Positions 1-64,000 of a stretch of DNA of 64,000 nucleotides are shown piece after piece. A program made the position numbers and the translations under genes. The stretch comes from Alphaproteobacteria bacterium. Lineage in GTDB: Bacteria > Pseudomonadota > Alphaproteobacteria > GCA-2731375. Every line of letters begins with the position of its first letter. Position 1 is the stretch's first letter. The stretch is from contig CBDDBZ010000038.1 in the NCBI GenBank assembly GCA_965225945.1, positions 256,001 through 320,000 on the forward strand, given 5' to 3'. The notes beneath the pieces are model-generated. The model was given only the letters and a program-made list of their open reading frames with translations. It ran no database searches and was not told the origin of the DNA.

Positions 1-1
1 A

Positions 2-508
2 AAAATTCGGGCGCTGGCATTTGAGCTTGGCGTCGAGGCGCGGCCGATGATCTTTCCCGCTATCGTCCACTCGCTGGAACAGTATGATCCGGCCCGAGTG
101 CGTGAACTGGCGGACACTACCAAGGACGTCATTGCTGCGGTTAAAAAACGCCTCGGCAACCGTGTCACGGAAACGCCTGTGATCGCCCGCCTGGAGGGCG
201 AGGACACTCTAGAAATCGCCATCGAACGCGCAGGGCTCAAAGATCGTCCCTCCATTGTACCGATCGAGGCGACGGCAGCACTTTCCATGCTGTTGCTCCG
301 CGATCATGGCGTCATGACGGTGCATTTCGCGGGCCTCCCGCCGGGCACGTCGGCAATGTTGATAAAGTTCGTGGTGCCGGAAACGCTGCAACGCTTCGGC
401 GGCGCGGAAAAGCTGGCGGATGCTATCGATGGATCGTTGGATGCGCTGGCCGGCGTCATTGGCGATGAAATTGCCTTCCGGGAGTTGCTGTATGGCGAGG
501 TGAACTAG
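2..508 (+). CDS. C-terminal part of a PLP-dependent, SelA-like (MJ0158-type) enzyme; 5' end lies outside the window
   Basis: Frame is open from position 2 (KIRALAFELGVEARPMIFP...). The LGVEARP segment and C-terminal region resemble SelA-like PLP proteins; recognised by eye. Confidence 0.45.
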   Translation, partial: KIRALAFELGVEARPMIFPAIVHSLEQYDPARVRELADTTKDVIAAVKKRLGNRVTETPVIARLEGEDTLEIAIERAGLKDRPSIVPIEATAALSMLLLRDHGVMTVHFAGLPPGTSAMLIKFVVPETLQRFGGAEKLADAIDGSLDALAGVIGDEIAFRELLYGEVN

Positions 509-722
509 ATACGATTGGTGAGCACCATTCCATGCCTTATCGGCGTCATTCCGCCGCCAGTTGCTTGTCCTCCGGAAGTGACATGTAGTGGCGGGAGATT
601 TCGCCGGGGTGGTCAGCCAAATTTCGTTCCGAACGTCCTTAGGAGAGAAGCCCTAAAAAGCGCGCGCGCGCGAGGACATCGCCTTTTGGGGTTTTCTTCC
701 AGCGATTTAGCCCGATCTAGCC

Positions 723-1271
723 ATGCTGAAACCGGTTCGCCGCATCGTCACCGGCCACGACGAGGCTGGCCGCTCGATAATCGTCTCCGATCAAACTTCG
801 CCGCACGTGTTGGAGAACCCGGTCCGCCCGGGCCGTGGCCTGACCGATCTCTGGCGCACCGACCAGACGCCGGCGACAAACGCCGGCGGTGACGACGCGG
901 CCGCCTGGCCGGTGATCCTGAACCCGCCCGAAGCGGGCAGCGTCTTCCGCTTCTTCCAGCTCAACCCGGGAGCGGACGAGGCCGGGCTGACGGAGTCGGA
1001 GCGCGAGGCTCGCTACGCCCAGGCCTTTGCCGCCATGGGCGCCAGCGCCGACCGCCACGACACCAACCGCCATCCTGGCATGCACCAGACCCGGACGGTG
1101 GACTACATCATCCTGCTCGAAGGCGAGGTGACGTTGGTGCTGGACGAGGCCGAGGTCGAACTCAGGCCCTTCAACGTGGTGGTTCAGCGTGGCACCAACC
1201 ACGCCTGGATCAACAAGGGCCAGACACCGGCGCTGCTGGCCGGGATCCTGATCGACGCCGAACCGCTCTAG
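723..1271 (+). CDS. Cupin-domain protein
   Basis: N-terminal RRIVTGHD; cupin motifs MHQTRTVDY and VVVQRGTNHAW. Confidence 0.85.
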   Translation: MLKPVRRIVTGHDEAGRSIIVSDQTSPHVLENPVRPGRGLTDLWRTDQTPATNAGGDDAAAWPVILNPPEAGSVFRFFQLNPGADEAGLTESEREARYAQAFAAMGASADRHDTNRHPGMHQTRTVDYIILLEGEVTLVLDEAEVELRPFNVVVQRGTNHAWINKGQTPALLAGILIDAEPL

Positions 1272-1324
1272 GCTCCGCCGATGGCACCCGCGCCGAGATG
1301 CCGCCAGATCGACCGGGCTTGGCG

Positions 1325-1445
1325 GGTGACGGCGGCCAGTGTCGGGAGGAGCGTGAGCAGGAGGGCCTGGCGGAGCATGGTGGAGGGTGTAGCAGGGCGA
1401 GGTTGGCACGCATGCGATGGCATCGATCGGCCGAATGTCGGCTTC
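1325..1445 (-). pseudogene. Leader and signal-peptide remnant of a thermonuclease-family gene (MLRQALLLTLLP...)
   Basis: Reverse complement aligns with 21006-21125, where the same leader continues into a thermonuclease N-terminus. Confidence 0.6.
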
Positions 1446-1530
1446 GCTCGGATCACGTCCGATGTACCCCCAATATTCCCCGTAATATTAGCTGATGCCG
1501 AACGGAGAATCATGACCCGACCCGGACATC
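1432..1530. repeat. Dispersed intergenic repeat, copy A (GAATGTCGGCTTC...TGACCCGACCCGGACAT)
   Basis: Shares GGGTCATGATTCTCCGT and GAAGCCGACATTCGGCC (on the minus strand) with the split copy at 14273-14291 / 19478-19497 / 21005-21022. Confidence 0.7.
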
Positions 1531-1554
1531 GCCGGAGTAAGCTAGACTGGCGAT

Positions 1555-2442
1555 ATGAGCGAGCGAATTATTCATACAACGAAGATTGATGGGGGCGATC
1601 GTCTATCCACGGATGATAAACCCAATTTACGTTTTCCATGGTGGAGCTTCACGAAAACCGCGCTGTCCGCTTGTGCACTTCAGTTGGTTGCCCAAGACCG
1701 TGTGAAACTAAACGATCCTTTGCCCGGCAATCCCTACACGCTCCGCCAGCTGTTGCAACATACCGCCGGCGTCCCGAACTACGGCCCGCTCGCGTCCTAT
1801 CACGATGCCGTGGCAAGAGGCGATGAACCTTGGACGGTGGATGAATTGCTCGAAAGAGTCGGCGCTGACCAACTCGATTTCGCACCGGGTCAGGGTTGGG
1901 CTTACTCAAATGTCGGCTACCTATTCGTACGTCAGCTCATCGAGGAAACATCGGGCTCGGATTTGGCCACCGTCTTGCGAAAGCTAGTCTTCGATCCGCT
2001 CGATCTTCGCTCGATAGCGTTGGCGACGAAGCCCACCGATCTCGATGGCACAGCTTGGGGGAACCAGGATCGATATCATCCGGGATGGGTCTTTCATGGC
2101 CTTCTCATCGGCACTGCAATGGATGCTGCGTGCCTTCTGGATGGACTTATGTCGGGTCGTCTGCTGCCGCCAGACCTCCTGGACATCATGAAATCCCGGC
2201 ATCCTCTCGGCGGCCCTATACCTGGACGCCCCTGGGAAACAACAGGGTATGGGCTTGGGTTGATGACTGGCCAAATGTCGATAGCTGGCCCGGCCATCGG
2301 TCATTCAGGTATCGGGCCTGGTAGTGTGAGCGCCGTCTACCACTTTCCCGAACGCAACCCATCCTGCACGGTCGCCGCATTTGCGCAGGGCGATGACGAA
2401 GGTGTCAACGAGCATGAAGTGGTTCGCCTAGCTACTCAATAA
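1555..2442 (+). CDS. Serine hydrolase, beta-lactamase/PBP-like family
   Basis: SxxK (SFTK), LLQHTAG, YSN and GHSG motifs. Confidence 0.85.
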   Translation: MSERIIHTTKIDGGDRLSTDDKPNLRFPWWSFTKTALSACALQLVAQDRVKLNDPLPGNPYTLRQLLQHTAGVPNYGPLASYHDAVARGDEPWTVDELLERVGADQLDFAPGQGWAYSNVGYLFVRQLIEETSGSDLATVLRKLVFDPLDLRSIALATKPTDLDGTAWGNQDRYHPGWVFHGLLIGTAMDAACLLDGLMSGRLLPPDLLDIMKSRHPLGGPIPGRPWETTGYGLGLMTGQMSIAGPAIGHSGIGPGSVSAVYHFPERNPSCTVAAFAQGDDEGVNEHEVVRLATQ

Positions 2443-2520
2443 CGGCAGCTTTTGGCTACCAATCGCCTAAGCGGCCATGTCGACCTGACGGTGACTATAC
2501 CCCTAATTCCGGAAAGTCGG
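2443..2520. repeat. Dispersed repeat, copy B
   Basis: GGCTACCAATCGCCTAAGCGGCC...TATACCCC..CGGAA matches the reverse complement of 10705-10772 over ~65 bp. It starts immediately after the stop codon at 2442. Confidence 0.75.
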
Positions 2521-2554
2521 AGTAAGATCCGCTGGGCAAAGGCGCGAGGGCGGC

Positions 2555-2737
2555 ATGGAAGACGGCGAGCTGATCGGATCGAAGGAAGCAGCGCTTATCG
2601 TCGCGCCGGACGGGGAAGTGCGACTAGTACTGCCAGAGAGCGACGGGGTAAACGACCGCGTGGCACTGCTGGCGCTGGTCGCGGCGCGGTTCGAAGATCC
2701 GAAGTGGGTGGCCAGAATGCTTGTCGAGTATCGGTGA
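2555..2737 (+). CDS. Small hypothetical protein
   Basis: ATG preceded by GAGGG; plausible composition; no recognised domain. Confidence 0.35.
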   Translation: MEDGELIGSKEAALIVAPDGEVRLVLPESDGVNDRVALLALVAARFEDPKWVARMLVEYR

Positions 2738-2789
2738 TGGATCAGGCTTCAGAGATACCGGGCCTCTTTGCGTTTTGGAGAGCCGCCGA

Positions 2790-2980
2790 CAGCATCACGA
2801 GGCGATCTGAGGTTTGGCTGTCAGGTGCGCCGTCTCAGGCTCTACGCCTCGGTTTTGGCCGGAAGGGGACATGCCGGGCCGGAAGCAAACGAGACGAACG
2901 ACGGTGAAGACTATACGGCGATCCAGCGGCTGACTTTCGCGCACGGTCTGTCAGCGCGAGGTGGTGGAGGGGTCGAAAGT
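2790..2980 (+). pseudogene. Degenerate IS21-family left end and istA N-terminus
   Basis: GGGGACATGCCG.G.CGGAAGCA..CGAGACGAACGA.GGTGAAG is homologous to 26226-26270. Encodes a frameshifted MPGRKQTRRTTVK/DYTAIQRLTFAHGLSAR. Confidence 0.55.
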
Positions 2981-3035
2981 CCCGGATCATCAGTTGCCGA
3001 GGATAGATTCCCTTTTTGATTGGAGGAGAAGAATC

Positions 3036-3296
3036 ATGAGCCAGAGGCGAAAGCCGGATGCGCGCGACCCCATCGACTGGGATGTGCCCGACTGGGTCGA
3101 CCCAACATTTGATCGTACGACCCCGTATACCGAGGATGAGTTGGATGCCTTGGTGGACGGCACGCTGGAAGCCATTCGAGACACGGCGTCTTGGGCGAGC
3201 TTGGTCGATCGCGTAGGGGATGAAGAGGCCCGGCGCGTACTTCGCGCCAGGCTGATCATGCGGGACGAGAATGCCAGACGGCAGTCGCGGCACTGA
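3036..3296 (+). CDS. Hypothetical protein (86 aa)
   Basis: GGAGGAG RBS before ATG 3036. Confidence 0.5.
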   Translation: MSQRRKPDARDPIDWDVPDWVDPTFDRTTPYTEDELDALVDGTLEAIRDTASWASLVDRVGDEEARRVLRARLIMRDENARRQSRH

Positions 3297-3392
3297 GGGA
3301 GGACAGTTCAGCTGTGGCTCCAACCCCTCGATATCGTATTTTCCTCCAGGTACAGGCATGATATCAGTAGATACTGATTTACTGCACTTGAC

Positions 3393-4615
3393 CATGGTAC
3401 ACGACGGCATTTACGTAGGACGTTGAAAAGGTTGTAGGATTCCCGATTCACTCCACGACGAGTCAAGAGGGAAATCATGCGAGACAACCCGATCAACGCC
3501 CTGCGTGAGACGCTACGATGCGGCTTCGCCTTTCGCAAGAGCCGTCTGGAGAGCCTTTGCGTCTTGGTCTTCGGCGTGTTCGTCGCCCGGACGGTGAACC
3601 TCTCTCACTTGGCCTGCCACTTTCCGGGGCGCGCGCGATCCAGCTCCAACTATCGGCGCCTGCAACGGTTTTTCGAGCAAGTCGATTTCGATTACGATCG
3701 CCTCGCCGAGTTCCTGGTCGCGATGATGGGGCTCCAGGCGGGGCCGTGGCGGCTGACCATGGACCGGACCAACTGGCGGCTGGGTCGCCGCGACGTCAAC
3801 ATCTTGATGATCGGCATCGTCAACCGCGCCATCGCCATTCCCGTGTGCTGGCGGGTGCTCGACAAGGCGGGCAATTCCAATACCAAGGAGCGGATCGCGA
3901 TCCTCGAACACGTCCTCCGGCTCTTCGGGGTCGACAAGATCGCCAGCCTCCTGGCCGACCGGGAATTCATCGGCGACGCCTGGCTGGCATGGTTGCAGGA
4001 AAAGGCCATCCCCTTTCACATCCGCATCCGATCCAACATCAAGATCGCCAACACGCGTGGTCGCATGGTCAAGGCGAGGGAGCTGTTTCGCGACCTCAAA
4101 CCCGGGGAAAGCCGCATCCTCTCCAACGCCAGGCGCCTCTCGGAGGCCAGAAAACCCAAGGCCAGGCCCGTCTTCGTCGCCGCGCTCCATCTCAAGACCG
4201 GCGAACTGTTGATCGTCGTGACCAACGACGCGCCCGAGGAGGCCTTGGCCATCTACGCCCAGCGCTGGCAAATCGAGACCCTCTTCGCCGCCTTGAAAAC
4301 CCGTGGCTTCAACCTCGAAGACACCCACATGACCGACCCGGAGCGCATCTCCAAGCTCACCGCCGTCCTTTCCATCACCTTCTGCTGGGCGCACAAAGTC
4401 GGCGATTGGCTCCACGAGGCCGAGCCGATCCGCCTCAAAACCCACAAAAGGATGGCAAAATCCATCTTCCGATACGGTTTCGAGTGGATAAGGCGACAGC
4501 TCGTCAATCCTATCGACAGGCGTCAAGCCATTGAGCTGATTCGTTTCCTCGTCCCCGGAAAACCACCAGTCCAGGTGCCCAGGCCAAAGCCAGCATGAAC
4601 GAGTCGTGTACTGTG
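3393..4615 (+). mobile_element. IS4-family element, copy 1 (1223 bp), no target duplication
   Basis: Ends CATGGTACACGAC / GTCGTGTACTGTG. Appears identical to 42319-43541; its own two flanks do not match. Confidence 0.9.
3477..4598 (+). CDS. IS4-family DDE transposase
   Basis: MDRTNW, LADREF and the YREK signature YAQRWQIETLFAALK. Confidence 0.9.
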   Translation: MRDNPINALRETLRCGFAFRKSRLESLCVLVFGVFVARTVNLSHLACHFPGRARSSSNYRRLQRFFEQVDFDYDRLAEFLVAMMGLQAGPWRLTMDRTNWRLGRRDVNILMIGIVNRAIAIPVCWRVLDKAGNSNTKERIAILEHVLRLFGVDKIASLLADREFIGDAWLAWLQEKAIPFHIRIRSNIKIANTRGRMVKARELFRDLKPGESRILSNARRLSEARKPKARPVFVAALHLKTGELLIVVTNDAPEEALAIYAQRWQIETLFAALKTRGFNLEDTHMTDPERISKLTAVLSITFCWAHKVGDWLHEAEPIRLKTHKRMAKSIFRYGFEWIRRQLVNPIDRRQAIELIRFLVPGKPPVQVPRPKPA

Positions 4616-4649
4616 AGAATTTACATCTTCTCTGACATAGAGTCCTTGA

Positions 4650-5834
4650 ATGGCAACTCTTGAAAACTGTCCTGTTTGCGGCAACAAGACATCGTCAAAT
4701 GCGGAACAATGTCCAAGTTGCGGAGAGCCGCTTGGGGAGGGGTGGGCCGAAAAACTATCTACGGACAAAAAGGTTAAGAAAGGCCGAGAGAAGAAGAAAA
4801 AGGGACGTGCCTTTTGGGTTGTAGTGGCAATTTTTCTTCTGCCGTTTTTCCTTCTTACCTTTTTCTCTGGGGAACCGGAATCCGTACGGGAAGCGCCTAT
4901 CAAGGAGAAGGCTGAATTGCCTACTTCGAAAGATCCCGCTAACGGATCATTGGCTCGAGAAACACCAAAGAAAGACACGATATTTACAAATACCCCAGAG
5001 AGAGAAAATCCGTCGAAGAACAGTTCCGGAAGTGAATCGAAGGAGCCAAAACCACATATTCAGCAGGCGGTGGTTCGAAAGAATAACCCCTCAAGTCAAG
5101 CCAAGTCGCGTCAAAATATCTTCAAGTGGGTCGCATCTAGTCGCGGCGCAAGCATCTATTCGAAACCAAGCCAAACGAGTTTGATAATCGGAAAGGTTTT
5201 AGCAGGAAAAGAAGTCCATGCTACAGCGCTTTCCGGCATATGGGTTGAAGCAGTGTTTGAGTCGGGAGCGAATGGTTGGTTGATGGCAGGAGATCTATGG
5301 CGGGAACGTGACGATGGAAGCCCACCTTATACCATCGTTCGAAGCGACTCTCTACATCCGCACAAGCTCAGTTATGATATCGGATTGGACAAAAAGGCAA
5401 CGGAGTCTCAGTTGCGTGGGATAGCTCAAGAGCTTTACAAGTTTTCTTCAGGATCGAAATTTGATCGTGTATTTATTGTGTATCTCCTTAGAGATACCTC
5501 CCCGGCTTCTGGTGCATGGGCGACCTCACATTTCAACCCAAATCTAGACGTCCGAATTTCAGGTGCAACGATTGAACAAGACAAAAAGTTTGAGACCGCT
5601 GCCAAATCGGTTCCCGGAACTCTTGTTGGAGCTTGGCAGAATGACGGAATCATATCCATACACATCACGATCTACCGAGAGTCGAGTGCCGTACATATGA
5701 TACAGCAATACAACGATGGCGGCAGCAGAAAGTCACGAATGAAGGAGAGAAAGACCGCCCGCGGTTTACGATTTGATTACGTCGGCGGTGCTACTGCTGG
5801 CGATCATTATGTTTTGCTAAAGTCAGGCTACTAG
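4650..5834 (+). CDS. Zinc-ribbon + single TM + low-complexity linker + SH3b-like membrane protein; probable frameshift near the 3' end
   Basis: CPVC..CPSC, hydrophobic FWVVVAIFLLPFFLLTFF, SH3b-like ASIYSKPS...GWLM. Lower GC than flanks. Another frame continues LEIRDDEGLISTARRLR to ~5884. Confidence 0.65.
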   Translation: MATLENCPVCGNKTSSNAEQCPSCGEPLGEGWAEKLSTDKKVKKGREKKKKGRAFWVVVAIFLLPFFLLTFFSGEPESVREAPIKEKAELPTSKDPANGSLARETPKKDTIFTNTPERENPSKNSSGSESKEPKPHIQQAVVRKNNPSSQAKSRQNIFKWVASSRGASIYSKPSQTSLIIGKVLAGKEVHATALSGIWVEAVFESGANGWLMAGDLWRERDDGSPPYTIVRSDSLHPHKLSYDIGLDKKATESQLRGIAQELYKFSSGSKFDRVFIVYLLRDTSPASGAWATSHFNPNLDVRISGATIEQDKKFETAAKSVPGTLVGAWQNDGIISIHITIYRESSAVHMIQQYNDGGSRKSRMKERKTARGLRFDYVGGATAGDHYVLLKSGY

Positions 5835-6143
5835 AAATCAGAGACGATGAAGGACTAATTTCGACTGCTCGGCGATTGAGGTAAACCGAACGGACAACCG
5901 CATTGCATCGAGAATAGGGGTGCGTCGCCGTACCCAAACTACAGAGAGAGAGAGGGTCACCAGTCGCCGATTAACGCTCGCTAGTGTTACGGGGAATCTA
6001 GGGGCAACACTGGACGGACATCGGACATCGGCGGCTCCCCTGTCCCACGGGCCAACGACCGGCTCGCCACGCGGGCCATAGCAAGGACGAGTGCAACGCG
6101 GGCGCCGAGTGGTCCGCCTTGGAGCGGCATCCGCCCAGGGTGG

Positions 6144-6237
6144 CGGTGCCGGCACCGAACGATTCTGTTCCTATCTATCCCCCTACCGTCCTTCCCCTCT
6201 CCCCAGTAGGAGCAACAATACTCCGGTGCCGGCACCG
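6144..6237. promoter_or_regulatory. Two perfect 14-bp palindromes CGGTGCCGGCACCG, 80 bp apart; candidate LacI-type operators
   Basis: Seen at 6144-6157 and 6224-6237, directly upstream of the amidase once IS630 is removed. Confidence 0.55.
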
Positions 6238-6240
6238 CTA

Positions 6241-7377
6241 GTGTTCCAATCCTAACAAAAGTTTCCCAAAGGGCTTGCGTTCTGCGATTCTGGGGGAATG
6301 ACGAAGACATTGGCATGCATCTGGCTGTCTCCCGCGGAGCGGGTGACGCTGGAAGGGTTGGTTTCTGGGCGGAACACGCCGCAGAAGCTGGTTTGGCGGG
6401 CACGGATAGTGTTGCTGTCGGCTGACGGGATCGGCACGATGACGATCGTCCGGTTGGTCGGCAAAAGTAAGGTGACGGTGTGGCGCTGGCAGGAGCGCTA
6501 CCTTGCCAAAGGCATCGCCGGACTGCGCCGCGATGCGACGCGACCGGGACGCAAGCCGCCGCTGAGCGCCGAGGTGATCGAGCGGGTTGTGCATAAGACC
6601 TTGCACGAGACGCCGGAGGCGGCGACGCATTGGAGCATCCGCAAGATGGCCCGTGCCGTCGGCCTCAGCTACACCAGCGTGCAGCGGATCTGGAAGGCGC
6701 ACGGCCTCAAGCCGCACCTGGTGAAGACCTTCAAGCTGTCGAATGACGAGCACTTCGTCGAGAAGGTGCGCGATATCGTCGGTCTCTATCTCGATCCGCC
6801 GGACAAGGCGCTGGTTCTCTCGGTCGACGAGAAGAGCCAGATCCAGGCGCTCGACCGCACACAGCCCGGCTTGCCGATCAAGAAGGGCCGAGCCGGCACC
6901 ATGACGCATGACTACAAGCGCCACGGCACGACGACATTGTTCGCCGCGCTCGACGTCGCCACCGGCAAGGTCATCGGCCACTGCATGAAGCGGCACCGCC
7001 ATCAGGAATGGCTGAAATTCCTGCGCCGTATCGACGCCGAGACGCCCAAGAAGCTCGACCTGCATCTGATCGCCGACAACTACGCCACCCACAAGCATCC
7101 CAAGGTCAAGGCGTGGTTGGCAAAACATCCTCGCTTCCATATGCACTTCACTCCGACATCCGCCTCCTGGCTCAGCCAGGTCGAACGCTTCTTCGGCCTG
7201 ATCACCAGCGATCAAATCCGTTGCGGCGTGTTCAAGAGCGTCGCCGAACTCGAAACAGCCATTCAGGAATACCTCGAGCACCACAGTGCCGATCCAAAAC
7301 CCTTCGTATGGACCGCTTCCGCCACCGCCATACTCGAAAAAGTCGCTCGTGGGCGACAGGCGCTAGAGTCGGTACAC
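6241..7377 (+). mobile_element. IS630-family element, copy 1, TA duplication in a CTAG target
   Basis: TA|GTGTTCCAATCCTAAC ... GCTAGAGTCGGTACAC|TA; near-identical to 49922-51058. Confidence 0.9.
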
Positions 7378-7380
7378 TAG
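6298..7380 (+). CDS. IS630-family transposase
   Basis: N-terminal HTH, SVDEKSQIQA, IADNYATH, SWLSQVERFF. The stop codon is completed by the target TAG. Confidence 0.92.
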   Translation: MTKTLACIWLSPAERVTLEGLVSGRNTPQKLVWRARIVLLSADGIGTMTIVRLVGKSKVTVWRWQERYLAKGIAGLRRDATRPGRKPPLSAEVIERVVHKTLHETPEAATHWSIRKMARAVGLSYTSVQRIWKAHGLKPHLVKTFKLSNDEHFVEKVRDIVGLYLDPPDKALVLSVDEKSQIQALDRTQPGLPIKKGRAGTMTHDYKRHGTTTLFAALDVATGKVIGHCMKRHRHQEWLKFLRRIDAETPKKLDLHLIADNYATHKHPKVKAWLAKHPRFHMHFTPTSASWLSQVERFFGLITSDQIRCGVFKSVAELETAIQEYLEHHSADPKPFVWTASATAILEKVARGRQALESVH

Positions 7381-7410
7381 CGCAGGGAAGAGATCGGGGA
7401 GGGGACGGCG

Positions 7411-8760
7411 ATGACCACGAACGGCGGCGCGCGCGAGGCGCTGGAACGCTCGCTGACGCGGATCGATGCGGAGAGCGAACGGCTGAACGCCTTCATCACG
7501 CTGGCGCCGGATGCGGCGCGCGCGGCGGCGGACGTGGCCGACAAGGCCGCGGCCGAGGGCCGCTGGCTCGGCCTGTTGCACGGCATGCCGATGGCGGTGA
7601 AGGACTGTATCGATACGGCGGGCCTGAGAACCACCAGCGGCTCAACTTTCTTTGAGCACCACGTGCCGAACGACGATGCCCCCGTGGTCGCCCGCCTGCG
7701 CCAGGCCGGCGCGGTGCTGGTCGGCAAGGCGACCCTGCAAGAGCTTTGTTTCGGCATCCGCTCGGTCAATCCGATTTCGGGCCAGTGCCACAACCCCTGG
7801 AACATCGACCGCGTGCCCGGCGGCTCCAGCGGCGGCTCCGGCGCCGCGCTGGCGGCGGATATGGTGCAGGGCGCGCTCGGCTCCGATACCGGCGGCTCGG
7901 TCCGCCTGCCGGCGTCCTTCTGCGGTGTCTCCGGCCTGCGTCCGACGGTCGGGCGGGTGCCGAACCATGGTGCTGCCCAGCTCAGTCCCACTTTCGACAC
8001 CATTGGGCCCATGGCGCGCTCGGTTGCGGACGTGGCCCGCATCCTGGCGGTCATCGCCGGGCCGGACCGGCGCGATCCGATGTCGGTTGACAAGCCGCTC
8101 GATAACTTTTTGCCCCGCCTGGACGACGGGGTCCGGGGCTTGCGCATCGGCGTGCCGAGCAACTCCTATTTCGAGAATGTGCCGGACGATATTGCGAGAC
8201 CGGTGATGGCGGCGCTGGCCGCGCTCGAGGCCCAGGGGGCCACGCTGGTCGACGTCGAGCTGTCGGGCGCGGCGGAAACCTACGAACACGCCGCGCTGAT
8301 CGTTTTCTCCGATGCCTGCGCCCATCACGCCGAACGCCTCGCCACCCGGCCAGAGGGCTTCAGCGCAGACGTGCATACTCGGTTGATCACCGGCCAGACG
8401 TTCACGGGGGTCGACTATGCTGGCGCCGTTCGCGCGCGGGAGGCCTGGCGCCGCACCCTGGCCGACGTCTTCGAGGAGGTCGACATCCTGGCCTCGCCGA
8501 CGGGGCGGGCGGATCCGCCGCCGATCGCCGACGACCGCGGCCTGCTGGAAGCGACGCGCGATGCCAGCCGTAACACCTATGCAGGCGGCCTTGGCGCCAT
8601 TCCTGGACTGTCCGTGCCGTGCGGCTTTTCCGCCATCGGCCTGCCCGTCGGCCTGCAACTGGAGGGGGCGTGGTGGCAAGAGCCTCTGCTGCTGCAAGTT
8701 GGCCACGCCTACCAGTCGGCGACCGAGTGGCATCTGGCCCGACCGCCAGAAGTCGCATGA
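7411..8760 (+). CDS. Amidase-signature family enzyme (GatA/AtzE-like)
   Basis: AVKD Lys, GGSSGGSGAA and GSDTGGSVRLPAS. Confidence 0.9.
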   Translation: MTTNGGAREALERSLTRIDAESERLNAFITLAPDAARAAADVADKAAAEGRWLGLLHGMPMAVKDCIDTAGLRTTSGSTFFEHHVPNDDAPVVARLRQAGAVLVGKATLQELCFGIRSVNPISGQCHNPWNIDRVPGGSSGGSGAALAADMVQGALGSDTGGSVRLPASFCGVSGLRPTVGRVPNHGAAQLSPTFDTIGPMARSVADVARILAVIAGPDRRDPMSVDKPLDNFLPRLDDGVRGLRIGVPSNSYFENVPDDIARPVMAALAALEAQGATLVDVELSGAAETYEHAALIVFSDACAHHAERLATRPEGFSADVHTRLITGQTFTGVDYAGAVRAREAWRRTLADVFEEVDILASPTGRADPPPIADDRGLLEATRDASRNTYAGGLGAIPGLSVPCGFSAIGLPVGLQLEGAWWQEPLLLQVGHAYQSATEWHLARPPEVA

Positions 8761-9508
8761 GCGGACATTCTGTCGACCCGGTGGAGGTCGTCGTCGGACA
8801 TCCGGGCCAACCGGGCATCTACGCGGCCGAGCAGTCAACCTCTCTCGCCGCCGGTCTTAGGTACCGGACGGCGATATCGAGCGGATCTTGGAGGCCGCAC
8901 GGCACAGTCCATCAGGGGCCAACGCGCAGCCCTGGCATTTCGTCGTCGTCGAGTCGATCGAGACCAAGGCGGCGATCGGCGACTATTTCATCGCCGAGGC
9001 GACGCGCCGGGCCAAGCTCAAAATGAAGTTTCCAACGCCGAATTATGCCGGCATGAAGACGGCGCCCGGCTTCATCGTTGTGATAGCCGATTTTCGCTAC
9101 GTCGATGCCTTTCCGGTGCTGAACGACGGTTCCGAGCTCGACACTATGTACCGCAAGAACGCGGAAAGGATCCTGCTGCAAAGCGTCGCCGCCGCGACAA
9201 TGGCGGCGCATCTGGCCGTGGCCGCGCTCGGTCATGCGGTCTGGTGGGTGACGGCGATCGGGCAAGAAGCCGCCCAGCAGGCACTGAGGCCGCTCCTCGG
9301 CGTGCCCGACGACCTCTCGGTCATCGACATCATGTGCTTTGGTGCGCCCTTAAAGCTACCCTATACGCGCTGGAAGAAGGACCTGGCCACGATCCACAGC
9401 CGAGACCGTTTTGACATGTCGAAATATCAGTCCCCGGCGGAGATCGACGACTGGATTCGCAATACCCGTCACAAGGTGATGTATCAAGACCAGACTAAAG
9501 TCGATTGA
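8757..9508 (+). pseudogene. Nitroreductase-family protein with a degenerate 5' end
   Basis: ATG 8757 overlaps the amidase stop. RASTR lies in a different frame, and TAG 8858-8860 precedes VPDGDIERILEAARHSPSGANAQPWHF. The remainder is intact. Confidence 0.65.
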
Positions 9509-9593
9509 TCGGGAGCAGATCGCACGGCCTCGAAATTCTCTAAACCGGAATTCCCCAGATGGCTTTTCCGAATCGCCGAGGAGGGACGCTGCC

Positions 9594-10547
9594 ATGATCA
9601 TCGCCGCCGACAACATCGACAGGCTTCTGGCCGTCGAGATGCGCCGTCAAGGCATCCCGCGCGGCTTCAAGTGGCGCATCTTCGAGATCGCCCGGCGATG
9701 GCAGGGCGAGCCGCTGTGCCTGGCCGCGGCCCGGCCACTGATCGGCACGCCGATGCGCGTTGCCCTCGTCACCGGCGCCTGGGTGCCGGAGCATATGCCG
9801 GTCGGGGAAAGCGACGGGCCCTACGGGAGCGTGATACTGGCCCGAGCCCTAGCACGGATCGGCCATGCTGTGACGATTTACACCGACCGCGAGACCGCGC
9901 CGCCGATCAATTTCCTGGCCGACTACCTTGGCGGGGAGGCCACGGTCGAGGCGGTCGGACGCGACGACGACGGCGCCAATTCGCGAATCGCCGAGGAAAA
10001 CGACGCCTTCATCGCCGTCGAGCGCCTGGGCCGGAACGTCAACGGCATTCTGTACAGCATGAACGCCTTTCCACTCTCCGAGCATCAGCATGCCTTCGAC
10101 GACTGCGTTGATATGATGCGGGCCGCCGGCAAACCGGCCATTTCGATCACCGACGGTGGCAACGAGATCGGCTACGGCGTCATACGTGACGCCCTGATCG
10201 AAGCCCTGCCGGACCTCAATCTCGCCGATAAGACGGCGTGCGGCGGCGGAATCGTCTCGGCTACTGAATGCGATGTGCTAGTCGTCGCGAACTCCTCCAA
10301 CCTCGGCGCCTACGGCGTCGTTGCCGGACTGGCGCTTCTGACAGGAGATGCAACGCTATGCCATGAGCCAGCGGAGGAACTGGCGCTGCATCACGTCGGT
10401 GTCGGTCTGGGACTGATCGACGGCGGCGGGGGTGGCGCGGTCGCTGCTTGCGACGGTATACCCGCCGAGGCCAGCGCCGCCGTCGTGCACCTCGTCCAGA
10501 ACATCGTCGAGCGAGCCCTCGAGGCGCCGCGCGAGCGCCCCTTCTGA
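9594..10547 (+). CDS. D-glutamate cyclase C-terminal domain-like protein (DUF4392)
   Basis: GESDGPYG, AVERLGRN, DGGNEIG and SSNLGAY motifs. Confidence 0.75.
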   Translation: MIIAADNIDRLLAVEMRRQGIPRGFKWRIFEIARRWQGEPLCLAAARPLIGTPMRVALVTGAWVPEHMPVGESDGPYGSVILARALARIGHAVTIYTDRETAPPINFLADYLGGEATVEAVGRDDDGANSRIAEENDAFIAVERLGRNVNGILYSMNAFPLSEHQHAFDDCVDMMRAAGKPAISITDGGNEIGYGVIRDALIEALPDLNLADKTACGGGIVSATECDVLVVANSSNLGAYGVVAGLALLTGDATLCHEPAEELALHHVGVGLGLIDGGGGGAVAACDGIPAEASAAVVHLVQNIVERALEAPRERPF

Positions 10548-10704
10548 GCCCTATCCGACGTCGGCCTCGCACAGTGGAGCGCCGCCGCGACCTTCTCTCG
10601 GTGAGCGCCCGGCAACGCTTGAAGATCCATGCGCCTCGGCATTGGCCGATACAGAGCCGTGTCGGGGGACGATTGCCGAGAGTGGTTCGCGAACCGGGTC
10701 GGAT

Positions 10705-10772
10705 GAACTTCCGCAGCTGGGGGTATATTCCCCGTCGAGGCGACACGGCCGCTTAGGCGATTGGTAGCCAGC
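10705..10772. repeat. Dispersed repeat, copy C (inverted relative to copy B)
   Basis: Reverse complement GGCTACCAATCGCCTAAGCGGCCGTGTCG...TATACCCCCAGCTGCGGAAGT matches 2454-2518. Confidence 0.75.
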
Positions 10773-10935
10773 ATTTTCCGTTAGCGGAATCTAATTTCGG
10801 GAAGAGGAATGCGAGCGACAGTGCCTCATGACGCATCAAGGGCAACGGATTGAATTGACAGCCCCACCGAGGCTCTATAGCGTCCCTGATGATCGCGCCC
10901 GGGACCTCGACTCGATGACGCAGGGGGAGGAGAAC

Positions 10936-12066
10936 ATGAGAAAAAGCAGGCTTGGTCGCGCGTCGGCTGTCGCCGTCGCCGCCGCGTTCACGGTTGCAAC
11001 GCTGATGATTGGCGTGTCCACCGCCGCCAACGCCGAGTTGCAAAAGGTGATCATCCGCGTCTCGGTCGATCTGCCGCCGCCGCCTCATCCGACGGCCATC
11101 GCCATGGAATGGTTCAAGAAGCAGGTGGAAGCGCAATTCCCCAAGGGCAGCGAGGTGCGCAATTTCTACGCCGGCGCCCTTTACAAGGACCCGGACGCCT
11201 TGTCGGCGATGACCCAGGGCAACCTGGAGATGGGCTGGCTCGTCACGGGCAAGACCGCAGCCACCGACATCTGGCTGAGCATCATCGGCCAGCCCGGTGT
11301 CCTTACCACCGTGGCCGCCATTCATGATCTCCCGAACCAGCCCACAGGTAAGATGCTGCTCGATCGGCTGCGTGAGAAGCACGGCATCGTTCCCTTCGGA
11401 TTCGCCGACCTGAGCTTCGCCCTCGCTATGGCGGGCAAAGAGCGTCTGCTCACCGTGGACTCGTTCAAAGGCAAGAAGATCCGCACATTCGCCGCGGCAG
11501 TGAACCCGGTCGTGGCCTCCTGGGGTGCCTCGCCGGTGGTGATGTCGTTCGGCGACGTGCCCAGCGCCCTCGAGTCCGGAGTTCTCGATGGCATAATCAC
11601 CTCCATCGGGGGCTGGCGCTCCATCACCGAGCAAACCCCCTACTATACCATTGCAGGCATCTCCACGGTCACGTTCGACAACTACTGGGTCGGCGCGAGC
11701 GCACAATGGTTCAACAACCTGAACCAGGATACGCAGGCCAAAATCAGGGAGCTCACCACCCAGGCCATCAGCTACCAGAACGAACTGAACTGGTGCAACG
11801 ACGAGTTCGCCATCCGAGAGTTCAAGGCGAAGACCCCGTCCGAGCCCGGAATCTACGTGGCCACAGCCGCGGAAGCGAAGCCGTTGCAGCAGGCTATCGG
11901 CAACAACGTGGCCAATTATCTCAAGGAAAAGCTGCCACAAGAGGCGCATGCCTGGGTCGACCGGTACCTGGAGGAAGGACGGGCTGCGTCCGCTCGCCTC
12001 GGCCCCGGCAGCGACCCGGTAGAGAGTCTGGACTGCGCCAAGCACGAGCCAGTCCTGAAGAGATAG
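10936..12066 (+). CDS. TRAP transporter substrate-binding protein (DctP family)
   Basis: RBS GGAGGAG, signal peptide, FKGKKIR and ALESGVLDG. Confidence 0.88.
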   Translation: MRKSRLGRASAVAVAAAFTVATLMIGVSTAANAELQKVIIRVSVDLPPPPHPTAIAMEWFKKQVEAQFPKGSEVRNFYAGALYKDPDALSAMTQGNLEMGWLVTGKTAATDIWLSIIGQPGVLTTVAAIHDLPNQPTGKMLLDRLREKHGIVPFGFADLSFALAMAGKERLLTVDSFKGKKIRTFAAAVNPVVASWGASPVVMSFGDVPSALESGVLDGIITSIGGWRSITEQTPYYTIAGISTVTFDNYWVGASAQWFNNLNQDTQAKIRELTTQAISYQNELNWCNDEFAIREFKAKTPSEPGIYVATAAEAKPLQQAIGNNVANYLKEKLPQEAHAWVDRYLEEGRAASARLGPGSDPVESLDCAKHEPVLKR

Positions 12067-12082
12067 CGCGGGATCCCCGACA

Positions 12083-12688
12083 GTGGAAATGGAGGGCCAA
12101 CCCGACCCTCCCCGACCGGACGCCATGAGCAAACTGTTCTGGGCGTGGCGCACGTTTCAGGAGTCGTTCCTGCAGTACGTCGCGGCGCTGCTGCTACTCG
12201 GTCTGACACTCCTCGCGGTGCTGGAAGTGATACGCCGCTACGTCTTCGGCGTGTCCTTTGAATGGCAACAGGACGCAGTGACCTACGGAATCCTCTCCGG
12301 CGTGTTTCTGTTCTTTGCCATTACCCAAAGCCGCAAGGCCCACCTGCGCGTGACCGTTTTCCTCCTCCTGCTGCGTGAAAAGGGCGGGCGCCCGGGCTCC
12401 ATCATGGCCACCGTCCTGGAAATATTCGGTGCCGCGGTCGGCATCGCCTTCTGCGTCTGGTTGGTCTGGCACGGAATCGAAGCGATACAGCTGATGATCA
12501 GTCAGGGCCGCAGGACGGAGAGCCTGTTGTTCCCGCTCTGGCTGTTCTTCGCCGTCTTCCTGGCCGGCATGGCATTCCTCGCGGTGAGCTTCTTCTTCCA
12601 GCTCATTCACGAAATTCGGGTTCTGCGCGGCAAGGAACGGCCCGTGGACAGATACGAGGAGGAGGGAGCGGGCGGCTCGCTTCTCTAG
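12083..12688 (+). CDS. TRAP small permease (DctQ family)
   Basis: Four TM segments, EVIRRY and HLRV motifs; lies between DctP and DctM. Confidence 0.85.
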   Translation: MEMEGQPDPPRPDAMSKLFWAWRTFQESFLQYVAALLLLGLTLLAVLEVIRRYVFGVSFEWQQDAVTYGILSGVFLFFAITQSRKAHLRVTVFLLLLREKGGRPGSIMATVLEIFGAAVGIAFCVWLVWHGIEAIQLMISQGRRTESLLFPLWLFFAVFLAGMAFLAVSFFFQLIHEIRVLRGKERPVDRYEEEGAGGSLL

Positions 12689-12760
12689 CTCCATCAAGAC
12701 GCTCGGCACAACGCCTCGGTAAGTCTCCTAGCCCCCGTCCAGCCCACGAGAAATCACACG

Positions 12761-14050
12761 ATGGGTGCTCTCCTCGTCAGTATCCTGACGTTTCTCGGCT
12801 CGGGCGTCACCATCGGCATCGCCATGGGGGCGGCGAGCATGCTGTTCATCCACTTCGATCCGCTGCTAGACGCCCGCGTGCTCTCCCAGAGCTTCTTTGC
12901 CTTTCTCGGCAGCTACAGCCTGATGGCCGTGCCGCTGTTCATTTTCGCCGGCTTCCTGATGGAACGAACCGGGATGATCCGCCAGCTCTTCGAGTTCGCC
13001 GAAGCGCTGGTGAGCTGGGTCTTTGGCGGCTTCGGGCTCGCCACGGTCACCACCTGCGTGCTCTTCAGCGCGATCTCCGGCTCCAGCGTCGCGGTCGCTT
13101 CCGCCATGAGCATCATCGCCATCCCGGAGATGCGCTTGCGCAACTACCCGGACTGGCTGTCGGCGGGCATCGTCGCCTCGGGCGGGGGGATCGGCCTGCT
13201 CATTCCGCCGAGCCTCTCCCTGATCATCTACGGCATCGCGACCGAGACCTCCATCGTGCGCCTGTTCATGGCCGGCGTCGTGCCCGGGCTTATGCTGGCC
13301 ACCGGGATGTACGTGGTGATCATCATCGCCGCGTGGCGCATCCCGGGCCTGGACCGCGGCGAGTTCCGGCTGAAGCCCCTGCTGACGAGCACCTGGGGCG
13401 CGCTGCCCGGTCTCGGTATGCCCGTGCTGGTGCTGGGTGGCCTTTACGGTGGGCTGTTCACGCCTACGGAGGCGGCGGCGGCGGCCTGCGGGTATGCGCT
13501 TGTCTACGGCCTCATCAGCGGGCGTGGACGGTTCCTGCGCGAGCTGTTGCCGGTTGCCGCCCGCGCCATGAATCTCTCGGCCGTGGTCTTCTTTCTGGTC
13601 GGCAGCGTGGGCATATTCCAGTTCGTCGCCGCCAATCAGGCTTGGCCCCAGCAGCTGGCGCAGATGGTCATCGACATGCATCTGGCGCCCCTGCCGTTCC
13701 TCTTTGGCTACCTGGGCCTGCTGCTGATGCTCGGCACCTTTCTGGACGGCATCGCCATGATCCTGTTGACCGTGCCGGTGGTCTTTCCGGTGGCCCGCGC
13801 ACTCGGCATCGATCCGATCCACCTCGGCATCATCGTGACCATGGGCGTGGAGCTCAGCGTCATCACCCCGCCGGTCGGCTTCAACCTCTATGCGGTGAGC
13901 GGCATTGCCCGGATCCCCATCCAGACGGTGCTTCGCGGAGCCATGATTTTCTTTCTGTCCGATCTCGCCGTGACCCTCATCATCGTCCTTGTGCCGGAGT
14001 TCTCCACATGGCTCCCCAAGACGCTGAGCGCCCCATCTCCGTTCGAGTAG
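12761..14050 (+). CDS. TRAP large permease (DctM family)
   Basis: AVPLFI, AISGSSVA, LIPPS, FTPTEAA and ITPPVGFNL. Confidence 0.92.
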   Translation: MGALLVSILTFLGSGVTIGIAMGAASMLFIHFDPLLDARVLSQSFFAFLGSYSLMAVPLFIFAGFLMERTGMIRQLFEFAEALVSWVFGGFGLATVTTCVLFSAISGSSVAVASAMSIIAIPEMRLRNYPDWLSAGIVASGGGIGLLIPPSLSLIIYGIATETSIVRLFMAGVVPGLMLATGMYVVIIIAAWRIPGLDRGEFRLKPLLTSTWGALPGLGMPVLVLGGLYGGLFTPTEAAAAACGYALVYGLISGRGRFLRELLPVAARAMNLSAVVFFLVGSVGIFQFVAANQAWPQQLAQMVIDMHLAPLPFLFGYLGLLLMLGTFLDGIAMILLTVPVVFPVARALGIDPIHLGIIVTMGVELSVITPPVGFNLYAVSGIARIPIQTVLRGAMIFFLSDLAVTLIIVLVPEFSTWLPKTLSAPSPFE

Positions 14051-14190
14051 ACGACCACGACACCGATCTCCTTCAGGTCGTCCTCGCCAAGGTAAGGCAA
14101 TGCATCGAGATCGATCTCGTTCTCGGTGAACACGTCCACGTATTTACCGAGGCCTAGATCGTCCAACCAGTTGGCGATGTCGTGCGCCAT
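14051..14190 (-). pseudogene. N-terminal SAM-domain fragment, typical of SAM-adenylate cyclase proteins
   Basis: MAHDIANWLDDLGLGKYVDVFTENEIDLDALPYLGEDDLKEIGV, truncated at the dctM stop. Confidence 0.75.
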
Positions 14191-14435
14191 TCCTGCCTCA
14201 ATGAGACCTGGTCTAAATGGAAGCTTAGGTGCATTTTGGCCCGCGTAATCCATTGGCACAGGCCGGGTCGCCGAATGTCTCTTGTGGGTCAAGGCACTAA
14301 ATCGCTACGCGATATTTCGTGGGTGAGGGGTCATGGCGCGCCCAGCCACCGCCGTGGATTTCATCGATAACACTTCGAGCGCTCGTTCCTGATCATTGAG
14401 GTCTCGTCGACCTCAACTCAGGAAGGAGCATCTCC

Positions 14436-15347
14436 ATGACGACGACGATGACCCCATTGCGCCAGCGCATGATCGAGGACATGAACGCCCGCAAGCTGGT
14501 GGCGGGCACGCAGAAGGGCCACCTCCGCGGCTGCGAGCGCTTTGCCGTGTTTCTGGATGGCTCGCCCGATACCGCCGTGGCCGAGGACGTCCGCCGCTTC
14601 CAAGTTCATCTGGCGGAGAGCGGGATGAGCATCTGCAACCGCAACCGGACCATGACCGGGCTCCGTTTTCTGTTCCGCGTGACCTTGCGACGGCTCGATC
14701 TCGCGGCGGAGATCTTCCACATCCGCGAGCCGCAAAGGCTGCCGAAGGTGATGAGCCAGGACGAGGCCAAGCGTCTCCTGGTGATGGCCCGGAACCTGAA
14801 GACCCGCGCGCTGCTCTCGCTCGCCTATGGCTGTGGCATGCGAGCGGGCGAGGTGGTGCGCTTGCGCGTCGGCGACATCGACAGCGCCCAAGGCATCATC
14901 CGTATCGTCCAGGGCAAGGGCCGCAAGGACCGTAACGTGATGCTGTCGAAGGGACTGCTGGCGTTGCTCAGGCAATGGTGGCGGGCCCGCCCGACCCGCC
15001 ACGACGCGGGCGTGCCTGCGCAACAGCGCTGGCTCTTCCCCGGTCGCGAGGCGGGGCGGCACGCCACGACCCGGCAGTTCAGCCGGTTGTTCGAGGAGGC
15101 GGTGGCCGCCGCCGGGATCACCAAGCACGTGACGCCGCACTCGTTGCGGCATTCCTTCGCCACCCACTTGCTCGAGCGCGGCACCGACATTCGCTACATC
15201 CAAGCGCTTTTGGGCCACGACAAGCTCGACACCACGGCGCGTTACACGCGGGTCGCGACCGGCACCATCGCCGCCATCGAGAGCCCGCTGGATCTCTTGT
15301 CCAAGCCCGGTGGCAAGAAGCGGAAGAAGGCCAAGCCGTCGGGGTAG
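14436..15347 (+). CDS. Tyrosine recombinase with N-terminal SAM-like domain (IS91-associated type)
   Basis: GMRAGE, GKGRKDR, HSLRHSFATHLLE, LLGH and TTARY. Confidence 0.92.
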   Translation: MTTTMTPLRQRMIEDMNARKLVAGTQKGHLRGCERFAVFLDGSPDTAVAEDVRRFQVHLAESGMSICNRNRTMTGLRFLFRVTLRRLDLAAEIFHIREPQRLPKVMSQDEAKRLLVMARNLKTRALLSLAYGCGMRAGEVVRLRVGDIDSAQGIIRIVQGKGRKDRNVMLSKGLLALLRQWWRARPTRHDAGVPAQQRWLFPGREAGRHATTRQFSRLFEEAVAAAGITKHVTPHSLRHSFATHLLERGTDIRYIQALLGHDKLDTTARYTRVATGTIAAIESPLDLLSKPGGKKRKKAKPSG

Positions 15348-15723
15348 CGCCGCCGGGTCGTGACAGCCCATGGGTTGGAGGTCGCGGAAATCTTCCGCGA
15401 CTTCGGCCCCGCCTGGCGTCGGGCCAATGCCGGCCACGTGAGCTTGCAACAGCTGAAGGTCATGAGCGCCATCGAGCGCTGCCGCACGGCCGCGCTCGGC
15501 GGGCACGTCTTGGCCTGCGATGTCAATCGGCGTTGAACATTGACCCCCTATCGGCGTGCAATGTTGACCCCTTTGGGGATGCACGGCGGAGGTCGTACAG
15601 GTAGTCCATAGGAGGGGCCCGCGCGCGGGCCGACGCGCCCACCACGCGGCTGGCGGCGGACCGCGCGTGGGAGGTTCCTGTGGGCCCACCTGGGTGACCG
15701 GGCGGCAGGTGGATCGGTTGCCT

Positions 15724-16452
15724 TTAGGACCGATTCTTGAAGCGCCAGGAGTCGTTTCCGGTCTCGATGATCTCGCAGTGGTGCGTCAGACGATCGAGGA
15801 GCGCGGTGGTCATCTTGGCGTCGCCGAAGACGGACGGCCATTCGCCGAAGGTCAGGTTGGTGGTGACGATGATCGAGGTGCGCTCGTAGAGCCGGCTGAC
15901 GAGGTGGAACAGCAGCTGGCCTCCGGTTTGGGCGAAGGGCAGGTAGCCGAGCTCGTCGAGGATGACGAGGTCGCGCCGGGCCAGCTGATCGGCGAGCCGG
16001 CCCTGGCGGCCGGCGCGGGCTTCGGCCTCGAGCCGGTTGACCAGGTCGACGACGTTGAAGAAGCGGCCCCGGGCGCCATCGCGGATGCAGGCCCGCGCGA
16101 TGGCGACGGCGAGATGGCTCTTGCCGGTGCCGGTGCCGCCGATCAGCACGGCGTTGCGCTGGTTGGCCAGGAAGCCGCCGACCGCCAACTCGCGGACCAG
16201 CGGCTCGTTGACCGGGGTGTCGGTGAAGTCGAAGTCGGCCAGCTCCTTGGCCAGCGGCAGCTTGGCGCCACTCATCTGGTACTTGATGGATCGCGCCTGC
16301 TTGTCGGCGATCTCGGCCTTCAACAGCTCGCCGATGATTCGCTGCATCGGATGCTGGCGCTTGAGGCCGTCGGCGAGCACCTCGTCGAACGCGTCGCGCA
16401 TGCCGGCGAGCTTGAGTGCGGCCATCATCTCCAGGACCTCATGGCGCTCCAT
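15724..16452 (-). CDS. istB: IS21 helper ATPase
   Basis: Walker [18 protein letters not shown] and ALLDRLTHH. Confidence 0.95.
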
Positions 16453-17950
16453 GGCCGACCCCCCTCAAGCGGTCGTAGCGGGTGCAATCGGCCACCGGCT
16501 CAAAGCGAAGACGCAGGTTCGCGGGCGTCGGGATCGGCGCCGTCTCGGACGGCTGGCGCCGACGATTGAGGATGTTGAGCACGACGTCGGCGCTGCACAC
16601 GCCGCCAGCGAGCGCCTCGGCACAGGCGGCCTCCACCGCCGCCAGCCCATCCGCCAGCACGGCGGTGAGGATCTCGACCATCTGCCTGTCGCCGTCGTCG
16701 TGGCCGGCGAGCCGGACGCGCACGCGACCCAGGGCGCCGGGCAGCGCCCAGTCCTTGAACGGCGCGCCGTTACGAAGCGCACCGGGCTTCCTCGCCAGCA
16801 CGGGCACGTAGTGCCACGGGTCATAGACGGTCTGGTCGCGGCCGAAGCGCCGGGCATGCTCGGCGACGATCTCGCCGTCCTGGCGGATGACGATGCGATC
16901 GGCGTAGGCATGGACCTCGACCGGACGGCCGACGGCGCGCGCCGCCACGCTGTACTTGTTGCTGTCGAAGCGCACCAGGCAGGTCTTCGACACCGACGCC
17001 GGGACCGCGTGGAAGCCGTCGAACGGCCCGCGATAGCCGACCAGGGACGGACGCTCGTCCTCGAACACCTGCCAGACAGTCCTGTCCTTGAACACCGGGT
17101 GGGGATGACGCCGGGCGTAGGCGACGCACTGGTCCAAGAGCCAGGCGTTGAGCTCGTCGTAGGTCTTGAAGCGCAGCCGCGGGGTGAAGAACCGACCGCG
17201 GATGATCCCGACCTGGTTCTCGACCTGCCCCTTCTCCCATCCCGCTCCCGGCGTGCATGCTGTCGGTTCGACCAGGTAGTGGCCACACATCTGCACGAAG
17301 CGCCGGTTGAACGCGCGCTCCTTGCCGATGAGGACGGTCTGCACCGCCGTCTTCATGTTGTCGTAGATGCCTCGCCGGCAGGCACCCTGGAACAGCCGGA
17401 ATGCCCGGTCGTGGGCGTCGAACACCATCTCCTGGCTCTCGCGCGGATAAGCGCGGACGAAGAACATTCGGCTGTGGCACAGCCGGACGTGCGCGACCTT
17501 GACCTTGGTCGTCACCCCCGCCAGCACCACGTACTCGTGGCTCCAGTCGAACTGATAGGCCTCGCCCGGCGAGAACACCAACGGCACATAGGTCTGCGCC
17601 GTCGATGCCGAACGGCGCCACCGCCACGCCTTGGCGTAGCGCCGCACCGCGTCGTAGCCGCCGCCATAGCCCAGACCCTCGAGGGCTTCGGAGATCCGTA
17701 GCAGCGTCAGCCGCTCCCGCTTCGACTTGGTCTCGTTGGCCTCCAGCATCCGCTCCAGCTCGGCCGTCCACGGCCCCAGCTTCGGCATCGGCTGGACCCG
17801 CCGGTCGTAGGTGAACGCCGTCGCCTGCGAACGGATCACCTTGCGCACCGTGTTGCGCGAGACCTTCACGTCCCGCACGATCTCCTTGATCGGCTTCCCC
17901 TTGACGAAATACTCCCGCCGGATCCGCGCTATCGTCTCCACGACCAACAT
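16439..17950 (-). CDS. istA: IS21 transposase
   Basis: N-terminal [16 protein letters not shown] and WEKGQVE. Confidence 0.95.
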
Positions 17951-19497
17951 CCCCCACCACCTCGTCCGCCCAAAAACGAGGTGACTTGGACTAGCCAGGC
18001 TCAGGGGGTCAAATTTGGACGCCGATCACCCCTCAACAGGGGTCAACTTTGCACGCCGTTCCACAGCCTGCGAGGACTGCGAGCACACCCAGATCGCCTA
18101 CAACTCGTGCCGCAACCGCCATTGCCCCAAGTGCCAGGGGGCGGCGGCCCGGGACTGGTTGGCCGAGCGCGAGGCCGAACTACTGCCCGTCCCCTACTAC
18201 CATCTCGTCTTCACCCTGCCGGCGGCGATCGCCGACATCGCGTACCAGAACAAGGCCGTCGTCTACGACATCCTGTTCAAGGCGAGCGCCGAGACCATGA
18301 TCACCATCGCCGCCGATCCAAAGCACCTCGGCGCCAAGATCGGCATCACCGCCGTGCTCCACACCTGGGGCTCGGCCATGACGCTTTACGGCGCCGTGCT
18401 CGGACCGATGGCGCACCGGCGCCTCACCACACATCCACATGATCGTGCCCGGCGGCGGGGTCTCTCCGGACGGCACGGAATGGATTGCCTGCCGGCCCGG
18501 CTTCTTCTTGCCCGTCCGCGTGCTCTCGCGCCTCTTCCGCCGGCTCTTCATCGAGAAGCTCGCCGCCGCCCACGAGACCGAACGTCTGAAGTTCTTCGCC
18601 GAGCACGCGGGCCTCGCCGAACCGGCGGCGTTCGGCACCTTCCTCGCGCCCATGCGCAAGAGTGAATGGGTCGTCTATGCCAAGCGCCCCTTCGGCGGGC
18701 CCGAGGCCGTGCTCGCCTACCTCGCCCGATACACCCACCGCGTCGCCATCTCCAACCGCCGCTTGCTCCGCCTCGACAACGGCGCCGTTACCTTCACCTA
18801 CAAGGACTACCGCCGCGACGGCGCCGAGCGCTACGGGACCATGACCCTCGATGTCGCGGAGTTCATCCGCCGCTTCCTCATGCACGTCCTGCCCAAGGGC
18901 TTCCACCGCATCCGACACTACGGCCTCTTTGCAAACGGCAACCGCGCCGCCAACATAAAACGCGCTCGCGAACTGCTCGGCGGACCACCGGCGCCCGACG
19001 CCAGCGAGGAAGAGGCCTCGGAGCCTCCCGAGGACCAACGCCAGGGCGCCCGACCGTGCCCCCGTTGTGGCGGTCCCATGATCGTCGTCGAGGTCTTCGA
19101 GGCCGGCTGTCAACCAAAGGCCCGTTCACCGCCGAAGGCCATCGATAGCTCATGACACCGACCCAAAACATCAGCCACCTTCCCCGCCGAGCCTCGGCGC
19201 TCGACTTCGCTCGCCCGGGACACCGAAAACGGCGGCATCGTTGGCCGCCCCGGCCCCGCTCGTGCCCCCCTCGGCAACGCTTCACCGCGCTCGACGATCT
19301 CCTTATGGCGCCTCACGCCCCATATGCGGGTCGTCCAGACGACACCACCATCGACGCCACGCTCAAATCCCCATAGCGACGCCTGTATCCCGCGATTTCG
19401 TGCCTTGGCGCTTCTCGGACGCCGGCAAACACCGCGCCTCACTCCCTATGCCGGCAAGGCATCCGAGAAACCTGCACATGATTCTCCGTCAAGCATC

Positions 19498-21003
19498 TTC
19501 TAATGGAGCGTCCGGACCTGGGCGTGTTCCGGACGTCGATTCGGCGAAAGATGGTGTATCGCGGCGGCTGTGCCTGATGATATCAGGATGAGCGCAGCCC
19601 CTTCACGCATGATCGTTGAATCGGGGTCGCCCTGACCTCGAACATCGAGAAAGGAGCGACGACGATGGCACATTTTGTAGGTCTGGATGTTTCGGTGAAG
19701 GAGACGGCGGTATGCGTCGTCGACGAGGTTGGCGAGGTGGTGTTGGAGCGGAAAGTACCGACCGAGCCGGATGACATCGTCACGCTGCTGACCTCGATCG
19801 GCGAGGCCTATGGCCGGGTCGGGATCGAAGCCGGTCCGCTCTCGCAATGGCTGGTCAACGGTCTGGCTGCTACCGGGCTGCCGGTTGTCTGCGTCGAGAC
19901 TCGGCACATGCAAGCGCTGCTCAAGGGGCAGCAGATCAACAAGAGCGACCGCAACGATGCACGCGGCATCGCCCAGATGATGCGGGTCGGGCTGTTCAAG
20001 CCGGTGCATGTGAAGACCCTGGTTGTCCAGGAGCAGCGGATGCTGCTGACCAGCCGCAAGCTGCTCCAGAGAAAACTGCTCGACGTCGAGAACGATCTAC
20101 GCGGGACGCTGCGCAACTTCGGTCTCGAGGTGGGCAAGGTCAGCACCCGCGGGTACGAGGCGCGGATCCGCGAGCTGGTCGAAGATTTTCCGAAGTTGGC
20201 CGCTATCGTGGAACCGCTGCTCACCGTCCGGCGAGTGATGCGCCAGCAATTCGCGGTCCTCCACAAAATGGTGCTCGACACGGTCCGCCATGACCCGGTC
20301 TGCCGACGGCTCATGACGGCACCCGGCGTCGGCGTGGTCGTCGCGCTGACCTACCGGGCTACCATCGATCAGCCGCAGCGCTTCGTTCACTCCAGGGCGG
20401 TCGGCGCGCATGTCGGCCTGACGCCGAAGCGCTTCCAGTCCGGCGAGATCGACTATGATGGTTGCGTGTCCAAGTGCGGCGACAGCATGCTCCGCACGAT
20501 GCTGTACGAGGCCGCGCAGTCCCTCCTCACCCACGGCCGGAAATGGTCCTGGCTGAAGGCGTGGGGCATGCGAGTGGCCCAGCGACGTGGCATGCGCCGT
20601 GCCATCGTCGCCGTCGCGAGGCGCCTGGCCGTAGTTCTGCACCGCATGTGGGTCGACGGCACCGAGTTCCGCTGGAGCAACGGCCCTGCTGACGCCGTCA
20701 AGGCGGATTGAACCTTCGACTGTACTGACAAGGAGATCAACGAGTTCTGCTTAGGCAGAGAGATGTCCTCACGGGGACGACGGGTGGGGTGAGTTCGTAA
20801 TGTCGGTAGACCCTGCCGCTGACCGGCGGCAAGGACGCGCGAAAGATTGAACCGCCTCATCCTCTGATCCCATCATGAGGTGGCCACGCGCCAACCTCGA
20901 AGAGAAGCAAGAGCCCCGTGCGGCAACATCCGCCAGTGCGGAACGACGTGAAGAAGGAATATGGCATGACGTAACCAGAAAGGGCTTGACCGAGGACGCG
21001 ATA
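19498..21003 (+). mobile_element. IS110-family (IS1111-like) element with long non-coding ends; boundaries approximate
   Basis: Transposase ORF; subterminal GCGTCC / GGACGC; outward TTGACC at 20986 and TCTAAT at the left end; ~290 bp non-coding 3' region. Confidence 0.7.
19665..20711 (+). CDS. IS110-family DEDD recombinase
   Basis: VGLDVS, GIEAG, KSDRNDA, APGVG and GLTPKRFQSG. Confidence 0.93.
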   Translation: MAHFVGLDVSVKETAVCVVDEVGEVVLERKVPTEPDDIVTLLTSIGEAYGRVGIEAGPLSQWLVNGLAATGLPVVCVETRHMQALLKGQQINKSDRNDARGIAQMMRVGLFKPVHVKTLVVQEQRMLLTSRKLLQRKLLDVENDLRGTLRNFGLEVGKVSTRGYEARIRELVEDFPKLAAIVEPLLTVRRVMRQQFAVLHKMVLDTVRHDPVCRRLMTAPGVGVVVALTYRATIDQPQRFVHSRAVGAHVGLTPKRFQSGEIDYDGCVSKCGDSMLRTMLYEAAQSLLTHGRKWSWLKAWGMRVAQRRGMRRAIVAVARRLAVVLHRMWVDGTEFRWSNGPADAVKAD

Positions 21004-21072
21004 GAGAAGCCGACATTCGGCCGTCGGCCCCCGCCGCATGCGCGCCATCCCGGCCCTGCTACACTCCCCACC

Positions 21073-21265
21073 ATGCTCCGCCTGGCCCTCCTGCTCACGC
21101 TCCTCCCCGCCCTCGCCCTGGCCGACGTCACCGGACCACCCCGTGTCATAGACGGTGACACGATCGAGGTCGCGGGCGAGCGCATCCGCCTTCACGGTAT
21201 CGACGCGCCGGAAAGCCGACAGACCTGCCGCCGCGATGGCACGACATGGCTATGCGGCGCCGAGG
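21073..21265 (+). pseudogene. Thermonuclease (SNase-like) N-terminal fragment
   Basis: Signal peptide, then VIDGDTI..RIRLHGIDAPESRQTC; similarity is lost after WLCG. Confidence 0.8.
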
Positions 21266-21440
21266 GGAACGTCGTCATCATCGGCCCTTCCGCTCTGTCC
21301 TGGCCACCTCCGCCTCGATCGCCGCCACCAGCCCGACCACGGCCCCGATGGGGCTCGCCGGCGATGTCGCCGCTCCGAATCCGCCGCCCAGCCGCGACAT
21401 GGAGCGCCTGAGACAGGTCGTCTCGCTTTAGGGCTGACAT

Positions 21441-21989
21441 TTGGCACATGATGCGTATCATGAGCTAATGAGATTGAAACCGCACACTGCTTCAGAGTCG
21501 AACCCTGTCACCGGTCTCGACCGTTCGTGTCTGAGCGCACCGGAGTTGGCGGAAGAGACACAGGCCACTCTGAGACAGGTCCAAATTTGGACCGATCATC
21601 GTATTCTGCTTGCCATACCAGCGACGGAACATCAGGGCCGCGGTAGTAAGCGACTGTACGAACCTGTCGAACTCGCGGTCGGCAATTTTACGTCTGTTCT
21701 GGCGCGATTAAAGTTTCCGATCGGCATGCTGAAGGGTTACGCAGGCGTGCTGCGCGGCTTCATCATTGAAACACAGCCGGAGGCGCACTACGAGGAACAA
21801 CCACGCGAATGGTATCGACGGGCGCTACGCGGGGATTTTGATAGCTGGCTGATATGCATTCCAGTGCTCATCGGTGGCAAGGTTCGTGTGGAATGGCAGG
21901 ACCGCGAGAATTTCTTCCAAATCATGAAGACCTATCGGACGGGTGTGGTGGTCGATGTTCGCGAGGTCATTTCGCCGTACCTGCGCTGA
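21441..21989 (+). CDS. Hypothetical protein with a MerR-like HTH
   Basis: LSAPELAEETQATLRQVQIW...GRGSKRLY pattern; start codon uncertain. Confidence 0.5.
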   Translation: MAHDAYHELMRLKPHTASESNPVTGLDRSCLSAPELAEETQATLRQVQIWTDHRILLAIPATEHQGRGSKRLYEPVELAVGNFTSVLARLKFPIGMLKGYAGVLRGFIIETQPEAHYEEQPREWYRRALRGDFDSWLICIPVLIGGKVRVEWQDRENFFQIMKTYRTGVVVDVREVISPYLR

Positions 21990-22167
21990 CGTTCAATTGA
22001 GTTGTGGATACATGGTACGATTCAAGGAACTACATTGTGAATTGGCACTTTAGGCCATGAGAGCAAGGACGCCAGTTCCCATAACACCTTATTCGTGCCA
22101 GTTCGGCTCGACACTGTTGATGCAATTTTGGCTGGCGGAGCGCGTGAGGGAGAGGCCGTACTGGTCA

Positions 22168-22345
22168 TGATCGATCCGGTCTACAAGATCGCTCTACCGC
22201 TGCCGGAGGCCGCCGAGGCAGTGGGCTTGACCGAGGGCGAATTCAAGGGCGCGGTGAAGCGCGGAGAGCTGCCGTCTGGCAAGCGGTACGGCGCCGTATG
22301 CTGTGGAGCTTGAAGGCGCTCGGGGAAGCTGTGGAGGGGCCTCTA
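22168..22345 (+). pseudogene. Excisionase/AlpA-like small HTH, frameshifted
   Basis: LPEAAEAVGL..FKGAVKRGELPSG, with MLWSLKAL in another frame; directly upstream of the integrase. Confidence 0.5.
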
Positions 22346-22379
22346 GGCGGCGATATCGACCTGGATAAGGAGCTGGGTA

Positions 22380-23537
22380 TTGGCGGCTAAGGCGATCCTC
22401 CCCAAATACACCCGTCCGAAGCGGCTCAAGGCCGGCGGCGTCGCCTACTATTGGGAGCCGCCGACCTGGGCTAAGAAGCGCGAGTGCCGGATCGTCGCCG
22501 AGCCGCTGGGCACCGACTTGGCACAGGCTGTCGCCCGGGCCAACATGCTGAACAAGAGCTTCGACAACTGGCGCACCGGCAAGCCGGGCGGACCAGCACC
22601 AGGCTCGGTGGATAGGCTGGTCGACTGGTATCAACGTCACCCGCGGTACCTTAAGCTCAAGCCAAAGACAAAACGCAGTTACGACCAGTGCCTCACCCTC
22701 TTGGCCAATATCGAGCTCAAGACCGTCAGGCTGGGTGAGGTGCGAGCGCACAAGATCGAGCCGAAGCACGCCGACGAAATCTATAGGCGCATCCAATGGG
22801 TCGGCGAGCGGCACCGGCTGGCGACGGCCAACGCGGTCATGCGTGTTGCGCAGGCGATGTGGAAGCTCGCACTGCGGGCCGGGCACGTGAAGCAGAATCC
22901 GTTTACCGCGATGGGCCTGGAGCAAACCGGCGGGCATACCGTCGCGGCGACCAGGGATCAGGTCTATACCTTCGTCGCCAAGGCCGACGAGATGGGCTAT
23001 CCGGCCATGGGCACCGCGACGGTCCTCGCATTCGAACTCTGCCAGCGTGAGGGCGACGTGATCGGCACCATAGCTTGGAACGATTACCGACCGGGCGATT
23101 CGATTCACGTGCGCCAGGCCAAGACCAACGAGCTGGTGTGGCTACCCTTGCGAGACGAAGACGGGCGGCTCTACCCCGAGGTGGAGGACCGGCTTGAGGC
23201 CACCCCGAAGCGCGGCACGCTGCTGGTGATGCGCGACCAGATCGACATTCGGTCCAAGACCTATCTCCCCTACAGCGAGCACCTGGTTCGCAAGCACTTC
23301 CGCAAGATTAGGGAAGCGGCGGTCCTGCCCGATTCCTTCACCTTCATGAGCCTCCGTCACGGCGGTTTGACCGAGCTTGGCGAGGCCGGGGCGACGGATT
23401 CGGAAATGATGGCGATCAGTGGCCACAAGACGCGCGGCATCCTCACCGTCTACAGCAAACAAACCCCTCAGCAGGCCGCCAATGCAGCGCGGAAACGGCG
23501 GGCGTGGCGAACGAAACAGGGGGTTTTGTCGGAATGA
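22380..23537 (+). CDS. Phage-type tyrosine integrase
   Basis: CQREGD, VRQAKT, SLRHGG, ISGHK and VY; ends 80 bp before the tRNA fragment. Confidence 0.85.
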   Translation: MAAKAILPKYTRPKRLKAGGVAYYWEPPTWAKKRECRIVAEPLGTDLAQAVARANMLNKSFDNWRTGKPGGPAPGSVDRLVDWYQRHPRYLKLKPKTKRSYDQCLTLLANIELKTVRLGEVRAHKIEPKHADEIYRRIQWVGERHRLATANAVMRVAQAMWKLALRAGHVKQNPFTAMGLEQTGGHTVAATRDQVYTFVAKADEMGYPAMGTATVLAFELCQREGDVIGTIAWNDYRPGDSIHVRQAKTNELVWLPLRDEDGRLYPEVEDRLEATPKRGTLLVMRDQIDIRSKTYLPYSEHLVRKHFRKIREAAVLPDSFTFMSLRHGGLTELGEAGATDSEMMAISGHKTRGILTVYSKQTPQQAANAARKRRAWRTKQGVLSE

Positions 23538-23560
23538 GTGTCGGAATGGTTGTCGGAATG
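23527..23560 (+). repeat. Three TGTCGGAATG direct repeats (12-bp period); putative integrase arm sites
   Basis: Seen at 23527, 23539 and 23551. Confidence 0.7.
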
Positions 23561-23616
23561 AAAATGGCCAGCATTACCCAGACCGGCGATTTTCGGTTTA
23601 GATCCAACCGATTAAA

Positions 23617-23662
23617 TGGTGGGCGCACACGGACTCGAACCGTGGACCCGCTGATTAAGAGT
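23617..23662 (-). other. 3' half of tRNA-Lys(CTT), an att core rather than a complete tRNA
   Basis: Reverse complement ACTCTTAATCAGCGGGTCCACGGTTCGAGTCCGTGTGCGCCCACCA gives the anticodon loop, T-arm and CCA. The D-arm and 5' half are absent. Confidence 0.85.
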
Positions 23663-23848
23663 TAATGACTAAAGCCTATCACTACCTAACGAATCAGAAG
23701 CTCCTATCTATAATAGATAACGGAATCAATTGACTTTAGTTGCATCTACCCTCACACTACCAACCACATAGGTAACAGCTCATATCAGCTTGTTATGTTA
23801 CCTCCCTGTTACCTTCCTGGAGCGCCTGATTTTCAGAGGAGCCGATGA

Positions 23849-25428
23849 ATGCCGCGTATCAAGCTCACGGCCGCCGCCGTAGAGCGCCTCAAGGCGCCCG
23901 ATGGCGGGCAGATCGATCATTTCGACGCCGCCTATCCCGGCTTGGCCCTGCGGGTGAGTGCGAGGGGTGTCAAGTCCTGGACCTATTTCGGGCGCGTCAA
24001 CGGCAAGTTGAAGCGCGTCACCTTGGGACGCTGGCCTTCGCTGACGCTGCCCAAGGCGCGCGAGATGGCCGGTCAAGAGGCCGATCGTATGAAAGCTAGT
24101 ATTGATCCTACCGCGGCGAAGCGTGCGGCCAGGAGAGAGCCGAAGGACAAGGATACGATCGAGGCCGTGGTGGCCGAGTGGCTCAAAAGGGACCAAGCCA
24201 GAAACCGCTCCAAGGCCGAGGTCGAGCGCCTCATGAACCGCGATGTGTTATCGAAGTGGCGGGGTCGGCGAATTGACACAATTTCCCGCCGAGACGTCGT
24301 CGAGCTAATCGACCGCATCGCCGATCGCGGAGCCGAGACGCTGGCGCGGCGACTACATGCCCATCTGCATCGCATGTTCCGATGGTGCGTGGCACGAGGC
24401 ATCCTCGAAACCAACCCGATGAGAGACCTGCCGAAGCCAGGCAAGGAGGTCAAACGAGACCGGGTGCTGAGCGATGATGAATTAAAGTGGATATGGTGCG
24501 CTGCGGGCGAGAACGGTTGGCCGTTTGGCCCGGCGGTCAAACTCTTGATTCTCACGGGCGCCCGACGCGATGAGATCGGCGGATTACGTTGGAGCGAAAT
24601 CGATGAGGAGCGCAGCCAGGTGCGGCTTGCGGGCTCACGGACAAAGAACAATGAAGCTCACATCATACCCCTGTCGGACCTCGCGCTTCGGACCATCAAT
24701 GAATCGGCGGAACAGCGCGATCGTCGAGGCGGCTGTTATCCTCTCGGCCTGGACCAAGGGGCGTTTTTGAGCGCAGCCGTGGAGATTGATGCGCTGGCGC
24801 CCCGAGCGAAATCGATGAGCCATGGACTGAGCGAATTCCAGTGCACCACCTCGTCGGCGGCCAAGCCGTTGAGCAACTTATCGGCCTCTGATAAAGGCGG
24901 CCTGCTCTCACCTGAGCCGGACATTCGAAGAACGCTCAGTATCGCGGTAAAAGCCGTTGGCTCATAGCTCCCCTGTCGGACCTCGCGCTTCGGACCATCA
25001 ATGAACTTCCGCGAATCTCCGACGATACTGGAAGATCCGTCTTTGTATTCACTACTACCGGATCAACGCCGGTCTCGGGCTGGTCTAAGGCAAAAAGGCT
25101 ACTTGACGTCAAGATAGAAGAGCTGCGCCAGAAAAATTCAAGCAAGATTGGCATCGATCCTAGCAGTGTTAAACCACTTCCCGCATGGCGGTTCCACGAC
25201 TTGCGTCGTACCGTTGCGACTGGGTTGCAGCGACTCGGCTTCCGGCTTGAAGTAATAGAAGCCGTTTTGGGGCATGTATCGGGTTCCCGTGCAGGAATCG
25301 TTGGCGTCTACCAACGCCATGGATTCGACGATGAGAAACAGATGGCGCTCGACGCTTGGACACGGGAGGTCGAGACGCTTTCTGTAGGCCCACCGGCTAA
25401 TGCCGTAGAGTTGGAGTGGGAGACTTAG
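23849..25428 (+). pseudogene. P4-like integrase interrupted by a 266-bp insert plus a 36-bp duplication
   Basis: Arm-binding N-terminus and LTGARRDEI before the insert; WRFHDLRRT, VLGH and GVYQR after it. Confidence 0.88.
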
Positions 25429-25431
25429 AAA

Positions 25432-26133
25432 ATGTCTTCTAAGCGCGCCAAGCGAGGCACCGGGATGACTGAACGGGAAGTATTGGAGATAGTCCCGCCC
25501 TTTGGTTCCGAAGAAGTCAGACATATGCTCTCCAATATCGAGCGACAACAAAGTTTCGAAGCACTTCACGGCACTTATCTTGAAGTCGCCTATCACTCGA
25601 TACTAGAGTCTAAGGGCATGATCTATGATGGCCAACTGAAGATCAGTGGTCGAGTGGCGACACGAGGTAAAGATTACGAAGACGATGACGAGGTGCATTT
25701 CTCATATCGAATTCTTCGTGAATTAGATGGTGTGAGGTGGGCAGTTAATAACAATCAACCTGAGAGCGCTGCAAAACATGGCGTGATGCTTGGGCGCTTG
25801 ACAAGTACGGCGGAGATAAAGTTTGCGTGGGAGCCGATTGCTCTACACGGACAGAAGTTTAGGAATGGTGCAAAACTACCAAGGCGCGACGCTCTAGCTC
25901 TAAAAATCTACGCAGCGCTGAAGGAGCTTGGCTTGAAGGCGTCTGCAAGAGACATATTTGATTGGTTAGTGAGAAATAAAGACGACAAAGTGCACGATTT
26001 TGACGAAGATAATGATACGATCTATTGGACCGACTTCGGTGGGAAAGAGAAAGCGACCAAGTATAAATCCTTTTTGAATCGCGTGTCGTCTCGGCGAAAA
26101 ATACTGCGCGATTTGGAAAGATCCAGACGGTGA
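25432..26133 (+). CDS. Hypothetical protein downstream of the integrase (lower GC)
   Basis: 233-aa ORF starting 3 bp after the integrase stop. Confidence 0.6.
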   Translation: MSSKRAKRGTGMTEREVLEIVPPFGSEEVRHMLSNIERQQSFEALHGTYLEVAYHSILESKGMIYDGQLKISGRVATRGKDYEDDDEVHFSYRILRELDGVRWAVNNNQPESAAKHGVMLGRLTSTAEIKFAWEPIALHGQKFRNGAKLPRRDALALKIYAALKELGLKASARDIFDWLVRNKDDKVHDFDEDNDTIYWTDFGGKEKATKYKSFLNRVSSRRKILRDLERSRR

Positions 26134-26139
26134 TTCGGA

Positions 26140-26505
26140 AAAGGCCCGGACAGGGTCAGGGGACGGTCTGAGTTCGGCTTTCGGGTGCGCCGGCTCGGCG
26201 TCTACCCCTCGGCCTTTGCCGGGAGGGGACATGCCGAGACGGAAGCAGGCGAGACGAACGATGGTGAAGGATGCACGGGCGACTCTGCGGTTGCACCTTC
26301 GGACACCAGGCCGCCAAGCTCGATCACTCCGTCCTATTCGTCCGAATGCCCAGGCTCTTCGAGGACCTCGCCATGGCCCGCCTCGATGGCAGCCTGCCCA
26401 GACTGATCGACCGGCTCGCCAGGGTCCAGCTCCTGATCCTCGACAACTGGGGAACCCACGGCCTGGCCGACCGGCAGCGCCTCGACCTCCTGGAAATCTT
26501 CACCG
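26140..26505 (+). pseudogene. Internally deleted IS21-family remnant: istA start fused to an istB mid-section
   Basis: [17 protein letters not shown] is followed by [23 protein letters not shown]...QLLILDNWG. Confidence 0.7.
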
Positions 26506-26805
26506 AAATCCGCAGAAAAAGACTTTTCCCGGTTATCGATTAGACGGGATTTCTGTTCGATAGAGTGCCTCCCGTGTTCTAACGCGTGGAGGCCACATTG
26601 ATTGTCAATCGGCGTTGAACATTGACCCCCTATCGGCGTGCAATGTTGACCCCTTTGGGGATGCACGGCGGAGGTCGTACAGGTAGTCCATAGGAGGGGC
26701 CCGCGCGCGGGCCGACGCGCCCACCACGCGGCTGGCGGCGGACCGCGCGTGGGAGGTTCCTGTGGGCCCACCTGGGTGACCGGGCGGCAGGTGGATCGGT
26801 TGCCT

Positions 26806-27534
26806 TTAGGACCGATTCTTGAAGCGCCAGGAGTCGTTTCCGGTCTCGATGATCTCGCAGTGGTGCGTCAGACGATCGAGGAGCGCGGTGGTCATCTTGG
26901 CGTCGCCGAAGACGGACGGCCATTCGCCGAAGGTCAGGTTGGTGGTGACGATGATCGAGGTGCGCTCGTAGAGCCGGCTGACGAGGTGGAACAGCAGCTG
27001 GCCTCCGGTTTGGGCGAAGGGCAGGTAGCCGAGCTCGTCGAGGATGACGAGGTCGCGCCGGGCCAGCTGATCGGCGAGCCGGCCCTGGCGGCCGGCGCGG
27101 GCTTCGGCCTCGAGCCGGTTGACCAGGTCGACGACGTTGAAGAAGCGGCCCCGGGCGCCATCGCGGATGCAGGCCCGCGCGATGGCGACGGCGAGATGGC
27201 TCTTGCCGGTGCCGGTGCCGCCGATCAGCACGGCGTTGCGCTGGTTGGCCAGGAAGCCGCCGACCGCCAACTCGCGGACCAGCGGCTCGTTGACCGGGGT
27301 GTCGGTGAAGTCGAAGTCGGCCAGCTCCTTGGCCAGCGGCAGCTTGGCGCCACTCATCTGGTACTTGATGGATCGCGCCTGCTTGTCGGCGATCTCGGCC
27401 TTCAACAGCTCGCCGATGATTCGCTGCATCGGATGCTGGCGCTTGAGGCCGTCGGCGAGCACCTCGTCGAACGCGTCGCGCATGCCGGCGAGCTTGAGTG
27501 CGGCCATCATCTCCAGGACCTCATGGCGCTCCAT
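26806..27534 (-). CDS. istB: IS21 helper ATPase
   Basis: Same protein as 15724-16452. Confidence 0.95.
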
Positions 27535-29032
27535 GGCCGACCCCCCTCAAGCGGTCGTAGCGGGTGCAATCGGCCACCGGCTCAAAGCGAAGACGCAGGT
27601 TCGCGGGCGTCGGGATCGGCGCCGTCTCGGACGGCTGGCGCCGACGATTGAGGATGTTGAGCACGACGTCGGCGCTGCACACGCCGCCAGCGAGCGCCTC
27701 GGCACAGGCGGCCTCCACCGCCGCCAGCCCATCCGCCAGCACGGCGGTGAGGATCTCGACCATCTGCCTGTCGCCGTCGTCGTGGCCGGCGAGCCGGACG
27801 CGCACGCGACCCAGGGCGCCGGGCAGCGCCCAGTCCTTGAACGGCGCGCCGTTACGAAGCGCACCGGGCTTCCTCGCCAGCACGGGCACGTAGTGCCACG
27901 GGTCATAGACGGTCTGGTCGCGGCCGAAGCGCCGGGCATGCTCGGCGACGATCTCGCCGTCCTGGCGGATGACGATGCGATCGGCGTAGGCATGGACCTC
28001 GACCGGACGGCCGACGGCGCGCGCCGCCACGCTGTACTTGTTGCTGTCGAAGCGCACCAGGCAGGTCTTCGACACCGACGCCGGGACCGCGTGGAAGCCG
28101 TCGAACGGCCCGCGATAGCCGACCAGGGACGGACGCTCGTCCTCGAACACCTGCCAGACAGTCCTGTCCTTGAACACCGGGTGGGGATGACGCCGGGCGT
28201 AGGCGACGCACTGGTCCAAGAGCCAGGCGTTGAGTTCGTCGTAGGTCTTGAAGCGCAGCCGCGGGGTGAAGAACCGACCGCGGATGATCCCGACCTGGTT
28301 CTCGACCTGCCCCTTCTCCCATCCCGCTCCCGGCGTGCATGCTGTCGGTTCGACCAGGTAGTGGCCACACATCTGCACGAAGCGCCGGTTGAACGCGCGC
28401 TCCTTGCCGATGAGGACGGTCTGCACCGCCGTCTTCATGTTGTCGTAGATGCCTCGCCGGCAGGCACCCTGGAACAGCCGGAATGCCCGGTCGTGGGCGT
28501 CGAACACCATCTCCTGGCTCTCGCGCGGATAAGCGCGGACGAAGAACATTCGGCTGTGGCACAGCCGGACGTGCGCGACCTTGACCTTGGTCGTCACCCC
28601 CGCCAGCACCACGTACTCGTGGCTCCAGTCGAACTGATAGGCCTCGCCCGGCGAGAACACCAACGGCACATAGGTCTGCGCCGTCGATGCCGAACGGCGC
28701 CACCGCCACGCCTTGGCGTAGCGCCGCACCGCGTCGTAGCCGCCGCCATAGCCCAGACCCTCGAGGGCTTCGGAGATCCGTAGCAGCGTCAGCCGCTCCC
28801 GCTTCGACTTGGTCTCGTTGGCCTCCAGCATCCGCTCCAGCTCGGCCGTCCACGGCCCCAGCTTCGGCATCGGCTGGACCCGCCGGTCGTAGGTGAACGC
28901 CGTCGCCTGCGAACAGATCACCTTGCGCACCGTGTTGCGCGAGACCTTCACGTCCCGCACGATCTCCTTGATCGGCTTCCCCTTGACGAAATACTCCCGC
29001 CGGATCCGCGCTATCGTCTCCACGACCAACAT
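27521..29032 (-). CDS. istA: IS21 transposase
   Basis: Same as 16439-17950 except KVIRS changed to KVICS. Confidence 0.95.
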
Positions 29033-29147
29033 CCCCCACCACCTCGTCCGCCCAAAAACGAGGTGACTTGGACTAGCCAGGCTCAGGGGGTCAAATTTGG
29101 ACGCCGATCACCCCTCAACAGGGGTCAACTTTGCACGCCGTTCCACA

Positions 29148-29534
29148 CAGATGATCGGCAAACTCGTAGCGGCGCCGCTCGGGCATCTCCTCGATCGCTT
29201 GAACCAGATGGCGCAGCGGATCCGCGCGCAAGAGCTTGCGCCCCCCTGGCGCGACGATCAGGCGATGCGTGCGCCGGTCGGCCTCGACCCACACGCGCCG
29301 CAGCAGGTCCCGGGCGACCAGGGCGTTGATCGTCTGCGAGGCACTGGACGGCGAGGTCTTGTTGTATTTGGCGAAGTTGCCGACGGTCCGGGCGCTTTCC
29401 TCGGAATTGGCGAAGTATCTGAGCGCGGTCCACTGCGTCGGCCGCAGGCCGCCCGTGAACCCCAGAGAGTAGGAGATCTGCGCGATGGTCTCGAGTATCT
29501 CCGCCGCAGCCTCCGAAGAGATCTTCGCCGCCAT
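29148..29534 (-). pseudogene. MarR-family regulator, 3'-truncated by IS21
   Basis: GLRPTQWTALRYF, SSASQTINALVARDLL and DRRTHRL wing; runs into the IS end. Confidence 0.75.
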
Positions 29535-29720
29535 GACGAACCGCCGCTTCACGACACACCGGCACGGCTCACGTCTTCCGTGGGGCACACGCGCCGCCGA
29601 TGCTAGAGCATGATCCGACCGCCCGCTTCGCCCGGCCTCGGCCGGCCCCGGCGTAGGCGAGTGGTGTAGCCCCGAATGGTGGCGAATGGCAACCTCGCGA
29701 TCGGCTCGCCTTGCGCCTAT

Positions 29721-29808
29721 GATGACGACTCGATGACGACTCGATGACGACATGGGGACGACATCGGGACGACATGGGGACGACATCGGGACGACATCGG
29801 GACGGCCC
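29721..29808. repeat. Eight 11-bp tandem units with a GACGAC core
   Basis: GACGAC at 29724, 29735, 29746, 29757, 29768, 29779 and 29790; GACGGC at 29801. Confidence 0.9.
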
Positions 29809-29842
29809 CATGGGGTCGGCCGGCAATAGAGGAGGGACGTCG

Positions 29843-31003
29843 ATGACGGGCGCGCTGTCACATCTCAAGGTCGTGGACATCACCACCCATCTCTCGGGGC
29901 CCTATTGCGCCATGCTGCTCGCCGATCAGGGCGCGGAGGTGATCAAGGTCGAGCGGCCGGGCGAGGGCGACGTGCTGCGCCAGACGCCGCCCTTCATCGC
30001 GGGCGAGAGCGCGCCCTTCATGCTCTGGAACCGCAACAAGCGGAGCATCGAGCTGGATCTGAAGGCGCCGCCCGACCTGGAGATCTGCAAGCGACTGATC
30101 GCCGGCGCCGACATCATGATCGAGAACGCGCGGCCCGGCGTCATGGCCCGCCTCGGTCTCGGCTATGAGGCGATGCACGCGTTCAATCCCCGCCTGGTCT
30201 ACTGCTCGATTTCGGGATTTGGCCAGAGTGGGCCCTATTCGCCGCGCGGCGGCTTCGATCTGGTGGCGCAGGCGATGTCGGGCCTGATGGCGATCTCGGG
30301 CGACGAGGACGGCCCGCCCCATCGCCTGCCGATCGCGATCTCCGACACCAGCGCCGGGATGTTCGCGGCGGTCGGCATCCTCGCCGCGATCGCCCAGCGC
30401 GAGGTGAGCGGGGAGGGCCAGCAGGTCGACGTCTCGCTCTACGAATCGGCGATTTCCAAATGCGTCTACGAGGCCGCCAACTACTTCGCCACGAATGAGC
30501 GGCCGAGCAAGCTCGGCCAGCAGCATCGCGGCTCCTCGCCCTATCAGGTGTTCGAGACCAAGGACGGCTGGCTGGTCCTGGGCGGCGCGCAGCAGAACCT
30601 CTGGGCCAAATCGTGCAAGGTGCTCGGCTGCGAAGAGCTGTTGGAGGATCCGCGCTTCCTCACCAAGGCCGATCGGGTCCTGAACAACAAGGCCCTGGTG
30701 GCGCTGTTGCAGGCGCGCTTCATCACCGACAGCAACGAATCGTGGTTCGCCAAGCTCGACGCCGTCGGCGTTCCCGCCGGCCCGGTGCGCTATCACGACG
30801 AGGTCTTCACCGACCCCCACGTGCTGGCCCGCGAGATGGTGGTCGAGGTCGACCATCCCAAGGCCGGCCGCCAGCGCAACATCGGCACGCCGATCAAGCT
30901 CTCCGCCACCCCCGGTGGGGTGCGGCGAGCGGCGCCGCTCTTGGGCGAGCATACGGTGGAGATCCTGGCCGAGCTCGAGGCGCGGGAGCAGGCGGCGGAA
31001 TAG
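29843..31003 (+). CDS. CaiB/BaiF family III CoA transferase
   Basis: RBS GAGGAGG; SGPYCAMLLADQGAEVIKVE, NRNKRS and ENARPG. Confidence 0.92.
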   Translation: MTGALSHLKVVDITTHLSGPYCAMLLADQGAEVIKVERPGEGDVLRQTPPFIAGESAPFMLWNRNKRSIELDLKAPPDLEICKRLIAGADIMIENARPGVMARLGLGYEAMHAFNPRLVYCSISGFGQSGPYSPRGGFDLVAQAMSGLMAISGDEDGPPHRLPIAISDTSAGMFAAVGILAAIAQREVSGEGQQVDVSLYESAISKCVYEAANYFATNERPSKLGQQHRGSSPYQVFETKDGWLVLGGAQQNLWAKSCKVLGCEELLEDPRFLTKADRVLNNKALVALLQARFITDSNESWFAKLDAVGVPAGPVRYHDEVFTDPHVLAREMVVEVDHPKAGRQRNIGTPIKLSATPGGVRRAAPLLGEHTVEILAELEAREQAAE

Positions 31004-31196
31004 CCCGCACCGGCGGCGAGGGGGCGGCGGCAAGGCGGCGGCTTCATCCAATCGCCCTTGCGTGCGACCGCGCTCGCGATCCGAACCGATCCTGAAATTT
31101 CGGACAACTCGAAGTCCCGCTGGCCGAGGGCGCGGTTCAACGCTTGCCGGGAGATCGACTATGATGGCGGGGCTACACGCGATCTCGGGGACCATC

Positions 31197-33059
31197 GTGG
31201 AAACAAAGGGCATGCGGCGTCGGCTCGCCGCGATCATGGGCGCCGATGTGGTCGGCTACAGCGCGCTGATGGCCGTCGACGAGGAAGGTACGCTCGCCCG
31301 CCTCAAGGCCCATCGCGAGGAACTGGTCGAGCCGACGATCGCCGCGCACGAAGGCCGCGTCGTCAAGCTGATGGGCGATGGCCTATTGGTGGAATTTCCG
31401 AGTGTCGTCGAGGCGGTGCGCGCCGCCGTCGAAGTTCAGCGCGGGATGGCCGAGCGCAATGCCGATACGCCCGAGGAACAACGGATCACCTTCAGAATTG
31501 GCGTCAATCAAGGCGACGTGATCGTCGACGGCGACGACATTTACGGCGACGGTGTCAACGTGGCGGCGCGACTGCAGGAACGCGCGACGCCCGGCGGCAT
31601 CTGCATATCCGATCGCGTCCACGGTGATATTCGCGGCCGGATCGACGTCGGCATCGACGATCTGGGTGATCAGGAACTGAAGAACATTCCCCAGCCCGTC
31701 CGTGTTTTTCGTGTGCTGACCGGACCCGACAGCGGCTCGCGCGCGAGCCGGGCGCTCGGATCACGACGCGTGACGAGACGCCTGGCACTGGCCGCCTCGG
31801 CGGCGCTCGTCGGCGGAATCGCCGGGCTGGCCACTTGGACCTGGTTCTGGTCGCCGGCACCGGCCGATCCGGATCTCGCGCACGCGACCAGGCCCTCGAT
31901 CGCGGTGCTGCCGTTCAGCAATCTCGGCAAGCCGGGTGAAGACGAATATTTCAGCGACGGCATTACCAACGACCTTATCAACGACCTCTCTAAATTCCGC
32001 GATTTGCTGGTGATCGCCAGCAACTCGGTGTTCACTTACAAGGGCAAGGCGGTGAAGGTGCAAGAGGTCGGCCGTGATTTGGGGGTGCGCTACGTGCTCG
32101 AGGGCAGCGTGCGGAAATCGAGTGATCGGGTGCGGATCAATACCCAACTGGTCGACACGACCACCGGGCGACAGTTGTGGGCCGAGCGCTATGACGAGGC
32201 CGTCGAGGACATCTTCGATCTGCAAGAAAAGATCGCGCGGCGCATCGTTCGCACCCTGGCGGTGCAACTCTCGGAGATCGAAAATAGACGTGCCTTCGCC
32301 AAGCCGACCTCGAGCCTCAAAGCCTATGATTACGTGCTGCGGGGCCGGGCCCTGATCAGACGAGGGGAGCGGCAGGAAAACTTCCAGGCGCGCGAGATGT
32401 TTCGCCGCGCCATCGAGCTCGATCCTGATTTCGCCTCGGCCCATGCCGGACTCGGCTGGACCTACATCAATGCAATGCTTTTCGGCTGGACGGAATCGGC
32501 GGGAAAGGCAATAGACCGAGCCGAAAAACTTGCGCGAAAGTCCCTGGCGCTGTCGGAATCCAACCTTCCCGGCCACGAGTTGCTGGCACGGGTATATGTA
32601 ACACGCCAGCAATACGATCTGGCCATCATCGAATCCGAGCGCGTGATCGCGATCAATCCCAACGATGCGGACGGTTACGCGGAACAGGGAAATGTTCTTT
32701 TGTGGTCCGGCCGGACGGACGGGGCCATTCTAGCCCTGGAAACGGCGGCGCGATTCGACCCCGGCATGAATCCTACAAATCATTGGCTACTCGCCGTCGC
32801 CTACTACCTCAAGCAGCGATATTCCGACGCAATTACGCTTTTGGAACGGAATATTCGGCGCAGGAAAGACAACGCATTCGACCATGTGATGCTGGTGGCG
32901 TCCTATGCGCAGACTGGCCGCTCAGCCGAAGCCGCGCAAATGGTCGAGATCGTGCGCCGAATCGACCCGTTTCTTTTAGCACGGGATTTTACGCTGTTTC
33001 GCAACCAGGCGGATACCGAGAAAGTCGCCGATGGCTTGCGTAAAGCTGGACTCCAATAG
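31197..33059 (+). CDS. Class III adenylate/guanylate cyclase + TM + TolB-like + TPR protein
   Basis: RRLAAIMGADVVGYS, GDGVNVAARLQ, SIAVLPFSN, YVLEGSVR and TPR-like repeats. Confidence 0.9.
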   Translation: METKGMRRRLAAIMGADVVGYSALMAVDEEGTLARLKAHREELVEPTIAAHEGRVVKLMGDGLLVEFPSVVEAVRAAVEVQRGMAERNADTPEEQRITFRIGVNQGDVIVDGDDIYGDGVNVAARLQERATPGGICISDRVHGDIRGRIDVGIDDLGDQELKNIPQPVRVFRVLTGPDSGSRASRALGSRRVTRRLALAASAALVGGIAGLATWTWFWSPAPADPDLAHATRPSIAVLPFSNLGKPGEDEYFSDGITNDLINDLSKFRDLLVIASNSVFTYKGKAVKVQEVGRDLGVRYVLEGSVRKSSDRVRINTQLVDTTTGRQLWAERYDEAVEDIFDLQEKIARRIVRTLAVQLSEIENRRAFAKPTSSLKAYDYVLRGRALIRRGERQENFQAREMFRRAIELDPDFASAHAGLGWTYINAMLFGWTESAGKAIDRAEKLARKSLALSESNLPGHELLARVYVTRQQYDLAIIESERVIAINPNDADGYAEQGNVLLWSGRTDGAILALETAARFDPGMNPTNHWLLAVAYYLKQRYSDAITLLERNIRRRKDNAFDHVMLVASYAQTGRSAEAAQMVEIVRRIDPFLLARDFTLFRNQADTEKVADGLRKAGLQ

Positions 33060-33134
33060 AAATCCATTACAGGGCTGCTCGGCGCACACCGGGCAGGCCG
33101 GTTCGTAGTGGCCTGCCCGGCGTCGCGCGATCGG

Positions 33135-33672
33135 CTACATGTTGTCGCGAAGTTGATCTCGAAAGTTGTCCCAATTGTAGGTGGCAAATTCGATATGCGC
33201 CTTGGGCGCCTTGCGCCACACCTCACGCAGCTCCTTGGTCTTGTTCAAATACAGCTTGCCGTCGACGATGGTCCAGGCGTTCGGGTCGGCATCGGCATAC
33301 TCGCCGGCCGCCAACCCACCCGCGCAGTAGCCACCGAACTGCGGCGCATAGCGATCCGGGTTGGCGGTGAACAAATCACGGTTGTTGGCACTGGCGAATT
33401 GCCAGCGAGCATCGTTCCAGCCCTGTTCGAACTCGCTTTTGCCTTTCATCGGTTTGCCATCGGTGAAATAGGCCACGGTATCAAATCCGTGAATCGCTAC
33501 GTTGCCTTCATCGACGTTGTAGGCCGTGAACTGACGTTCGGGCTGAAACAGGGGCCCGACCACGAGGGCACCGACAATCACCGCCGCGGCGACCACGACG
33601 ACGCCATAGCACCACGACGACGCCATAGCCGAACATCGCGGGACGGGACGTTAACCAATTTGCATTGCTCAT
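33135..33672 (-). pseudogene. YHS-domain protein; the natural start at 33672 is frameshifted by a 19-bp duplication
   Basis: AIHGFDTVAYF, YAPQFGGYCA and WTIVDGKLYLN; duplication at 33592-33610 / 33611-33629. Confidence 0.75.
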
Positions 33673-33741
33673 CGTTGAACTCCTCATTGTTGAACTCCTC
33701 ATTTCCTCGGCTTCGGCCGATGATGGACCGTAGGCGACATC

Positions 33742-33795
33742 CGTCAAGCGCCCATGCGGTTTTGCGTCAAATTTCCGTCAAATTTCGTCAATTTT
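33742..33795. promoter_or_regulatory. CGTCAA direct repeats in helical phase; candidate SARP-type binding site
   Basis: At 33742, 33765, 33776 and 33786, in the divergent region next to the BTAD gene. Confidence 0.5.
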
Positions 33796-33833
33796 CCGGT
33801 TTGAGTGAAAAAAAGGATGGGCTATGATGAGAT

Positions 33834-34769
33834 ATGGCTCATTCCGTGGAAACGGACAGGGAAGTGCCGCCGCTCCATCTCGAGCTGTTCGGCGAGGTCA
33901 AATTGTGGCGTGATCGGAGCCATGAGGTCGCGCTGCCGCGCAAGACGCAATTGCTGCTCGCCTATTTGGCCTCGAATGCCGGCGGAGACCTTACTCGCGA
34001 CAAGCTTGCCGGCCTGCTTTGGGCCGAGCGCGCGGACAGCCGAGCGCGGCAGAATTTGCGCCAATGCCTGTTCACCTTGTCCAAGGCCATCGGCGAGGAC
34101 GGCCCGCCCCTCATCCACGCGGATCGTCACCATGTCGCGCTCAATCAGGAAAGCGTCGAGGTCGACGTCTGGCACTTCGAGCGTCTGCTGGCGCATGGCA
34201 CGCCGAACGCCATGCAGCAGGCGACGAGGCTTTTTACCGGGGATTTCCTCGCCGGCTTGAGCATCGGGGACGAGATAGTGGACGCCTGGTGCGCCGCCGA
34301 ACGGGTTCGGCTGCGCGACCGATGCTATGAGGCTCTCGCGACGTTGGCGTCGCATTTTGCCGACACGGCCAATCTCGACGACGCGATCGAGGTCGGGCGA
34401 CGCCTGACCAGCCTCGATCCTCTGAGAGAAGACGGCCACCGCACCTTGATGCGCCTTTACAGCCGGGCCGGCCGTCGCGCCGAGGCGCTCAAGCAGTATC
34501 GGCTTTGCGTGGAGACCTTGCGGCGCGAGTTGAATGTCGAGCCGGAGGATGCCACGGCCAGGCTTTTCGCGGATCTCCGAGGTCACCCCGAGGCAAGCGA
34601 GGAGCCGGCAACGCCGGCTCCGGCGTCACCCGAGGAAGCGGCCACGAGGGATGAACGCGCAACGCTTGCAGGCGGATTTCTCGGCGTTCATGGATCGAAA
34701 GCCTTGGCGGTCGGCCTCGGTGTGGTGGTCGGACTCGTCGCGGTCATTCTTTGGTTCACCGTGCGGTAA
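33834..34769 (+). CDS. SARP/BTAD transcriptional activator with a C-terminal TM helix
   Basis: LLAYLA, RDKLAGLLW, NLRQCL, VDVWHFE and DPLREDGHRTLM; hydrophobic C-terminus. Confidence 0.88.
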   Translation: MAHSVETDREVPPLHLELFGEVKLWRDRSHEVALPRKTQLLLAYLASNAGGDLTRDKLAGLLWAERADSRARQNLRQCLFTLSKAIGEDGPPLIHADRHHVALNQESVEVDVWHFERLLAHGTPNAMQQATRLFTGDFLAGLSIGDEIVDAWCAAERVRLRDRCYEALATLASHFADTANLDDAIEVGRRLTSLDPLREDGHRTLMRLYSRAGRRAEALKQYRLCVETLRRELNVEPEDATARLFADLRGHPEASEEPATPAPASPEEAATRDERATLAGGFLGVHGSKALAVGLGVVVGLVAVILWFTVR

Positions 34770-34798
34770 TGGCGACTCGCTGGCCGGGCCGGTCGGCG

Positions 34799-36292
34799 TC
34801 AGCCCGGATTTTGCGCCGCGTAAGCGGCGGCGAAGCGGCCGGCGCGGCGGCCGAAGACCGCGCCGGACATGAGGCCGCTGCCGCCGGGGTAATTCTCGTA
34901 AAACAGCCCGCCGACCAGCTCGCCGGCGGCATAGAGCCCGGGGATCGAGCGATTTCCCAGATCCTGTACCTCCGAGGTGCCGTTGATCTTGAGACCGCCG
35001 AAGGTGAAGGTGATGCCGGTCGTGGTGACGTAGCCGACATAAGGCGGCTGGTCGATTTTCAGCGCCCAGTTGCTCTTTGGCGGCGTGATGCCCTCGGTCG
35101 AGACGCCGTCGAGCAGCGCGGGATTATACGTGCCCGGCCGGCAGGCGGCGTTGTAGGCCGCGACGGTGCGCGCGAGGCCCGGGGCGTCGATCTCCAGCGC
35201 CTCGGCCAGCCCTTCGATCGTCTCGGCCTCCGCCTTGGTCACCTGGCGGATGCGGTATTCGTCGCGCAGCAGATGAACCGTCTGCTGGTCGAAGATCTGC
35301 ACCGCCGTGCGGCGCGGCTGGTCCATGATGGCGCGGCCGAAGCGGACATAGGTGAGGTTGCGGTAATCCTCGCCCTCGTCGACGAAGCGTTGCCCCAGAA
35401 TATTGACCATGATGCCGAGCGGATAGGAGTGCTTCTGGAAGTTGTCCCCCACCTCGCGGTCGCCGAAGGGCGGGGCCGAGATGTCCCAGCCGACGGAATG
35501 GCAGCCCGACCAGTTGCCGAAGGGTTGCGCCCCGATCGCAAGCGCCATGGCGATACCATCGCCGGTGTTGTGCCGCGTGCCGCGCACGCGGGCCAGGTCC
35601 CAGCCCGGGCCCAGGTAGCGGGCCCGCCATTCGGGATTGGCCTCGAAGCCGCCGCAGGCCAGCACCACGGCCTTGGCGGCGATGTCCTCGATTCCCGAGG
35701 GCGTGCGGAGCTCGAGCCCGGTGATCCGATAGGCCTCGTCGTGCCTGAGTTTCCAGGCCGCCGACTCGTAGCGGATCTCGATGCCCGCCCGCTCGGCGCG
35801 GGCCAGCAGAAACCCCACCAGGCCGGCACCGCCGCCCACCGCCTCGATGTTGACGCCGCCGTAGAAGCGGTGCTTACCCTCGACCAGGTAGGACTGGCGG
35901 CCGAACATCGGCACGAAGCGGACGCCGTTCTCGGCCAGCCAGGCCATCGTCGGGCGGGAATCGTCGATCAGGGTCCAGGCCAGGTCCTCGTCCGACTGGT
36001 GGTGGGTCACCTTCATCAACTGGTCGTAGAAGTGCTGGCGGTCGTGTGGCGGCAGGTCGATTTGCATCCGCTCGGCGTTCGAGAGGTCGCTCAGGATATC
36101 CTGGGCGACGTCGTCGAGCCCTTCGTGGGCGAAGCGAAATCCACCGGCGGTGAAATAGGAATTGCCGCCCTTCTCCTCCTCCGGTGCCTTTTCCAGCACC
36201 AGCAGGCTCGCGCCATTTTCGCGCGCGCTGAGCGCCGCGCAGAGCGCCGCGTTGCCGGCGCCCACCACCACCACGTCGTAAACCTCGGCCAT
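34799..36292 (-). CDS. tcuA: FAD-dependent tricarballylate dehydrogenase-like flavoprotein
   Basis: VVGAGNAALCAA, GGNSYFT, ACGGFEAN, GITFTFGGL and NYPGGSGL. Confidence 0.75.
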   Translation of the reverse strand: MAEVYDVVVVGAGNAALCAALSARENGASLLVLEKAPEEEKGGNSYFTAGGFRFAHEGLDDVAQDILSDLSNAERMQIDLPPHDRQHFYDQLMKVTHHQSDEDLAWTLIDDSRPTMAWLAENGVRFVPMFGRQSYLVEGKHRFYGGVNIEAVGGGAGLVGFLLARAERAGIEIRYESAAWKLRHDEAYRITGLELRTPSGIEDIAAKAVVLACGGFEANPEWRARYLGPGWDLARVRGTRHNTGDGIAMALAIGAQPFGNWSGCHSVGWDISAPPFGDREVGDNFQKHSYPLGIMVNILGQRFVDEGEDYRNLTYVRFGRAIMDQPRRTAVQIFDQQTVHLLRDEYRIRQVTKAEAETIEGLAEALEIDAPGLARTVAAYNAACRPGTYNPALLDGVSTEGITPPKSNWALKIDQPPYVGYVTTTGITFTFGGLKINGTSEVQDLGNRSIPGLYAAGELVGGLFYENYPGGSGLMSGAVFGRRAGRFAAAYAAQNPG

Positions 36293-36468
36293 GCCTCGAG
36301 CTTCCCGCTTTTCGCCACCCGGCGCGGACGGCGCCATGTTATAGGAATCGCCCAGCGAGGCGAGCTGGCCCAAGTGGCGTGGCGGGTGGCGACGGCCAGT
36401 CGCCACGCCTTGCCATGGCCGGCGCTTTGCGCCTTTGATGCCGGCGCCAGCAATCGGGGGAGAATTCC

Positions 36469-37410
36469 ATGCCCTTGCACCCGCAGATCGAGGCCGTGAT
36501 CGAGGCGCTGAACGCCTCGGGCCTGCCGCCGCTGGAATCGCTGTCGCCGACGGACGCGCGCGCGCAGATGATCGAAATGTCGAAGGCGCGGGGGCAATTC
36601 GGCCCCGACGTTGGGGGAATCGAGAGCCGCGTCCTCCCCGGCTCCGGCGGCGGCATTCCGGTCAGGATCTACCGGCCGACAAGCGCCAGTGAGCGGGCGA
36701 GCCCGGCGCTCGTCTACTTCCACGGTGGCGGCCATGTCCTGGGCAATCTCGACACCCACGACAGCCTCGCCCGCTGCCTCTGCGCGGAGGCCGAAATCGC
36801 GGTCTGCTCGGTCGACTATCGCAAGGGCCCGGAGCACAGGTTTCCCGCCGCCGTGGAGGATTGTTTCGCGGTCACCGAATGGTGCGCGGAGAACGGCGCC
36901 GAGGTCGGCATCGATGGCACGCGCCTCGCGGTCGGCGGCGACAGCTCCGGGGGAAATCTCGCCGCCGTCGTGGCGCTGCTGGCGCGTAATCGCGCCGCGC
37001 CGGCGCTGCGCCACCAACTGCTGGTCTATCCGATCGTCGATTACGCTTGCGTGGCCTCGAGTTACCAGGCTTACGGCGAGGGTTACGGCCCGCTGACCGA
37101 CGGATTGATGCGCTGGTTCCAGGTGCACTATCTGAACGATAGCCGGGAAGCCGGCGACTGGCGCGCCTCGCCGATCAAGGCGGCGGACCACGAGGGCGTG
37201 GCGCCGGCGCTCGTCATCACCGCCGAATACGACGTGCTGCACGACGACGGCCTCGCCTACGCCCGGACGCTCCGCGAGGCCGGCGTCGCGGTCCAGCACA
37301 GCGATTATGCCGGCATGATCCATATGTTCTTCGCCATGGGGCCGGAGATCGACGGCGCCCGCGAGGCCCGGGCCGAGGCGGCGGCCGCGCTGCGCCGCGC
37401 GCTCGCCTGA
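36469..37410 (+). CDS. HSL-family alpha/beta hydrolase (esterase)
   Basis: HGGG, GDSSGG, AEYDVLHD and GMIH. Confidence 0.9.
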   Translation: MPLHPQIEAVIEALNASGLPPLESLSPTDARAQMIEMSKARGQFGPDVGGIESRVLPGSGGGIPVRIYRPTSASERASPALVYFHGGGHVLGNLDTHDSLARCLCAEAEIAVCSVDYRKGPEHRFPAAVEDCFAVTEWCAENGAEVGIDGTRLAVGGDSSGGNLAAVVALLARNRAAPALRHQLLVYPIVDYACVASSYQAYGEGYGPLTDGLMRWFQVHYLNDSREAGDWRASPIKAADHEGVAPALVITAEYDVLHDDGLAYARTLREAGVAVQHSDYAGMIHMFFAMGPEIDGAREARAEAAAALRRALA

Positions 37411-37412
37411 GG

Positions 37413-38237
37413 CTAGAGCATTCTCCGAACCGGTAGCGACGGCACGGCGGAGATAAGGTCCGGCAAGCTCTCGACGAGCGCCAGCTCCGGCGCCCCCGGG
37501 CCCCCGCGTCGCAGCACCAGGTCGACGATCCCGGCCGCCTCGCCGAGGGCGGTTTCAAGTTCGCCGCCGGTAAGATATCTGGCGAACAGCGCGGCGGCGA
37601 AGAGGTCCCCGGTGCCGTGCGGCGGGTCGGCGAAGCGGGGCGCGCAGACCGCGTAGACGCCGCCGGGGGCGACGGCCAGCGTGGTGATCACCCGCTCCTC
37701 GACCCGCGCCGAGGTGCAGACCACGATGCCCGAGCCGGCTCGGCGCAATTCACCCGCCGCCTCGAGGACCGAATCGATGTCGGGCAGCGTGCGATCGACC
37801 AGCAGCTCCAGTTCGAAGCGATTGGGCGTCGCGATATCGGCCCGCGGCAGCAGTCGGTCGCGGAACACCTCCAGCAGGCCGTCGGCGACATAGCGCCGGC
37901 CGTCGTCGCCCATGACGGGGTCGCAGCAATAGGGGAGGTCCGCTCCGGCGCGCTCCAGGTAGTCGGCCGTCGCCTCGCCCGCCGGCACCGTTCCCAGGTA
38001 ACCGCTCAGCACCGCGTCGGGGCGAAATTCGCGGGCCTCGAGCGCGGCGAGCAAGCTTGCGACCAGACTTGCCGAGACCGCTTCGCCGACCTGACCGCCC
38101 CTGGCCGGGTGGTTCGAGAACAGCACCGTCGGCAGATGCCAGGCCTCGATTCCCAACGCCTGCAACAGCGGCACCGAGGCCCGTCCCCCGACATGGCCGT
38201 AGACGACGTGAGAGGTGATCGCAAGCACGCTCGGCAC
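37413..38237 (-). CDS. pdxY: Pyridoxal kinase
   Basis: SHVVYGHVG, SNHP, DPVMGD, TPNRFE and GTGD. Confidence 0.85.
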   Translation of the reverse strand: MPSVLAITSHVVYGHVGGRASVPLLQALGIEAWHLPTVLFSNHPARGGQVGEAVSASLVASLLAALEAREFRPDAVLSGYLGTVPAGEATADYLERAGADLPYCCDPVMGDDGRRYVADGLLEVFRDRLLPRADIATPNRFELELLVDRTLPDIDSVLEAAGELRRAGSGIVVCTSARVEERVITTLAVAPGGVYAVCAPRFADPPHGTGDLFAAALFARYLTGGELETALGEAAGIVDLVLRRGGPGAPELALVESLPDLISAVPSLPVRRML

Positions 38238-38270
38238 GAAATTTCCCCTCCCCGACAAGGCGTTTCGCCG

Positions 38271-38358
38271 TCGTTTCACGTCATTTGGCTGTCATTTCGT
38301 TGTCATTCGGCTGTCGTTTGGCTATCGATTCGCTGTCATTCGCTGTCGTTTCGTTGAC
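38271..38358. repeat. About eight degenerate 10-11-bp tandem units (GTC(A/G)TT..GCT)
   Basis: GTCGTTTCAC GTCATTTGGCT GTCATTTCGTT GTCATTCGGCT GTCGTTTGGCT ATCGATTCGCT GTCATTCGCT GTCGTTTCGTT. Confidence 0.8.
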
Positions 38359-38441
38359 TTGGCCCCGTCACTCTTTAACATCCGGCCCCGAGACGCGACC
38401 GGCCCGAAACCCCGTGGACGGGCCCTCGAGAAGGCGACGCG

Positions 38442-38831
38442 ATGGCATCCGACAAACGACCCCTATCGCCCCATCTCCTGGTTTACAAGCCACAAATCAC
38501 CATGGTGCTGTCGATCACGCATCGGATCACCGGGGTCGGATTGGGGCTCGGCACGCTTTTGATTGCCTGGTGGCTGATCGCCGCCGCCGCCGGGCCGGAG
38601 GCGTTCGAGACCGCGCGGGGCTTCATGGCATCCTTCATCGGCCGGCTGGTGCTCCTGGGCTTCACCGTGGCGCTGTTTTACCACTTGGCCAACGGCATCC
38701 GGCATCTCTTCTGGGACGCCGGCGTCGGCTTCGAGCTAAAAACCGTCGAGAGGAGCGGCTGGGCCGTCGTCGCGGCCACGGTGGCGCTGACGCTCGTGGC
38801 TTGGGTCGCGGGCTATTGGGTGAGGGGCTGA
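38442..38831 (+). CDS. sdhC: Succinate dehydrogenase cytochrome b556 subunit
   Basis: RPLSPHL, SITHRITG and NGIRHLFWD. Confidence 0.95.
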   Translation: MASDKRPLSPHLLVYKPQITMVLSITHRITGVGLGLGTLLIAWWLIAAAAGPEAFETARGFMASFIGRLVLLGFTVALFYHLANGIRHLFWDAGVGFELKTVERSGWAVVAATVALTLVAWVAGYWVRG

Positions 38832-38832
38832 G

Positions 38833-39225
38833 ATGAGCGATCGCGGCTTGCGCGCGCCGCTGGCCCGGGTCCGAGGTCTCGGCTCGGCCAAGGAAGGCAC
38901 CCAACACTGGTGGATGCAACGGGTGACGGCGATCGCCCTGGTGCCGTTGGTGATCTGGTTCGCCGCCTCGATCGTCTCAGTTGTCGGCGCCGATCACGCC
39001 ACCATCGCGGCCTGGCTCGCGCGACCGCTGCCGGGCCTGATGATGATCCTGTTTCTCGCCACCAGCTTCTATCACCTGATGCTGGGATTGCAGGTGGTGA
39101 TCGAGGACTACGTGGCCGACGGCTGGTCCCGCGTCGCCGGTCTGCTGGTCATGAAGTTTGCCTGCATCGCGCTCGGATTGGCCTCGATCCTGGCGGTTCT
39201 TCGCTTCACCGTGGGGGGCTTATAA
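38833..39225 (+). CDS. sdhD: Succinate dehydrogenase membrane anchor
   Basis: [15 protein letters not shown] and QVVIEDY. Confidence 0.95.
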
Positions 39226-39226
39226 G

Positions 39227-41014
39227 ATGGCCCAAGCCTATCCGATCATCGAACATAGCTATGACGTCGTCGTGGTCGGCGCCGGCGGCTCGGGCCTGCG
39301 CGCGACCATGGGGCTGGCCCAGGCCGGCCTGTCGACGGCCTGTATCTCCAAGGTCTTCCCGACCCGCAGCCACACCGTCGCCGCCCAGGGCGGCATGGCC
39401 GCGGCGCTGGGCAACATGGGCGAGGACGACTGGCGCTGGCACATGTACGATACCGTCAAGGGGGCGGACTGGCTGGGCGATCAGGACGCCATCGAATACA
39501 TGTGCCGCGAGGCGCCGCGCGCCGTCCTGGAACTGGAGCACATGGGCCTGCCGTTCTCGCGAACCGAGGAGGGCAAGATCTACCAGCGCGCCTTCGGCGG
39601 CATGACCACGCGCTACGGCGAAGGCACGGCGCAGCGGACCTGTGCCGCCGCCGACCGCACCGGCCACGCCATCCTCCATACCCTCTACCAGCAGTCGCTG
39701 CGCTACGATTCCGACTTCTTCATCGAGTATTTCGCCCTCGACCTGATCGTCGAGGACGATGTCTGCCGGGGCGTGATGGCCTGGTCGTTGGAGGACGGCA
39801 CGATCCATCTGTTCCGGGCCCACATGGTGGTGTTGGCGACCGGCGGTTACGGGCGCTGCTACTTCTCCTGCACCTCGGCCCATACCTGCACCGGCGACGG
39901 CAACGCCATGGTGTTGCGCGCCGGCCTACCGTTGCAGGACATGGAGTTCGTGCAGTTCCACCCGACCGGGATTTACGGCGCCGGCATGCTGATCACCGAG
40001 GGCACGCGCGGCGAGGGCGCCTTCCTGACCAATTCCGAGGGCGAGCGGTTTATGGAGCGCTACGCGCCGAGCGCCAAGGACCTGGCGAGCCGCGACGTGG
40101 TCAGCCGCGCCATGACGCTCGAGATCCGCGAGGGCCGCGGCGTCGGCCCGAAGGGCGACCATATCCTGTTGCACCTCGACCATCTCGATCCCGAGGTGAT
40201 CGGGGAGCGGCTGCCCGGAATCTCCGAATCGGCGCGGATCTTCGCCGGCGTCGACGTCACGGCTGAGCCGATCCCGGTGCTGCCGACGGTGCACTACAAC
40301 ATGGGCGGCATCGCCACCAATTACCTGGGCGAGATGGTGACGCTCGAGGGCGAGGATCCGGACGCGATCGTGCCCGGCCTGATGGCGCTGGGCGAGGCCG
40401 CCTGCGTCTCGGTGCACGGGGCCAACCGGCTCGGCTCGAATTCGCTGATCGATCTCGTGGTCTTCGGCCGGGCGGCGGCGCTCCGCGCGGCCGAGGTGGT
40501 CGAGCCGGGCGCGCCGCACAGCGACCTGCCACGCGGCGCGACGGACCGCTGCCTGGCGCATTTCGACAAGCTGCGCCACGCCGACGGCGACACGCCCACC
40601 GCCCGGATCCGCGACGAAATGCAGCACACCATGCAGACCAACTGCGCCGTGTTCCGCACCGGCGAGGTGCTGGCTGACGGCATGGAGCTGATCAAGGGCG
40701 TCTGGTCGCGGATGGCGCACATCAAGGTGAGCGACCGCTCCCTGATCTGGAACTCCGATCTGGTGGAGACCTTGGAGCTCGACAATTTGCTGCGCCAGGC
40801 CCTGGTCACCATGGCCGCGGCCGGCAACCGAACCGAGAGTCGAGGGGCGCACGCCCGCGAGGACTTCCCCGATCGCGACGACGACGAATGGATGAAGCAC
40901 TCGCTCTCCTGGCTCGAGGACGACGGCACGGTCGAGATCGACTATCGCCCGGTACATACCTACACGCTCACCGACGACGTGCAGTACTTCCCGCCCAAGG
41001 CGCGGGTCTATTAG
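39227..41014 (+). CDS. sdhA: Succinate dehydrogenase flavoprotein
   Basis: [22 protein letters not shown] and [11 protein letters not shown]. Confidence 0.97.
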
Positions 41015-41032
41015 AGATCGAGGGGATCGGGA

Positions 41033-41812
41033 ATGGTTAAATTCGCGCTGCCGGCCAATTCCAAGGTCGGGAAAGGCAAGCACTACAAGGCCTCGGGCGG
41101 TGGCGAGGTTCGCCGCTTCCGGGTCTATCGCTGGAATCCCGACGATGGTGCCAACCCCAGCCTCGACACCTACGAGCTCGACATGGCGAGTTGCGGGCCG
41201 ATGGTCCTGGACGCGCTGATCAAGATCAAGAACGAGATCGACCCGACGCTGACCTTCCGCCGCTCGTGTCGCGAAGGGGTTTGCGGCTCCTGCGCCATGA
41301 ACATCGGCGGCATCAATACGCTCGCCTGCACCCTGGCCAACGCCGAATTTGAGGGCGACATCGCCATCTATCCCCTGCCGCACTTGCCGGTGATCAAGGA
41401 TCTGGTGCCGGATCTCTCGAACTTCTTCGCCCAATACGCCTCCATCGAGCCGTGGCTGAAGTCCAAGACTCCGGCGCCGCCCGACGGCGAGCGGCCGCAG
41501 AGCGAAGACGACCGCCGCAAGCTCGATGGCCTTTACGAATGCATCCTGTGTGCCTGCTGCTCGACCAGTTGCCCGAGCTACTGGTGGAACGACGAGCGCT
41601 ATCTCGGCCCGGCGATTCTGCTGCAGTCCTATCGCTGGCTGATCGACAGCCGCGACGATGCCACCGGCGAGCGGCTCGACGACCTCGAGGACCCCTTCCG
41701 GCTCTATCGCTGCCACACGATTCTGAACTGCGCCAAGGCCTGCCCGAAGAACCTCAATCCGGCCAAGGCGATCGCCGAGATCAAGAAAATGATGGTCAAG
41801 CGGCGAATCTAG
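41033..41812 (+). CDS. sdhB: Succinate dehydrogenase Fe-S subunit
   Basis: [22 protein letters not shown] and CHTILNC. Confidence 0.97.
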
Positions 41813-41839
41813 GGGCGGCGCCAGCGAATCGCGTATCGG

Positions 41840-41865
41840 GAGCCGCCCTCGGGCGGCTCTTTTTT
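41840..41865 (+). terminator. Rho-independent terminator of sdhCDAB
   Basis: GAGCCGCCC-TC-GGGCGGCTC followed by T6. Confidence 0.9.
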
Positions 41866-42318
41866 GTGTGCCTGGCATGGCGCTGATCTAGGAGATGGAA
41901 GTTCTCTACGGGCCGTAACGACCGGAACCGATAGCTGAAGGCAACTGCGTCGCCGCGAGGCGGGGTGGGGAGGAAGCGGGAGGCAAAATCTGGAGCGGAC
42001 GAACAGAAACCGGATATCAGGCCGGTGCGATGGGGTAAGCCAGCAATGGATGGCGAGGCCCGATAGTCGTTCGGACGTCGCATTGGTAAATCCGGCCGCG
42101 ACCGGAGGAAAGATCAGCGTCTTACCCAGGGAGATCTCCAGCGCTCTCGGGCGATCCGAGTAGCGAACCGGCGACGGGGAGCGATGGCGGTGGAGAAGTC
42201 AGCCGAGGCCATAGTAGGGGCCGAGAGGCGCCGAAGGGCCGAATCCGAGTAGCAAGGAGCAGTCTGGATCAACTCGATGAGCGTGGAGCGGCGGCAAGGC
42301 GGTGTTTATCAACTGGAC

Positions 42319-43541
42319 CATGGTACACGACGGCATTTACGTAGGACGTTGAAAAGGTTGTAGGATTCCCGATTCACTCCACGACGAGTCAAGAGGGAAA
42401 TCATGCGAGACAACCCGATCAACGCCCTGCGTGAGACGCTACGATGCGGCTTCGCCTTTCGCAAGAGCCGTCTGGAGAGCCTTTGCGTCTTGGTCTTCGG
42501 CGTGTTCGTCGCCCGGACGGTGAACCTCTCTCACTTGGCCTGCCACTTTCCGGGGCGCGCGCGATCCAGCTCCAACTATCGGCGCCTGCAACGGTTTTTC
42601 GAGCAAGTCGATTTCGATTACGATCGCCTCGCCGAGTTCCTGGTCGCGATGATGGGGCTCCAGGCGGGGCCGTGGCGGCTGACCATGGACCGGACCAACT
42701 GGCGGCTGGGTCGCCGCGACGTCAACATCTTGATGATCGGCATCGTCAACCGCGCCATCGCCATTCCCGTGTGCTGGCGGGTGCTCGACAAGGCGGGCAA
42801 TTCCAATACCAAGGAGCGGATCGCGATCCTCGAACACGTCCTCCGGCTCTTCGGGGTCGACAAGATCGCCAGCCTCCTGGCCGACCGGGAATTCATCGGC
42901 GACGCCTGGCTGGCATGGTTGCAGGAAAAGGCCATCCCCTTTCACATCCGCATCCGATCCAACATCAAGATCGCCAACACGCGTGGTCGCATGGTCAAGG
43001 CGAGGGAGCTGTTTCGCGACCTCAAACCCGGGGAAAGCCGCATCCTCTCCAACGCCAGGCGCCTCTCGGAGGCCAGAAAACCCAAGGCCAGGCCCGTCTT
43101 CGTCGCCGCGCTCCATCTCAAGACCGGCGAACTGTTGATCGTCGTGACCAACGACGCGCCCGAGGAGGCCTTGGCCATCTACGCCCAGCGCTGGCAAATC
43201 GAGACCCTCTTCGCCGCCTTGAAAACCCGTGGCTTCAACCTCGAAGACACCCACATGACCGACCCGGAGCGCATCTCCAAGCTCACCGCCGTCCTTTCCA
43301 TCACCTTCTGCTGGGCGCACAAAGTCGGCGATTGGCTCCACGAGGCCGAGCCGATCCGCCTCAAAACCCACAAAAGGATGGCAAAATCCATCTTCCGATA
43401 CGGTTTCGAGTGGATAAGGCGACAGCTCGTCAATCCTATCGACAGGCGTCAAGCCATTGAGCTGATTCGTTTCCTCGTCCCCGGAAAACCACCAGTCCAG
43501 GTGCCCAGGCCAAAGCCAGCATGAACGAGTCGTGTACTGTG
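42319..43541 (+). mobile_element. IS4-family element, copy 2, 9-bp TSD CAACTGGAC
   Basis: TSD at 42310-42318 and 43542-43550. Confidence 0.95.
42403..43524 (+). CDS. IS4-family transposase
   Basis: Same protein as 3477-4598. Confidence 0.92.
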   Translation: MRDNPINALRETLRCGFAFRKSRLESLCVLVFGVFVARTVNLSHLACHFPGRARSSSNYRRLQRFFEQVDFDYDRLAEFLVAMMGLQAGPWRLTMDRTNWRLGRRDVNILMIGIVNRAIAIPVCWRVLDKAGNSNTKERIAILEHVLRLFGVDKIASLLADREFIGDAWLAWLQEKAIPFHIRIRSNIKIANTRGRMVKARELFRDLKPGESRILSNARRLSEARKPKARPVFVAALHLKTGELLIVVTNDAPEEALAIYAQRWQIETLFAALKTRGFNLEDTHMTDPERISKLTAVLSITFCWAHKVGDWLHEAEPIRLKTHKRMAKSIFRYGFEWIRRQLVNPIDRRQAIELIRFLVPGKPPVQVPRPKPA

Positions 43542-44948
43542 CAACTGGACCTTTTTGACGAGGCCCTGATGAAGACGCTGCGCCCCGAGGCCTCCGGTGA
43601 CGGCGGAACCGGAACTGGACCCTGCGAGGAGCCACAAGCGATCACGGCGTTGGAACAGCAACGAGCCTTGACGCAAGACCTGATGGAACGGGTGGTGAGT
43701 TCAGCCAACCTGAGCCAAGCCTACAGGCGGGTGAAGGCGAATAAGGGGTCGGCGGGGGTGGATGGGATGACCATCCTAGACCTACGGCCCTGGCTCGCCG
43801 ATCACAAGGATGCGCTGGTGGCGCAGTGGGCCCGAGGCGGTTATCGGCCACAACCGGTGAAGGGGGTCTCGATTCCCAAGCCGGGGGGCGGGATGCGGCA
43901 ATTGGGCATCCCGACGGTGCTGGACCGTCTGGTTCAGCAAGCCATCCTGCAAGTCCTTCAGCCAATTCTCGATCCGGCTTTCTCGGGTTCGAGTTTTGGC
44001 TTCCGTCCGGGACGGAGCGCCCACGATGCTCTGGCCCAAGCAGGCAAATACGTCGCCGAAGGCCACGGGATCGTGGTCGACCTGGATTTGGAGACGTTCT
44101 TCGACCGGGTCAAGCACGACATTCTGATGTCCCGACTGGCTGGGCGCATTGGCGACAAGCGCCTGCTGCGCATCATCCGGCGTTTCCTGCAAGCGGGGAT
44201 GATGCAAGCCGGCGTCTGCATCCGGCGCCATGAGGGTACGCCGCAAGGCGGCCCGCTGTCGCCGCTGCTGGCCAATCTTCTACTGGACGACCTGGACCAG
44301 ATGCTGGAGGCGCGGGGCCATCGCTTCTGCCGTTACGCCGACGATGTGAACATCTATGTTCGCAGCCAGGCGGCGGGCGAACGGGTGATGGCCTCGGTGG
44401 CCAAATTCCTCCAAGGCAGGTTGCATCTTCAGATCAACCAGGAGAAAAGTGCCGTCGCTCCGGTCTGGGAACGCAGGTTCCTCGGCCACCGACTTTTGCC
44501 GGATGGATCGCTCGGCATTGCGCCCCAAAGCCTGCGGCGGGCGAAGCAACGGGTTCGCGAAATCACCCGGCGCAACCGGGGCGTCAGCCTCGCGCGCATG
44601 GTCGGCGAGCTGAACAGCTTCCTCGCCGGTTGGGTGACGTATTTCCGCCATGCCCGTTGCGGGAGACAACTACGGCGTCTCGACGGATGGATCCGCCGAA
44701 AACTGCGCTGTGTCCGGCTCAAGCAATGCAAGCGCACCAAGGCGCAAGCGGATTTTCTGCGAAGCCTTGGGGTGCCCGAATGGCGGGCATGGATCTTGGC
44801 TCTCTCCGGCAAGGGCTGGTGGCGCAAGTCCCTCAGCCCCCAAGCCACCGAGGCCATGACCCTGGCTTGGTTCGACGGCCAGGGGCTCATCCCCCTAGCC
44901 GACAGGTTCCGAGCGTTGCAACTAACCGGAAACCGCCATGGTACGTAG
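43521..44948 (+). CDS. ltrA: Group II intron reverse transcriptase/maturase without an En domain; the first 7 codons come from the IS
   Basis: GSAGVDG, RQLGIPTVLDR, GTPQGGPLSPLL, RYADD and domain X. The native start is 42277 (MSVERRQGGVYQLD). Confidence 0.88.
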   Translation: MNESCTVQLDLFDEALMKTLRPEASGDGGTGTGPCEEPQAITALEQQRALTQDLMERVVSSANLSQAYRRVKANKGSAGVDGMTILDLRPWLADHKDALVAQWARGGYRPQPVKGVSIPKPGGGMRQLGIPTVLDRLVQQAILQVLQPILDPAFSGSSFGFRPGRSAHDALAQAGKYVAEGHGIVVDLDLETFFDRVKHDILMSRLAGRIGDKRLLRIIRRFLQAGMMQAGVCIRRHEGTPQGGPLSPLLANLLLDDLDQMLEARGHRFCRYADDVNIYVRSQAAGERVMASVAKFLQGRLHLQINQEKSAVAPVWERRFLGHRLLPDGSLGIAPQSLRRAKQRVREITRRNRGVSLARMVGELNSFLAGWVTYFRHARCGRQLRRLDGWIRRKLRCVRLKQCKRTKAQADFLRSLGVPEWRAWILALSGKGWWRKSLSPQATEAMTLAWFDGQGLIPLADRFRALQLTGNRHGT

Positions 44949-45025
44949 AACGTATGCCCGGTGGTGTGGGAGGCGGGAACCGCGAGGAACCCGCCTACCC
45001 GATTGGTTCTTCGCGGATTGAATTA

Positions 45026-46050
45026 GGCTCAATTCGTGAATTGTATGCGTCACCTTGTTACGGCGGCGGCGAGGCAGGCTCGGTCATTGGCGCCGGGGGC
45101 GAGGCCGACGAGGTGGAACCAGCTCAGGTAGTTGTCCAGATAGCGGGTGGCGATGCCGCGGCGGGGACGCAGGAAGTCCTTCAACCGGCTGTGGCGGCTG
45201 TTCACCGTCTGCACATGCAGATCGCCCCGAACCCGTTCCCCCATCGAGCGGTTGAGTGCTTCGTGGCTCACCCCGAGCGCGGCGGCGCACGGTGGGTAGC
45301 TCGCGCCGCCGTCGGAGACCAGCAGGGCGTCCTTCGCGACCACCGGGTCGAGGGCAGCCGTGAGCGCCGCCGCATCGACCCTGGGCAGCACCGCGCTGAC
45401 CGTCGTTCCGCTCCGGTCCGCCGCCATGAGAACCGGTACCTGCTCGCGCGAGAGGCCGCGCTTCTTCGCCTTGCCGCCCCGCCGCCGTGCCTTGCGCCCC
45501 AGCCCGCGCGCGCCCTTCCGGCTCTCCAGGACGTAGGTCTCGTCCGCTTCCACGATCCCCTTGAGCACCTCCGAATCGCTTCGCGCCGCCGCCAGAAACC
45601 GGTGACGCCAGCGGAACGCCGTGCTCACCGCCACGTCGCAGCGCGCCGCCGAGGCCTTCACCGTCTCCCCCTTCGCCAGCGACGCCCCGAACGACAGCCA
45701 GCGTTCCTTGTGGTGCAAGCCCGACAGCGGCGTACCGCTCAGCGCGTTGAAGGTCCTGCCGCAGCCCTTGCACTGGTAGCGCCGCAGACCCCGCGCCATA
45801 CCGCGCGAAACCGCCCCTTCGCTCGCGCAGTGCGGACAGCGCCGGGCCTCGTCCACACCAAGCTCGATCGCGGCCTTCGATGCCTCGCCCTCGCTCCGGC
45901 CCGACAGCACCGCGAGCGCCTCGCGCCGCTACGCGCGCGTCAGCCCGCGCGCCGCCGAAAGCCACACCTGGAAACCCTTGCTGTCCATAACCCAACCTCC
46001 TGACGTTCCAGGCACTCTATCACTAATGCATACAATTCACGAATTGAGCC
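45026..46050 (-). mobile_element. IS1595-family element with perfect 23-bp IRs and an 8-bp TSD TTGAATTA
   Basis: GGCTCAATTCGTGAATTGTATGC and its reverse complement at the ends; TSD at 45018-45025 and 46051-46058. Confidence 0.92.
45050..45988 (-). pseudogene. IS1595 transposase with a premature TAG at codon 20
   Basis: MDSKGFQVWLSAARGLTRA*RREAL; CPHC..CKGC zinc ribbon, VEADETY, SDG, and TVNSRHSRLK. Confidence 0.8.
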
Positions 46051-46894
46051 TTGAATTAAGCGTAGGTTGCCCAAGTAATGCCGCGTGGTACTCGAGGCAG
46101 TTGGGACATATGTGCCCCAATAAATCGACGTTTCTCAAGCAAGACGACGACGCACTATCAATTGTGACACACAATCCGATCGGGCAATCGATTACTGGAA
46201 CAGGAAATAAACGCGACAATCAGCGCCGCCCCGGCGAAACACCGTGGAAAGGTCATAGGTGAATCCCGCTTGCCGCAAAAGCTTTCCTCGGTTGTCCGGA
46301 TAAACGTTGACGATGCCGATATGCCCGATCAGGTCGTTGTCCGTGCCGAAAAACGCTTTGGGCAAGGACGAGAGGTGGCCCGCGAGTTGTGCCGACAGGT
46401 CTAGCTTTTTTATCACTTGGCGGGCCGTCCTAGCGCCGGCCCTAGCGGCGGTCCGCGAAACGCCGCGCTTGACCACGTGTTTCGCCAAAGTGCGCGTTCC
46501 GCGGGTTAGGGCAAAATCCACGGCGACTTCGGTCAATTGTTCGACCACCGGGCCGCCGTCGTCGTATTCCCACAGGGTGACTTGCAAAGTCAGGGGCTGC
46601 GACGGACCGGTCCACAGCCGACGTCCTTTTCCGGCGCGCTTGCTGCCGTTTTTCAGCAACGTCGACGTCCTTTTCCGGCGCGCTTGCTGCCGTTTTTCAT
46701 GTTTTTGTAGTATTTGCCGCGGCCTGGCAACGTCGAACTGTACGTGCTTCCGTTTGCGTCGACGACGACGACGCTGGCGAAAATTTCATTGGCCGGATAG
46801 AGCGCGCTGTCCTTCTGCACCTTGCGGCAGTACAGCCCCTGATAAGTCAGTGTGTATGGTGTATCGCACCCGGTTCCTTGGACACAAGTTTGTC

Positions 46895-47806
46895 TCATGC
46901 GGCGGGCCTGAGTGACATCGCGGTGTGCCACGCCTGACGAGCTTGAGCGGGGCTCAGGTAGCCGTTCTTCTCCACGATCCACTGGGCATTGTACTGTTCG
47001 ACGAACCCGCGGACGGCGTTCCGCAGCTCCGCGATGTTGCGGTAGATGCGGCCATGGATGATCTGTTCCTTGAGCGTGCGATTGAACCTCTCGGCGACGC
47101 CGTTGGTCTGGGGCTGTTCGACGAAGGCGTAGGACGGCTGGATGCCCCAGAACTTGATCTGGTTGGTGAAGTGGTCCGACAGATACTGGGAGCCGTGATC
47201 CATCCGCAAGGCCAGCCCCCGCGCCGCACCGGCGGAGGTCGAGGCATACAGCCTCGCAAGCCCCATGGAGATCGGCTGAAGGGCGGCGAAGCGGTCGCCT
47301 CGCTTGCACACATGCCAGCCGACGCACTCGGCGTTCCAATGCTCGATGGCGGTGAATATCCAGCCCCAGCCGTCGTCCACCGTGAACACCCGAACGCCGT
47401 CCGTGCCCCACATGAGGTTGGGGGCATGGGTGATGATCTCACCGACATGGGGATTTCCGCCACGGCGGCGGCAGCGATGGGGCGAGAGCAGGTTGTTCTC
47501 GCGCATCACCCGGAGCACCCGCTTGCGGGAAACACGGATGCCACGACAGACCCGAAGCCGAGCCCAGACCTTGCGGTGTCCCTCGCCCTCCCAGGGGGAT
47601 GCCTCCAGGTCGGCCTCGATGGCCACCAGCAGAGCCTCGTCCGAGATCGAGGGCTTCGGTCCCCGGCGCTTTGCTGGTGGGCGCTCAGCGGTGGCCTGCT
47701 GCCGGGATTTCATGGCGTAGAACGAGGAACGGGCAAAACCCCAGGCCGCACAGACCCGCTGGAGGCCGTAGGCCAAACCCGTGCCGGGAGAGGTGGCGGC
47801 ACTCAT
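46895..47806 (-). CDS. IS3-like OrfB with an rve integrase core
   Basis: WGTDG, RMDHGSQY and NGVAERFNRTLKE. Confidence 0.88.
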   Translation of the reverse strand: MSAATSPGTGLAYGLQRVCAAWGFARSSFYAMKSRQQATAERPPAKRRGPKPSISDEALLVAIEADLEASPWEGEGHRKVWARLRVCRGIRVSRKRVLRVMRENNLLSPHRCRRRGGNPHVGEIITHAPNLMWGTDGVRVFTVDDGWGWIFTAIEHWNAECVGWHVCKRGDRFAALQPISMGLARLYASTSAGAARGLALRMDHGSQYLSDHFTNQIKFWGIQPSYAFVEQPQTNGVAERFNRTLKEQIIHGRIYRNIAELRNAVRGFVEQYNAQWIVEKNGYLSPAQARQAWHTAMSLRPAA

Positions 47807-48234
47807 CGCCGCGACCTCCGCCGCCCCAAAGGGCCGGACGTCTCCGTCTTGGCCTCCAGCAGTTCCACCTGCATGATCAACTCCCCGATCCGCTTCATGG
47901 CGATGTCCAGTTCCGCCTTTACCGGATCGCCCTTGCGTTCCTTGAGCGAGGCATCGATCCCGGCGATCGCCTTCTCACGCCACTGCTCGAGCCGGAAAAT
48001 CTCCACGCCCAACTGCCGCGACAAAAGTTCCACCGGCTCGCCACGCAAAAGCCGCAGGGCAACCTCACGCTTGCGCGTCACCGTCCACCGCTGGCCAAGT
48101 CCCAGCGGGCCTGCCGGCGAAACCTGGCCCGGGGAAAACGTGGACGAGCCAAGCTCGCCCTCGTTTACCACAGGCCCATCAACAGCAACTTTGTTCTCAA
48201 AATTGTCGGTCATGTTCCGGTCCTCCTTGGACAC
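47803..48234 (-). CDS. IS3-like OrfA (HTH + leucine zipper)
   Basis: RKREVALRLLRGE..LSRQLGV; ATGA overlap with orfB. Confidence 0.8.
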   Translation of the reverse strand: MSKEDRNMTDNFENKVAVDGPVVNEGELGSSTFSPGQVSPAGPLGLGQRWTVTRKREVALRLLRGEPVELLSRQLGVEIFRLEQWREKAIAGIDASLKERKGDPVKAELDIAMKRIGELIMQVELLEAKTETSGPLGRRRSRR

Positions 48235-48662
48235 TTCGATTAAACCAATTCTGTGTCCAAGGAAATCGGGTCCGACTCAGTCAGTGTGTATGGCCGCCTG
48301 GCCTTTGCCTACTGTTGCCGTTCATGCGCCAAGTCTTGTTGCGTCTCGACGATGGCCTCTCTGTAGGCGGGGCGTCGATCAATTGCGTATGCGTGTTTGT
48401 AATCGGCCAACGCGCCTTCCCAATCGTCGAGTTTCCGTTTCGAATACCCGCGATAAAATATGCCTGGCCAAGCCGCGGATCGAACTGAAGCGCATTGTTA
48501 AAGCTGTGGACGGCGTCGCGGTGTAGCCTGTCGGTTTGCTGATGGAAACCGCGCATTAGAAAGGCAATGGACATATCATCCCGCGTCAATCGGCCGGAAG
48601 CGATGGCGAGCCTGCAGTACTCCGCCCGTGCACGGGCATTCCCCCCTTCGGCGAAGCACTGA

Positions 48663-49836
48663 TACCAATCGGCCTTGAGGGAGACTCACTTTGAGGATTC
48701 CCATGGTGGATGATTTCTGACTCAATTCCGGTGATTCGGAGTTGAGGAGGTTCACCATGGGAGCGGCGATCGGGTTACGAGAGGATTTCGATGCGGCGGA
48801 GCTGCGTCGCTTGGCGAAGCTTTCCAAGGATGCCGGCCAGAGCCGCCGGCTCTTGGCTCTCGCGGTGATCTATGACGGTGGGCGGCGGACGGATGCGGCA
48901 CGGACCGGCCACGTGGGGCTTCAGGTGATCCGAGATTGGGTGTTGCATTTCAACGCCGAGGGCCCGGACGGCTTGATCGATCGCAAGGCGCCCGGTGCGG
49001 TGGCGAAGCTCGACGATGCACAACGCCAGGCGCTGGGGGCACGCGTCGATGCGGGGCCGAACCCGGCGGTCGACGGCGTGGTGCGCTGGCGGCTGAAGGA
49101 TCTGGCGGGCTGGATCCGGGATATGTTCGCGATCTCGCTCGACGAGACCACGGTGAGCCGGGAATTGAAGGCGATGGGCTTCACGAAGATGACGGCGCGT
49201 CCGCGCCACCATGCCCAGGAGGAGGGCGTCATCGAGGATTTTAAAAAAAATTCCCCGAGCTGGTGGCGCAAGCCCGCCGGCGCCTGCCCGACGGCACCGA
49301 GATAGAAATCTGGTGGCAGGACGAAGCCCGTGTCGGCCAGAAGAACAAGATCACTCGGCGCTGGGCGCGGCGCGGAACCCGGCCCCGCGCACCGCATGAC
49401 CAGCGCACCAAATCAGCCTATATCTTCGGCGCCATCTGTCCCGAACGCGGCGTCGGCGCCGCCCTCGTGCTCCCCCACTGCGACACCCAGGCCATGCAGC
49501 TGCATCTGGAGGAGATCTCCTCCCGGGTAGGCGCGCGCGCGCATGCCCTCCTGCTCCTCGATCAGGCGGGTTGGCACACCACGGACAAGCTGAAGATCCC
49601 CGCCAACGTTACCCTCCTGCCCCTGCCACCACGCTCGCCGGAGCTCAATCCGACCGAAAACATCTGGCAGTTCATGCGCGACAACTGGCTGTCCAACTTG
49701 GTCTTCCAATCCGACGAGCAGATCATCACCTCCTGCTGCTGCGAAGCCTGGAACAAGCTCATCGATCAACCATGGAACATCACGTCCATCGGGCGGCGTA
49801 AATGGGCGCATGAGTTCTGATTAATGCCGATTGGTA
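48663..49836 (+). mobile_element. Second type of IS630-family element with a split transposase
   Basis: IR TACCAATCGGC / GCCGATTGGTA; inserted at a TA. Confidence 0.85.
48757..49820 (+). CDS. IS630 transposase expressed through a -1 frameshift or slippage at TTTTAAAAAAAA (49239-49250)
   Basis: OrfA HTH ends EDFKK; OrfB has WQDEAR, LDQAGWH and SPELNPTE. Confidence 0.8.
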
Positions 49837-49921
49837 TAAGCTCGCGCGGTGTCGAACTCCTGTGGCGACATTGCCGACGCCGTACCCAGCAGAAAAATCG
49901 AAACAACGGCAGCACCAACTA

Positions 49922-51058
49922 GTGTTCCGATCCTAACAAAAGTTTCCCAAAGGGCTTGCGTTCTGCGATTCTGGGGGAATGACGAAGACATTGGCATGCA
50001 TCTGGCTGTCTCCCGCGGAGCGGGTGACGCTGGAAGGGTTGGTTTCTGGGCGGAACACGCCGCAGAAGCTGGTTTGGCGGGCACGGATAGTGTTGCTGTC
50101 GGCTGACGGGATCGGCACGATGACGATCGTCCGGTTGGTCGGCAAAAGTAAGGTGACGGTGTGGCGCTGGCAGGAGCGCTACCTTGCCAAAGGCATCGCC
50201 GGACTGCGCCGCGATGCGACGCGACCGGGACGCAAGCCGCCGCTGAGCGCCGAGGTGATCGAGCGGGTTGTGCATAAGACCTTGCACGAGACGCCGGAGG
50301 CGGCGACGCATTGGAGCATCCGCAAGATGGCCCGTGCCGTCGGCCTCAGCTACACCAGCGTGCAGCGGATCTGGAAGGCGCACGGCCTCAAGCCGCACCT
50401 GGTGAAGACCTTCAAGCTGTCGAATGACGAGCACTTCGTCGAGAAGGTGCGCGATATCGTCGGTCTCTATCTCGATCCGCCGGACAAGGCGCTGGTTCTC
50501 TCGGTCGACGAGAAGAGCCAGATCCAGGCGCTCGACCGCACACAGCCCGGCTTGCCGATCAAGAAGGGCCGAGCCGGCACCATGACGCATGACTACAAGC
50601 GCCACGGCACGACGACATTGTTCGCCGCGCTCGACGTCGCCACCGGCAAGGTCATCGGCCACTGCATGAAGCGGCACCGCCATCAGGAATGGCTGAAATT
50701 CCTGCGCCGTATCGACGCCGAGACGCCCAAGAAGCTCGACCTGCATCTGATCGCCGACAACTACGCCACCCACAAGCATCCCAAGGTCAAGGCGTGGTTG
50801 GCAAAACATCCTCGCTTCCATATGCACTTCACTCCGACATCCGCCTCCTGGCTCAGCCAGGTCGAACGCTTCTTCAGCCTGATCACCAGCGATCAAATCC
50901 GTTGCGGCGTGTTCAAGAGCGTCGCCGAACTCGAAACAGCCATTCAGAAATACCTCGAGCACCACAATGCCGATCCAAAACCCTTCGTATGGACCGCTTC
51001 CGCCACCGCCATACTCGAAAAAGTCGCTCGTGGGCGACAGGCGTTAGAGTCGGTACAC
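49922..51058 (+). mobile_element. IS630-family element, copy 2, TA duplication in a CTAG target
   Basis: Near-identical to 6241-7377, with a few substitutions. Confidence 0.92.
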
Positions 51059-51061
51059 TAG
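49979..51061 (+). CDS. IS630 transposase
   Basis: As 6298-7380 with three visible amino-acid differences. Confidence 0.92.
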   Translation: MTKTLACIWLSPAERVTLEGLVSGRNTPQKLVWRARIVLLSADGIGTMTIVRLVGKSKVTVWRWQERYLAKGIAGLRRDATRPGRKPPLSAEVIERVVHKTLHETPEAATHWSIRKMARAVGLSYTSVQRIWKAHGLKPHLVKTFKLSNDEHFVEKVRDIVGLYLDPPDKALVLSVDEKSQIQALDRTQPGLPIKKGRAGTMTHDYKRHGTTTLFAALDVATGKVIGHCMKRHRHQEWLKFLRRIDAETPKKLDLHLIADNYATHKHPKVKAWLAKHPRFHMHFTPTSASWLSQVERFFSLITSDQIRCGVFKSVAELETAIQKYLEHHNADPKPFVWTASATAILEKVARGRQALESVH

Positions 51062-51312
51062 CGAATCACATATCGAAGCACAGCGTACGAGAACTCGCAT
51101 CGAATCGCCCCCCGAACACAATTGTAATAAAACCGGCATTCTCCGGATGACCGTCGGTTCCGGTCATCAGAGTAGCCATTTGAGCCCTTGTAGGCAAAAT
51201 TCCGAGGTTGAGGGGCGTGGGCAAGACGCTCCGCTTGCCTCCCGGATTGGCGCCGAGGTTGGTCCTGTGGCGCTCACACGCTTGGGGTCCGCCTGGGGTC
51301 ACACGCCTTGGG

Positions 51313-51520
51313 TCAGGTCTTGTATCTTGCATCGGCTCGTGCTTCCCAGGCCTTGATGATCCTGTTGAGGGAGGAACGGTGCAGGCCCGCCTCGTCGGCA
51401 ATCCGGATCGTGTCGCGGCGCATGGTGTCGCCATGGTCGCGATAGGCCCGCGCCAACCCTTCCGCGCGATCGCGCTCGCGCAGGGCGTCGAGCGTTTCGG
51501 GCGCGGCGCCCGTCAGCGGA
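51313..51520 (-). pseudogene. C-terminal HTH remnant of a REP-associated tyrosine transposase (RAYT)-like gene
   Basis: RAYRDHG...IADEAGLHRSSLNRII...ARYKT*, ending in CAAGACCTGACCC. Confidence 0.55.
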
Positions 51521-51523
51521 ACT

Positions 51524-51624
51524 TCCGAACGCGCCGGAAAAGGGGTCATTCGAACGCGCCGGAAAAGGGGTCATTCTGCTTTTTGGTCCGTTCGGTCGAT
51601 TAAAGTACAATGACCCCTTTTTTT
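51524..51624. repeat. Tandem ~25-bp duplication plus inverted AAAAGGGGTCATT / AATGACCCCTTTT (REP/REPIN-like)
   Basis: CGAACGCGCCGGAAAAGGGGTCATT occurs twice; the inverted copy is at 51609-51621. Confidence 0.7.
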
Positions 51625-51660
51625 CGACGCCGACAACGCGCCGGCGATCGAGCCATGCCC

Positions 51661-52662
51661 TCAGCCGAAGGCGGCGCCCAAGGGCCGGAGCGCCGTCTCC
51701 AGCTCGGCCATGATCTTGGCCACGACCTCGCCGGCGGGCGCCACCTCCGCGATCAGGCCGGAGCCCTGGCCCGCCGCCAGCACGCCATGTTCGACGTCGC
51801 CCTCGATCCGGCCCCGGTGGCTGGCTGGCCGGCCGATCTCGATCATCTGTCGGGGGTAGGGCAGGATCTCGTGCTCTCGGCCCTCCCAGGAACGGGTGAA
51901 GGCGTTCTTGATCATCCGGTTGGGCTTGCCGGAATTGGCCAGGCTCACGATCGTGCCGTCCTCGTCGATCTCGACGATCCGATTCTTGTAGTTGATGTGG
52001 CCGCGGGCTTCCTCGGTGGCGATGAAGCGGGTCCCCATCCAGACGCCGACGGCGCCGAGCGCCAGCGCCGCCAGCAGTCCCCGACCGTCGACCAGACCGC
52101 CCGCCGCCAGCACCGGGACCGGCACCGTGTCGACCACCTTGGGCACCAGCACCATGGTGCCGACGCGCCCGACATGGCCGCCCCCCTCGTGGCCGGAGGC
52201 GATGACGATATCGACGCCGGCTGCCGCGACCCGGGCGGCCTGGCGCGAGGTGCCGACCAGCGCCATTACCGTCATGCCACGGGCGTGCGCGTCGGGGATC
52301 ACCTCGGCCGGGTTGCCCAGGCCGGAGACCAGGACCTGCAGGTCTTCCGAGAGCGTGACCTCGATGTGCTCGCGCACCTGCTCGCTATAGGCGGCCGCTT
52401 GGCCGTCGCGAGGCTCGACGCGGGCGAAGAGGATGTCGACGCCGAGCGGATTGTCGGTCATCTCGCGCGCCATCCCGATCTCGCGCCGAAGCTCCTCGCC
52501 GCTCATGAAGGCGGAGCCGATGACGCCGAGCCCGCCGGCGGCCGAGACCGCGCCGGCGAGCCGGCCGTGCGCGACCTGGAACATGCCGGCCTGGGCGATC
52601 GGATACTTGATGCCGAGCTTGCGGCAAAACGGATTTTCGGACAGCAGCGAATCGAGATCCAT
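51661..52662 (-). CDS. Nitronate monooxygenase / FabK-like flavin oxidoreductase
   Basis: PIAQAGM, AVSAAGGLG, GHEGGGH and GVWMGTRF. Confidence 0.88.
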   Translation of the reverse strand: MDLDSLLSENPFCRKLGIKYPIAQAGMFQVAHGRLAGAVSAAGGLGVIGSAFMSGEELRREIGMAREMTDNPLGVDILFARVEPRDGQAAAYSEQVREHIEVTLSEDLQVLVSGLGNPAEVIPDAHARGMTVMALVGTSRQAARVAAAGVDIVIASGHEGGGHVGRVGTMVLVPKVVDTVPVPVLAAGGLVDGRGLLAALALGAVGVWMGTRFIATEEARGHINYKNRIVEIDEDGTIVSLANSGKPNRMIKNAFTRSWEGREHEILPYPRQMIEIGRPASHRGRIEGDVEHGVLAAGQGSGLIAEVAPAGEVVAKIMAELETALRPLGAAFG

Positions 52663-52701
52663 GGTCTCCCCTTTCTCGCGACGTCGTGCCGGCCCCTCGC
52701 C

Positions 52702-53919
52702 CTACCCCAGACGATGTCGTTGCGCGCGGGGAATGAGAAACAAGCTCGCAAGCTGCGCCAGCGCCTCGTCGTCGCCCGCGAGCAAACGCTGGCTCGCCCG
52801 CAACAAGGCCGCGCCGATCCAGGTCTCGCCCCAGAACCAATCGGCCAGATCGCGCGAGGTCGCGGCTCCGGGACGCGCGGTGACGGCCTCGGTGTACCAG
52901 GCCCTGAGATCCTCAACGGCGAGCTTCAGATGCTCCGCCAGGGGCGTCCGGGGATCGGGGTTCTCCGGCAAGCCCTCGACGAACGAGACGGCGAAGCGGG
53001 CCGCATCCTCGATTGTGCGGCCGCTCAAGCCGAATGTCGTGCGTCCACGCCTTTCGAGCGCGTGGGCGTACCAGGGTGCGAGTTTGCCGATCTCCGCGAT
53101 TACCGCCGCCGCGAGATCGGTGGTTTCCGCCACTCTCGCTGGCGACAGATCGATCGGACAGACCCAGCCCGGGCCGTCGTCCGCCGGACCCGCCGGTGCG
53201 TCGACGGAATAGTCGCGCAGCAGAACCGGACCCACCTCGGACTCCAGCAGAGAGAGCGCCGCGCGGACGACGGCACCCTGGAACGCCGCGTCGCCCGGAG
53301 CCCCGAAGGGGCGGCCCAACTCGAAGGGCACCCAGAGCGCGCGGGGTGGACGGATTGCCTCGACGTGCTCGCGCACGAGGCCGATCAGCACCGTCGCGAT
53401 GCCCTCGTCCTCCAGGAAGTGACCGAGACCGCTCACGGCGGTCGTGCAGTTGGGTCAGACCGGACATAGCAGGACGGCGTTGACCCGGTCCTCCTTCAGC
53501 AGCCCCGCCACCTCGCGCGCCGTCGCCTCGAGCTGATGGGGGCGGATCGCCGCGCCCATGAAGCTGTAATGCAGGTTCGCCAGCGAGCCGATCTCGCCCG
53601 CCACCGCCATCTCGCGCAGGCGGTCGATCGGAAACACGACGTTCACGTCCTGCTGAAAGCCGCTCCGGTCGAAGTTGACCGAGGTATGCCCCATCAACAG
53701 CTCGTCGCCGGTGGTATCGCCCGCGATCACCCGATAGCTCGCGTCCGACAGCGCGAAATGCCGCTCGCCGCGCGGCAGCAGCCCCGCCGTCGTCACCAGA
53801 GCCACGCGCCGCTCGGCCAGCGGTGGGCCGCTTACCCAGGGTGTCGTCTCGAAGGCAACGCAGGGAATAGCCCGGTAAGCAGCGGCCAAGTCCTCTTCGA
53901 GGTCCGCCAACCTAACCAT
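52702..53919 (-). CDS. Predicted selenoprotein, GrdB/PrdB-like with a C-terminal extension (405 aa; Sec at TGA 53455-53457)
   Basis: ORFs 53455-53919 and 52702-53436 are in one frame, joined as CPV-TGA-PNCTTAVS. VALVTTAG and DVNVVFPIDRL are PrdB/GrdB-type motifs. A hairpin follows the UGA. Confidence 0.8.
53427..53443 (-). promoter_or_regulatory. Candidate bacterial SECIS hairpin
   Basis: GACCGC-CGUGA-GCGGUC begins 11 nt after the UGA. Confidence 0.6.
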
Positions 53920-53941
53920 GGCTAGTCACTCCCCTCTCCCC

Positions 53942-54976
53942 CTAGCCGCTCGCCTCGAGCCGGTAGACCCGGCTCGCCGTGTCGTGGAAGAGGGCGGCCT
54001 TCTCGTCGGCGGAACAGCCGGCGGCGATCCGCTTGAAGCTGTTCCACAGCACGCCATAAGAGCAGCTCAGCTTGTCGACGGGGAAGTTGCTCTCGAACAG
54101 GCAGCGTTCGGGACCGAAGCGCTCGATCACATGTTCGTACCAGCGCCGCGTCGCCGCCGCCAGCGCCTCCGAGCTCGGCGGCTTCTCTCGGCTGTGCCAG
54201 CCGAAGCCGTTGATCCGCATATTGATGCCGCCGAGCTTGGCGACCACGTTGGGGCATTCCGCGATGGCGTCGATCCGGGGCTTCCAGGCCTCGAAGATCT
54301 CTTCCCGCTTGCCGGCGAAGGGGCCGACGCCGAGCGGGCCACCGAAGTGGTTTAGGATCATCGTGGTCTCGGGGAAGGCCTTGGCCAAGGGCGGCACGTC
54401 GGCCAACTGGGGATGGTAGAGCCAGGTCTCGAAGGAGAGGCCGAGCGGCGCCAGATGGCGGAAGCCCTCGCGGAAAATGCTGTCGTGGAACAGTTCGGGC
54501 GGCGGATTGGAGAGCGAATTGTGGACCGTATCGGTCTCGACCCATGCGGCGCCGTGACGAATGCCCCTGAAGCGGCCGCAGCCCGCCTCGATCAGCGCCT
54601 CCAGCACCGCCTTGGCGCCGTCGCCCCGTCGCAGATCGGCGTGACCGACGATGCCGGCGGCGACCCGGGTGGGCCCGTAGAGCCCGGAAGCGCTCATCGC
54701 CGCGATGCCGCCCGCGAACTCGACCTCGCCGACGGTCCGCATTTCGGGCGCGACGTCGGCGCCGTACATCGCGGCGCATTCGATGTAGACGGTGGAGACG
54801 ATATTGTGGCCGCTGGCGAGGTCGGCCAGCAGATCGTCCAGTAGATAGCGCTCCTGGACCTGGACGCCGGGATACTTGACGTCCCAGAGATGATGGTGGG
54901 AATCGCAGATCGGCAGCTCGGGCTCCAAGGCCGCTTCCACGACCTGATCGAGCCAGGCTTGATTGGCGGATGTCAC
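53942..54976 (-). CDS. Amidohydrolase_2 family protein
   Basis: RBS GAGGAGG + GTG; DSHHHLW, LNHFGGP and FESNFPVD. Confidence 0.88.
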   Translation of the reverse strand: MTSANQAWLDQVVEAALEPELPICDSHHHLWDVKYPGVQVQERYLLDDLLADLASGHNIVSTVYIECAAMYGADVAPEMRTVGEVEFAGGIAAMSASGLYGPTRVAAGIVGHADLRRGDGAKAVLEALIEAGCGRFRGIRHGAAWVETDTVHNSLSNPPPELFHDSIFREGFRHLAPLGLSFETWLYHPQLADVPPLAKAFPETTMILNHFGGPLGVGPFAGKREEIFEAWKPRIDAIAECPNVVAKLGGINMRINGFGWHSREKPPSSEALAAATRRWYEHVIERFGPERCLFESNFPVDKLSCSYGVLWNSFKRIAAGCSADEKAALFHDTASRVYRLEASG

Positions 54977-55105
54977 GATCGATTCCTCCTCGCCGGCGAG
55001 TCCATGGCGGGCCGGAGCATAGGCGAGGGCGGTGATGTTGGCCAAGCCGGTGGGGAGCGGGGTGGCGGCGGCGGGCGCGACATCGCTCTCGCCGGCCGCG
55101 CGGGG

Positions 55106-56248
55106 CTATCGCCCTCGTGACGGCAGGCGCACCAGCGCGGTCGCCTTGGCGGAGAGTTCGCCGTCCTGGTTGCGGGCTTCCTGGCGGATCGCCACCGCTG
55201 GGTGGCCCTCGTCCTCCAGCTTGCCGGTAACCTCGCCGGTGATGAAGAGCGTGTCGCCTTCGGGGTTGTGGCGGCGGATCTCCGAGCGGTGGTGGCGGAG
55301 GAAGCCGTCGTCGCCCATCCAGTCGGTCAGCTGGTGGGTCAGCCAGGAGCAGCGCTCGGGCCCGTAGTCGTAGGCCGCCGGCGCGCCGACCTCGCGGGCG
55401 AACTCGCTCTCCCAATGGACCCGCTCCGGGCAGTCAGGAATGCCGTACTTGTTGGCGATGCCGAGCCCGGGGTGCAGCGTCACCTGGCGCCAGGCGAGCT
55501 TGTGGGCACGGATGTAGAGGCCGCCCCAGCCTTGCGCGTAGGCGATGAAGCCGGTCACCGTCATCGGCCCCTTGACCATCACCGGCAACCTCTCGCCCAC
55601 CTCCACCTCCTCGATGAAGCGCGGCTCGGGCCCCCGGACCTCGGCCTCGGCGTAGTGGCGGAAGATCTCCGCCAGCTCCGCCTCGGTGTAGCGGTGCGGC
55701 GGCTTCGCCTTCACGTCGGCGTATTTGGTGCCTTCCTCGCGGGCCTGGTCGCGATTCGTGCGGAAGCACCAACTGTCGCCCTGGGCCAGCAGGTCGCCCT
55801 CGCGATCACGGAAATCGACGTGATAGATCTGCCGCACGGCGCGCCCGGCGAAGCGGGTCTGGTGCTCGATCAGGTCCTTGAGCCAGGCCTCGGTCCGGAC
55901 CTCCGTGTTGCGCGCGATCGCCCGATGCCAGGTGAATTCGGCGCCGGCCCACATCGCGTGCACCCCCGGCAGGCCGCCGACATAGCCGCTGATGATGCGG
56001 GAGAGCGCGAAGAGGAAGCTCGGCGGGGCGACGACGTCGCCATGTTTGGTGCCCCGCGCGTAGGCCGGATCGCACCACAGCGGATTGTCGTCGCCGATGC
56101 CGTGGGCGTAGTGGCGGATCGCATCGCGCGTCGCCTCATGGCACCAGGGCTCCAGCGTATCCTCGATTTTCCGCCCGATCCGCTGACGCAGTGCCTCCAG
56201 CGCCGCCTCGGTGATCCTCGGGTAGCGGCGTTCAAACGTCTCGGCCAT
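55106..56248 (-). CDS. Double hot-dog (MaoC/FAS1-like) acyl-CoA dehydratase
   Basis: IRHYAHGIGDDNPLW, VAPPSF, HWE..A and YDYGPER. Confidence 0.82.
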   Translation of the reverse strand: MAETFERRYPRITEAALEALRQRIGRKIEDTLEPWCHEATRDAIRHYAHGIGDDNPLWCDPAYARGTKHGDVVAPPSFLFALSRIISGYVGGLPGVHAMWAGAEFTWHRAIARNTEVRTEAWLKDLIEHQTRFAGRAVRQIYHVDFRDREGDLLAQGDSWCFRTNRDQAREEGTKYADVKAKPPHRYTEAELAEIFRHYAEAEVRGPEPRFIEEVEVGERLPVMVKGPMTVTGFIAYAQGWGGLYIRAHKLAWRQVTLHPGLGIANKYGIPDCPERVHWESEFAREVGAPAAYDYGPERCSWLTHQLTDWMGDDGFLRHHRSEIRRHNPEGDTLFITGEVTGKLEDEGHPAVAIRQEARNQDGELSAKATALVRLPSRGR

Positions 56249-57845
56249 GACCGTCCTCCACGCTGAAGATCTCCGCCGGATGTCCGCCTTCGGCCTCGCG
56301 TCCGCGTAAGGTCGAGCGATTGACCTTTCCCGCCTCGGTCTTCGGCAAGCGGGCCGAGAAGGCGACCAAGCGCGGATATTCGTGCCGGCCGAGCCGCGCG
56401 CGGGCGAGTTCCCGCAATTCCAGCGCGAAGCCCATGTCGGGCGCCCTGTCGCTGACGATGAAGGCCTTGACGATCTGGCCCCGGGCGGCGTCGGCGACGC
56501 CGATCGCCGCCGCCTCGGCCACATCGGCGTGCTTCAGCAGCGCATCCTCGATCTCCACCGCGCTCATCGTCCAGCCGGCGGAGATGATCACGTCGTCGGC
56601 CCGGCCGTCGTGATAGAAGTAGCCGTCGACGTCGGTATGGGCTCGGTCCTTGGTCGCGATCCATTTGCTCCGACGGCGTACCATGATCTCGCCGACCACC
56701 CCGGGCGGGCATTCCCGGCCCTCGGAATCGTGGATCCGGACGTCGAGCCCCGGCATCGGCTTGCCGAGGGAACCGGGCCGGACCTCGATGTCGTCCGCGC
56801 CCGGATAATTGCCGAGGATCACGCCCACCTCGGTGGTGCCGTACATGGAACACACGGCCACGCCGAAGGCGGCCAGCGCGAAGGCGGCCGTGGCGCCGTC
56901 GATCGGCTCCCCGGTGAAGGAGAGCTTGCGAAGCGCATGGCGAAACGCGCCGGCCCGGCCCGAGGTGCGCATCATCCGATAGTGGGTCGCGGCGGCGGAG
57001 AGGTTCTCGACGCCATGCGCCGCCAGCACTTCCAGATAGCGCGCCGGATCGAACGGTCCGGCCCAGGCGCTCAAGGAGGCGCCGAGGCCGAGCGGGCCGA
57101 GCGTGCCGTGCCACAGCCCGTGGCCCCAGGCGGGCGAAGAGGGGCAGGCGAAGACCTCGCCTGGCCTGACGCCGGTGGCGTAGAGCGCCGCGACCGCCAC
57201 CGTCACCACCGCCTGATGGGTGTGGCGTACCGCCTCCGGCAACTGCCGTGTGGTGCCGGAGGTGTACTGCAACATCGCCAAGTCGCTTGGCCCCGTCGCC
57301 CAGGCGAACTCGGACGGTCGTGCCGCCACCTCGCCCATGAAGGCATCGCCGCACGCGACCACCTCGAAGTCGGCTCGGCCCCTGGCCCGGTCGGCCAGCA
57401 CCGGCTCGATCAGCAGCAGCCGGGGCGCGCAATCGTCGAGCCGGGCGGCCAGCGCGTCGGTGCCAAAGAGGGTGAAGAGCGGTACCGCCACCGCGCCCGC
57501 CTTCATCGTGCCCAGCAGGCTCATGTAGAAGGCGCGGCCCGGCTCCAGCATGATCGCCACCCGCTCGCCCGGCGGGACGCCGCGGGCTGCGAGCCAATTG
57601 GCGAAGCGCCCGGCATCGTCGGCGAGATCGTCCAGGGCGATGGTCTCGTCCGCCCGGTCCAGGCCGGCGATGCGGATCGAGAGGCTCTTGCCGCGATGGC
57701 GGTCGAGGCATTCGTGCGCGATGTTGAGGCGTTCCCGATTGCCGTCGAACAGGGCCCAGAGCGCGTCGCGCGAGAAGTGCAGCTGAGCCCCGGCATGGCT
57801 CGAAAGGTCGGTCAGAGGGATCATGTCGAAACTCGATTGGGCCAC
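56232..57845 (-). CDS. Acyl-CoA synthetase (AMP-forming)
   Basis: YTSGTT, YGTTE, GRADDVI and LPKTEAGK. Confidence 0.9.
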   Translation of the reverse strand: MAQSSFDMIPLTDLSSHAGAQLHFSRDALWALFDGNRERLNIAHECLDRHRGKSLSIRIAGLDRADETIALDDLADDAGRFANWLAARGVPPGERVAIMLEPGRAFYMSLLGTMKAGAVAVPLFTLFGTDALAARLDDCAPRLLLIEPVLADRARGRADFEVVACGDAFMGEVAARPSEFAWATGPSDLAMLQYTSGTTRQLPEAVRHTHQAVVTVAVAALYATGVRPGEVFACPSSPAWGHGLWHGTLGPLGLGASLSAWAGPFDPARYLEVLAAHGVENLSAAATHYRMMRTSGRAGAFRHALRKLSFTGEPIDGATAAFALAAFGVAVCSMYGTTEVGVILGNYPGADDIEVRPGSLGKPMPGLDVRIHDSEGRECPPGVVGEIMVRRRSKWIATKDRAHTDVDGYFYHDGRADDVIISAGWTMSAVEIEDALLKHADVAEAAAIGVADAARGQIVKAFIVSDRAPDMGFALELRELARARLGRHEYPRLVAFSARLPKTEAGKVNRSTLRGREAEGGHPAEIFSVEDGHGRDV

Positions 57846-57982
57846 GTCGGAGGCGGTGAAAGCGGAATTTAGCGGATTTTTCCCGGCCGTCGAGTGCGCG
57901 GTCCGAGGCCAAGCGGGCCGGCGTCCGCTTTCTTCGTTTCCACGGCTCTGGCATCATGGCGGGCGGAGCATGGAGAGGACGC

Positions 57983-58636
57983 ATGGCACAACGGCAACGG
58001 TCCCGGCTCGGCCGGCCTCGCTTGGGGCCAGTGCTGGCGGCGCTGGTCGTGGCGCTGATGGCGGCCTACATGTTCCACCTCTCCGGCGGCATGGCGGGCG
58101 AGTTCCGAAGCCATGCCGGCGAATTTCTGGTGGCCGACGAATCGATGCCCGACGGCCGCTTTCGCCAGAGCGTCATCTTGATGATCCGCCATGACGAGGA
58201 GGGCGCCTTGGGCGTGATCGTCAACAAGCCGCTCGCCGTGGACGCCAAGATCCCGCTCTGGGCGCTGATCGGCGAGCTGGACGACAAGGGCCCGGAATAC
58301 CAGAAGGAAGTCGCGCTCAATTTCGGCGGGCCGGTCGACCGGCGACGGCTCTTCGTGGTGCACGACGACAGTTACGCGAACGAGGGCACGATCCGGCTCT
58401 CGGCCGGGTTGGCGGCGACGCTCACCGCGGCACCCGTGCACGACATCGCGAAGGGCGAGGGACCGAGTCAGCTGTTGCTGACGCTCGGCTACGCCGGTTG
58501 GGGACCGGGTCAGCTCGAGTTCGAGATTGCGCGGGGAAGTTGGCACTGGGTGGCGGCCGACGCCGAAATGGTGTTCGGCGGCGCGGATACGCAGAAGTGG
58601 ACGCGCGCCTACGCCCGGCGCGGGATCGATCTTTAA
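57983..58636 (+). CDS. YqgE/AlgH family protein with an N-terminal hydrophobic segment
   Basis: GALGVIVNKP, FGGPV and GYAGWGPGQLE. Confidence 0.85.
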   Translation: MAQRQRSRLGRPRLGPVLAALVVALMAAYMFHLSGGMAGEFRSHAGEFLVADESMPDGRFRQSVILMIRHDEEGALGVIVNKPLAVDAKIPLWALIGELDDKGPEYQKEVALNFGGPVDRRRLFVVHDDSYANEGTIRLSAGLAATLTAAPVHDIAKGEGPSQLLLTLGYAGWGPGQLEFEIARGSWHWVAADAEMVFGGADTQKWTRAYARRGIDL

Positions 58637-58675
58637 TGGATAGAATCCACTAGGGTTGGCGCCGAAGGGAGGGTG

Positions 58676-59050
58676 ATGCGACAGCTACGAATGCTGATCG
58701 GGGACGTGGTGCTCCGGGCAGACCTGCTGGAGACGCCGACGGCGGAGGCGATCTGGGCGGCGCTGCCGTTCGAATCGCGCGCCAGCACCTGGGGCGACGA
58801 GGTCTATTTCCAGACCCCCCTCGCGCTCGACGCTGAGGCCGATGCCCGCACCGTGGTGGAGCTGGGGGAGATCGCCTTCTGGCTCGCCGGCAACTGCATC
58901 GCCATCTGTTTCGGCCCGACTCCGGTGAGCCACGGCGAGGAGTCGCGGCTGGCGAGCCCCGGCAACGTCTGGGCCCACGCGGTGGACGATGTCGGCCTGC
59001 TGGCCCGGGTGGCCGACGGCGACGGCGTGCGCGTCGAGGCAACGGAATAG
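58676..59050 (+). CDS. Cyclophilin-like fold protein
   Basis: TPTAEAIWAALP, WGDEVYF and FGPTP. Confidence 0.75.
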   Translation: MRQLRMLIGDVVLRADLLETPTAEAIWAALPFESRASTWGDEVYFQTPLALDAEADARTVVELGEIAFWLAGNCIAICFGPTPVSHGEESRLASPGNVWAHAVDDVGLLARVADGDGVRVEATE

Positions 59051-59063
59051 GGGGCCGGGAGCG

Positions 59064-59354
59064 ATGACGGAGGAACCAGGCCGCGCGATCGACCCGGAAC
59101 GCGTGGCGGTGGCGTGGCGGAGCCGCGGCTATTCCTGCCACCGCATGGTCGATCCGCCGGGCCAGTGCTGGCGCGATTTCGTCCACGCCGAGAACGAGTT
59201 GCTCGTCGTCGTCGAAGGTCGCCTCGAGCTCGAGGTCGAAGGCCAAATCCGGGAGGTCGGCCCGGGCGAGGAAGTCTTCATCCCCGCCCGCGCCCGCCAC
59301 ACCGTGCGAAACACCCACCAGGCCCCGACCCACTGGCTCTTCGGCTACGATTGA
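59064..59354 (+). CDS. Small cupin
   Basis: DFVH..ELL.V.EG and FIPARARHTVRN. Confidence 0.8.
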   Translation: MTEEPGRAIDPERVAVAWRSRGYSCHRMVDPPGQCWRDFVHAENELLVVVEGRLELEVEGQIREVGPGEEVFIPARARHTVRNTHQAPTHWLFGYD

Positions 59355-59444
59355 TACCAAGCGACATAGAGCACGATCGCCCTACGCAAGGCGGGCCGCG
59401 GCTGCTATGTTGAGGCCTCGTCAAAAGAGCGCGGAGAAGACCCC

Positions 59445-60467
59445 ATGAGCGAGATCGCAAGCTTCGTCGATTCGACCGAGTTCAGCGACGATGGCCCGGC
59501 GCTGGCGGCCCGTCTGGCGGAAGACGGCTATCTCTTTCTGCGGGGTCTGCTGCCGCGCGACGAGGTGATGGCGGTCCGCGCCCGCCTGCTGGAGCTGGCG
59601 GCGGCCGGCGGCTGGCTCGATCCCGACCAGCCGGTCGAGGCCGGCATCGCGCGGCCCGAGGCCGCCTGCAAGGACCCCGAGCCCGAATTCCTCCGCGTCT
59701 ACGGGCCGATGTGGAAGGACGAGGCGTTGCACGGGCTGCGCCTGCACCCCGACGTCACCGGTCTGTTCGAGCGGATCCTGGGCGAGGCGGTGTTGACCCA
59801 CCCGATGTTCGTCCTGCGCAGCATCTTCCCGCAACGCGAGAACTTCGATTTCACCACCGGCATGCACCAGGACAAGGTGCATATCGGCGGGGCCACCAAC
59901 CACGCGCTCTGGGTCCCGATCGGCGATTGCCCGAGGGAGAAGGGCTCGCTCGCCGTCGCCGCCGGCTCGCACAAGGCGGGCGTGCTCGATTTCGAGGTCG
60001 GCTCCGGCGCCGGCGGCATGAGCCTCGTCGGCCAGATCCCCGGCACCTGGGTCGGCGGCGACTTCGAGGCGGGCGACGGGCTGATCTTCTCCGATACCAC
60101 CGTGCACAAGGCACTCCCCAACCGGAGCGGCGAAATCAGGCAGTCCTTCGATGCCCGCTACCAGGCGGCGAGCCAGCCGATCGCCGAGCGCGAGCTGAAG
60201 ACCTATGCCGACATGTTCGCCTGGGAGGAGGTCTACGAGGGCTGGGAATCGAGCGAGCATCGATACTACTGGCGGAAGCTCGAGCCCCGGATCATGCCCT
60301 TCGACAACAGCTATTACGAGCGCCGCGACACCATGGCCTTCGAGATGGCGGCCCGCGGCGAGACGGCGGCGCGCGACGCGCTCCTCAGGATCATCCAGCG
60401 CGACAGCGATGGCGACAAACGAGCTCGCGCAAGGGCCTTGCTCGCCAGGCTCGACGCCGCCGCCTGA
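59445..60467 (+). CDS. PhyH-family Fe(II)/2-oxoglutarate dioxygenase
   Basis: DGYL, HQD, WVPIGD, GSH, HKALPN and RQSFD. Confidence 0.85.
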   Translation: MSEIASFVDSTEFSDDGPALAARLAEDGYLFLRGLLPRDEVMAVRARLLELAAAGGWLDPDQPVEAGIARPEAACKDPEPEFLRVYGPMWKDEALHGLRLHPDVTGLFERILGEAVLTHPMFVLRSIFPQRENFDFTTGMHQDKVHIGGATNHALWVPIGDCPREKGSLAVAAGSHKAGVLDFEVGSGAGGMSLVGQIPGTWVGGDFEAGDGLIFSDTTVHKALPNRSGEIRQSFDARYQAASQPIAERELKTYADMFAWEEVYEGWESSEHRYYWRKLEPRIMPFDNSYYERRDTMAFEMAARGETAARDALLRIIQRDSDGDKRARARALLARLDAAA

Positions 60468-60504
60468 GCGGGCGGGCCTGGAAGACGGGGCGGGACTCGC
60501 CCAG

Positions 60505-61182
60505 ATGCCGGGATTTTCGAGGCGCGCCTTCCTGACGCTGGGCGGCGCCGGCCTGCTGGCCTCCTGCGATACCGGCTACGACGATTTCCAGTTTGCCGCG
60601 ATCAAGCAGTACTACGATGTCTATTTCGCCCGGGACGAGGGGCTGCCGATCACGCGCGAGCAGATCGAGAAGCAACCCTATGCGATGATCCATCTGCGGA
60701 CCCCTGGCAATGCCGGCGCGGTGCTGGTGCTGGCCCGGGTCTGGGGGCGAGAGTTGCACTGGATCTCGGCCGACCGGAACATCGTCGCCACCCTCGACGG
60801 TCGGCCGGTCCGCACCGTCGGCCTGCCGGAGAACATCCGCGAGACCCGCTCCCTCGGCGTCGATCCGGTGGCGAGCGGCCTGCATCGCATCACCGCCGGC
60901 ACCAAGGCCAAGCGGATCATGGATTTCGACGACGAGCAGCGTTACGGCCGCATCGTGACATCGCGTTACACGCCCATCGAGCGCCAGAAGGTCACCATCG
61001 CCGATCTCACCTACGACCTGCTCCTCGTCGTCGAGCGGAACCGGATCGCGGCCGACGACTGGGAGTTCGAGAACCGCTTCTGGGTCGACCCCGACAACGG
61101 CTTCGTCTGGAAGAGCCTGCAGCACGTCAGCCCCCACTTCGACCCCTTCGAGATCGCGGTGTTGAAGCCGGCCGCGATCTGA
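60505..61182 (+). CDS. YjbF/GfcB-family lipoprotein with a Tat-like signal
   Basis: SRRAFL...LLASC lipobox; WISAD and FENRFWVD..GFVWKSLQ. Confidence 0.75.
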   Translation: MPGFSRRAFLTLGGAGLLASCDTGYDDFQFAAIKQYYDVYFARDEGLPITREQIEKQPYAMIHLRTPGNAGAVLVLARVWGRELHWISADRNIVATLDGRPVRTVGLPENIRETRSLGVDPVASGLHRITAGTKAKRIMDFDDEQRYGRIVTSRYTPIERQKVTIADLTYDLLLVVERNRIAADDWEFENRFWVDPDNGFVWKSLQHVSPHFDPFEIAVLKPAAI

Positions 61183-61301
61183 GGCGCCCTGCCCCGGATG
61201 GCGTGGCGTCTGGACGCCGCGCTCGTGGAAGGGCTTGAATTGCCCGCCACGGACCCGACAATGGCGCCACCTACGAATGGCCCGAGGCGGGGAGAACAGC
61301 A

Positions 61302-63209
61302 ATGAGCCGCACATACGACGAGGTTTATGGCGCCTGGCGCGCGGATCCGGAGGCCTTCTGGGCCGAGGCGGCGGAAGACGTCGAGTGGTTCCGGCGCTGG
61401 GACCGGGTGCTCGACGACGACGCGGCGCCGCTCTTTCGCTGGTTCGTGGGCGCCGAGACCAACACCTGCCACAACGCGCTCGACCGCCACGTCGCCGCCG
61501 GCCGCGGCGACCAGCCGGCGGTGATCTACGATTCCCCCCTCGCCGGCAACCTGAAGCGCACGCTCACCTACGCCGAATTACAGGCCGAGGTGGCGCGGGC
61601 CGCCGGCATGCTGCGCGGCCTCGGCGTCGCGAAGGGCGACCGGGTGATCATCTACATGCCGATGGTGCCGGAGACGGTGGTGGCGATGCTGGCCTGTGCC
61701 CGGATCGGCGCGATTCATTCCGTCGTCTTCGGCGGCTTCGCCGCGAACGAGCTGGCGACGCGGATCGACGATGCCCGACCCAAGGCCATCCTGTCCGCCT
61801 CCTGCGGGATCGAGCCGGGCCGCGTGGTGCCCTATAAGCCGCTGCTCGACGGTGCGATCGAGATGGCCCGGCACAAGCCGGAGAAGACCGTGGTCCTGCA
61901 ACGCGAGATGGAGCCGGCCGAGCTGATGAGCGGCCGCGACCTCGATTGGGCCGACGCGATGGCCGCCGCCACGCCGGCCGACGTGGTGCCGGTGGCGGCG
62001 ACCGATCCGCTTTACATCCTCTATACCTCCGGCACCACGGGCGTCGCGAAGGGCGTGGTGCGCGACAACGGCGGCCATCTGGTGACGCTCAAATGGTCGA
62101 TGAAGAACATCTACGGGATCGATCCCGGAGAGACCTATTGGGCGGCCTCCGATGTCGGCTGGGTGGTCGGCCACTCCTATATCGTCTACGCGCCGTTGTT
62201 CCACGGCTGCACGACCATCCTCTACGAGGGCAAGCCGGTCGGCACGCCCGATCCCGGCGCCTTCTGGCGGGTGATCTCCGAGCATGGCGTCGCCGCGCTC
62301 TTTACCGCGCCGACCGCGTTCCGCGCGATCAAGAAAGAAGATCCGGAAGGGAGCCATATCGCCAATTATGATCTCTCGGCCTTCCGCACCCTCTTCCTCG
62401 CCGGCGAGCGGGCCGATCCCGACACCGTGCAATGGGCCGAACGAATGCTCGACCGCCCGGTGATCGATCACTGGTGGCAGACCGAGACCGGCTGGCCGAT
62501 CGCCGCCAATTGCGTCGGGCTCGGCCAGCTCCCGGTCAAGTATGGCTCCGCCACCAAGGCGGTGCCGGGCTACGACGTGCGCGTCGTCGACGCCGAGGTC
62601 AACGAGATGGCCCCGGGTGAGACCGGCGCCATCGTGCTCAAGCTGCCGCTGCCGCCGGGCAGCCTGGCGACGCTCTGGCAGAACGACGAGGGTTTCAAGC
62701 AGTCCTATCTGGAGGAGTTTCCCGGCCACTACAAGACGGCGGACGCCGGCTATATCGACGAGGAGGGCTACATCTTCGTCATGAGCCGGACCGACGACAT
62801 CATCAACGTGGCGGGCCACCGGCTCTCGACCGGCGGCATGGAGGAGGTGCTGTCGGCCCACCCGGATGTCGCCGAATGCGCGGTGATCGGCGTCGCCGAC
62901 CCGTTGAAGGGCCAGGTGCCGTTGGGCCTGGTGGTGTTGAAGGCCGGCGTCACCAGGGCCGAGGCCGAGATCTGCCGCGATCTGGTGGGCATGGTGCGCG
63001 GCCGGATCGGCCCGGTGGCGGCGTTCAAGACCTGTGCCGTGGTGGCGCGGTTGCCGAAGACGCGGTCGGGCAAGATCCTGCGCGGCACCATGCGAAGCAT
63101 CGCCGACGGCGAGGACTATACGCCGCCGGCGACGATCGACGATCCGGTAATCCTGGACGAAATCACGGGGGTGTTGGGGGAGGTTGGGTATCCGGGGGAG
63201 GGGGATTAG
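61302..63209 (+). CDS. prpE: Propionyl-CoA synthetase
   Basis: YTSGTTG, RDNGGH, GWVVGHSY, WWQTETG and PKTRSGK. Confidence 0.88.
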   Translation: MSRTYDEVYGAWRADPEAFWAEAAEDVEWFRRWDRVLDDDAAPLFRWFVGAETNTCHNALDRHVAAGRGDQPAVIYDSPLAGNLKRTLTYAELQAEVARAAGMLRGLGVAKGDRVIIYMPMVPETVVAMLACARIGAIHSVVFGGFAANELATRIDDARPKAILSASCGIEPGRVVPYKPLLDGAIEMARHKPEKTVVLQREMEPAELMSGRDLDWADAMAAATPADVVPVAATDPLYILYTSGTTGVAKGVVRDNGGHLVTLKWSMKNIYGIDPGETYWAASDVGWVVGHSYIVYAPLFHGCTTILYEGKPVGTPDPGAFWRVISEHGVAALFTAPTAFRAIKKEDPEGSHIANYDLSAFRTLFLAGERADPDTVQWAERMLDRPVIDHWWQTETGWPIAANCVGLGQLPVKYGSATKAVPGYDVRVVDAEVNEMAPGETGAIVLKLPLPPGSLATLWQNDEGFKQSYLEEFPGHYKTADAGYIDEEGYIFVMSRTDDIINVAGHRLSTGGMEEVLSAHPDVAECAVIGVADPLKGQVPLGLVVLKAGVTRAEAEICRDLVGMVRGRIGPVAAFKTCAVVARLPKTRSGKILRGTMRSIADGEDYTPPATIDDPVILDEITGVLGEVGYPGEGD

Positions 63210-63328
63210 GCGAACGAGCGACCCGGCGGCGAAGGGGGCTGGTTGCCCGGTTGAGGGGCAATTTTGTGGGAAATATTGATGCCCGTTCCTTGAGACAGAG
63301 TTGTGTAGGTCCCAGATAAAATATGCCC

Positions 63329-63357
63329 TTGACAGCATATGATCTCAAATGCATGAT
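63329..63357 (+). promoter_or_regulatory. Sigma70 promoter with an imperfect palindromic operator in the spacer
   Basis: TTGACA-17 nt-CATGAT; GCATATGATCTCAAATGC; the ATG is 6 nt after the -10 element. Confidence 0.7.
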
Positions 63358-63363
63358 TGGCAC

Positions 63364-63728
63364 ATGACCTGGGAAGTCGAATTTGATCCGGTCTTCGATC
63401 CGGAGTTTGACGCGCTCCCCGCCCAGGTGCAGGACGAGTTGCTTGCCCATGCGAAGCTTCTCGAAACATTCGGCCCGACGCTGGGCCGTCCCAGGGCCGA
63501 TACGCTGAACGGATCGCGCCACGCCAATATGAAGGAGCTTCGATTCGATGCCGCGGACGGCGTGTGGCGCGTGGCCTTTGCCTTCGACCCGAAGCGGCCG
63601 CCATCCTGCTCGTGGCCGGCGACAAATCGGGAGGCAGTGAAAGGCGCTTCTATAAGGCACTGATCAGGAAGGCGGACGATCGTTTCGATGCGCATCTGGA
63701 AAGATTGAAAGAGGAAAGGAGGGAGTGA
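63364..63728 (+). pseudogene. HigB/RelE-type toxin, frameshifted near 63598
   Basis: LGRPRADTLNGSRHANMKELRF...RVAFAFDPKR, then AILLVAGDKSGGSERRFYK in another frame. Confidence 0.85.
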
Positions 63729-64000
63729 TGACGAGGCTACGGGAAAGGATGGAGAAGCTGGCGAAGACGCGTCGGGGGAAGGTCGAGGCACGTGTAGGGG
63801 AGCTTATTGGCGAAGAACTGTCGCTACGGGATTTACGCAAGGCCCGCCGTCGCACCCAGGTTCGTCTGGCCAAGGAACTCGGTATCAATCAGGAGAACGT
63901 ATCGCGTATCGAAAAGCGGACCGATCTGCTGATTTCCACGCTGAGCGGTTATGTCGAGGCCATGGGCGGCACGTTGCGCCTGGTAGCGGAATTTCCCGAC
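63728..64000 (+). CDS. XRE/HigA-type antitoxin, running off the window
   Basis: LRKARRRTQVRLAKELGINQENVSRIE and STLSGYVEAMGG. Confidence 0.88.
   Translation, partial: MTRLRERMEKLAKTRRGKVEARVGELIGEELSLRDLRKARRRTQVRLAKELGINQENVSRIEKRTDLLISTLSGYVEAMGGTLRLVAEFPD

Follow-up and report, generated by a model that had tools for sequence, protein, structure and literature searches.

An integrase-carrying IS91-family element inserted precisely at GGGTCA of a mosaic intergenic repeat

Organization of the locus

The window, i.e., the whole stretch of 64,000 nucleotides analyzed here, carries an insert of 5,187 bp (14292-19478) in one copy of a mosaic intergenic repeat. It consists of a 2,634-bp element, with an integrase gene and an IS91-family transposase gene, into which an IS21 element inserted later. 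The features are listed below in window coordinates.

1334..1518, - strand: uninterrupted repeat copy, used as the empty-site model in the original prediction
14275..14291, + strand: left half of the target, the end of a repeat module (...ATGTCTCTTGTGGGTCA); GGGTCA at 14286-14291; joint of the empty site
14292..14293, + strand: copy-specific 'coupling' dinucleotide, AG here; not in the empty site
14294..14317, + strand: left end, with the 12-nt terminal repeat GCACTAAATCGC and a small subterminal palindrome (14299-14305 with 14309-14317)
14436..15347, + strand: int, tyrosine recombinase of 303 aa (Pfam Phage_integrase, 1.4e-44)
15360..15520, + strand: 5' part of the IS91-family tnpA, encoding the zinc-binding N-terminus and severed by IS21
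15521..18065, - strand: nested IS21-family element; istA 16439-17950 and istB 15724-16452, both on the minus strand
18074..19155, + strand: remainder of tnpA with the Y2_Tnp domain; downstream ORF 18439-19155
19366..19408, + strand: conserved box AATCCCCATAG (19366-19376) and internal inverted repeat GCGATTTCGTGC (19392-19403), then CTTGG
19412..19478, + strand: right-end hairpin (arms 19412-19423 and 19458-19469) and 9-nt terminus ACCTGCACA (19470-19478)
19479..19545, + strand: right half of the target, the repeat going on as TGATTCTCCGTCAAGCATC... to the IS110 insertion point
19546..21009, + strand: IS110-family element in the same repeat copy, separate from the int-IS91 element; tnp 19665-20711

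At the left junction, GTGGGTCA runs up to 14291 and AGGCACTAAATCGC starts from 14292, and at the right junction ...GAAACCTGCACA runs up to 19478 and is followed by TGATTCTCCGTCAAGCATC from 19479. Position 14289 was found joined straight to 19477, with 5,187 bases skipped, in the contigs of three of the four public runs (X1, X15, and X17). The empty site read from these contigs is GGGTCA followed directly by TGATTCTCC, with an ambiguity of two letters (CA) at the joint. The X1 record comprises 346 letters, 312 from the left side and 34 from the right, with zero bases between them. Run X1 is possibly the window's own sample, and X15 and X17 are labelled with other organisms and studies. The insertion is precise, lying between GGGTCA and TG of the repeat, and involves no target duplication (AG after the left CA, TG after the right CA). 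A true empty site is known for one insertion only, and that of a second insertion is based on a paralogue.

The original prediction had placed the insertion exactly at GGGTCA, and the joint in the run contigs, together with three further copies bearing the same end bases, confirms this placement. Its claim that the empty site could be reconstructed was borne out by the recurrence of the same joint in X1, X15, and X17, and its statement that CA alone is shared, without a target site duplication, agrees with the ambiguity at that joint and the unlike dinucleotides after the two CAs. The intact repeat copy that it had pointed to near 1495-1516 matches the element-free site (reverse complement of 1494-1518, GGGTCATGATTCTCCGTTCGGCATC). 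The coordinates 14273..19497 were right in locating an insert but bracket the junctions, which are at 14291/14292 and 19478/19479.

The nested IS21 element is flanked by an 8-bp target duplication, GCCTGCGA, at 15513-15520 and 18066-18073, and its IS21-free form is present in X15 and X17 (contig joint 15512 to 18066). This element, the frameshift in the IS91-type gene, and the IS110 element interrupting the same repeat copy were absent from the original prediction.

The four copies of the window's family each have an intact int gene, and R136, K161, H235, R238, H261, and Y270, which we take to be the catalytic R-K-H-R-H-Y residues, were invariant in an alignment of three families. The best NCBIfam match of int is the integron-integrase subfamily TIGR02249, at 190.6 bits against a cutoff of 265 and in two separate stretches. 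The tnpA gene of the window retains a Y2_Tnp match of 1e-53, though it is split by IS21 and frameshifted by ~37 extra bases (roughly 18390-18426) directly ahead of the HUH motif; the frameshift is common to the four copies of the family. The transposase of a sister family matches Y2_Tnp (5.5e-68), Zn_Tnp_IS91 (4e-32), and transpos_IS91 (427.6 bits; cutoff 125). A relative of int was encoded in 550 of the 591 candidate stretches in one scan, and a full single-frame tnpA followed int in 50 of the 70 loci with enough downstream DNA. The predicted pair of a tyrosine recombinase and an IS91-family (Y2 HUH) transposase is upheld by the domain and family profile matches of both genes, and the element belongs to an IS91-family subgroup in which the Y2 HUH transposase gene is directly preceded by a gene for an IntI/Xer-like tyrosine recombinase.

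The pairing is widespread, and one survey counted 245 IS91-XerD gene couples in 15 phyla (PMC9208149). A plasmid record of Methylobacterium nodulans lists a tyrosine recombinase and then an 'IS91-like element ISMno24 family transposase'. ISMno24 and other integrase-carrying IS91-family entries have the same gene pair in the same order as the element, and the right end of ISMno24 has the same ...CCGAAAACCTTCACA terminus type, whereas the int proteins are only about 50% identical. In the searchable papers, we found no description of the ends, target motif, or junction dinucleotide of this subgroup, and no statement on the role of the second enzyme or the insertion sites of paired elements.

Target motif, element ends, and junction dinucleotide

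The window's family has three further copies in this genome that end at the same bases, and the sister family, 78% identical, has about 20 copies with exact shared ends. At least 14 further repeat copies begin aligning at GGGTCA or within a few bases of it. After three pairs of copies sharing flanks were merged, CA preceded all of the 21 distinct insertion sites (vs. 5.1% of genome positions) and G-Y-C-A preceded 16 of them (vs. 1.0%). Many of the sites correspond to one fixed position of the mosaic repeat, which offers the target motif at two module positions (GGGTCA and TAGCCA), and at least five of the 21 lie outside recognisable repeat copies. Site-specific integration into the repeat family, as originally proposed, holds in that the site is specific and oriented, but the target is a short oriented motif, G-N-G-Y-C-A and then N2-AGCnGACnT, rather than the repeat as such.

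The left flanks in other genomes had A at position -1 in 33, C at -2 in 35, and G at -4 in 31 of 37 cases, and the right flanks had G at +7 in 35 and C at +9 in 34 of 44 cases, with N2-AGCnGACnT shared. Another species of the genus has a sister-family element at the corresponding position of a repeat that is 94% identical. The related elements L059 and L060, with ...CACC as terminus, sit after ...CC, not ...CA. As the original prediction had anticipated, the flanks of homologues are related to one another, both in this genome and in the 37-44 flanks from other genomes. Insertion by this subgroup is sequence-specific and oriented, with the left end after ...G-Y-C-A.

This genome is rich in repeats and segmental duplications, and the three pairs of copies with shared flanks would suit a scenario with no targeting, in which a larger composite segment was duplicated or repeat copies recombined homologously. 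We regard this scenario as extremely improbable. It is contradicted by elements about 99.9% identical in flanking repeat copies only about 75-80% alike with unrelated DNA beyond, by the flank consensus recurring in other genomes, and by the existence of a precise empty site.

The 12-nt repeat of the left end has its inverted counterpart at 19392-19403, and the pair changes jointly across families (e.g., AAGTCGC with GCGACTT). The four copies of the window's family do not differ in their right end. Subterminal palindromes are found at both ends, a small one on the left and a covarying hairpin on the right that lies 9 nt from the right end, the element terminus being ...(C/A)ACA. Across 46 sequences, the 12 pairs of this hairpin were 90.4% paired with compensatory changes at 9 pairs, and none of 500 shuffles scored as high.

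Two copy-variable bases separate the target CA from the first conserved base of the left end. Since at least six distinct left dinucleotides occur among 18 sister-family copies that otherwise differ at 7 of about 1,750 aligned columns, we regard this variation as mechanistic, not mutational. Only two positions vary; of 22 sister-family left ends, 21 continue with G. Each internal junction of three tandem arrays of 3' fragments carries the dinucleotide of that array's right flank (TA/TA/TA, TC..TC, and TT/TT), which in two of the three differs from the internal sequence TA; not all of the 5' boundaries of the tandem fragments are preceded by CA. In the window's copy, the TG on the right already belongs to the empty site, and the AG on the left is foreign to it. 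Of 37 elements, 7 had the same dinucleotide on the left and on the right, where about 4 would be expected from composition. In the sister family, the left dinucleotide equalled the right-flank dinucleotide of some copy in 11 of 18 cases, with about 12 expected from dinucleotide frequencies, and the commonest one, AA (7 copies), has no extant donor. A copy-specific left dinucleotide cannot arise from a single uniform single-strand cut, and the simplest IS91 scheme is ruled out.

One enzyme or two

IS91-family elements transpose by a rolling circle, with single-stranded and circular intermediates and one-ended transposition. The original prediction had invoked rolling-circle insertion without target duplication; the absence of a duplication stands, but the IS91 scheme misfits in that the CA motif abuts the end upstream of int/tnpA and the left dinucleotide is variable. 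The element shares with IS91, IS801, and IS1294 the Pfam domains Y2_Tnp and Zn_Tnp_IS91, the NCBIfam family transpos_IS91, and the lack of target duplication. It differs from them in the extra tyrosine recombinase gene, in a motif (G-N-G-Y-C-A plus a conserved downstream half) that is not CTTG or GTTC, in the variable dinucleotide at one junction, and in the position of the left-end inverted repeat, which lies 75 bp inside the right end and is followed by a hairpin tail. Whereas the IS91 tetranucleotide stands beside oriIS, the right flank of the element opens with two variable bases and the strong ...GYCA adjoins the end upstream of int/tnpA.

The Y2 HUH transposase might act alone and move the element as a single strand by IS91-style rolling-circle transposition, each end taking the role that the other has in IS91 relative to tnpA. 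The left CA motif would then be part of the origin and the hairpin with ...CACA the terminator, and the integrase would help in an accessory way, e.g., in termination fidelity, multimer resolution, or regulation, like Orf121 of IS91. The family membership of the transposase by its transpos_IS91 score, the duplication-free insertion, and the palindromes at both ends agree with this idea, and the tandem 3'-end fragments resemble products of faulty initiation or termination. The accessible text of PMC13181058 reports such subterminal palindromes for IS91, IS801, and IS1294, as well as target and terIS tetranucleotides that resemble one another, much as the target's ...YCA resembles the element's terminal ...ACA. 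We nevertheless consider it unlikely, as a single cutting register on one strand would make one flanking dinucleotide heritable, yet both vary, and the array junctions show the right-flank dinucleotide, not the internal one. The target is also far longer than a tetranucleotide, and the window's family reached four sites with a frameshifted tnpA, although action in trans from the sister family is possible. Finally, the conserved flank is on the side opposite to that in IS91, for which the same source describes a conserved target tetranucleotide (CTTG, GTTC, or similar) abutting oriIS, the end downstream of tnpA.

The frameshifted tnpA beside an intact int in 4/4 copies would suit an integrase working alone, as in a tyrosine-recombinase transposon. 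In such a case, the element would leave and enter through a double-stranded circle, with staggered cuts flanking both variable bases. The overlap would consist of CA, identical in the two partners, and two mismatches that are tolerated; replication of the mismatched product would put either dinucleotide at either junction, and the Y2 gene would serve another role, e.g., circle replication. Tn916, CTnDOT, and Tn554 insert without target duplication, carry a short copy-specific junction sequence from the previous site, and pass through a circular intermediate. The element shares with them the duplication-free insertion and the copy-specific junction sequence, but their coupling or overlap region is 5-7 bp vs. 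2 in the element, and they lack an HUH gene and are much larger. Near-identical copies differ in both flanking dinucleotides. Conservation of the target extends to either side of the crossover over about 25 bp, more like an attachment site than a tetranucleotide, and L059 and L060 fit a need for identity at the crossover. On the other hand, invariant bases follow the variable dinucleotide, so the overlap is at most 4 bp, whereas tyrosine recombinases normally cut 6-8 bp apart. The tnpA gene is intact in 50/70 loci and is thus under selection, and twenty near-identical copies suggest copying over cut-and-paste. The sole true empty allele has the target's dinucleotide on the right, an outcome predicted only half the time (n = 1). 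We judge this explanation possible but, on balance, improbable.

We favor, with a probability of roughly 40%, a two-step relay in which the Y2 enzyme would copy out the element in circular form, to be pasted in at CA by the integrase. In the first step, the Y2 enzyme would make a circular copy by cutting two bases beyond each CA, and in the circle junction the right end would be joined to the left end through two bases from the right flank of the donor. In the second step, the integrase would recombine this junction with the target at the phosphodiester directly after CA, so that the new copy would have the donor's dinucleotide to its left and keep the target's dinucleotide to its right. A pair of enzymes, each cutting in its own register, would explain why both genes are kept, why copy number rises, and why neither flanking dinucleotide is inherited unchanged. 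We count for the relay the precise empty site, the exact shared ends, the CA targets, the dinucleotide pattern (including the foreign left AG and the target-derived right TG of the window's copy), the maintenance of both genes, the covariation of the hairpin, and the frameshifted tnpA with intact int. The four copies with a broken tnpA could have moved in trans through the intact enzyme of the sister family, or by their own integrase alone. Counting against the relay, no circle or junction molecule was seen in the contigs of the public runs, and we know of no IS91 enzyme shown to cut two bases past its terminal motif.

We count further for the relay that IS91-linked recombinases are grouped with integron integrases, both in the classification given in the available part of 10.1101/542381 and by the NCBIfam result, which together make IntI acting on folded attC the nearest recombinase family to int. 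Int falls below the family cutoff, and it lacks the IntI-specific insertion, as its match splits into two stretches (profile; 10.1101/542381, available part). The hairpin at the right end of the element is imperfect, and 21 of 46 sequences have a conserved mismatch in which C faces A. Unlike in an integron, the crossover lies outside the hairpin stem, and neither attI nor a promoter or cassette array was noticed beside int in the window. The hairpin recalls the structured single-strand recombination sites of integrons. The HUH enzyme might peel off a single-stranded circle whose right-end hairpin and left-end repeat fold attC-like, with the IntI-related recombinase inserting the folded strand by one strand exchange after CA into REP-like modules serving as chromosomal attachment sites. 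We hold this hybrid scheme to be distinctly unlikely.

Helitrons, the Y2 Rep/helicase elements of eukaryotes, likewise cause no duplication and use a fixed dinucleotide as insertion site. As in the element, their gene points from the initiation end to the 3' end and a hairpin lies about 10 nt before the terminus, but they are eukaryotic, carry a helicase fusion and no tyrosine recombinase, and have other termini.

Implications for integrase-carrying IS91 elements

The copy-specific left dinucleotide, the covarying right-end hairpin, the target motif on the side opposite to that of canonical IS91, and the frameshifted tnpA with intact int in 4/4 copies are new here. About 25 near-identical copies in one genome yielded base-exact ends, an oriented target motif, and the junction dinucleotide, which constrains the chemistry, and the role of each enzyme becomes experimentally addressable. 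If the integron-like hybrid were true, integron-type single-strand recombination would be coupled to a dedicated generator of single strands, and the targets, common to IS110-family elements and group II introns homing to the same hairpins, would mark places where the DNA is frequently single-stranded. Sequence-specific, duplication-free insertion by a 2.6-kb element is useful for annotation, as ends and empty sites are now predictable, and may offer a route to targeted insertion.

Junctions, empty site and copies in the same genome

The insert of the window, referred to here as family 1, consists of a tyrosine recombinase gene (int), an IS91-type transposase gene (tnpA) and a nested insertion sequence.

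Features of the window insert
14292-19478: whole insert, 5,187 bp
14436-15347: int; Phage_integrase match of 1.4e-44
15360-19155: IS91-family tnpA; in two pieces, 15360-15520 and 18074-19155
15521-18065: nested IS21-family element; IstA and IstB domains, 8-bp duplication GCCTGCGA

In the window sequence, ...CTCTTGTGGGTCA stops at 14291 and is followed by AGGCACTAAATCGC..., and ...GAGAAACCTGCACA stops at 19478 and is followed by TGATTCTCCGTCAAGCATC...; the reverse complement of 1494-1518, an intact copy of the interrupted repeat, reads GGGTCATGATTCTCCGTTCGGCATC. We compared the contigs from four public sequencing runs with window positions 13900-19900. In one contig each of three of the four runs (X1, X15 and X17), 14289 was joined to 19477, skipping 5,187 bases, and the ambiguity of the joint was two letters, CA, which occur at each end of the skipped stretch. 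The X1 record is of 346 letters, 312 from the left side and 34 from the right, with zero bases between them. X1 possibly derives from the same sample as the window, and X15 and X17 are labeled with an organism and a study other than those of the window. Thus, the empty site GGGTCA|TGATTCTCC exists as DNA, and CA is the sole shared sequence, with no target-site duplication. These contigs bear out the empty site, the sharing of CA only and the lack of a duplication in the original prediction, the junctions of which are exact; its outer coordinates, 14273 and 19497, enclose the junctions but are not the junction positions themselves. According to the run contigs, the TG to the right of the window copy is that of the empty site, and the AG to the left represents extra bases. 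The CA may be of the element or of the target, two readings inseparable since both partners carry it, and under either ownership the target must have CA at the crossover.

The form free of IS21 was found in X15 and X17 as a joint of 15512 to 18066 with an 8-letter overlap; the element minus IS21 and one copy of the duplication is 2,634 bp. Roughly 50 near-identical copies of this IS21 reside in the genome, and the assembly (6.27 Mb in 39 contigs) is therefore unusually rich in insertion sequences. The best curated family for the integrase was the integron-integrase subfamily, with a score under the cutoff and a match in two stretches, in agreement with a published classification that sets IS91-linked recombinases beside IntI, without the insertion of the latter.

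A BLAST search of the same genome detected three further copies of family 1 with identities of 98.7-100%, none of which bears IS21. All the family 1 copies share the right end ...CCTGCACA, and their left end comprises two variable bases followed by GCACTAAATCGC. A sister family, family 2, numbers about 20 copies, each roughly 2.6 kb long; their ends are (two variable bases)GAACGAAACCGC... on the left and ...CGCTTAACA on the right, and in tnpA they are 78% identical to family 1. The family 2 tnpA is intact (404 aa; transpos_IS91 match of 427.6 bits). In all four family 1 copies, int is intact (303 aa) and about 37 extra bases immediately before the HUH motif shift the frame of tnpA. The element copies are about 99.9% identical, while the flanking repeats are about 75-80% alike and the DNA further out is unrelated. 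Thus, we regard the insertions as independent, not as duplicates of one composite segment.

Target choice in this genome and in other genomes

Two segmentally duplicated pairs were merged before the sites were counted (one member each was left out), and a 104-nt tandem left-end fragment and two family 2 copies with a group II intron as the left flank were omitted, leaving 21 distinct insertion sites. CA precedes all 21 sites (genome frequency 5.1%), and G-Y-C-A precedes 16 of them (genome frequency 1.0%); the register of one counted copy, at position 285853 of contig 34, could be shifted by one base. The repeat broken by the window insert is a mosaic, and the alignments of at least 14 more copies begin at, or a few bases from, GGGTCA-N2-ATTCTCC-TGTTAGC.... 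A second module ends with ...GATTCCTAGCCA, and in some places the two modules are fused and form an imperfect palindrome about 190 bp long. A GGGTCA-type word immediately precedes six of the 21 insertions, namely that of the window and five of family 2, and to the right of each the repeat carries on in register; at least six lie directly after a TAGCCA-type word of the second module, and at least five are in DNA without an assignable repeat. The original observation is confirmed. Site-specific integration into the repeat family, as proposed originally, is partly supported: the insertion is site-specific (21/21 after CA) but not specific to the repeat as such (at least 5/21 outside any recognisable repeat). 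Paralogous small ORFs follow both repeat copies of the window (21074 onwards on the plus strand and about 1378 downwards on the minus strand); they start with MLR..LLLTLLP, are signal-peptide-like, and the longer one resembles a secreted nuclease by eye.

A collection of species-representative genomes was scanned with an alignment of three integrases, yielding at least 591 candidate stretches, at least 550 of which encode an integrase relative. We retained the best 80 loci of these candidates, and placed right ends by a conserved box plus the terminus and left ends by a conserved left-end word. Among these loci, the left flanks (n = 37) bear A at -1 (33/37), C at -2 (35/37), C or T at -3 (33/37), G at -4 (31/37) and G at -6 (28/37). 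The right flanks (n = 44), after two unconserved bases (N2), have A (27/44) or T (13/44) at +3, G at +4 (23/44), C at +5 (28/44), G at +7 (35/44), C at +9 (34/44) and T at +11 (30/44). The 37 left and 44 right flanks are thus clearly related, not the unrelated flanks that would speak against site-specificity. The left and right dinucleotides are identical in 7 of the 37 elements against about 4 expected from composition, so the insertions in other genomes are without a duplication as well. Two related elements with a ...CACC terminus are preceded by ...CC, not ...CA. A family-2-like element from a different species of this genus has its terminus ...GCTTAACA directly against CG-CATCTCCGTCAAGCACC..., at the same position of a repeat copy that is 94% identical to the window's.

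No orthologous empty site was found for six other insertions in the two same-genus genomes searched, the matches being other insertion sequences or paralogues at 65-76% identity. Locus L008, on contig 4 of one such genome, contains at about its bases 1440-1510, read on the minus strand, an orthologue of the window's left flank with 99% identity; another insertion sequence, bearing an IstA-like gene, splits this orthologue after GTGGGTC, a single base away from the point used by int-IS91. A plasmid collection gave partial tnpA matches only, and none of the 18 records covers 80% of the element.

Among the best 80 loci, a full single-frame tnpA follows int in 50 of the 70 with enough downstream DNA; tnpA is broken or partial in 14 of the 70 and absent within 4 kb in six. 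Both genes are thus evidently maintained. No close relative lacking int was found, and a candidate from Aminobacter was rejected, as its int is present but frameshifted. In an Aminobacter plasmid record (L006, about 1986-2926), an int split over two frames stands unannotated upstream of an annotated IS91-family transposase, implying that gene tables undercount the pairing of int with IS91.

Terminal structures and other mobile elements at the same sequences

The right end bears a hairpin 9 nt from the terminus. Its 12-pair stem is 90.4% paired across 46 sequences, with changes on both sides in 9 pairs; none of 500 shuffles scored as high and slid controls were 28-45% paired. The stem was drawn by hand, toward which the count leans, because the RNAalifold consensus on the 46 right ends yielded just 4 pairs, a one-base gap displacing the outer stem in the alignment. 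Columns 30 and 87 of the right-end alignment (window 19420 and 19461) have C opposite A in 21 of the 46 sequences, a conserved mismatch in a compensated helix. The 12-nt inverted repeat of the left end recurs just upstream of the right-end hairpin and covaries with the left end across families. Folded alone, the 50 nt of left flank displayed no excess stability (mean z of -0.43; 4 of 36 flanks below -1.5), and given this mean we do not claim the targets as hairpins; the halves of the flank consensus are weakly complementary (131 of 252 cells paired versus 86-103 of 252 when slid). Rfam at gathering scores gave no match on the repeat or the element ends. The only Rfam matches in the window are group II intron domains at 41949-42239 (RF02001, 133 bits; RF01998, 51 bits).

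An IS110-family element, of the RNA-guided type, breaks the same repeat copy as the window insert. About ten copies of it were found in the genome, all at one repeat position, GCGAAAG|CCGACATT. The left end of one copy directly abuts the left flank word of a family 1 int-IS91 copy. Group II introns with Rfam D1-D4 matches, on the opposite strand, directly abut the left-end hairpin of int-IS91 elements with their 5' ends. The arrangement occurs in two copies of this genome and four other genomes and suggests homing of the introns to this hairpin. Mobile elements of three unrelated kinds (int-IS91, IS110-family and group II introns) thus meet at these structured sequences.

IS110-family copies and intron-hairpin cases
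IS110-family element: window 19546-21009; contigs 12, 21, 24, 26, 29, 33, 34 and 37 of this genome
Group II intron at hairpin: contig 9 near 32074 (L103 2386-2690, minus strand) and contig 38 near 212485 of this genome
Group II intron at hairpin, other genomes: loci L055, L057, L072 and L078

Junction dinucleotides and the mode of integration

Across 18 family 2 copies, 7 columns differ among about 1,750 aligned beyond the junction, and the left dinucleotide takes at least six values (AA, TA, AC, TG, AT and CA). Point mutation is excluded as its source, since the copies are near-identical. The family 2 right-flank dinucleotides are variable too, with TA, AC, AT, TG and CA among them, and the left dinucleotide matched the right dinucleotide of candidate donors in 11 of 18 cases (about 12 expected). 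Three tandem arrays consist of a full family 2 copy and at least one fragment of its own 3' end (365 bp, once 15 bp), spaced by the right-flank dinucleotide of the array. The internal-junction dinucleotide equals the one flanking the complete array on its right (TA/TA/TA, TC..TC and TT/TT), and in two of the three arrays it differs from the element-internal TA.

Tandem arrays in this genome
Contig 38: 202480-203260
Contig 39: 252520-253700
Contig 31: near 10315-11440

In IS91 proper (PMC13181058), a conserved target tetranucleotide adjoins oriIS downstream of tnpA, and terIS, with a similar cleavage tetranucleotide, lies upstream. In the present elements, the conserved flank lies against the upstream end, with the downstream terminus as the look-alike motif. 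A single enzyme, acting on one strand in one fixed register from the CA of ends and target, would transfer one dinucleotide, which would then be heritable. As the left and right dinucleotides both vary, the plain IS91 scheme fails, also when mirrored; the Y2 enzyme acting alone with some unexplained imprecision appears quite unlikely.

Two schemes fit the dinucleotide data. In the first, to which we assign a tentative probability of about 0.4, the Y2 enzyme would copy the element out as a circle and the integrase would paste it in at CA. The cuts forming the circle would fall two bases beyond each CA, so that the circle junction would hold the right-flank dinucleotide of the donor, and integration would exchange strands immediately after CA. 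The left side of a new copy should then carry a foreign dinucleotide, and the right side that of the target itself. The only true empty site agrees with this, as do all three arrays and, for the contig-35 copy, the comparison with a paralogue. Since two registers suit two enzymes, we infer that copying out belongs to the Y2 enzyme and pasting in to the integrase. In the second scheme, which we find rather doubtful, the integrase alone would make cuts staggered by two bases between strands and tolerate the mismatch, leaving either dinucleotide on either side; this fits the dinucleotide variation equally well. The overlap would be unusually short for a tyrosine recombinase and tnpA would be left without a role. 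The frameshift of tnpA in all four family 1 copies argues against the element depending strictly on a Y2 enzyme of its own; the intact family 2 enzyme of the same cell could, however, act in trans.

The pairing of a recombinase with a Y2 gene, given as common in the original prediction, already appears in catalogues: a plasmid record has an 'IS91-like element ISMno24 family transposase' annotated beside a tyrosine recombinase, and a survey counts 245 IS91-XerD couples (PMC9208149). In the passages of papers searched, no description was found of this subgroup's ends, target or junction behavior. The transposase belongs to the IS91 family, and the element breaks the target-side rule of that family and adds a junction signature of the recombinase type.

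Follow-up and report, generated by a model that had tools for sequence, protein, structure and literature searches.

The locus described here raises the question of whether an insertion sequence (IS) that has entered a group II intron also rescues the reverse transcriptase (RT) it disrupts. It lies in the window, a 64,000-nucleotide stretch of an alphaproteobacterial genome, where an IS4-family element cuts the intron-encoded RT gene and ends in an ATG that is in frame with the rest of that gene. A preliminary description read the arrangement as a rescue of the RT and proposed a possibly active composite element. Neither proposal is supported: an IS that is actively expanding has probably jumped, very recently and incidentally, into a group IIC intron of which the genome has three copies, and the composite is most likely ordinary decay, with no positive support for function. 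The intron and its upstream neighbours are as follows.

39227 to 41011: flavoprotein subunit, upstream of the sdhB-like gene (Pfam FAD_binding_2 and Succ_DH_flav_C).
41033 to 41812, plus strand: sdhB-like gene, iron-sulfur subunit of succinate dehydrogenase/fumarate reductase (Pfam Fer2_3 and Fer4).
41838 to 41865, plus strand: terminator-like hairpin (10 pairs) with T-run, which is the 5' exon/target motif of the intron.
41866 (GTGTG) to 45003 (..CCCGAT), plus strand: group II intron assigned to class C (IIC), exon junction TTTTTT/TGGTTC.
41866 to 42318, plus strand: intron 5' segment with domains I-III and the start of domain IV, AGGAA at 41971-41975.
44931 to 45003, plus strand: domains V and VI (Rfam DV/DVI match, 27.4 bits against a gathering score of 40).

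The intron proper comprises 1906 nt and carries a 1223-bp IS, giving a composite of ~3.1 kb. A hairpin at 41838-41861 followed by six T residues directly abuts its 5' end, so the intron sits after the terminator of the sdhB-like gene. All three intron copies of this genome are preceded by a hairpin and T-rich tail, as is the first copy of an intron array in the sister genome G001. Passages of PMC1702495 describe group IIC introns as positioned directly 3' of intrinsic-terminator-like stem-loops, with a conserved AGGAA in the epsilon-prime bulge region, a CGC in place of the AGC triad in the basal stem of domain V (DV), and a distal stem in DV that lacks 2 bp relative to IIA and IIB introns.

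The Rfam D1-D4 models match the 5' segment at 41949-42120 (RF02001, 133 bits, E 2.5e-28) and 42160-42239 (RF01998, 51 bits), and the AGGAA at 41971-41975 falls on the identical motif in the RF02001 consensus, so that this group IIC feature is recognized by its alignment position. CGC occupies the DV triad position, with CCGCC opposite GAGCC of the model in a cmscan alignment that scores 27.4 bits and is thus below the gathering threshold of 40. The predicted DV is 34 nt long in one single-sequence minimum-free-energy fold; its basal and distal stems, of 6 bp each, flank an internal loop, and a triloop caps the distal one. The region 44931-45003 folds with a z of -3.28, contains a candidate branch A at 44997, and holds the RT stop codon within DV. 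Domains I-III and V-VI are identical to those of the other intron copies of this genome, and over 454 nt the 5' segment matches copy B with 100% identity. In group IIC introns, EBS2/IBS2 is absent and the IBS1 pairing is short. The intron RT/maturase matches only RVT_1 and GIIM and lacks a C-terminal endonuclease domain, as in IIC RTs. On these sequence features, the element is a class C group II intron; the Rfam domains, terminator site, CGC, AGGAA, and RT type bear out the class given in the preliminary description, and its boundaries and exon junction also stand. Three further features define the inserted element.

42319 to 43541, plus strand: IS4-family insertion sequence of 1223 bp, inverted ends at 42319-42331 and 43529-43541.
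42310 to 42318 (left) and 43542 to 43550 (right), plus strand: 9-bp target-site duplication CAACTGGAC.
42403 to 43524, plus strand: DDE transposase of 373 aa (PF01609, E 1.4e-16; NF033591 IS4 family, 264.1 bits against a cutoff of 152).

The IS ends, CATGGTACACGAC and GTCGTGTACTGTG, match as inverted repeats at 11 of 13 positions by reading. This genome holds 46 full-length copies of the element and 26 partial matches, and an exact 9-bp duplication surrounds 41 of the 46. The transposase signature YAQRWQIETLFAALK, read in the 373-aa translation, has the form Y-x2-R-x3-E-x6-K, which in the IS4 family follows the third acidic residue. Judged by its DDE model, signature, inverted repeats, and fixed 9-bp duplication, the insert is an IS4-family IS. 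The earlier family assignment and duplication therefore stand (NF033591, PF01609), while the left boundary moves to 42319, one base further left than by-eye reading had placed it, and a C precedes every copy. A logo of 41 sites gives the target preference TTTAT-N9-ATAAA, the left half of which fits the intron site. The copy in the intron shows no differences from the query copy set, so its insertion is very recent.

A high-copy exact repeat of this kind could also have been mis-joined into the intron during assembly, across the 46-copy repeat, and among the contigs listed, those of other runs bridge neither junction. However, the IS is flanked by a perfect 9-bp duplication of intron sequence, and the intron resumes exactly on either side of it, which a chimeric join would not produce. 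In addition, 46 identical 1.2-kb repeats are placed within 39 contigs, indicating that repeats are generally resolved. An assembly artefact is extremely improbable, and the insertion is treated here as real. Its effect on the RT gene involves two reading frames.

42277 to 42363, plus strand: native RT start and remnant of the native ORF, which now reaches a stop within the IS after 28 codons (by reading).
43521 to 44948, plus strand: composite RT ORF of 475 aa, opened by an ATG that the IS supplies and that overlaps the stop of the transposase (ATGA).

The native start, ATG 42277, reads MSVERRQGGVYQLD and is the start used across the family. Relatives are mostly 479 aa at 98-100% coverage among the matches listed, and an alignment of 19 rows to the native RT holds 18 relatives, all opening with M[SGV][VM][EK]..QG, which confirms this start; the remaining row is the composite ORF of the window itself. 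The IS inserted 42 nt downstream of this codon and is oriented like the RT. At its right end, the transposase stop TGA (43522-43524) overlaps ATG 43521, and the ORF that begins there reads MNESCTV into QLDLFDE, replacing 11 N-terminal residues by 7, just as first described. The 11 residues lost are conserved among relatives. The earlier statement that all RT motifs survive also holds: the composite protein retains RVT_1 over 1-205 of 205 positions, GIIM, YADD, and TIGR04416 over positions 2-352 of 353 (395.6 bits, cutoff 300). GsI-IIC RT, the best solved relative (E 2.3e-137), aligns to residues 58-474, and the next PDB matches are IIC maturases. The swapped residues therefore lie in an N-terminal extension, conserved and ~55 aa long in this RT subfamily, and outside the catalytic core.

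Rescue of the RT by the IS is nonetheless unsupported. The exit ATG, part of an ATGA that precedes six open codons, is kept in all 46 full-length copies, so what sets this copy apart is the frame match alone. Its probability is 1/3 given the orientation, as the preliminary description had estimated, and 1/6 when orientation is counted. ORFs of at least 100 aa begin at the exit ATG in 9/41 copies in a genome of 66% G+C; in the two longest others (304 and 361 aa, sites C15 and C32), the IS lies upstream of a gene's own start. Frame calls for in-frame fusions, made by ORF length and GC3 over the 41 copies with a duplication, are too noisy for a reliable count.

The reading as an active composite would have read-through from sdhB produce a 3.1-kb intron RNA, on which transposase-coupled re-initiation at the ATG yields a working RT/maturase; the RNA would then splice and carry the IS to new terminators. 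The fused ORF is intact with all RT and maturase models matched, and the ATGA overlap of transposase stop and RT start is a classic arrangement for translational coupling. The ribozyme domains I-III and V-VI are unaltered, and no terminator-like site was found on the plus strand within the IS. Against this stand the loss of the 11 conserved residues and the upstream sequence of ATG 43521, in which reading finds no Shine-Dalgarno-like purine run. A further objection comes from the RNA around the native start codon, where the IS separates the following elements.

42271 to 42283, plus strand: 5' strand of helix 1, containing the AUG; partner at 43639-43651, beyond the IS.
42299 to 42307, plus strand: 5' strand of helix 3, the lower stem of a long hairpin arm; partner at 43573-43581, beyond the IS.
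43573 to 43651, plus strand: downstream part of the junction, with the helix 3 3' strand (43573-43581), helices 4-6 forming the second arm (43583-43629), and the helix 1 3' strand (43639-43651).

These strands belong to a three-way RNA junction, conserved and covarying, that extends from the RT start codon to codon 55. The junction comprises 37 pairs, and 92.0% of alignment cells are paired, compared with 30-41% when the partners are slid. Compensatory changes occur at 19 pairs, and none of 500 shuffles reaches the covariation score. Helix 1 contributes 12 pairs (7 with compensatory changes, 94.6% of cells paired) and helix 3 contributes 9 (7 compensatory). The long hairpin arm appears in 15/16 single-sequence folds, which were used for its apical stem since the alignment register varies by subgroup and RNAalifold makes no call there. 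[quoted passage not shown] That the coding sequence doubles as a three-way junction explains the conservation of the ~55-aa N-terminal extension.

The 21 of 37 pairs that form helices 1 and 3 now straddle the IS. The preliminary view that the IS lies in domain IV, where the ribozyme core may still fold, is correct as to the domain, but the site is not a neutral ORF loop: the insertion splits a conserved, covarying junction. Some features would soften the damage. The target duplication re-creates the apical stem-loop of the long hairpin downstream of the IS, the relative L062 tolerates 24 extra nt in the same arm, and long-range closure of the RNA across the IS is not impossible, because domain IV already closes across the ORF. 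Cargo of such size depresses mobility in one tested system, Ll.LtrB, where passages of PMC8524655 report that domain IVb cargo reduces splicing and retrohoming and that cargo of >600 bp was not recovered in P. putida. Nor does the host select for splicing, because a IIC intron sits behind a terminator, outside host genes.

The copy number of the composite also bears on its activity. As a check, the preliminary description looked to other genomic copies of the intron with and without the IS, and named a single occurrence of the composite as one of three observations that would count against it. Two further copies are present, both with the IS site empty, and the composite gives a single full-length match in this genome, none among 30 related genomes, and no hits to either IS/intron junction in metagenome contigs. 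The insertion is too recent for this single copy number to tell much on mobility. With one copy, a split junction, and every intron copy interrupted, the activity of the composite is improbable overall, and the read-through and coupling scheme set out above is quite unlikely. A 3.1-kb live hybrid, in which a IIC retroelement splices and retrohomes behind terminators with a complete DDE transposon as cargo and makes RT only upon transposase translation, is very improbable.

The three intron copies carry 1, 2, and 3 mobile-element insertions, or 6 in about 5.7 kb. Copy A, at the window locus, has one. Copy B has two, a 4141-bp IS21-like element and a 748-bp element, and copy C has three, two 1135-bp DDE_3 elements and one of 1451 bp. 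Each of the interrupting elements has 19-67 near-full-length copies in the genome. The intron family in this genome is being destroyed by mobile elements. In the sister genome G001, 12 intron copies (91-95% identity) are uninterrupted, and the IS itself is absent. Sequencing runs containing this DNA include some labelled sponge metagenome.

A different functional outcome would be an RT without its intron. The composite intron RNA would be dead, and the fused RT, or a shorter form from ATG 43569 or 43683, would be made off IS-driven transcripts and either work as an RT on its own or serve other intron RNAs in trans. The RT core downstream of the IS is complete; by reading, GAGG lies 5 nt upstream of ATG 43569; and M59 is invariant and matches the start of the solved GsI-IIC RT. 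M21, in contrast, is not kept as Met in relatives. RNA-library contigs cover 43968-44182 and 44231-44551 with no differences, although this sequence is common to three copies and is not proof of transcription. The ribozymes of both other intron copies are broken, which leaves no obvious RNA partner, and no sigma-70-like promoter sites were found in 41700-45100. Such an orphan RT is unlikely.

Four runs contributed contigs over 41000-45300, two labelled as RNA (X14, X17) and two of unlabelled kind (X3, X12); all are assembled contigs and provide no basis for judging splicing or expression. Within this interval, no contig joins 41865 to 45004, which in assembled contigs is uninformative on splicing. 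X14 contigs leave 41864-42295 uncovered, which is likewise uninformative on expression. RNA-library contigs that leave the IS end carry the flanks of other IS copies, and at this locus none of these assembled contigs extends past the right end of the IS to the RT. An X3 contig that joins 42309 to 43542 was considered as an empty allele of the locus and rejected, since it carries the three base differences of copy C and so derives from another intron copy.

The preferred reading thus remains a recent, incidental insertion. During its expansion, the IS took a site fitting the left half of its target preference, in RT orientation. Its fixed ATGA end and six open codons, together with a 1-in-3 frame match, yield an ORF that keeps the entire RT core. 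The same event parts the strands of two helices, namely helix 1 (12 pairs, start codon among them) and the hairpin's lower stem (9 pairs). The element is most likely crippled, or at best weakly active, because the conserved junction taken as D4a is split. Ribosomes that terminate and reinitiate at ATGA, or that start at internal ATGs, may still make small amounts of protein from the fused ORF, as a by-product and not a rescue.

The locus provides a clean and datable record of how one mobile element destroys another amid IS expansion in a symbiont-type genome, which helps annotation and is unsurprising. Two by-products are a well-supported RNA junction that sequesters the start codon, within the 55-aa N-terminal extension conserved in a widespread subfamily of IIC RTs, and a natural, ready-made construct for insertion tolerance of the IIC intron D4a region. 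A literature search of limited scope in papers and terms found no description of a working IS-bearing group II intron. An active composite would be the first natural case of a DDE transposon carried by a group II intron; were it a live hybrid, RT dependence on transposase translation would tie the activity of both mobile elements together.

Among known systems, the intron most resembles the IIC introns B.h.I1 of Bacillus halodurans, GsI-IIC, and the Eubacterium rectale IIC retroelement. It shares their terminator-hairpin sites (3/3 here, plus G001), CGC triad, AGGAA, and RT/maturase without an endonuclease domain, with GsI-IIC RT the closest solved relative. The 5' end of B.h.I1, as seen in primer sequences of PMC1702495, is almost the same as GTGTGCCTGGCATGG here. 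Unlike these introns, its RT has a ~55-aa conserved extension whose coding sequence doubles as a start-codon three-way junction, and this copy bears a 1223-bp IS inside that junction.

IS-driven fragmentation is a general trend among bacterial group II introns (passages of PMC2504315, citing Dai and Zimmerly), and the locus shares with such fragmented introns an IS-interrupted copy, a genome rich in mobile DNA, and sibling copies that are interrupted too. It differs in that an IS-borne ATG leaves a full-length RT ORF and only the D4a-like ribozyme region is touched. Engineered Ll.LtrB targetrons similarly hold ~1 kb of foreign DNA within domain IV, but in passages of PMC8524655 the cargo sits in IVb, off the site bound by the IEP, which is often provided separately. 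The IS at this locus occupies a structured, start-codon-proximal region and displaces the native start.

As in bacterial operons with ATGA coupling, an upstream stop overlaps a downstream start; there the overlap is conserved and selected, whereas here a fixed IS end meets a random target frame. IStrons are group I ribozymes that recur as a conserved, multi-copy unit that splices. The likeness to IStrons such as BcISt1, a group I intron with an IS200/IS605-type element mentioned in PMC2504315, is that a self-splicing ribozyme and a transposase-bearing IS form a unit. The unit at this locus instead joins a group II intron to an IS4-family element and is found once.

In the window (C38:256001-320000 of genome G000) the intron lies downstream of an sdhA/sdhB-like gene pair and is divided by an IS4-family element, and its surroundings are arranged as follows:

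up to 41812, sdhA/sdhB-like gene pair, upstream of the intron
41838-41861, terminator-like hairpin of 10 pairs followed by a T-run, between the sdhB-like gene and the intron
41866 (GTGTGCCTGGCATGG) to 45003 (..CCTACCCGAT), group II intron, its 5' end directly adjoining the T-run
42319-43541, IS element of 1223 bp, between the two intron parts
42403-43524, transposase ORF of 373 aa, the sole ORF of the IS

Rfam D1-D4 models match the intron at 41949-42120 (133.2 bits, E 2.5e-28) and 42160-42239 (51 bits). A DV/DVI model reaches 27.4 bits at 44931-45003, under its gathering score of 40, and this segment folds into two hairpins (z -3.28). The composite ORF (43521-44948, 475 aa) contains RVT_1 over all 205 profile positions together with GIIM, and scores 395.6 bits against the group II RT/maturase model TIGR04416. 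Removal of the IS and one duplication copy leaves a 1906-nt intron with an RT of 479 aa, the length of most of the best 120 RT relatives in the protein collection (coverage 98-100%). The solved GsI-IIC RT aligns to RT residues 58-474 (E 2.3e-137).

On its sequence features the intron is filed as group IIC, features given in PMC1702495 being checked singly: its target is a terminator, the cmscan alignment contains the CGC triad, AGGAA lies at 41971-41975, and the RT has no endonuclease domain and finds its best solved relatives among IIC enzymes. PMC1702495 also gives a shorter DV and a lack of EBS2 for this class; the single-sequence MFE fold here yields a DV of 34 nt, its 6-bp basal stem and 6-bp distal stem separated by an internal loop and capped by a triloop. 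An IS1595-family element (45025-46051) begins 21 nt past the intron 3' end; its inverted ends match perfectly over 24 nt, its 286-aa transposase is encoded on the minus strand, and its very high depth in sequencing-run contigs marks it as another high-copy IS.

The 373-aa transposase matches DDE_Tnp_1 and the NCBIfam IS4-family model NF033591 (264 bits, cutoff 152), and contains Y-x2-R-x3-E-x6-K (YAQRWQIETLFAALK), the IS4-family signature. Genome-wide BLAST recovers 46 full-length and 26 partial matches. Flank alignment places a C before every one of the 46, which moves the left end to 42319, 1 bp outward from the boundary implied by the preliminary description. An exact 9-bp duplication surrounds 41 of the 46 (in the window CAACTGGAC, 42310-42318 and 43542-43550), and these 41 sites define a palindromic preference of roughly TTTAT-N9-ATAAA, whose left half fits the intron site (GTTTAT followed by CAACTGGAC). 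A second copy within the window (3393-4615; C38:259393-260615 in contig coordinates) is among the five without a matching duplication, which could reflect recombination between IS copies. Four further copies (C15:19896, C31:180463, C33:150029 and C39:565397, on other contigs of the same genome) share near-identical targets, CCAATCGCC or CCGACCGCC and then ATAAA..GGCGA; these are either a repeated hot-spot sequence or insertions into another repeat family.

The sequence claims of the preliminary description were all borne out. The native RT start at 42277 (MSVERRQGGVYQLD..) is real, since 18 relatives, which with the composite ORF of the window make up the 19 rows aligned to the native RT, share the N-terminus M-[SGV]-[VM]-[EK]-x-Q-Q-G. 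The transposase stop TGA (43522-43524) overlaps an ATG at 43521, from which ATG AAC GAG TCG TGT ACT GTG runs into CAA CTG GAC in the RT frame, so that 7 residues replace 11 and the protein is unaltered from Q12 onward. The further proposal that this exit ATG rescues the disrupted RT is not supported. Each of the 46 full-length copies carries ATGA with six open codons after it, apart from a Ser-to-Pro substitution in one and a base substitution immediately ahead of the ATG in three; the feature thus belongs to the IS and not to this insertion, and what this site contributes is the frame (1 in 3) and the orientation (1 in 2) alone. Exit-ATG ORFs of at least 100 aa occur at 9 of 41 IS sites in this 66% G+C genome; apart from the composite, the longest two (304 and 361 aa) come from IS copies located upstream of a gene's own start. 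The composite ORF results from an invariant IS terminus meeting the RT in a chance frame, a fusion that is neat and probably meaningless. A IIC intron lies outside genes, where splicing is of no benefit to the host, and selection therefore offers no path to a rescue.

The preliminary description had also placed the IS in the ORF-bearing region of domain IV; rather than lying in a neutral loop there, it splits a conserved three-way junction around the start codon, predicted by RNAalifold from an alignment of this region in 15-16 related introns (65-91% RT identity). The predicted elements are:

42271-42283 with 43639-43651, helix 1, 12 pairs, containing the AUG
42288-42295, helix 2, a 2-bp hairpin
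42299-42307 with 43573-43581, helix 3, 9 pairs
43583-43629, helices 4-6, the second arm

Pairing holds in 92.0% of 586 cells, versus 30.2-40.6% with the 3' partners slid by 1-3 columns, and the covariation score is 0.432 versus at most 0.114 when slid, a comparison biased toward the junction because the same alignment served to predict it; none of 500 shuffles attains this score. Compensatory changes affect 19 of 37 junction pairs; more weight falls on the 7 such pairs in each of helices 1 and 3. In single-sequence folds, helix 3 is the base of one long hairpin with an apical stem in 15 of 16 introns, the exception being L058. The IS lies between C42318 and C43551, within the 5' strand of the apical stem; the duplication restores the apical stem-loop downstream of the IS, and an extra 1232 nt now separates the two strands of helix 1 (12 pairs) and likewise those of the lower stem (9 pairs). 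The first 55 codons are conserved though outside the catalytic core, because the junction is encoded there. It would correspond to D4a, and the equivalent element of Ll.LtrB holds the start codon.

The genome contains three copies of this intron, each preceded by a hairpin and T-rich tail:

copy A, the window copy, with one IS
copy B, C24:70408-77223, minus strand, uninterrupted at the window insertion site, RT cut twice
copy C, C38:400694-406336, uninterrupted at the window insertion site, whole native RT ORF kept

Copy B is cut by a 4141-bp IS21-like element (IstA/IstB domains) and a 748-bp element. The RT of copy C has three amino-acid differences, and three insertions interrupt the ribozyme of this copy, at intron positions 26 and 157 and, directly past the stop codon, in DV; they comprise two 1135-bp DDE_3 elements and one element of 1451 bp. 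The elements in copies B and C have 19 to 67 near-full-length copies each. Six insertions in ~5.7 kb of intron DNA compare with ~0.16 expected at random, by our own arithmetic from roughly 170 such element copies over 6.27 Mb; this excess fits insertions persisting where they are harmless.

The 748-bp element (C24:70999-71746 and 66 other places, 67 near-full-length copies) has visible terminal inverted repeats and no ORF above about 100 aa, and looks like a non-autonomous, MITE-like element. At native RT codon 107 (window 43828), copies A and B have Trp; copy C, the sister genome G001 and at least 90% of relatives have Leu. A derived allele at two genomic sites means either that it allowed mobility or that it was mobilised in trans. 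A second group II intron family also has three copies (C9:30134-31984, C38:209782-212395 and C39:97690-98771), at 69-74% identity across the matched parts of the RT and 5' region. Its N-terminus is similar (MSGERRNVQYSL..), and the RT ends of the C38 and C39 copies are altered or truncated.

Among 30 related genomes there is no full-length match to the composite. G001, of the same genus, holds 12 uninterrupted intron copies (91-95% identity) and no copy of the IS4-family element; another relative, G002, has an identical (100%) IS and, elsewhere, a relative of the intron at 78-81%. Neither junction sequence has an exact match in a metagenome contig collection from which the window's own genome records may be absent. 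Among the sequencing runs containing the stretch are RNA libraries and runs labelled sponge metagenome, all in the form of assembled contigs. In the four aligned to the locus no contig links 41865 with 45004 and no RNA-library contig passes from the IS right end into the RT, which as contig data carries no weight for or against splicing or a transposase-RT transcript.

In G001, array L104 (G001:C1:314100-320150) consists of three identical 1907-nt intron copies head to tail with no spacer, joined as ..CCTACCCGAT directly to GTGTGCC.., with a terminator hairpin ahead of the first; a second array (G001:C7:4924-8738) has two copies. Each further copy seems to use the DVI hairpin, at the 3' end of the intron itself, as its target. 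In L086, an alphaproteobacterial MAG contig, the match to a related RT extends over 2107 bp but comprises 460 residues, an excess of about 700 bp suggestive of a further interrupted intron, this one in an unrelated genome.

In sum, the IS4-family element has recently entered one of three sibling introns, all of which are being struck, at a target that it prefers, and it splits the conserved, predicted RNA junction. Maturase binding and RNP assembly would be impaired, and the 3.1-kb RNA would arise only through terminator read-through and splice poorly if at all. Any RT translated from the exit ATG would be a by-product, as would RT begun at the internal ATGs 43569 (with GAGG lying 5 nt upstream) or 43683 (the invariant M59). 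Because the insertion is so young, its copy number does not rule out mobility, and a slim chance is left for an active composite.

PMC2504315 names IS insertion among the causes of the fragmentation that typifies bacterial group II introns, and mentions the IStrons, working ribozyme-IS composites known for group I introns. PMC8524655 describes one engineered system in which domain IV cargo reduces splicing and retrohoming. IStrons recur as units, whereas the window composite does not; it is a further instance of the already known interruption of group II introns by IS elements.
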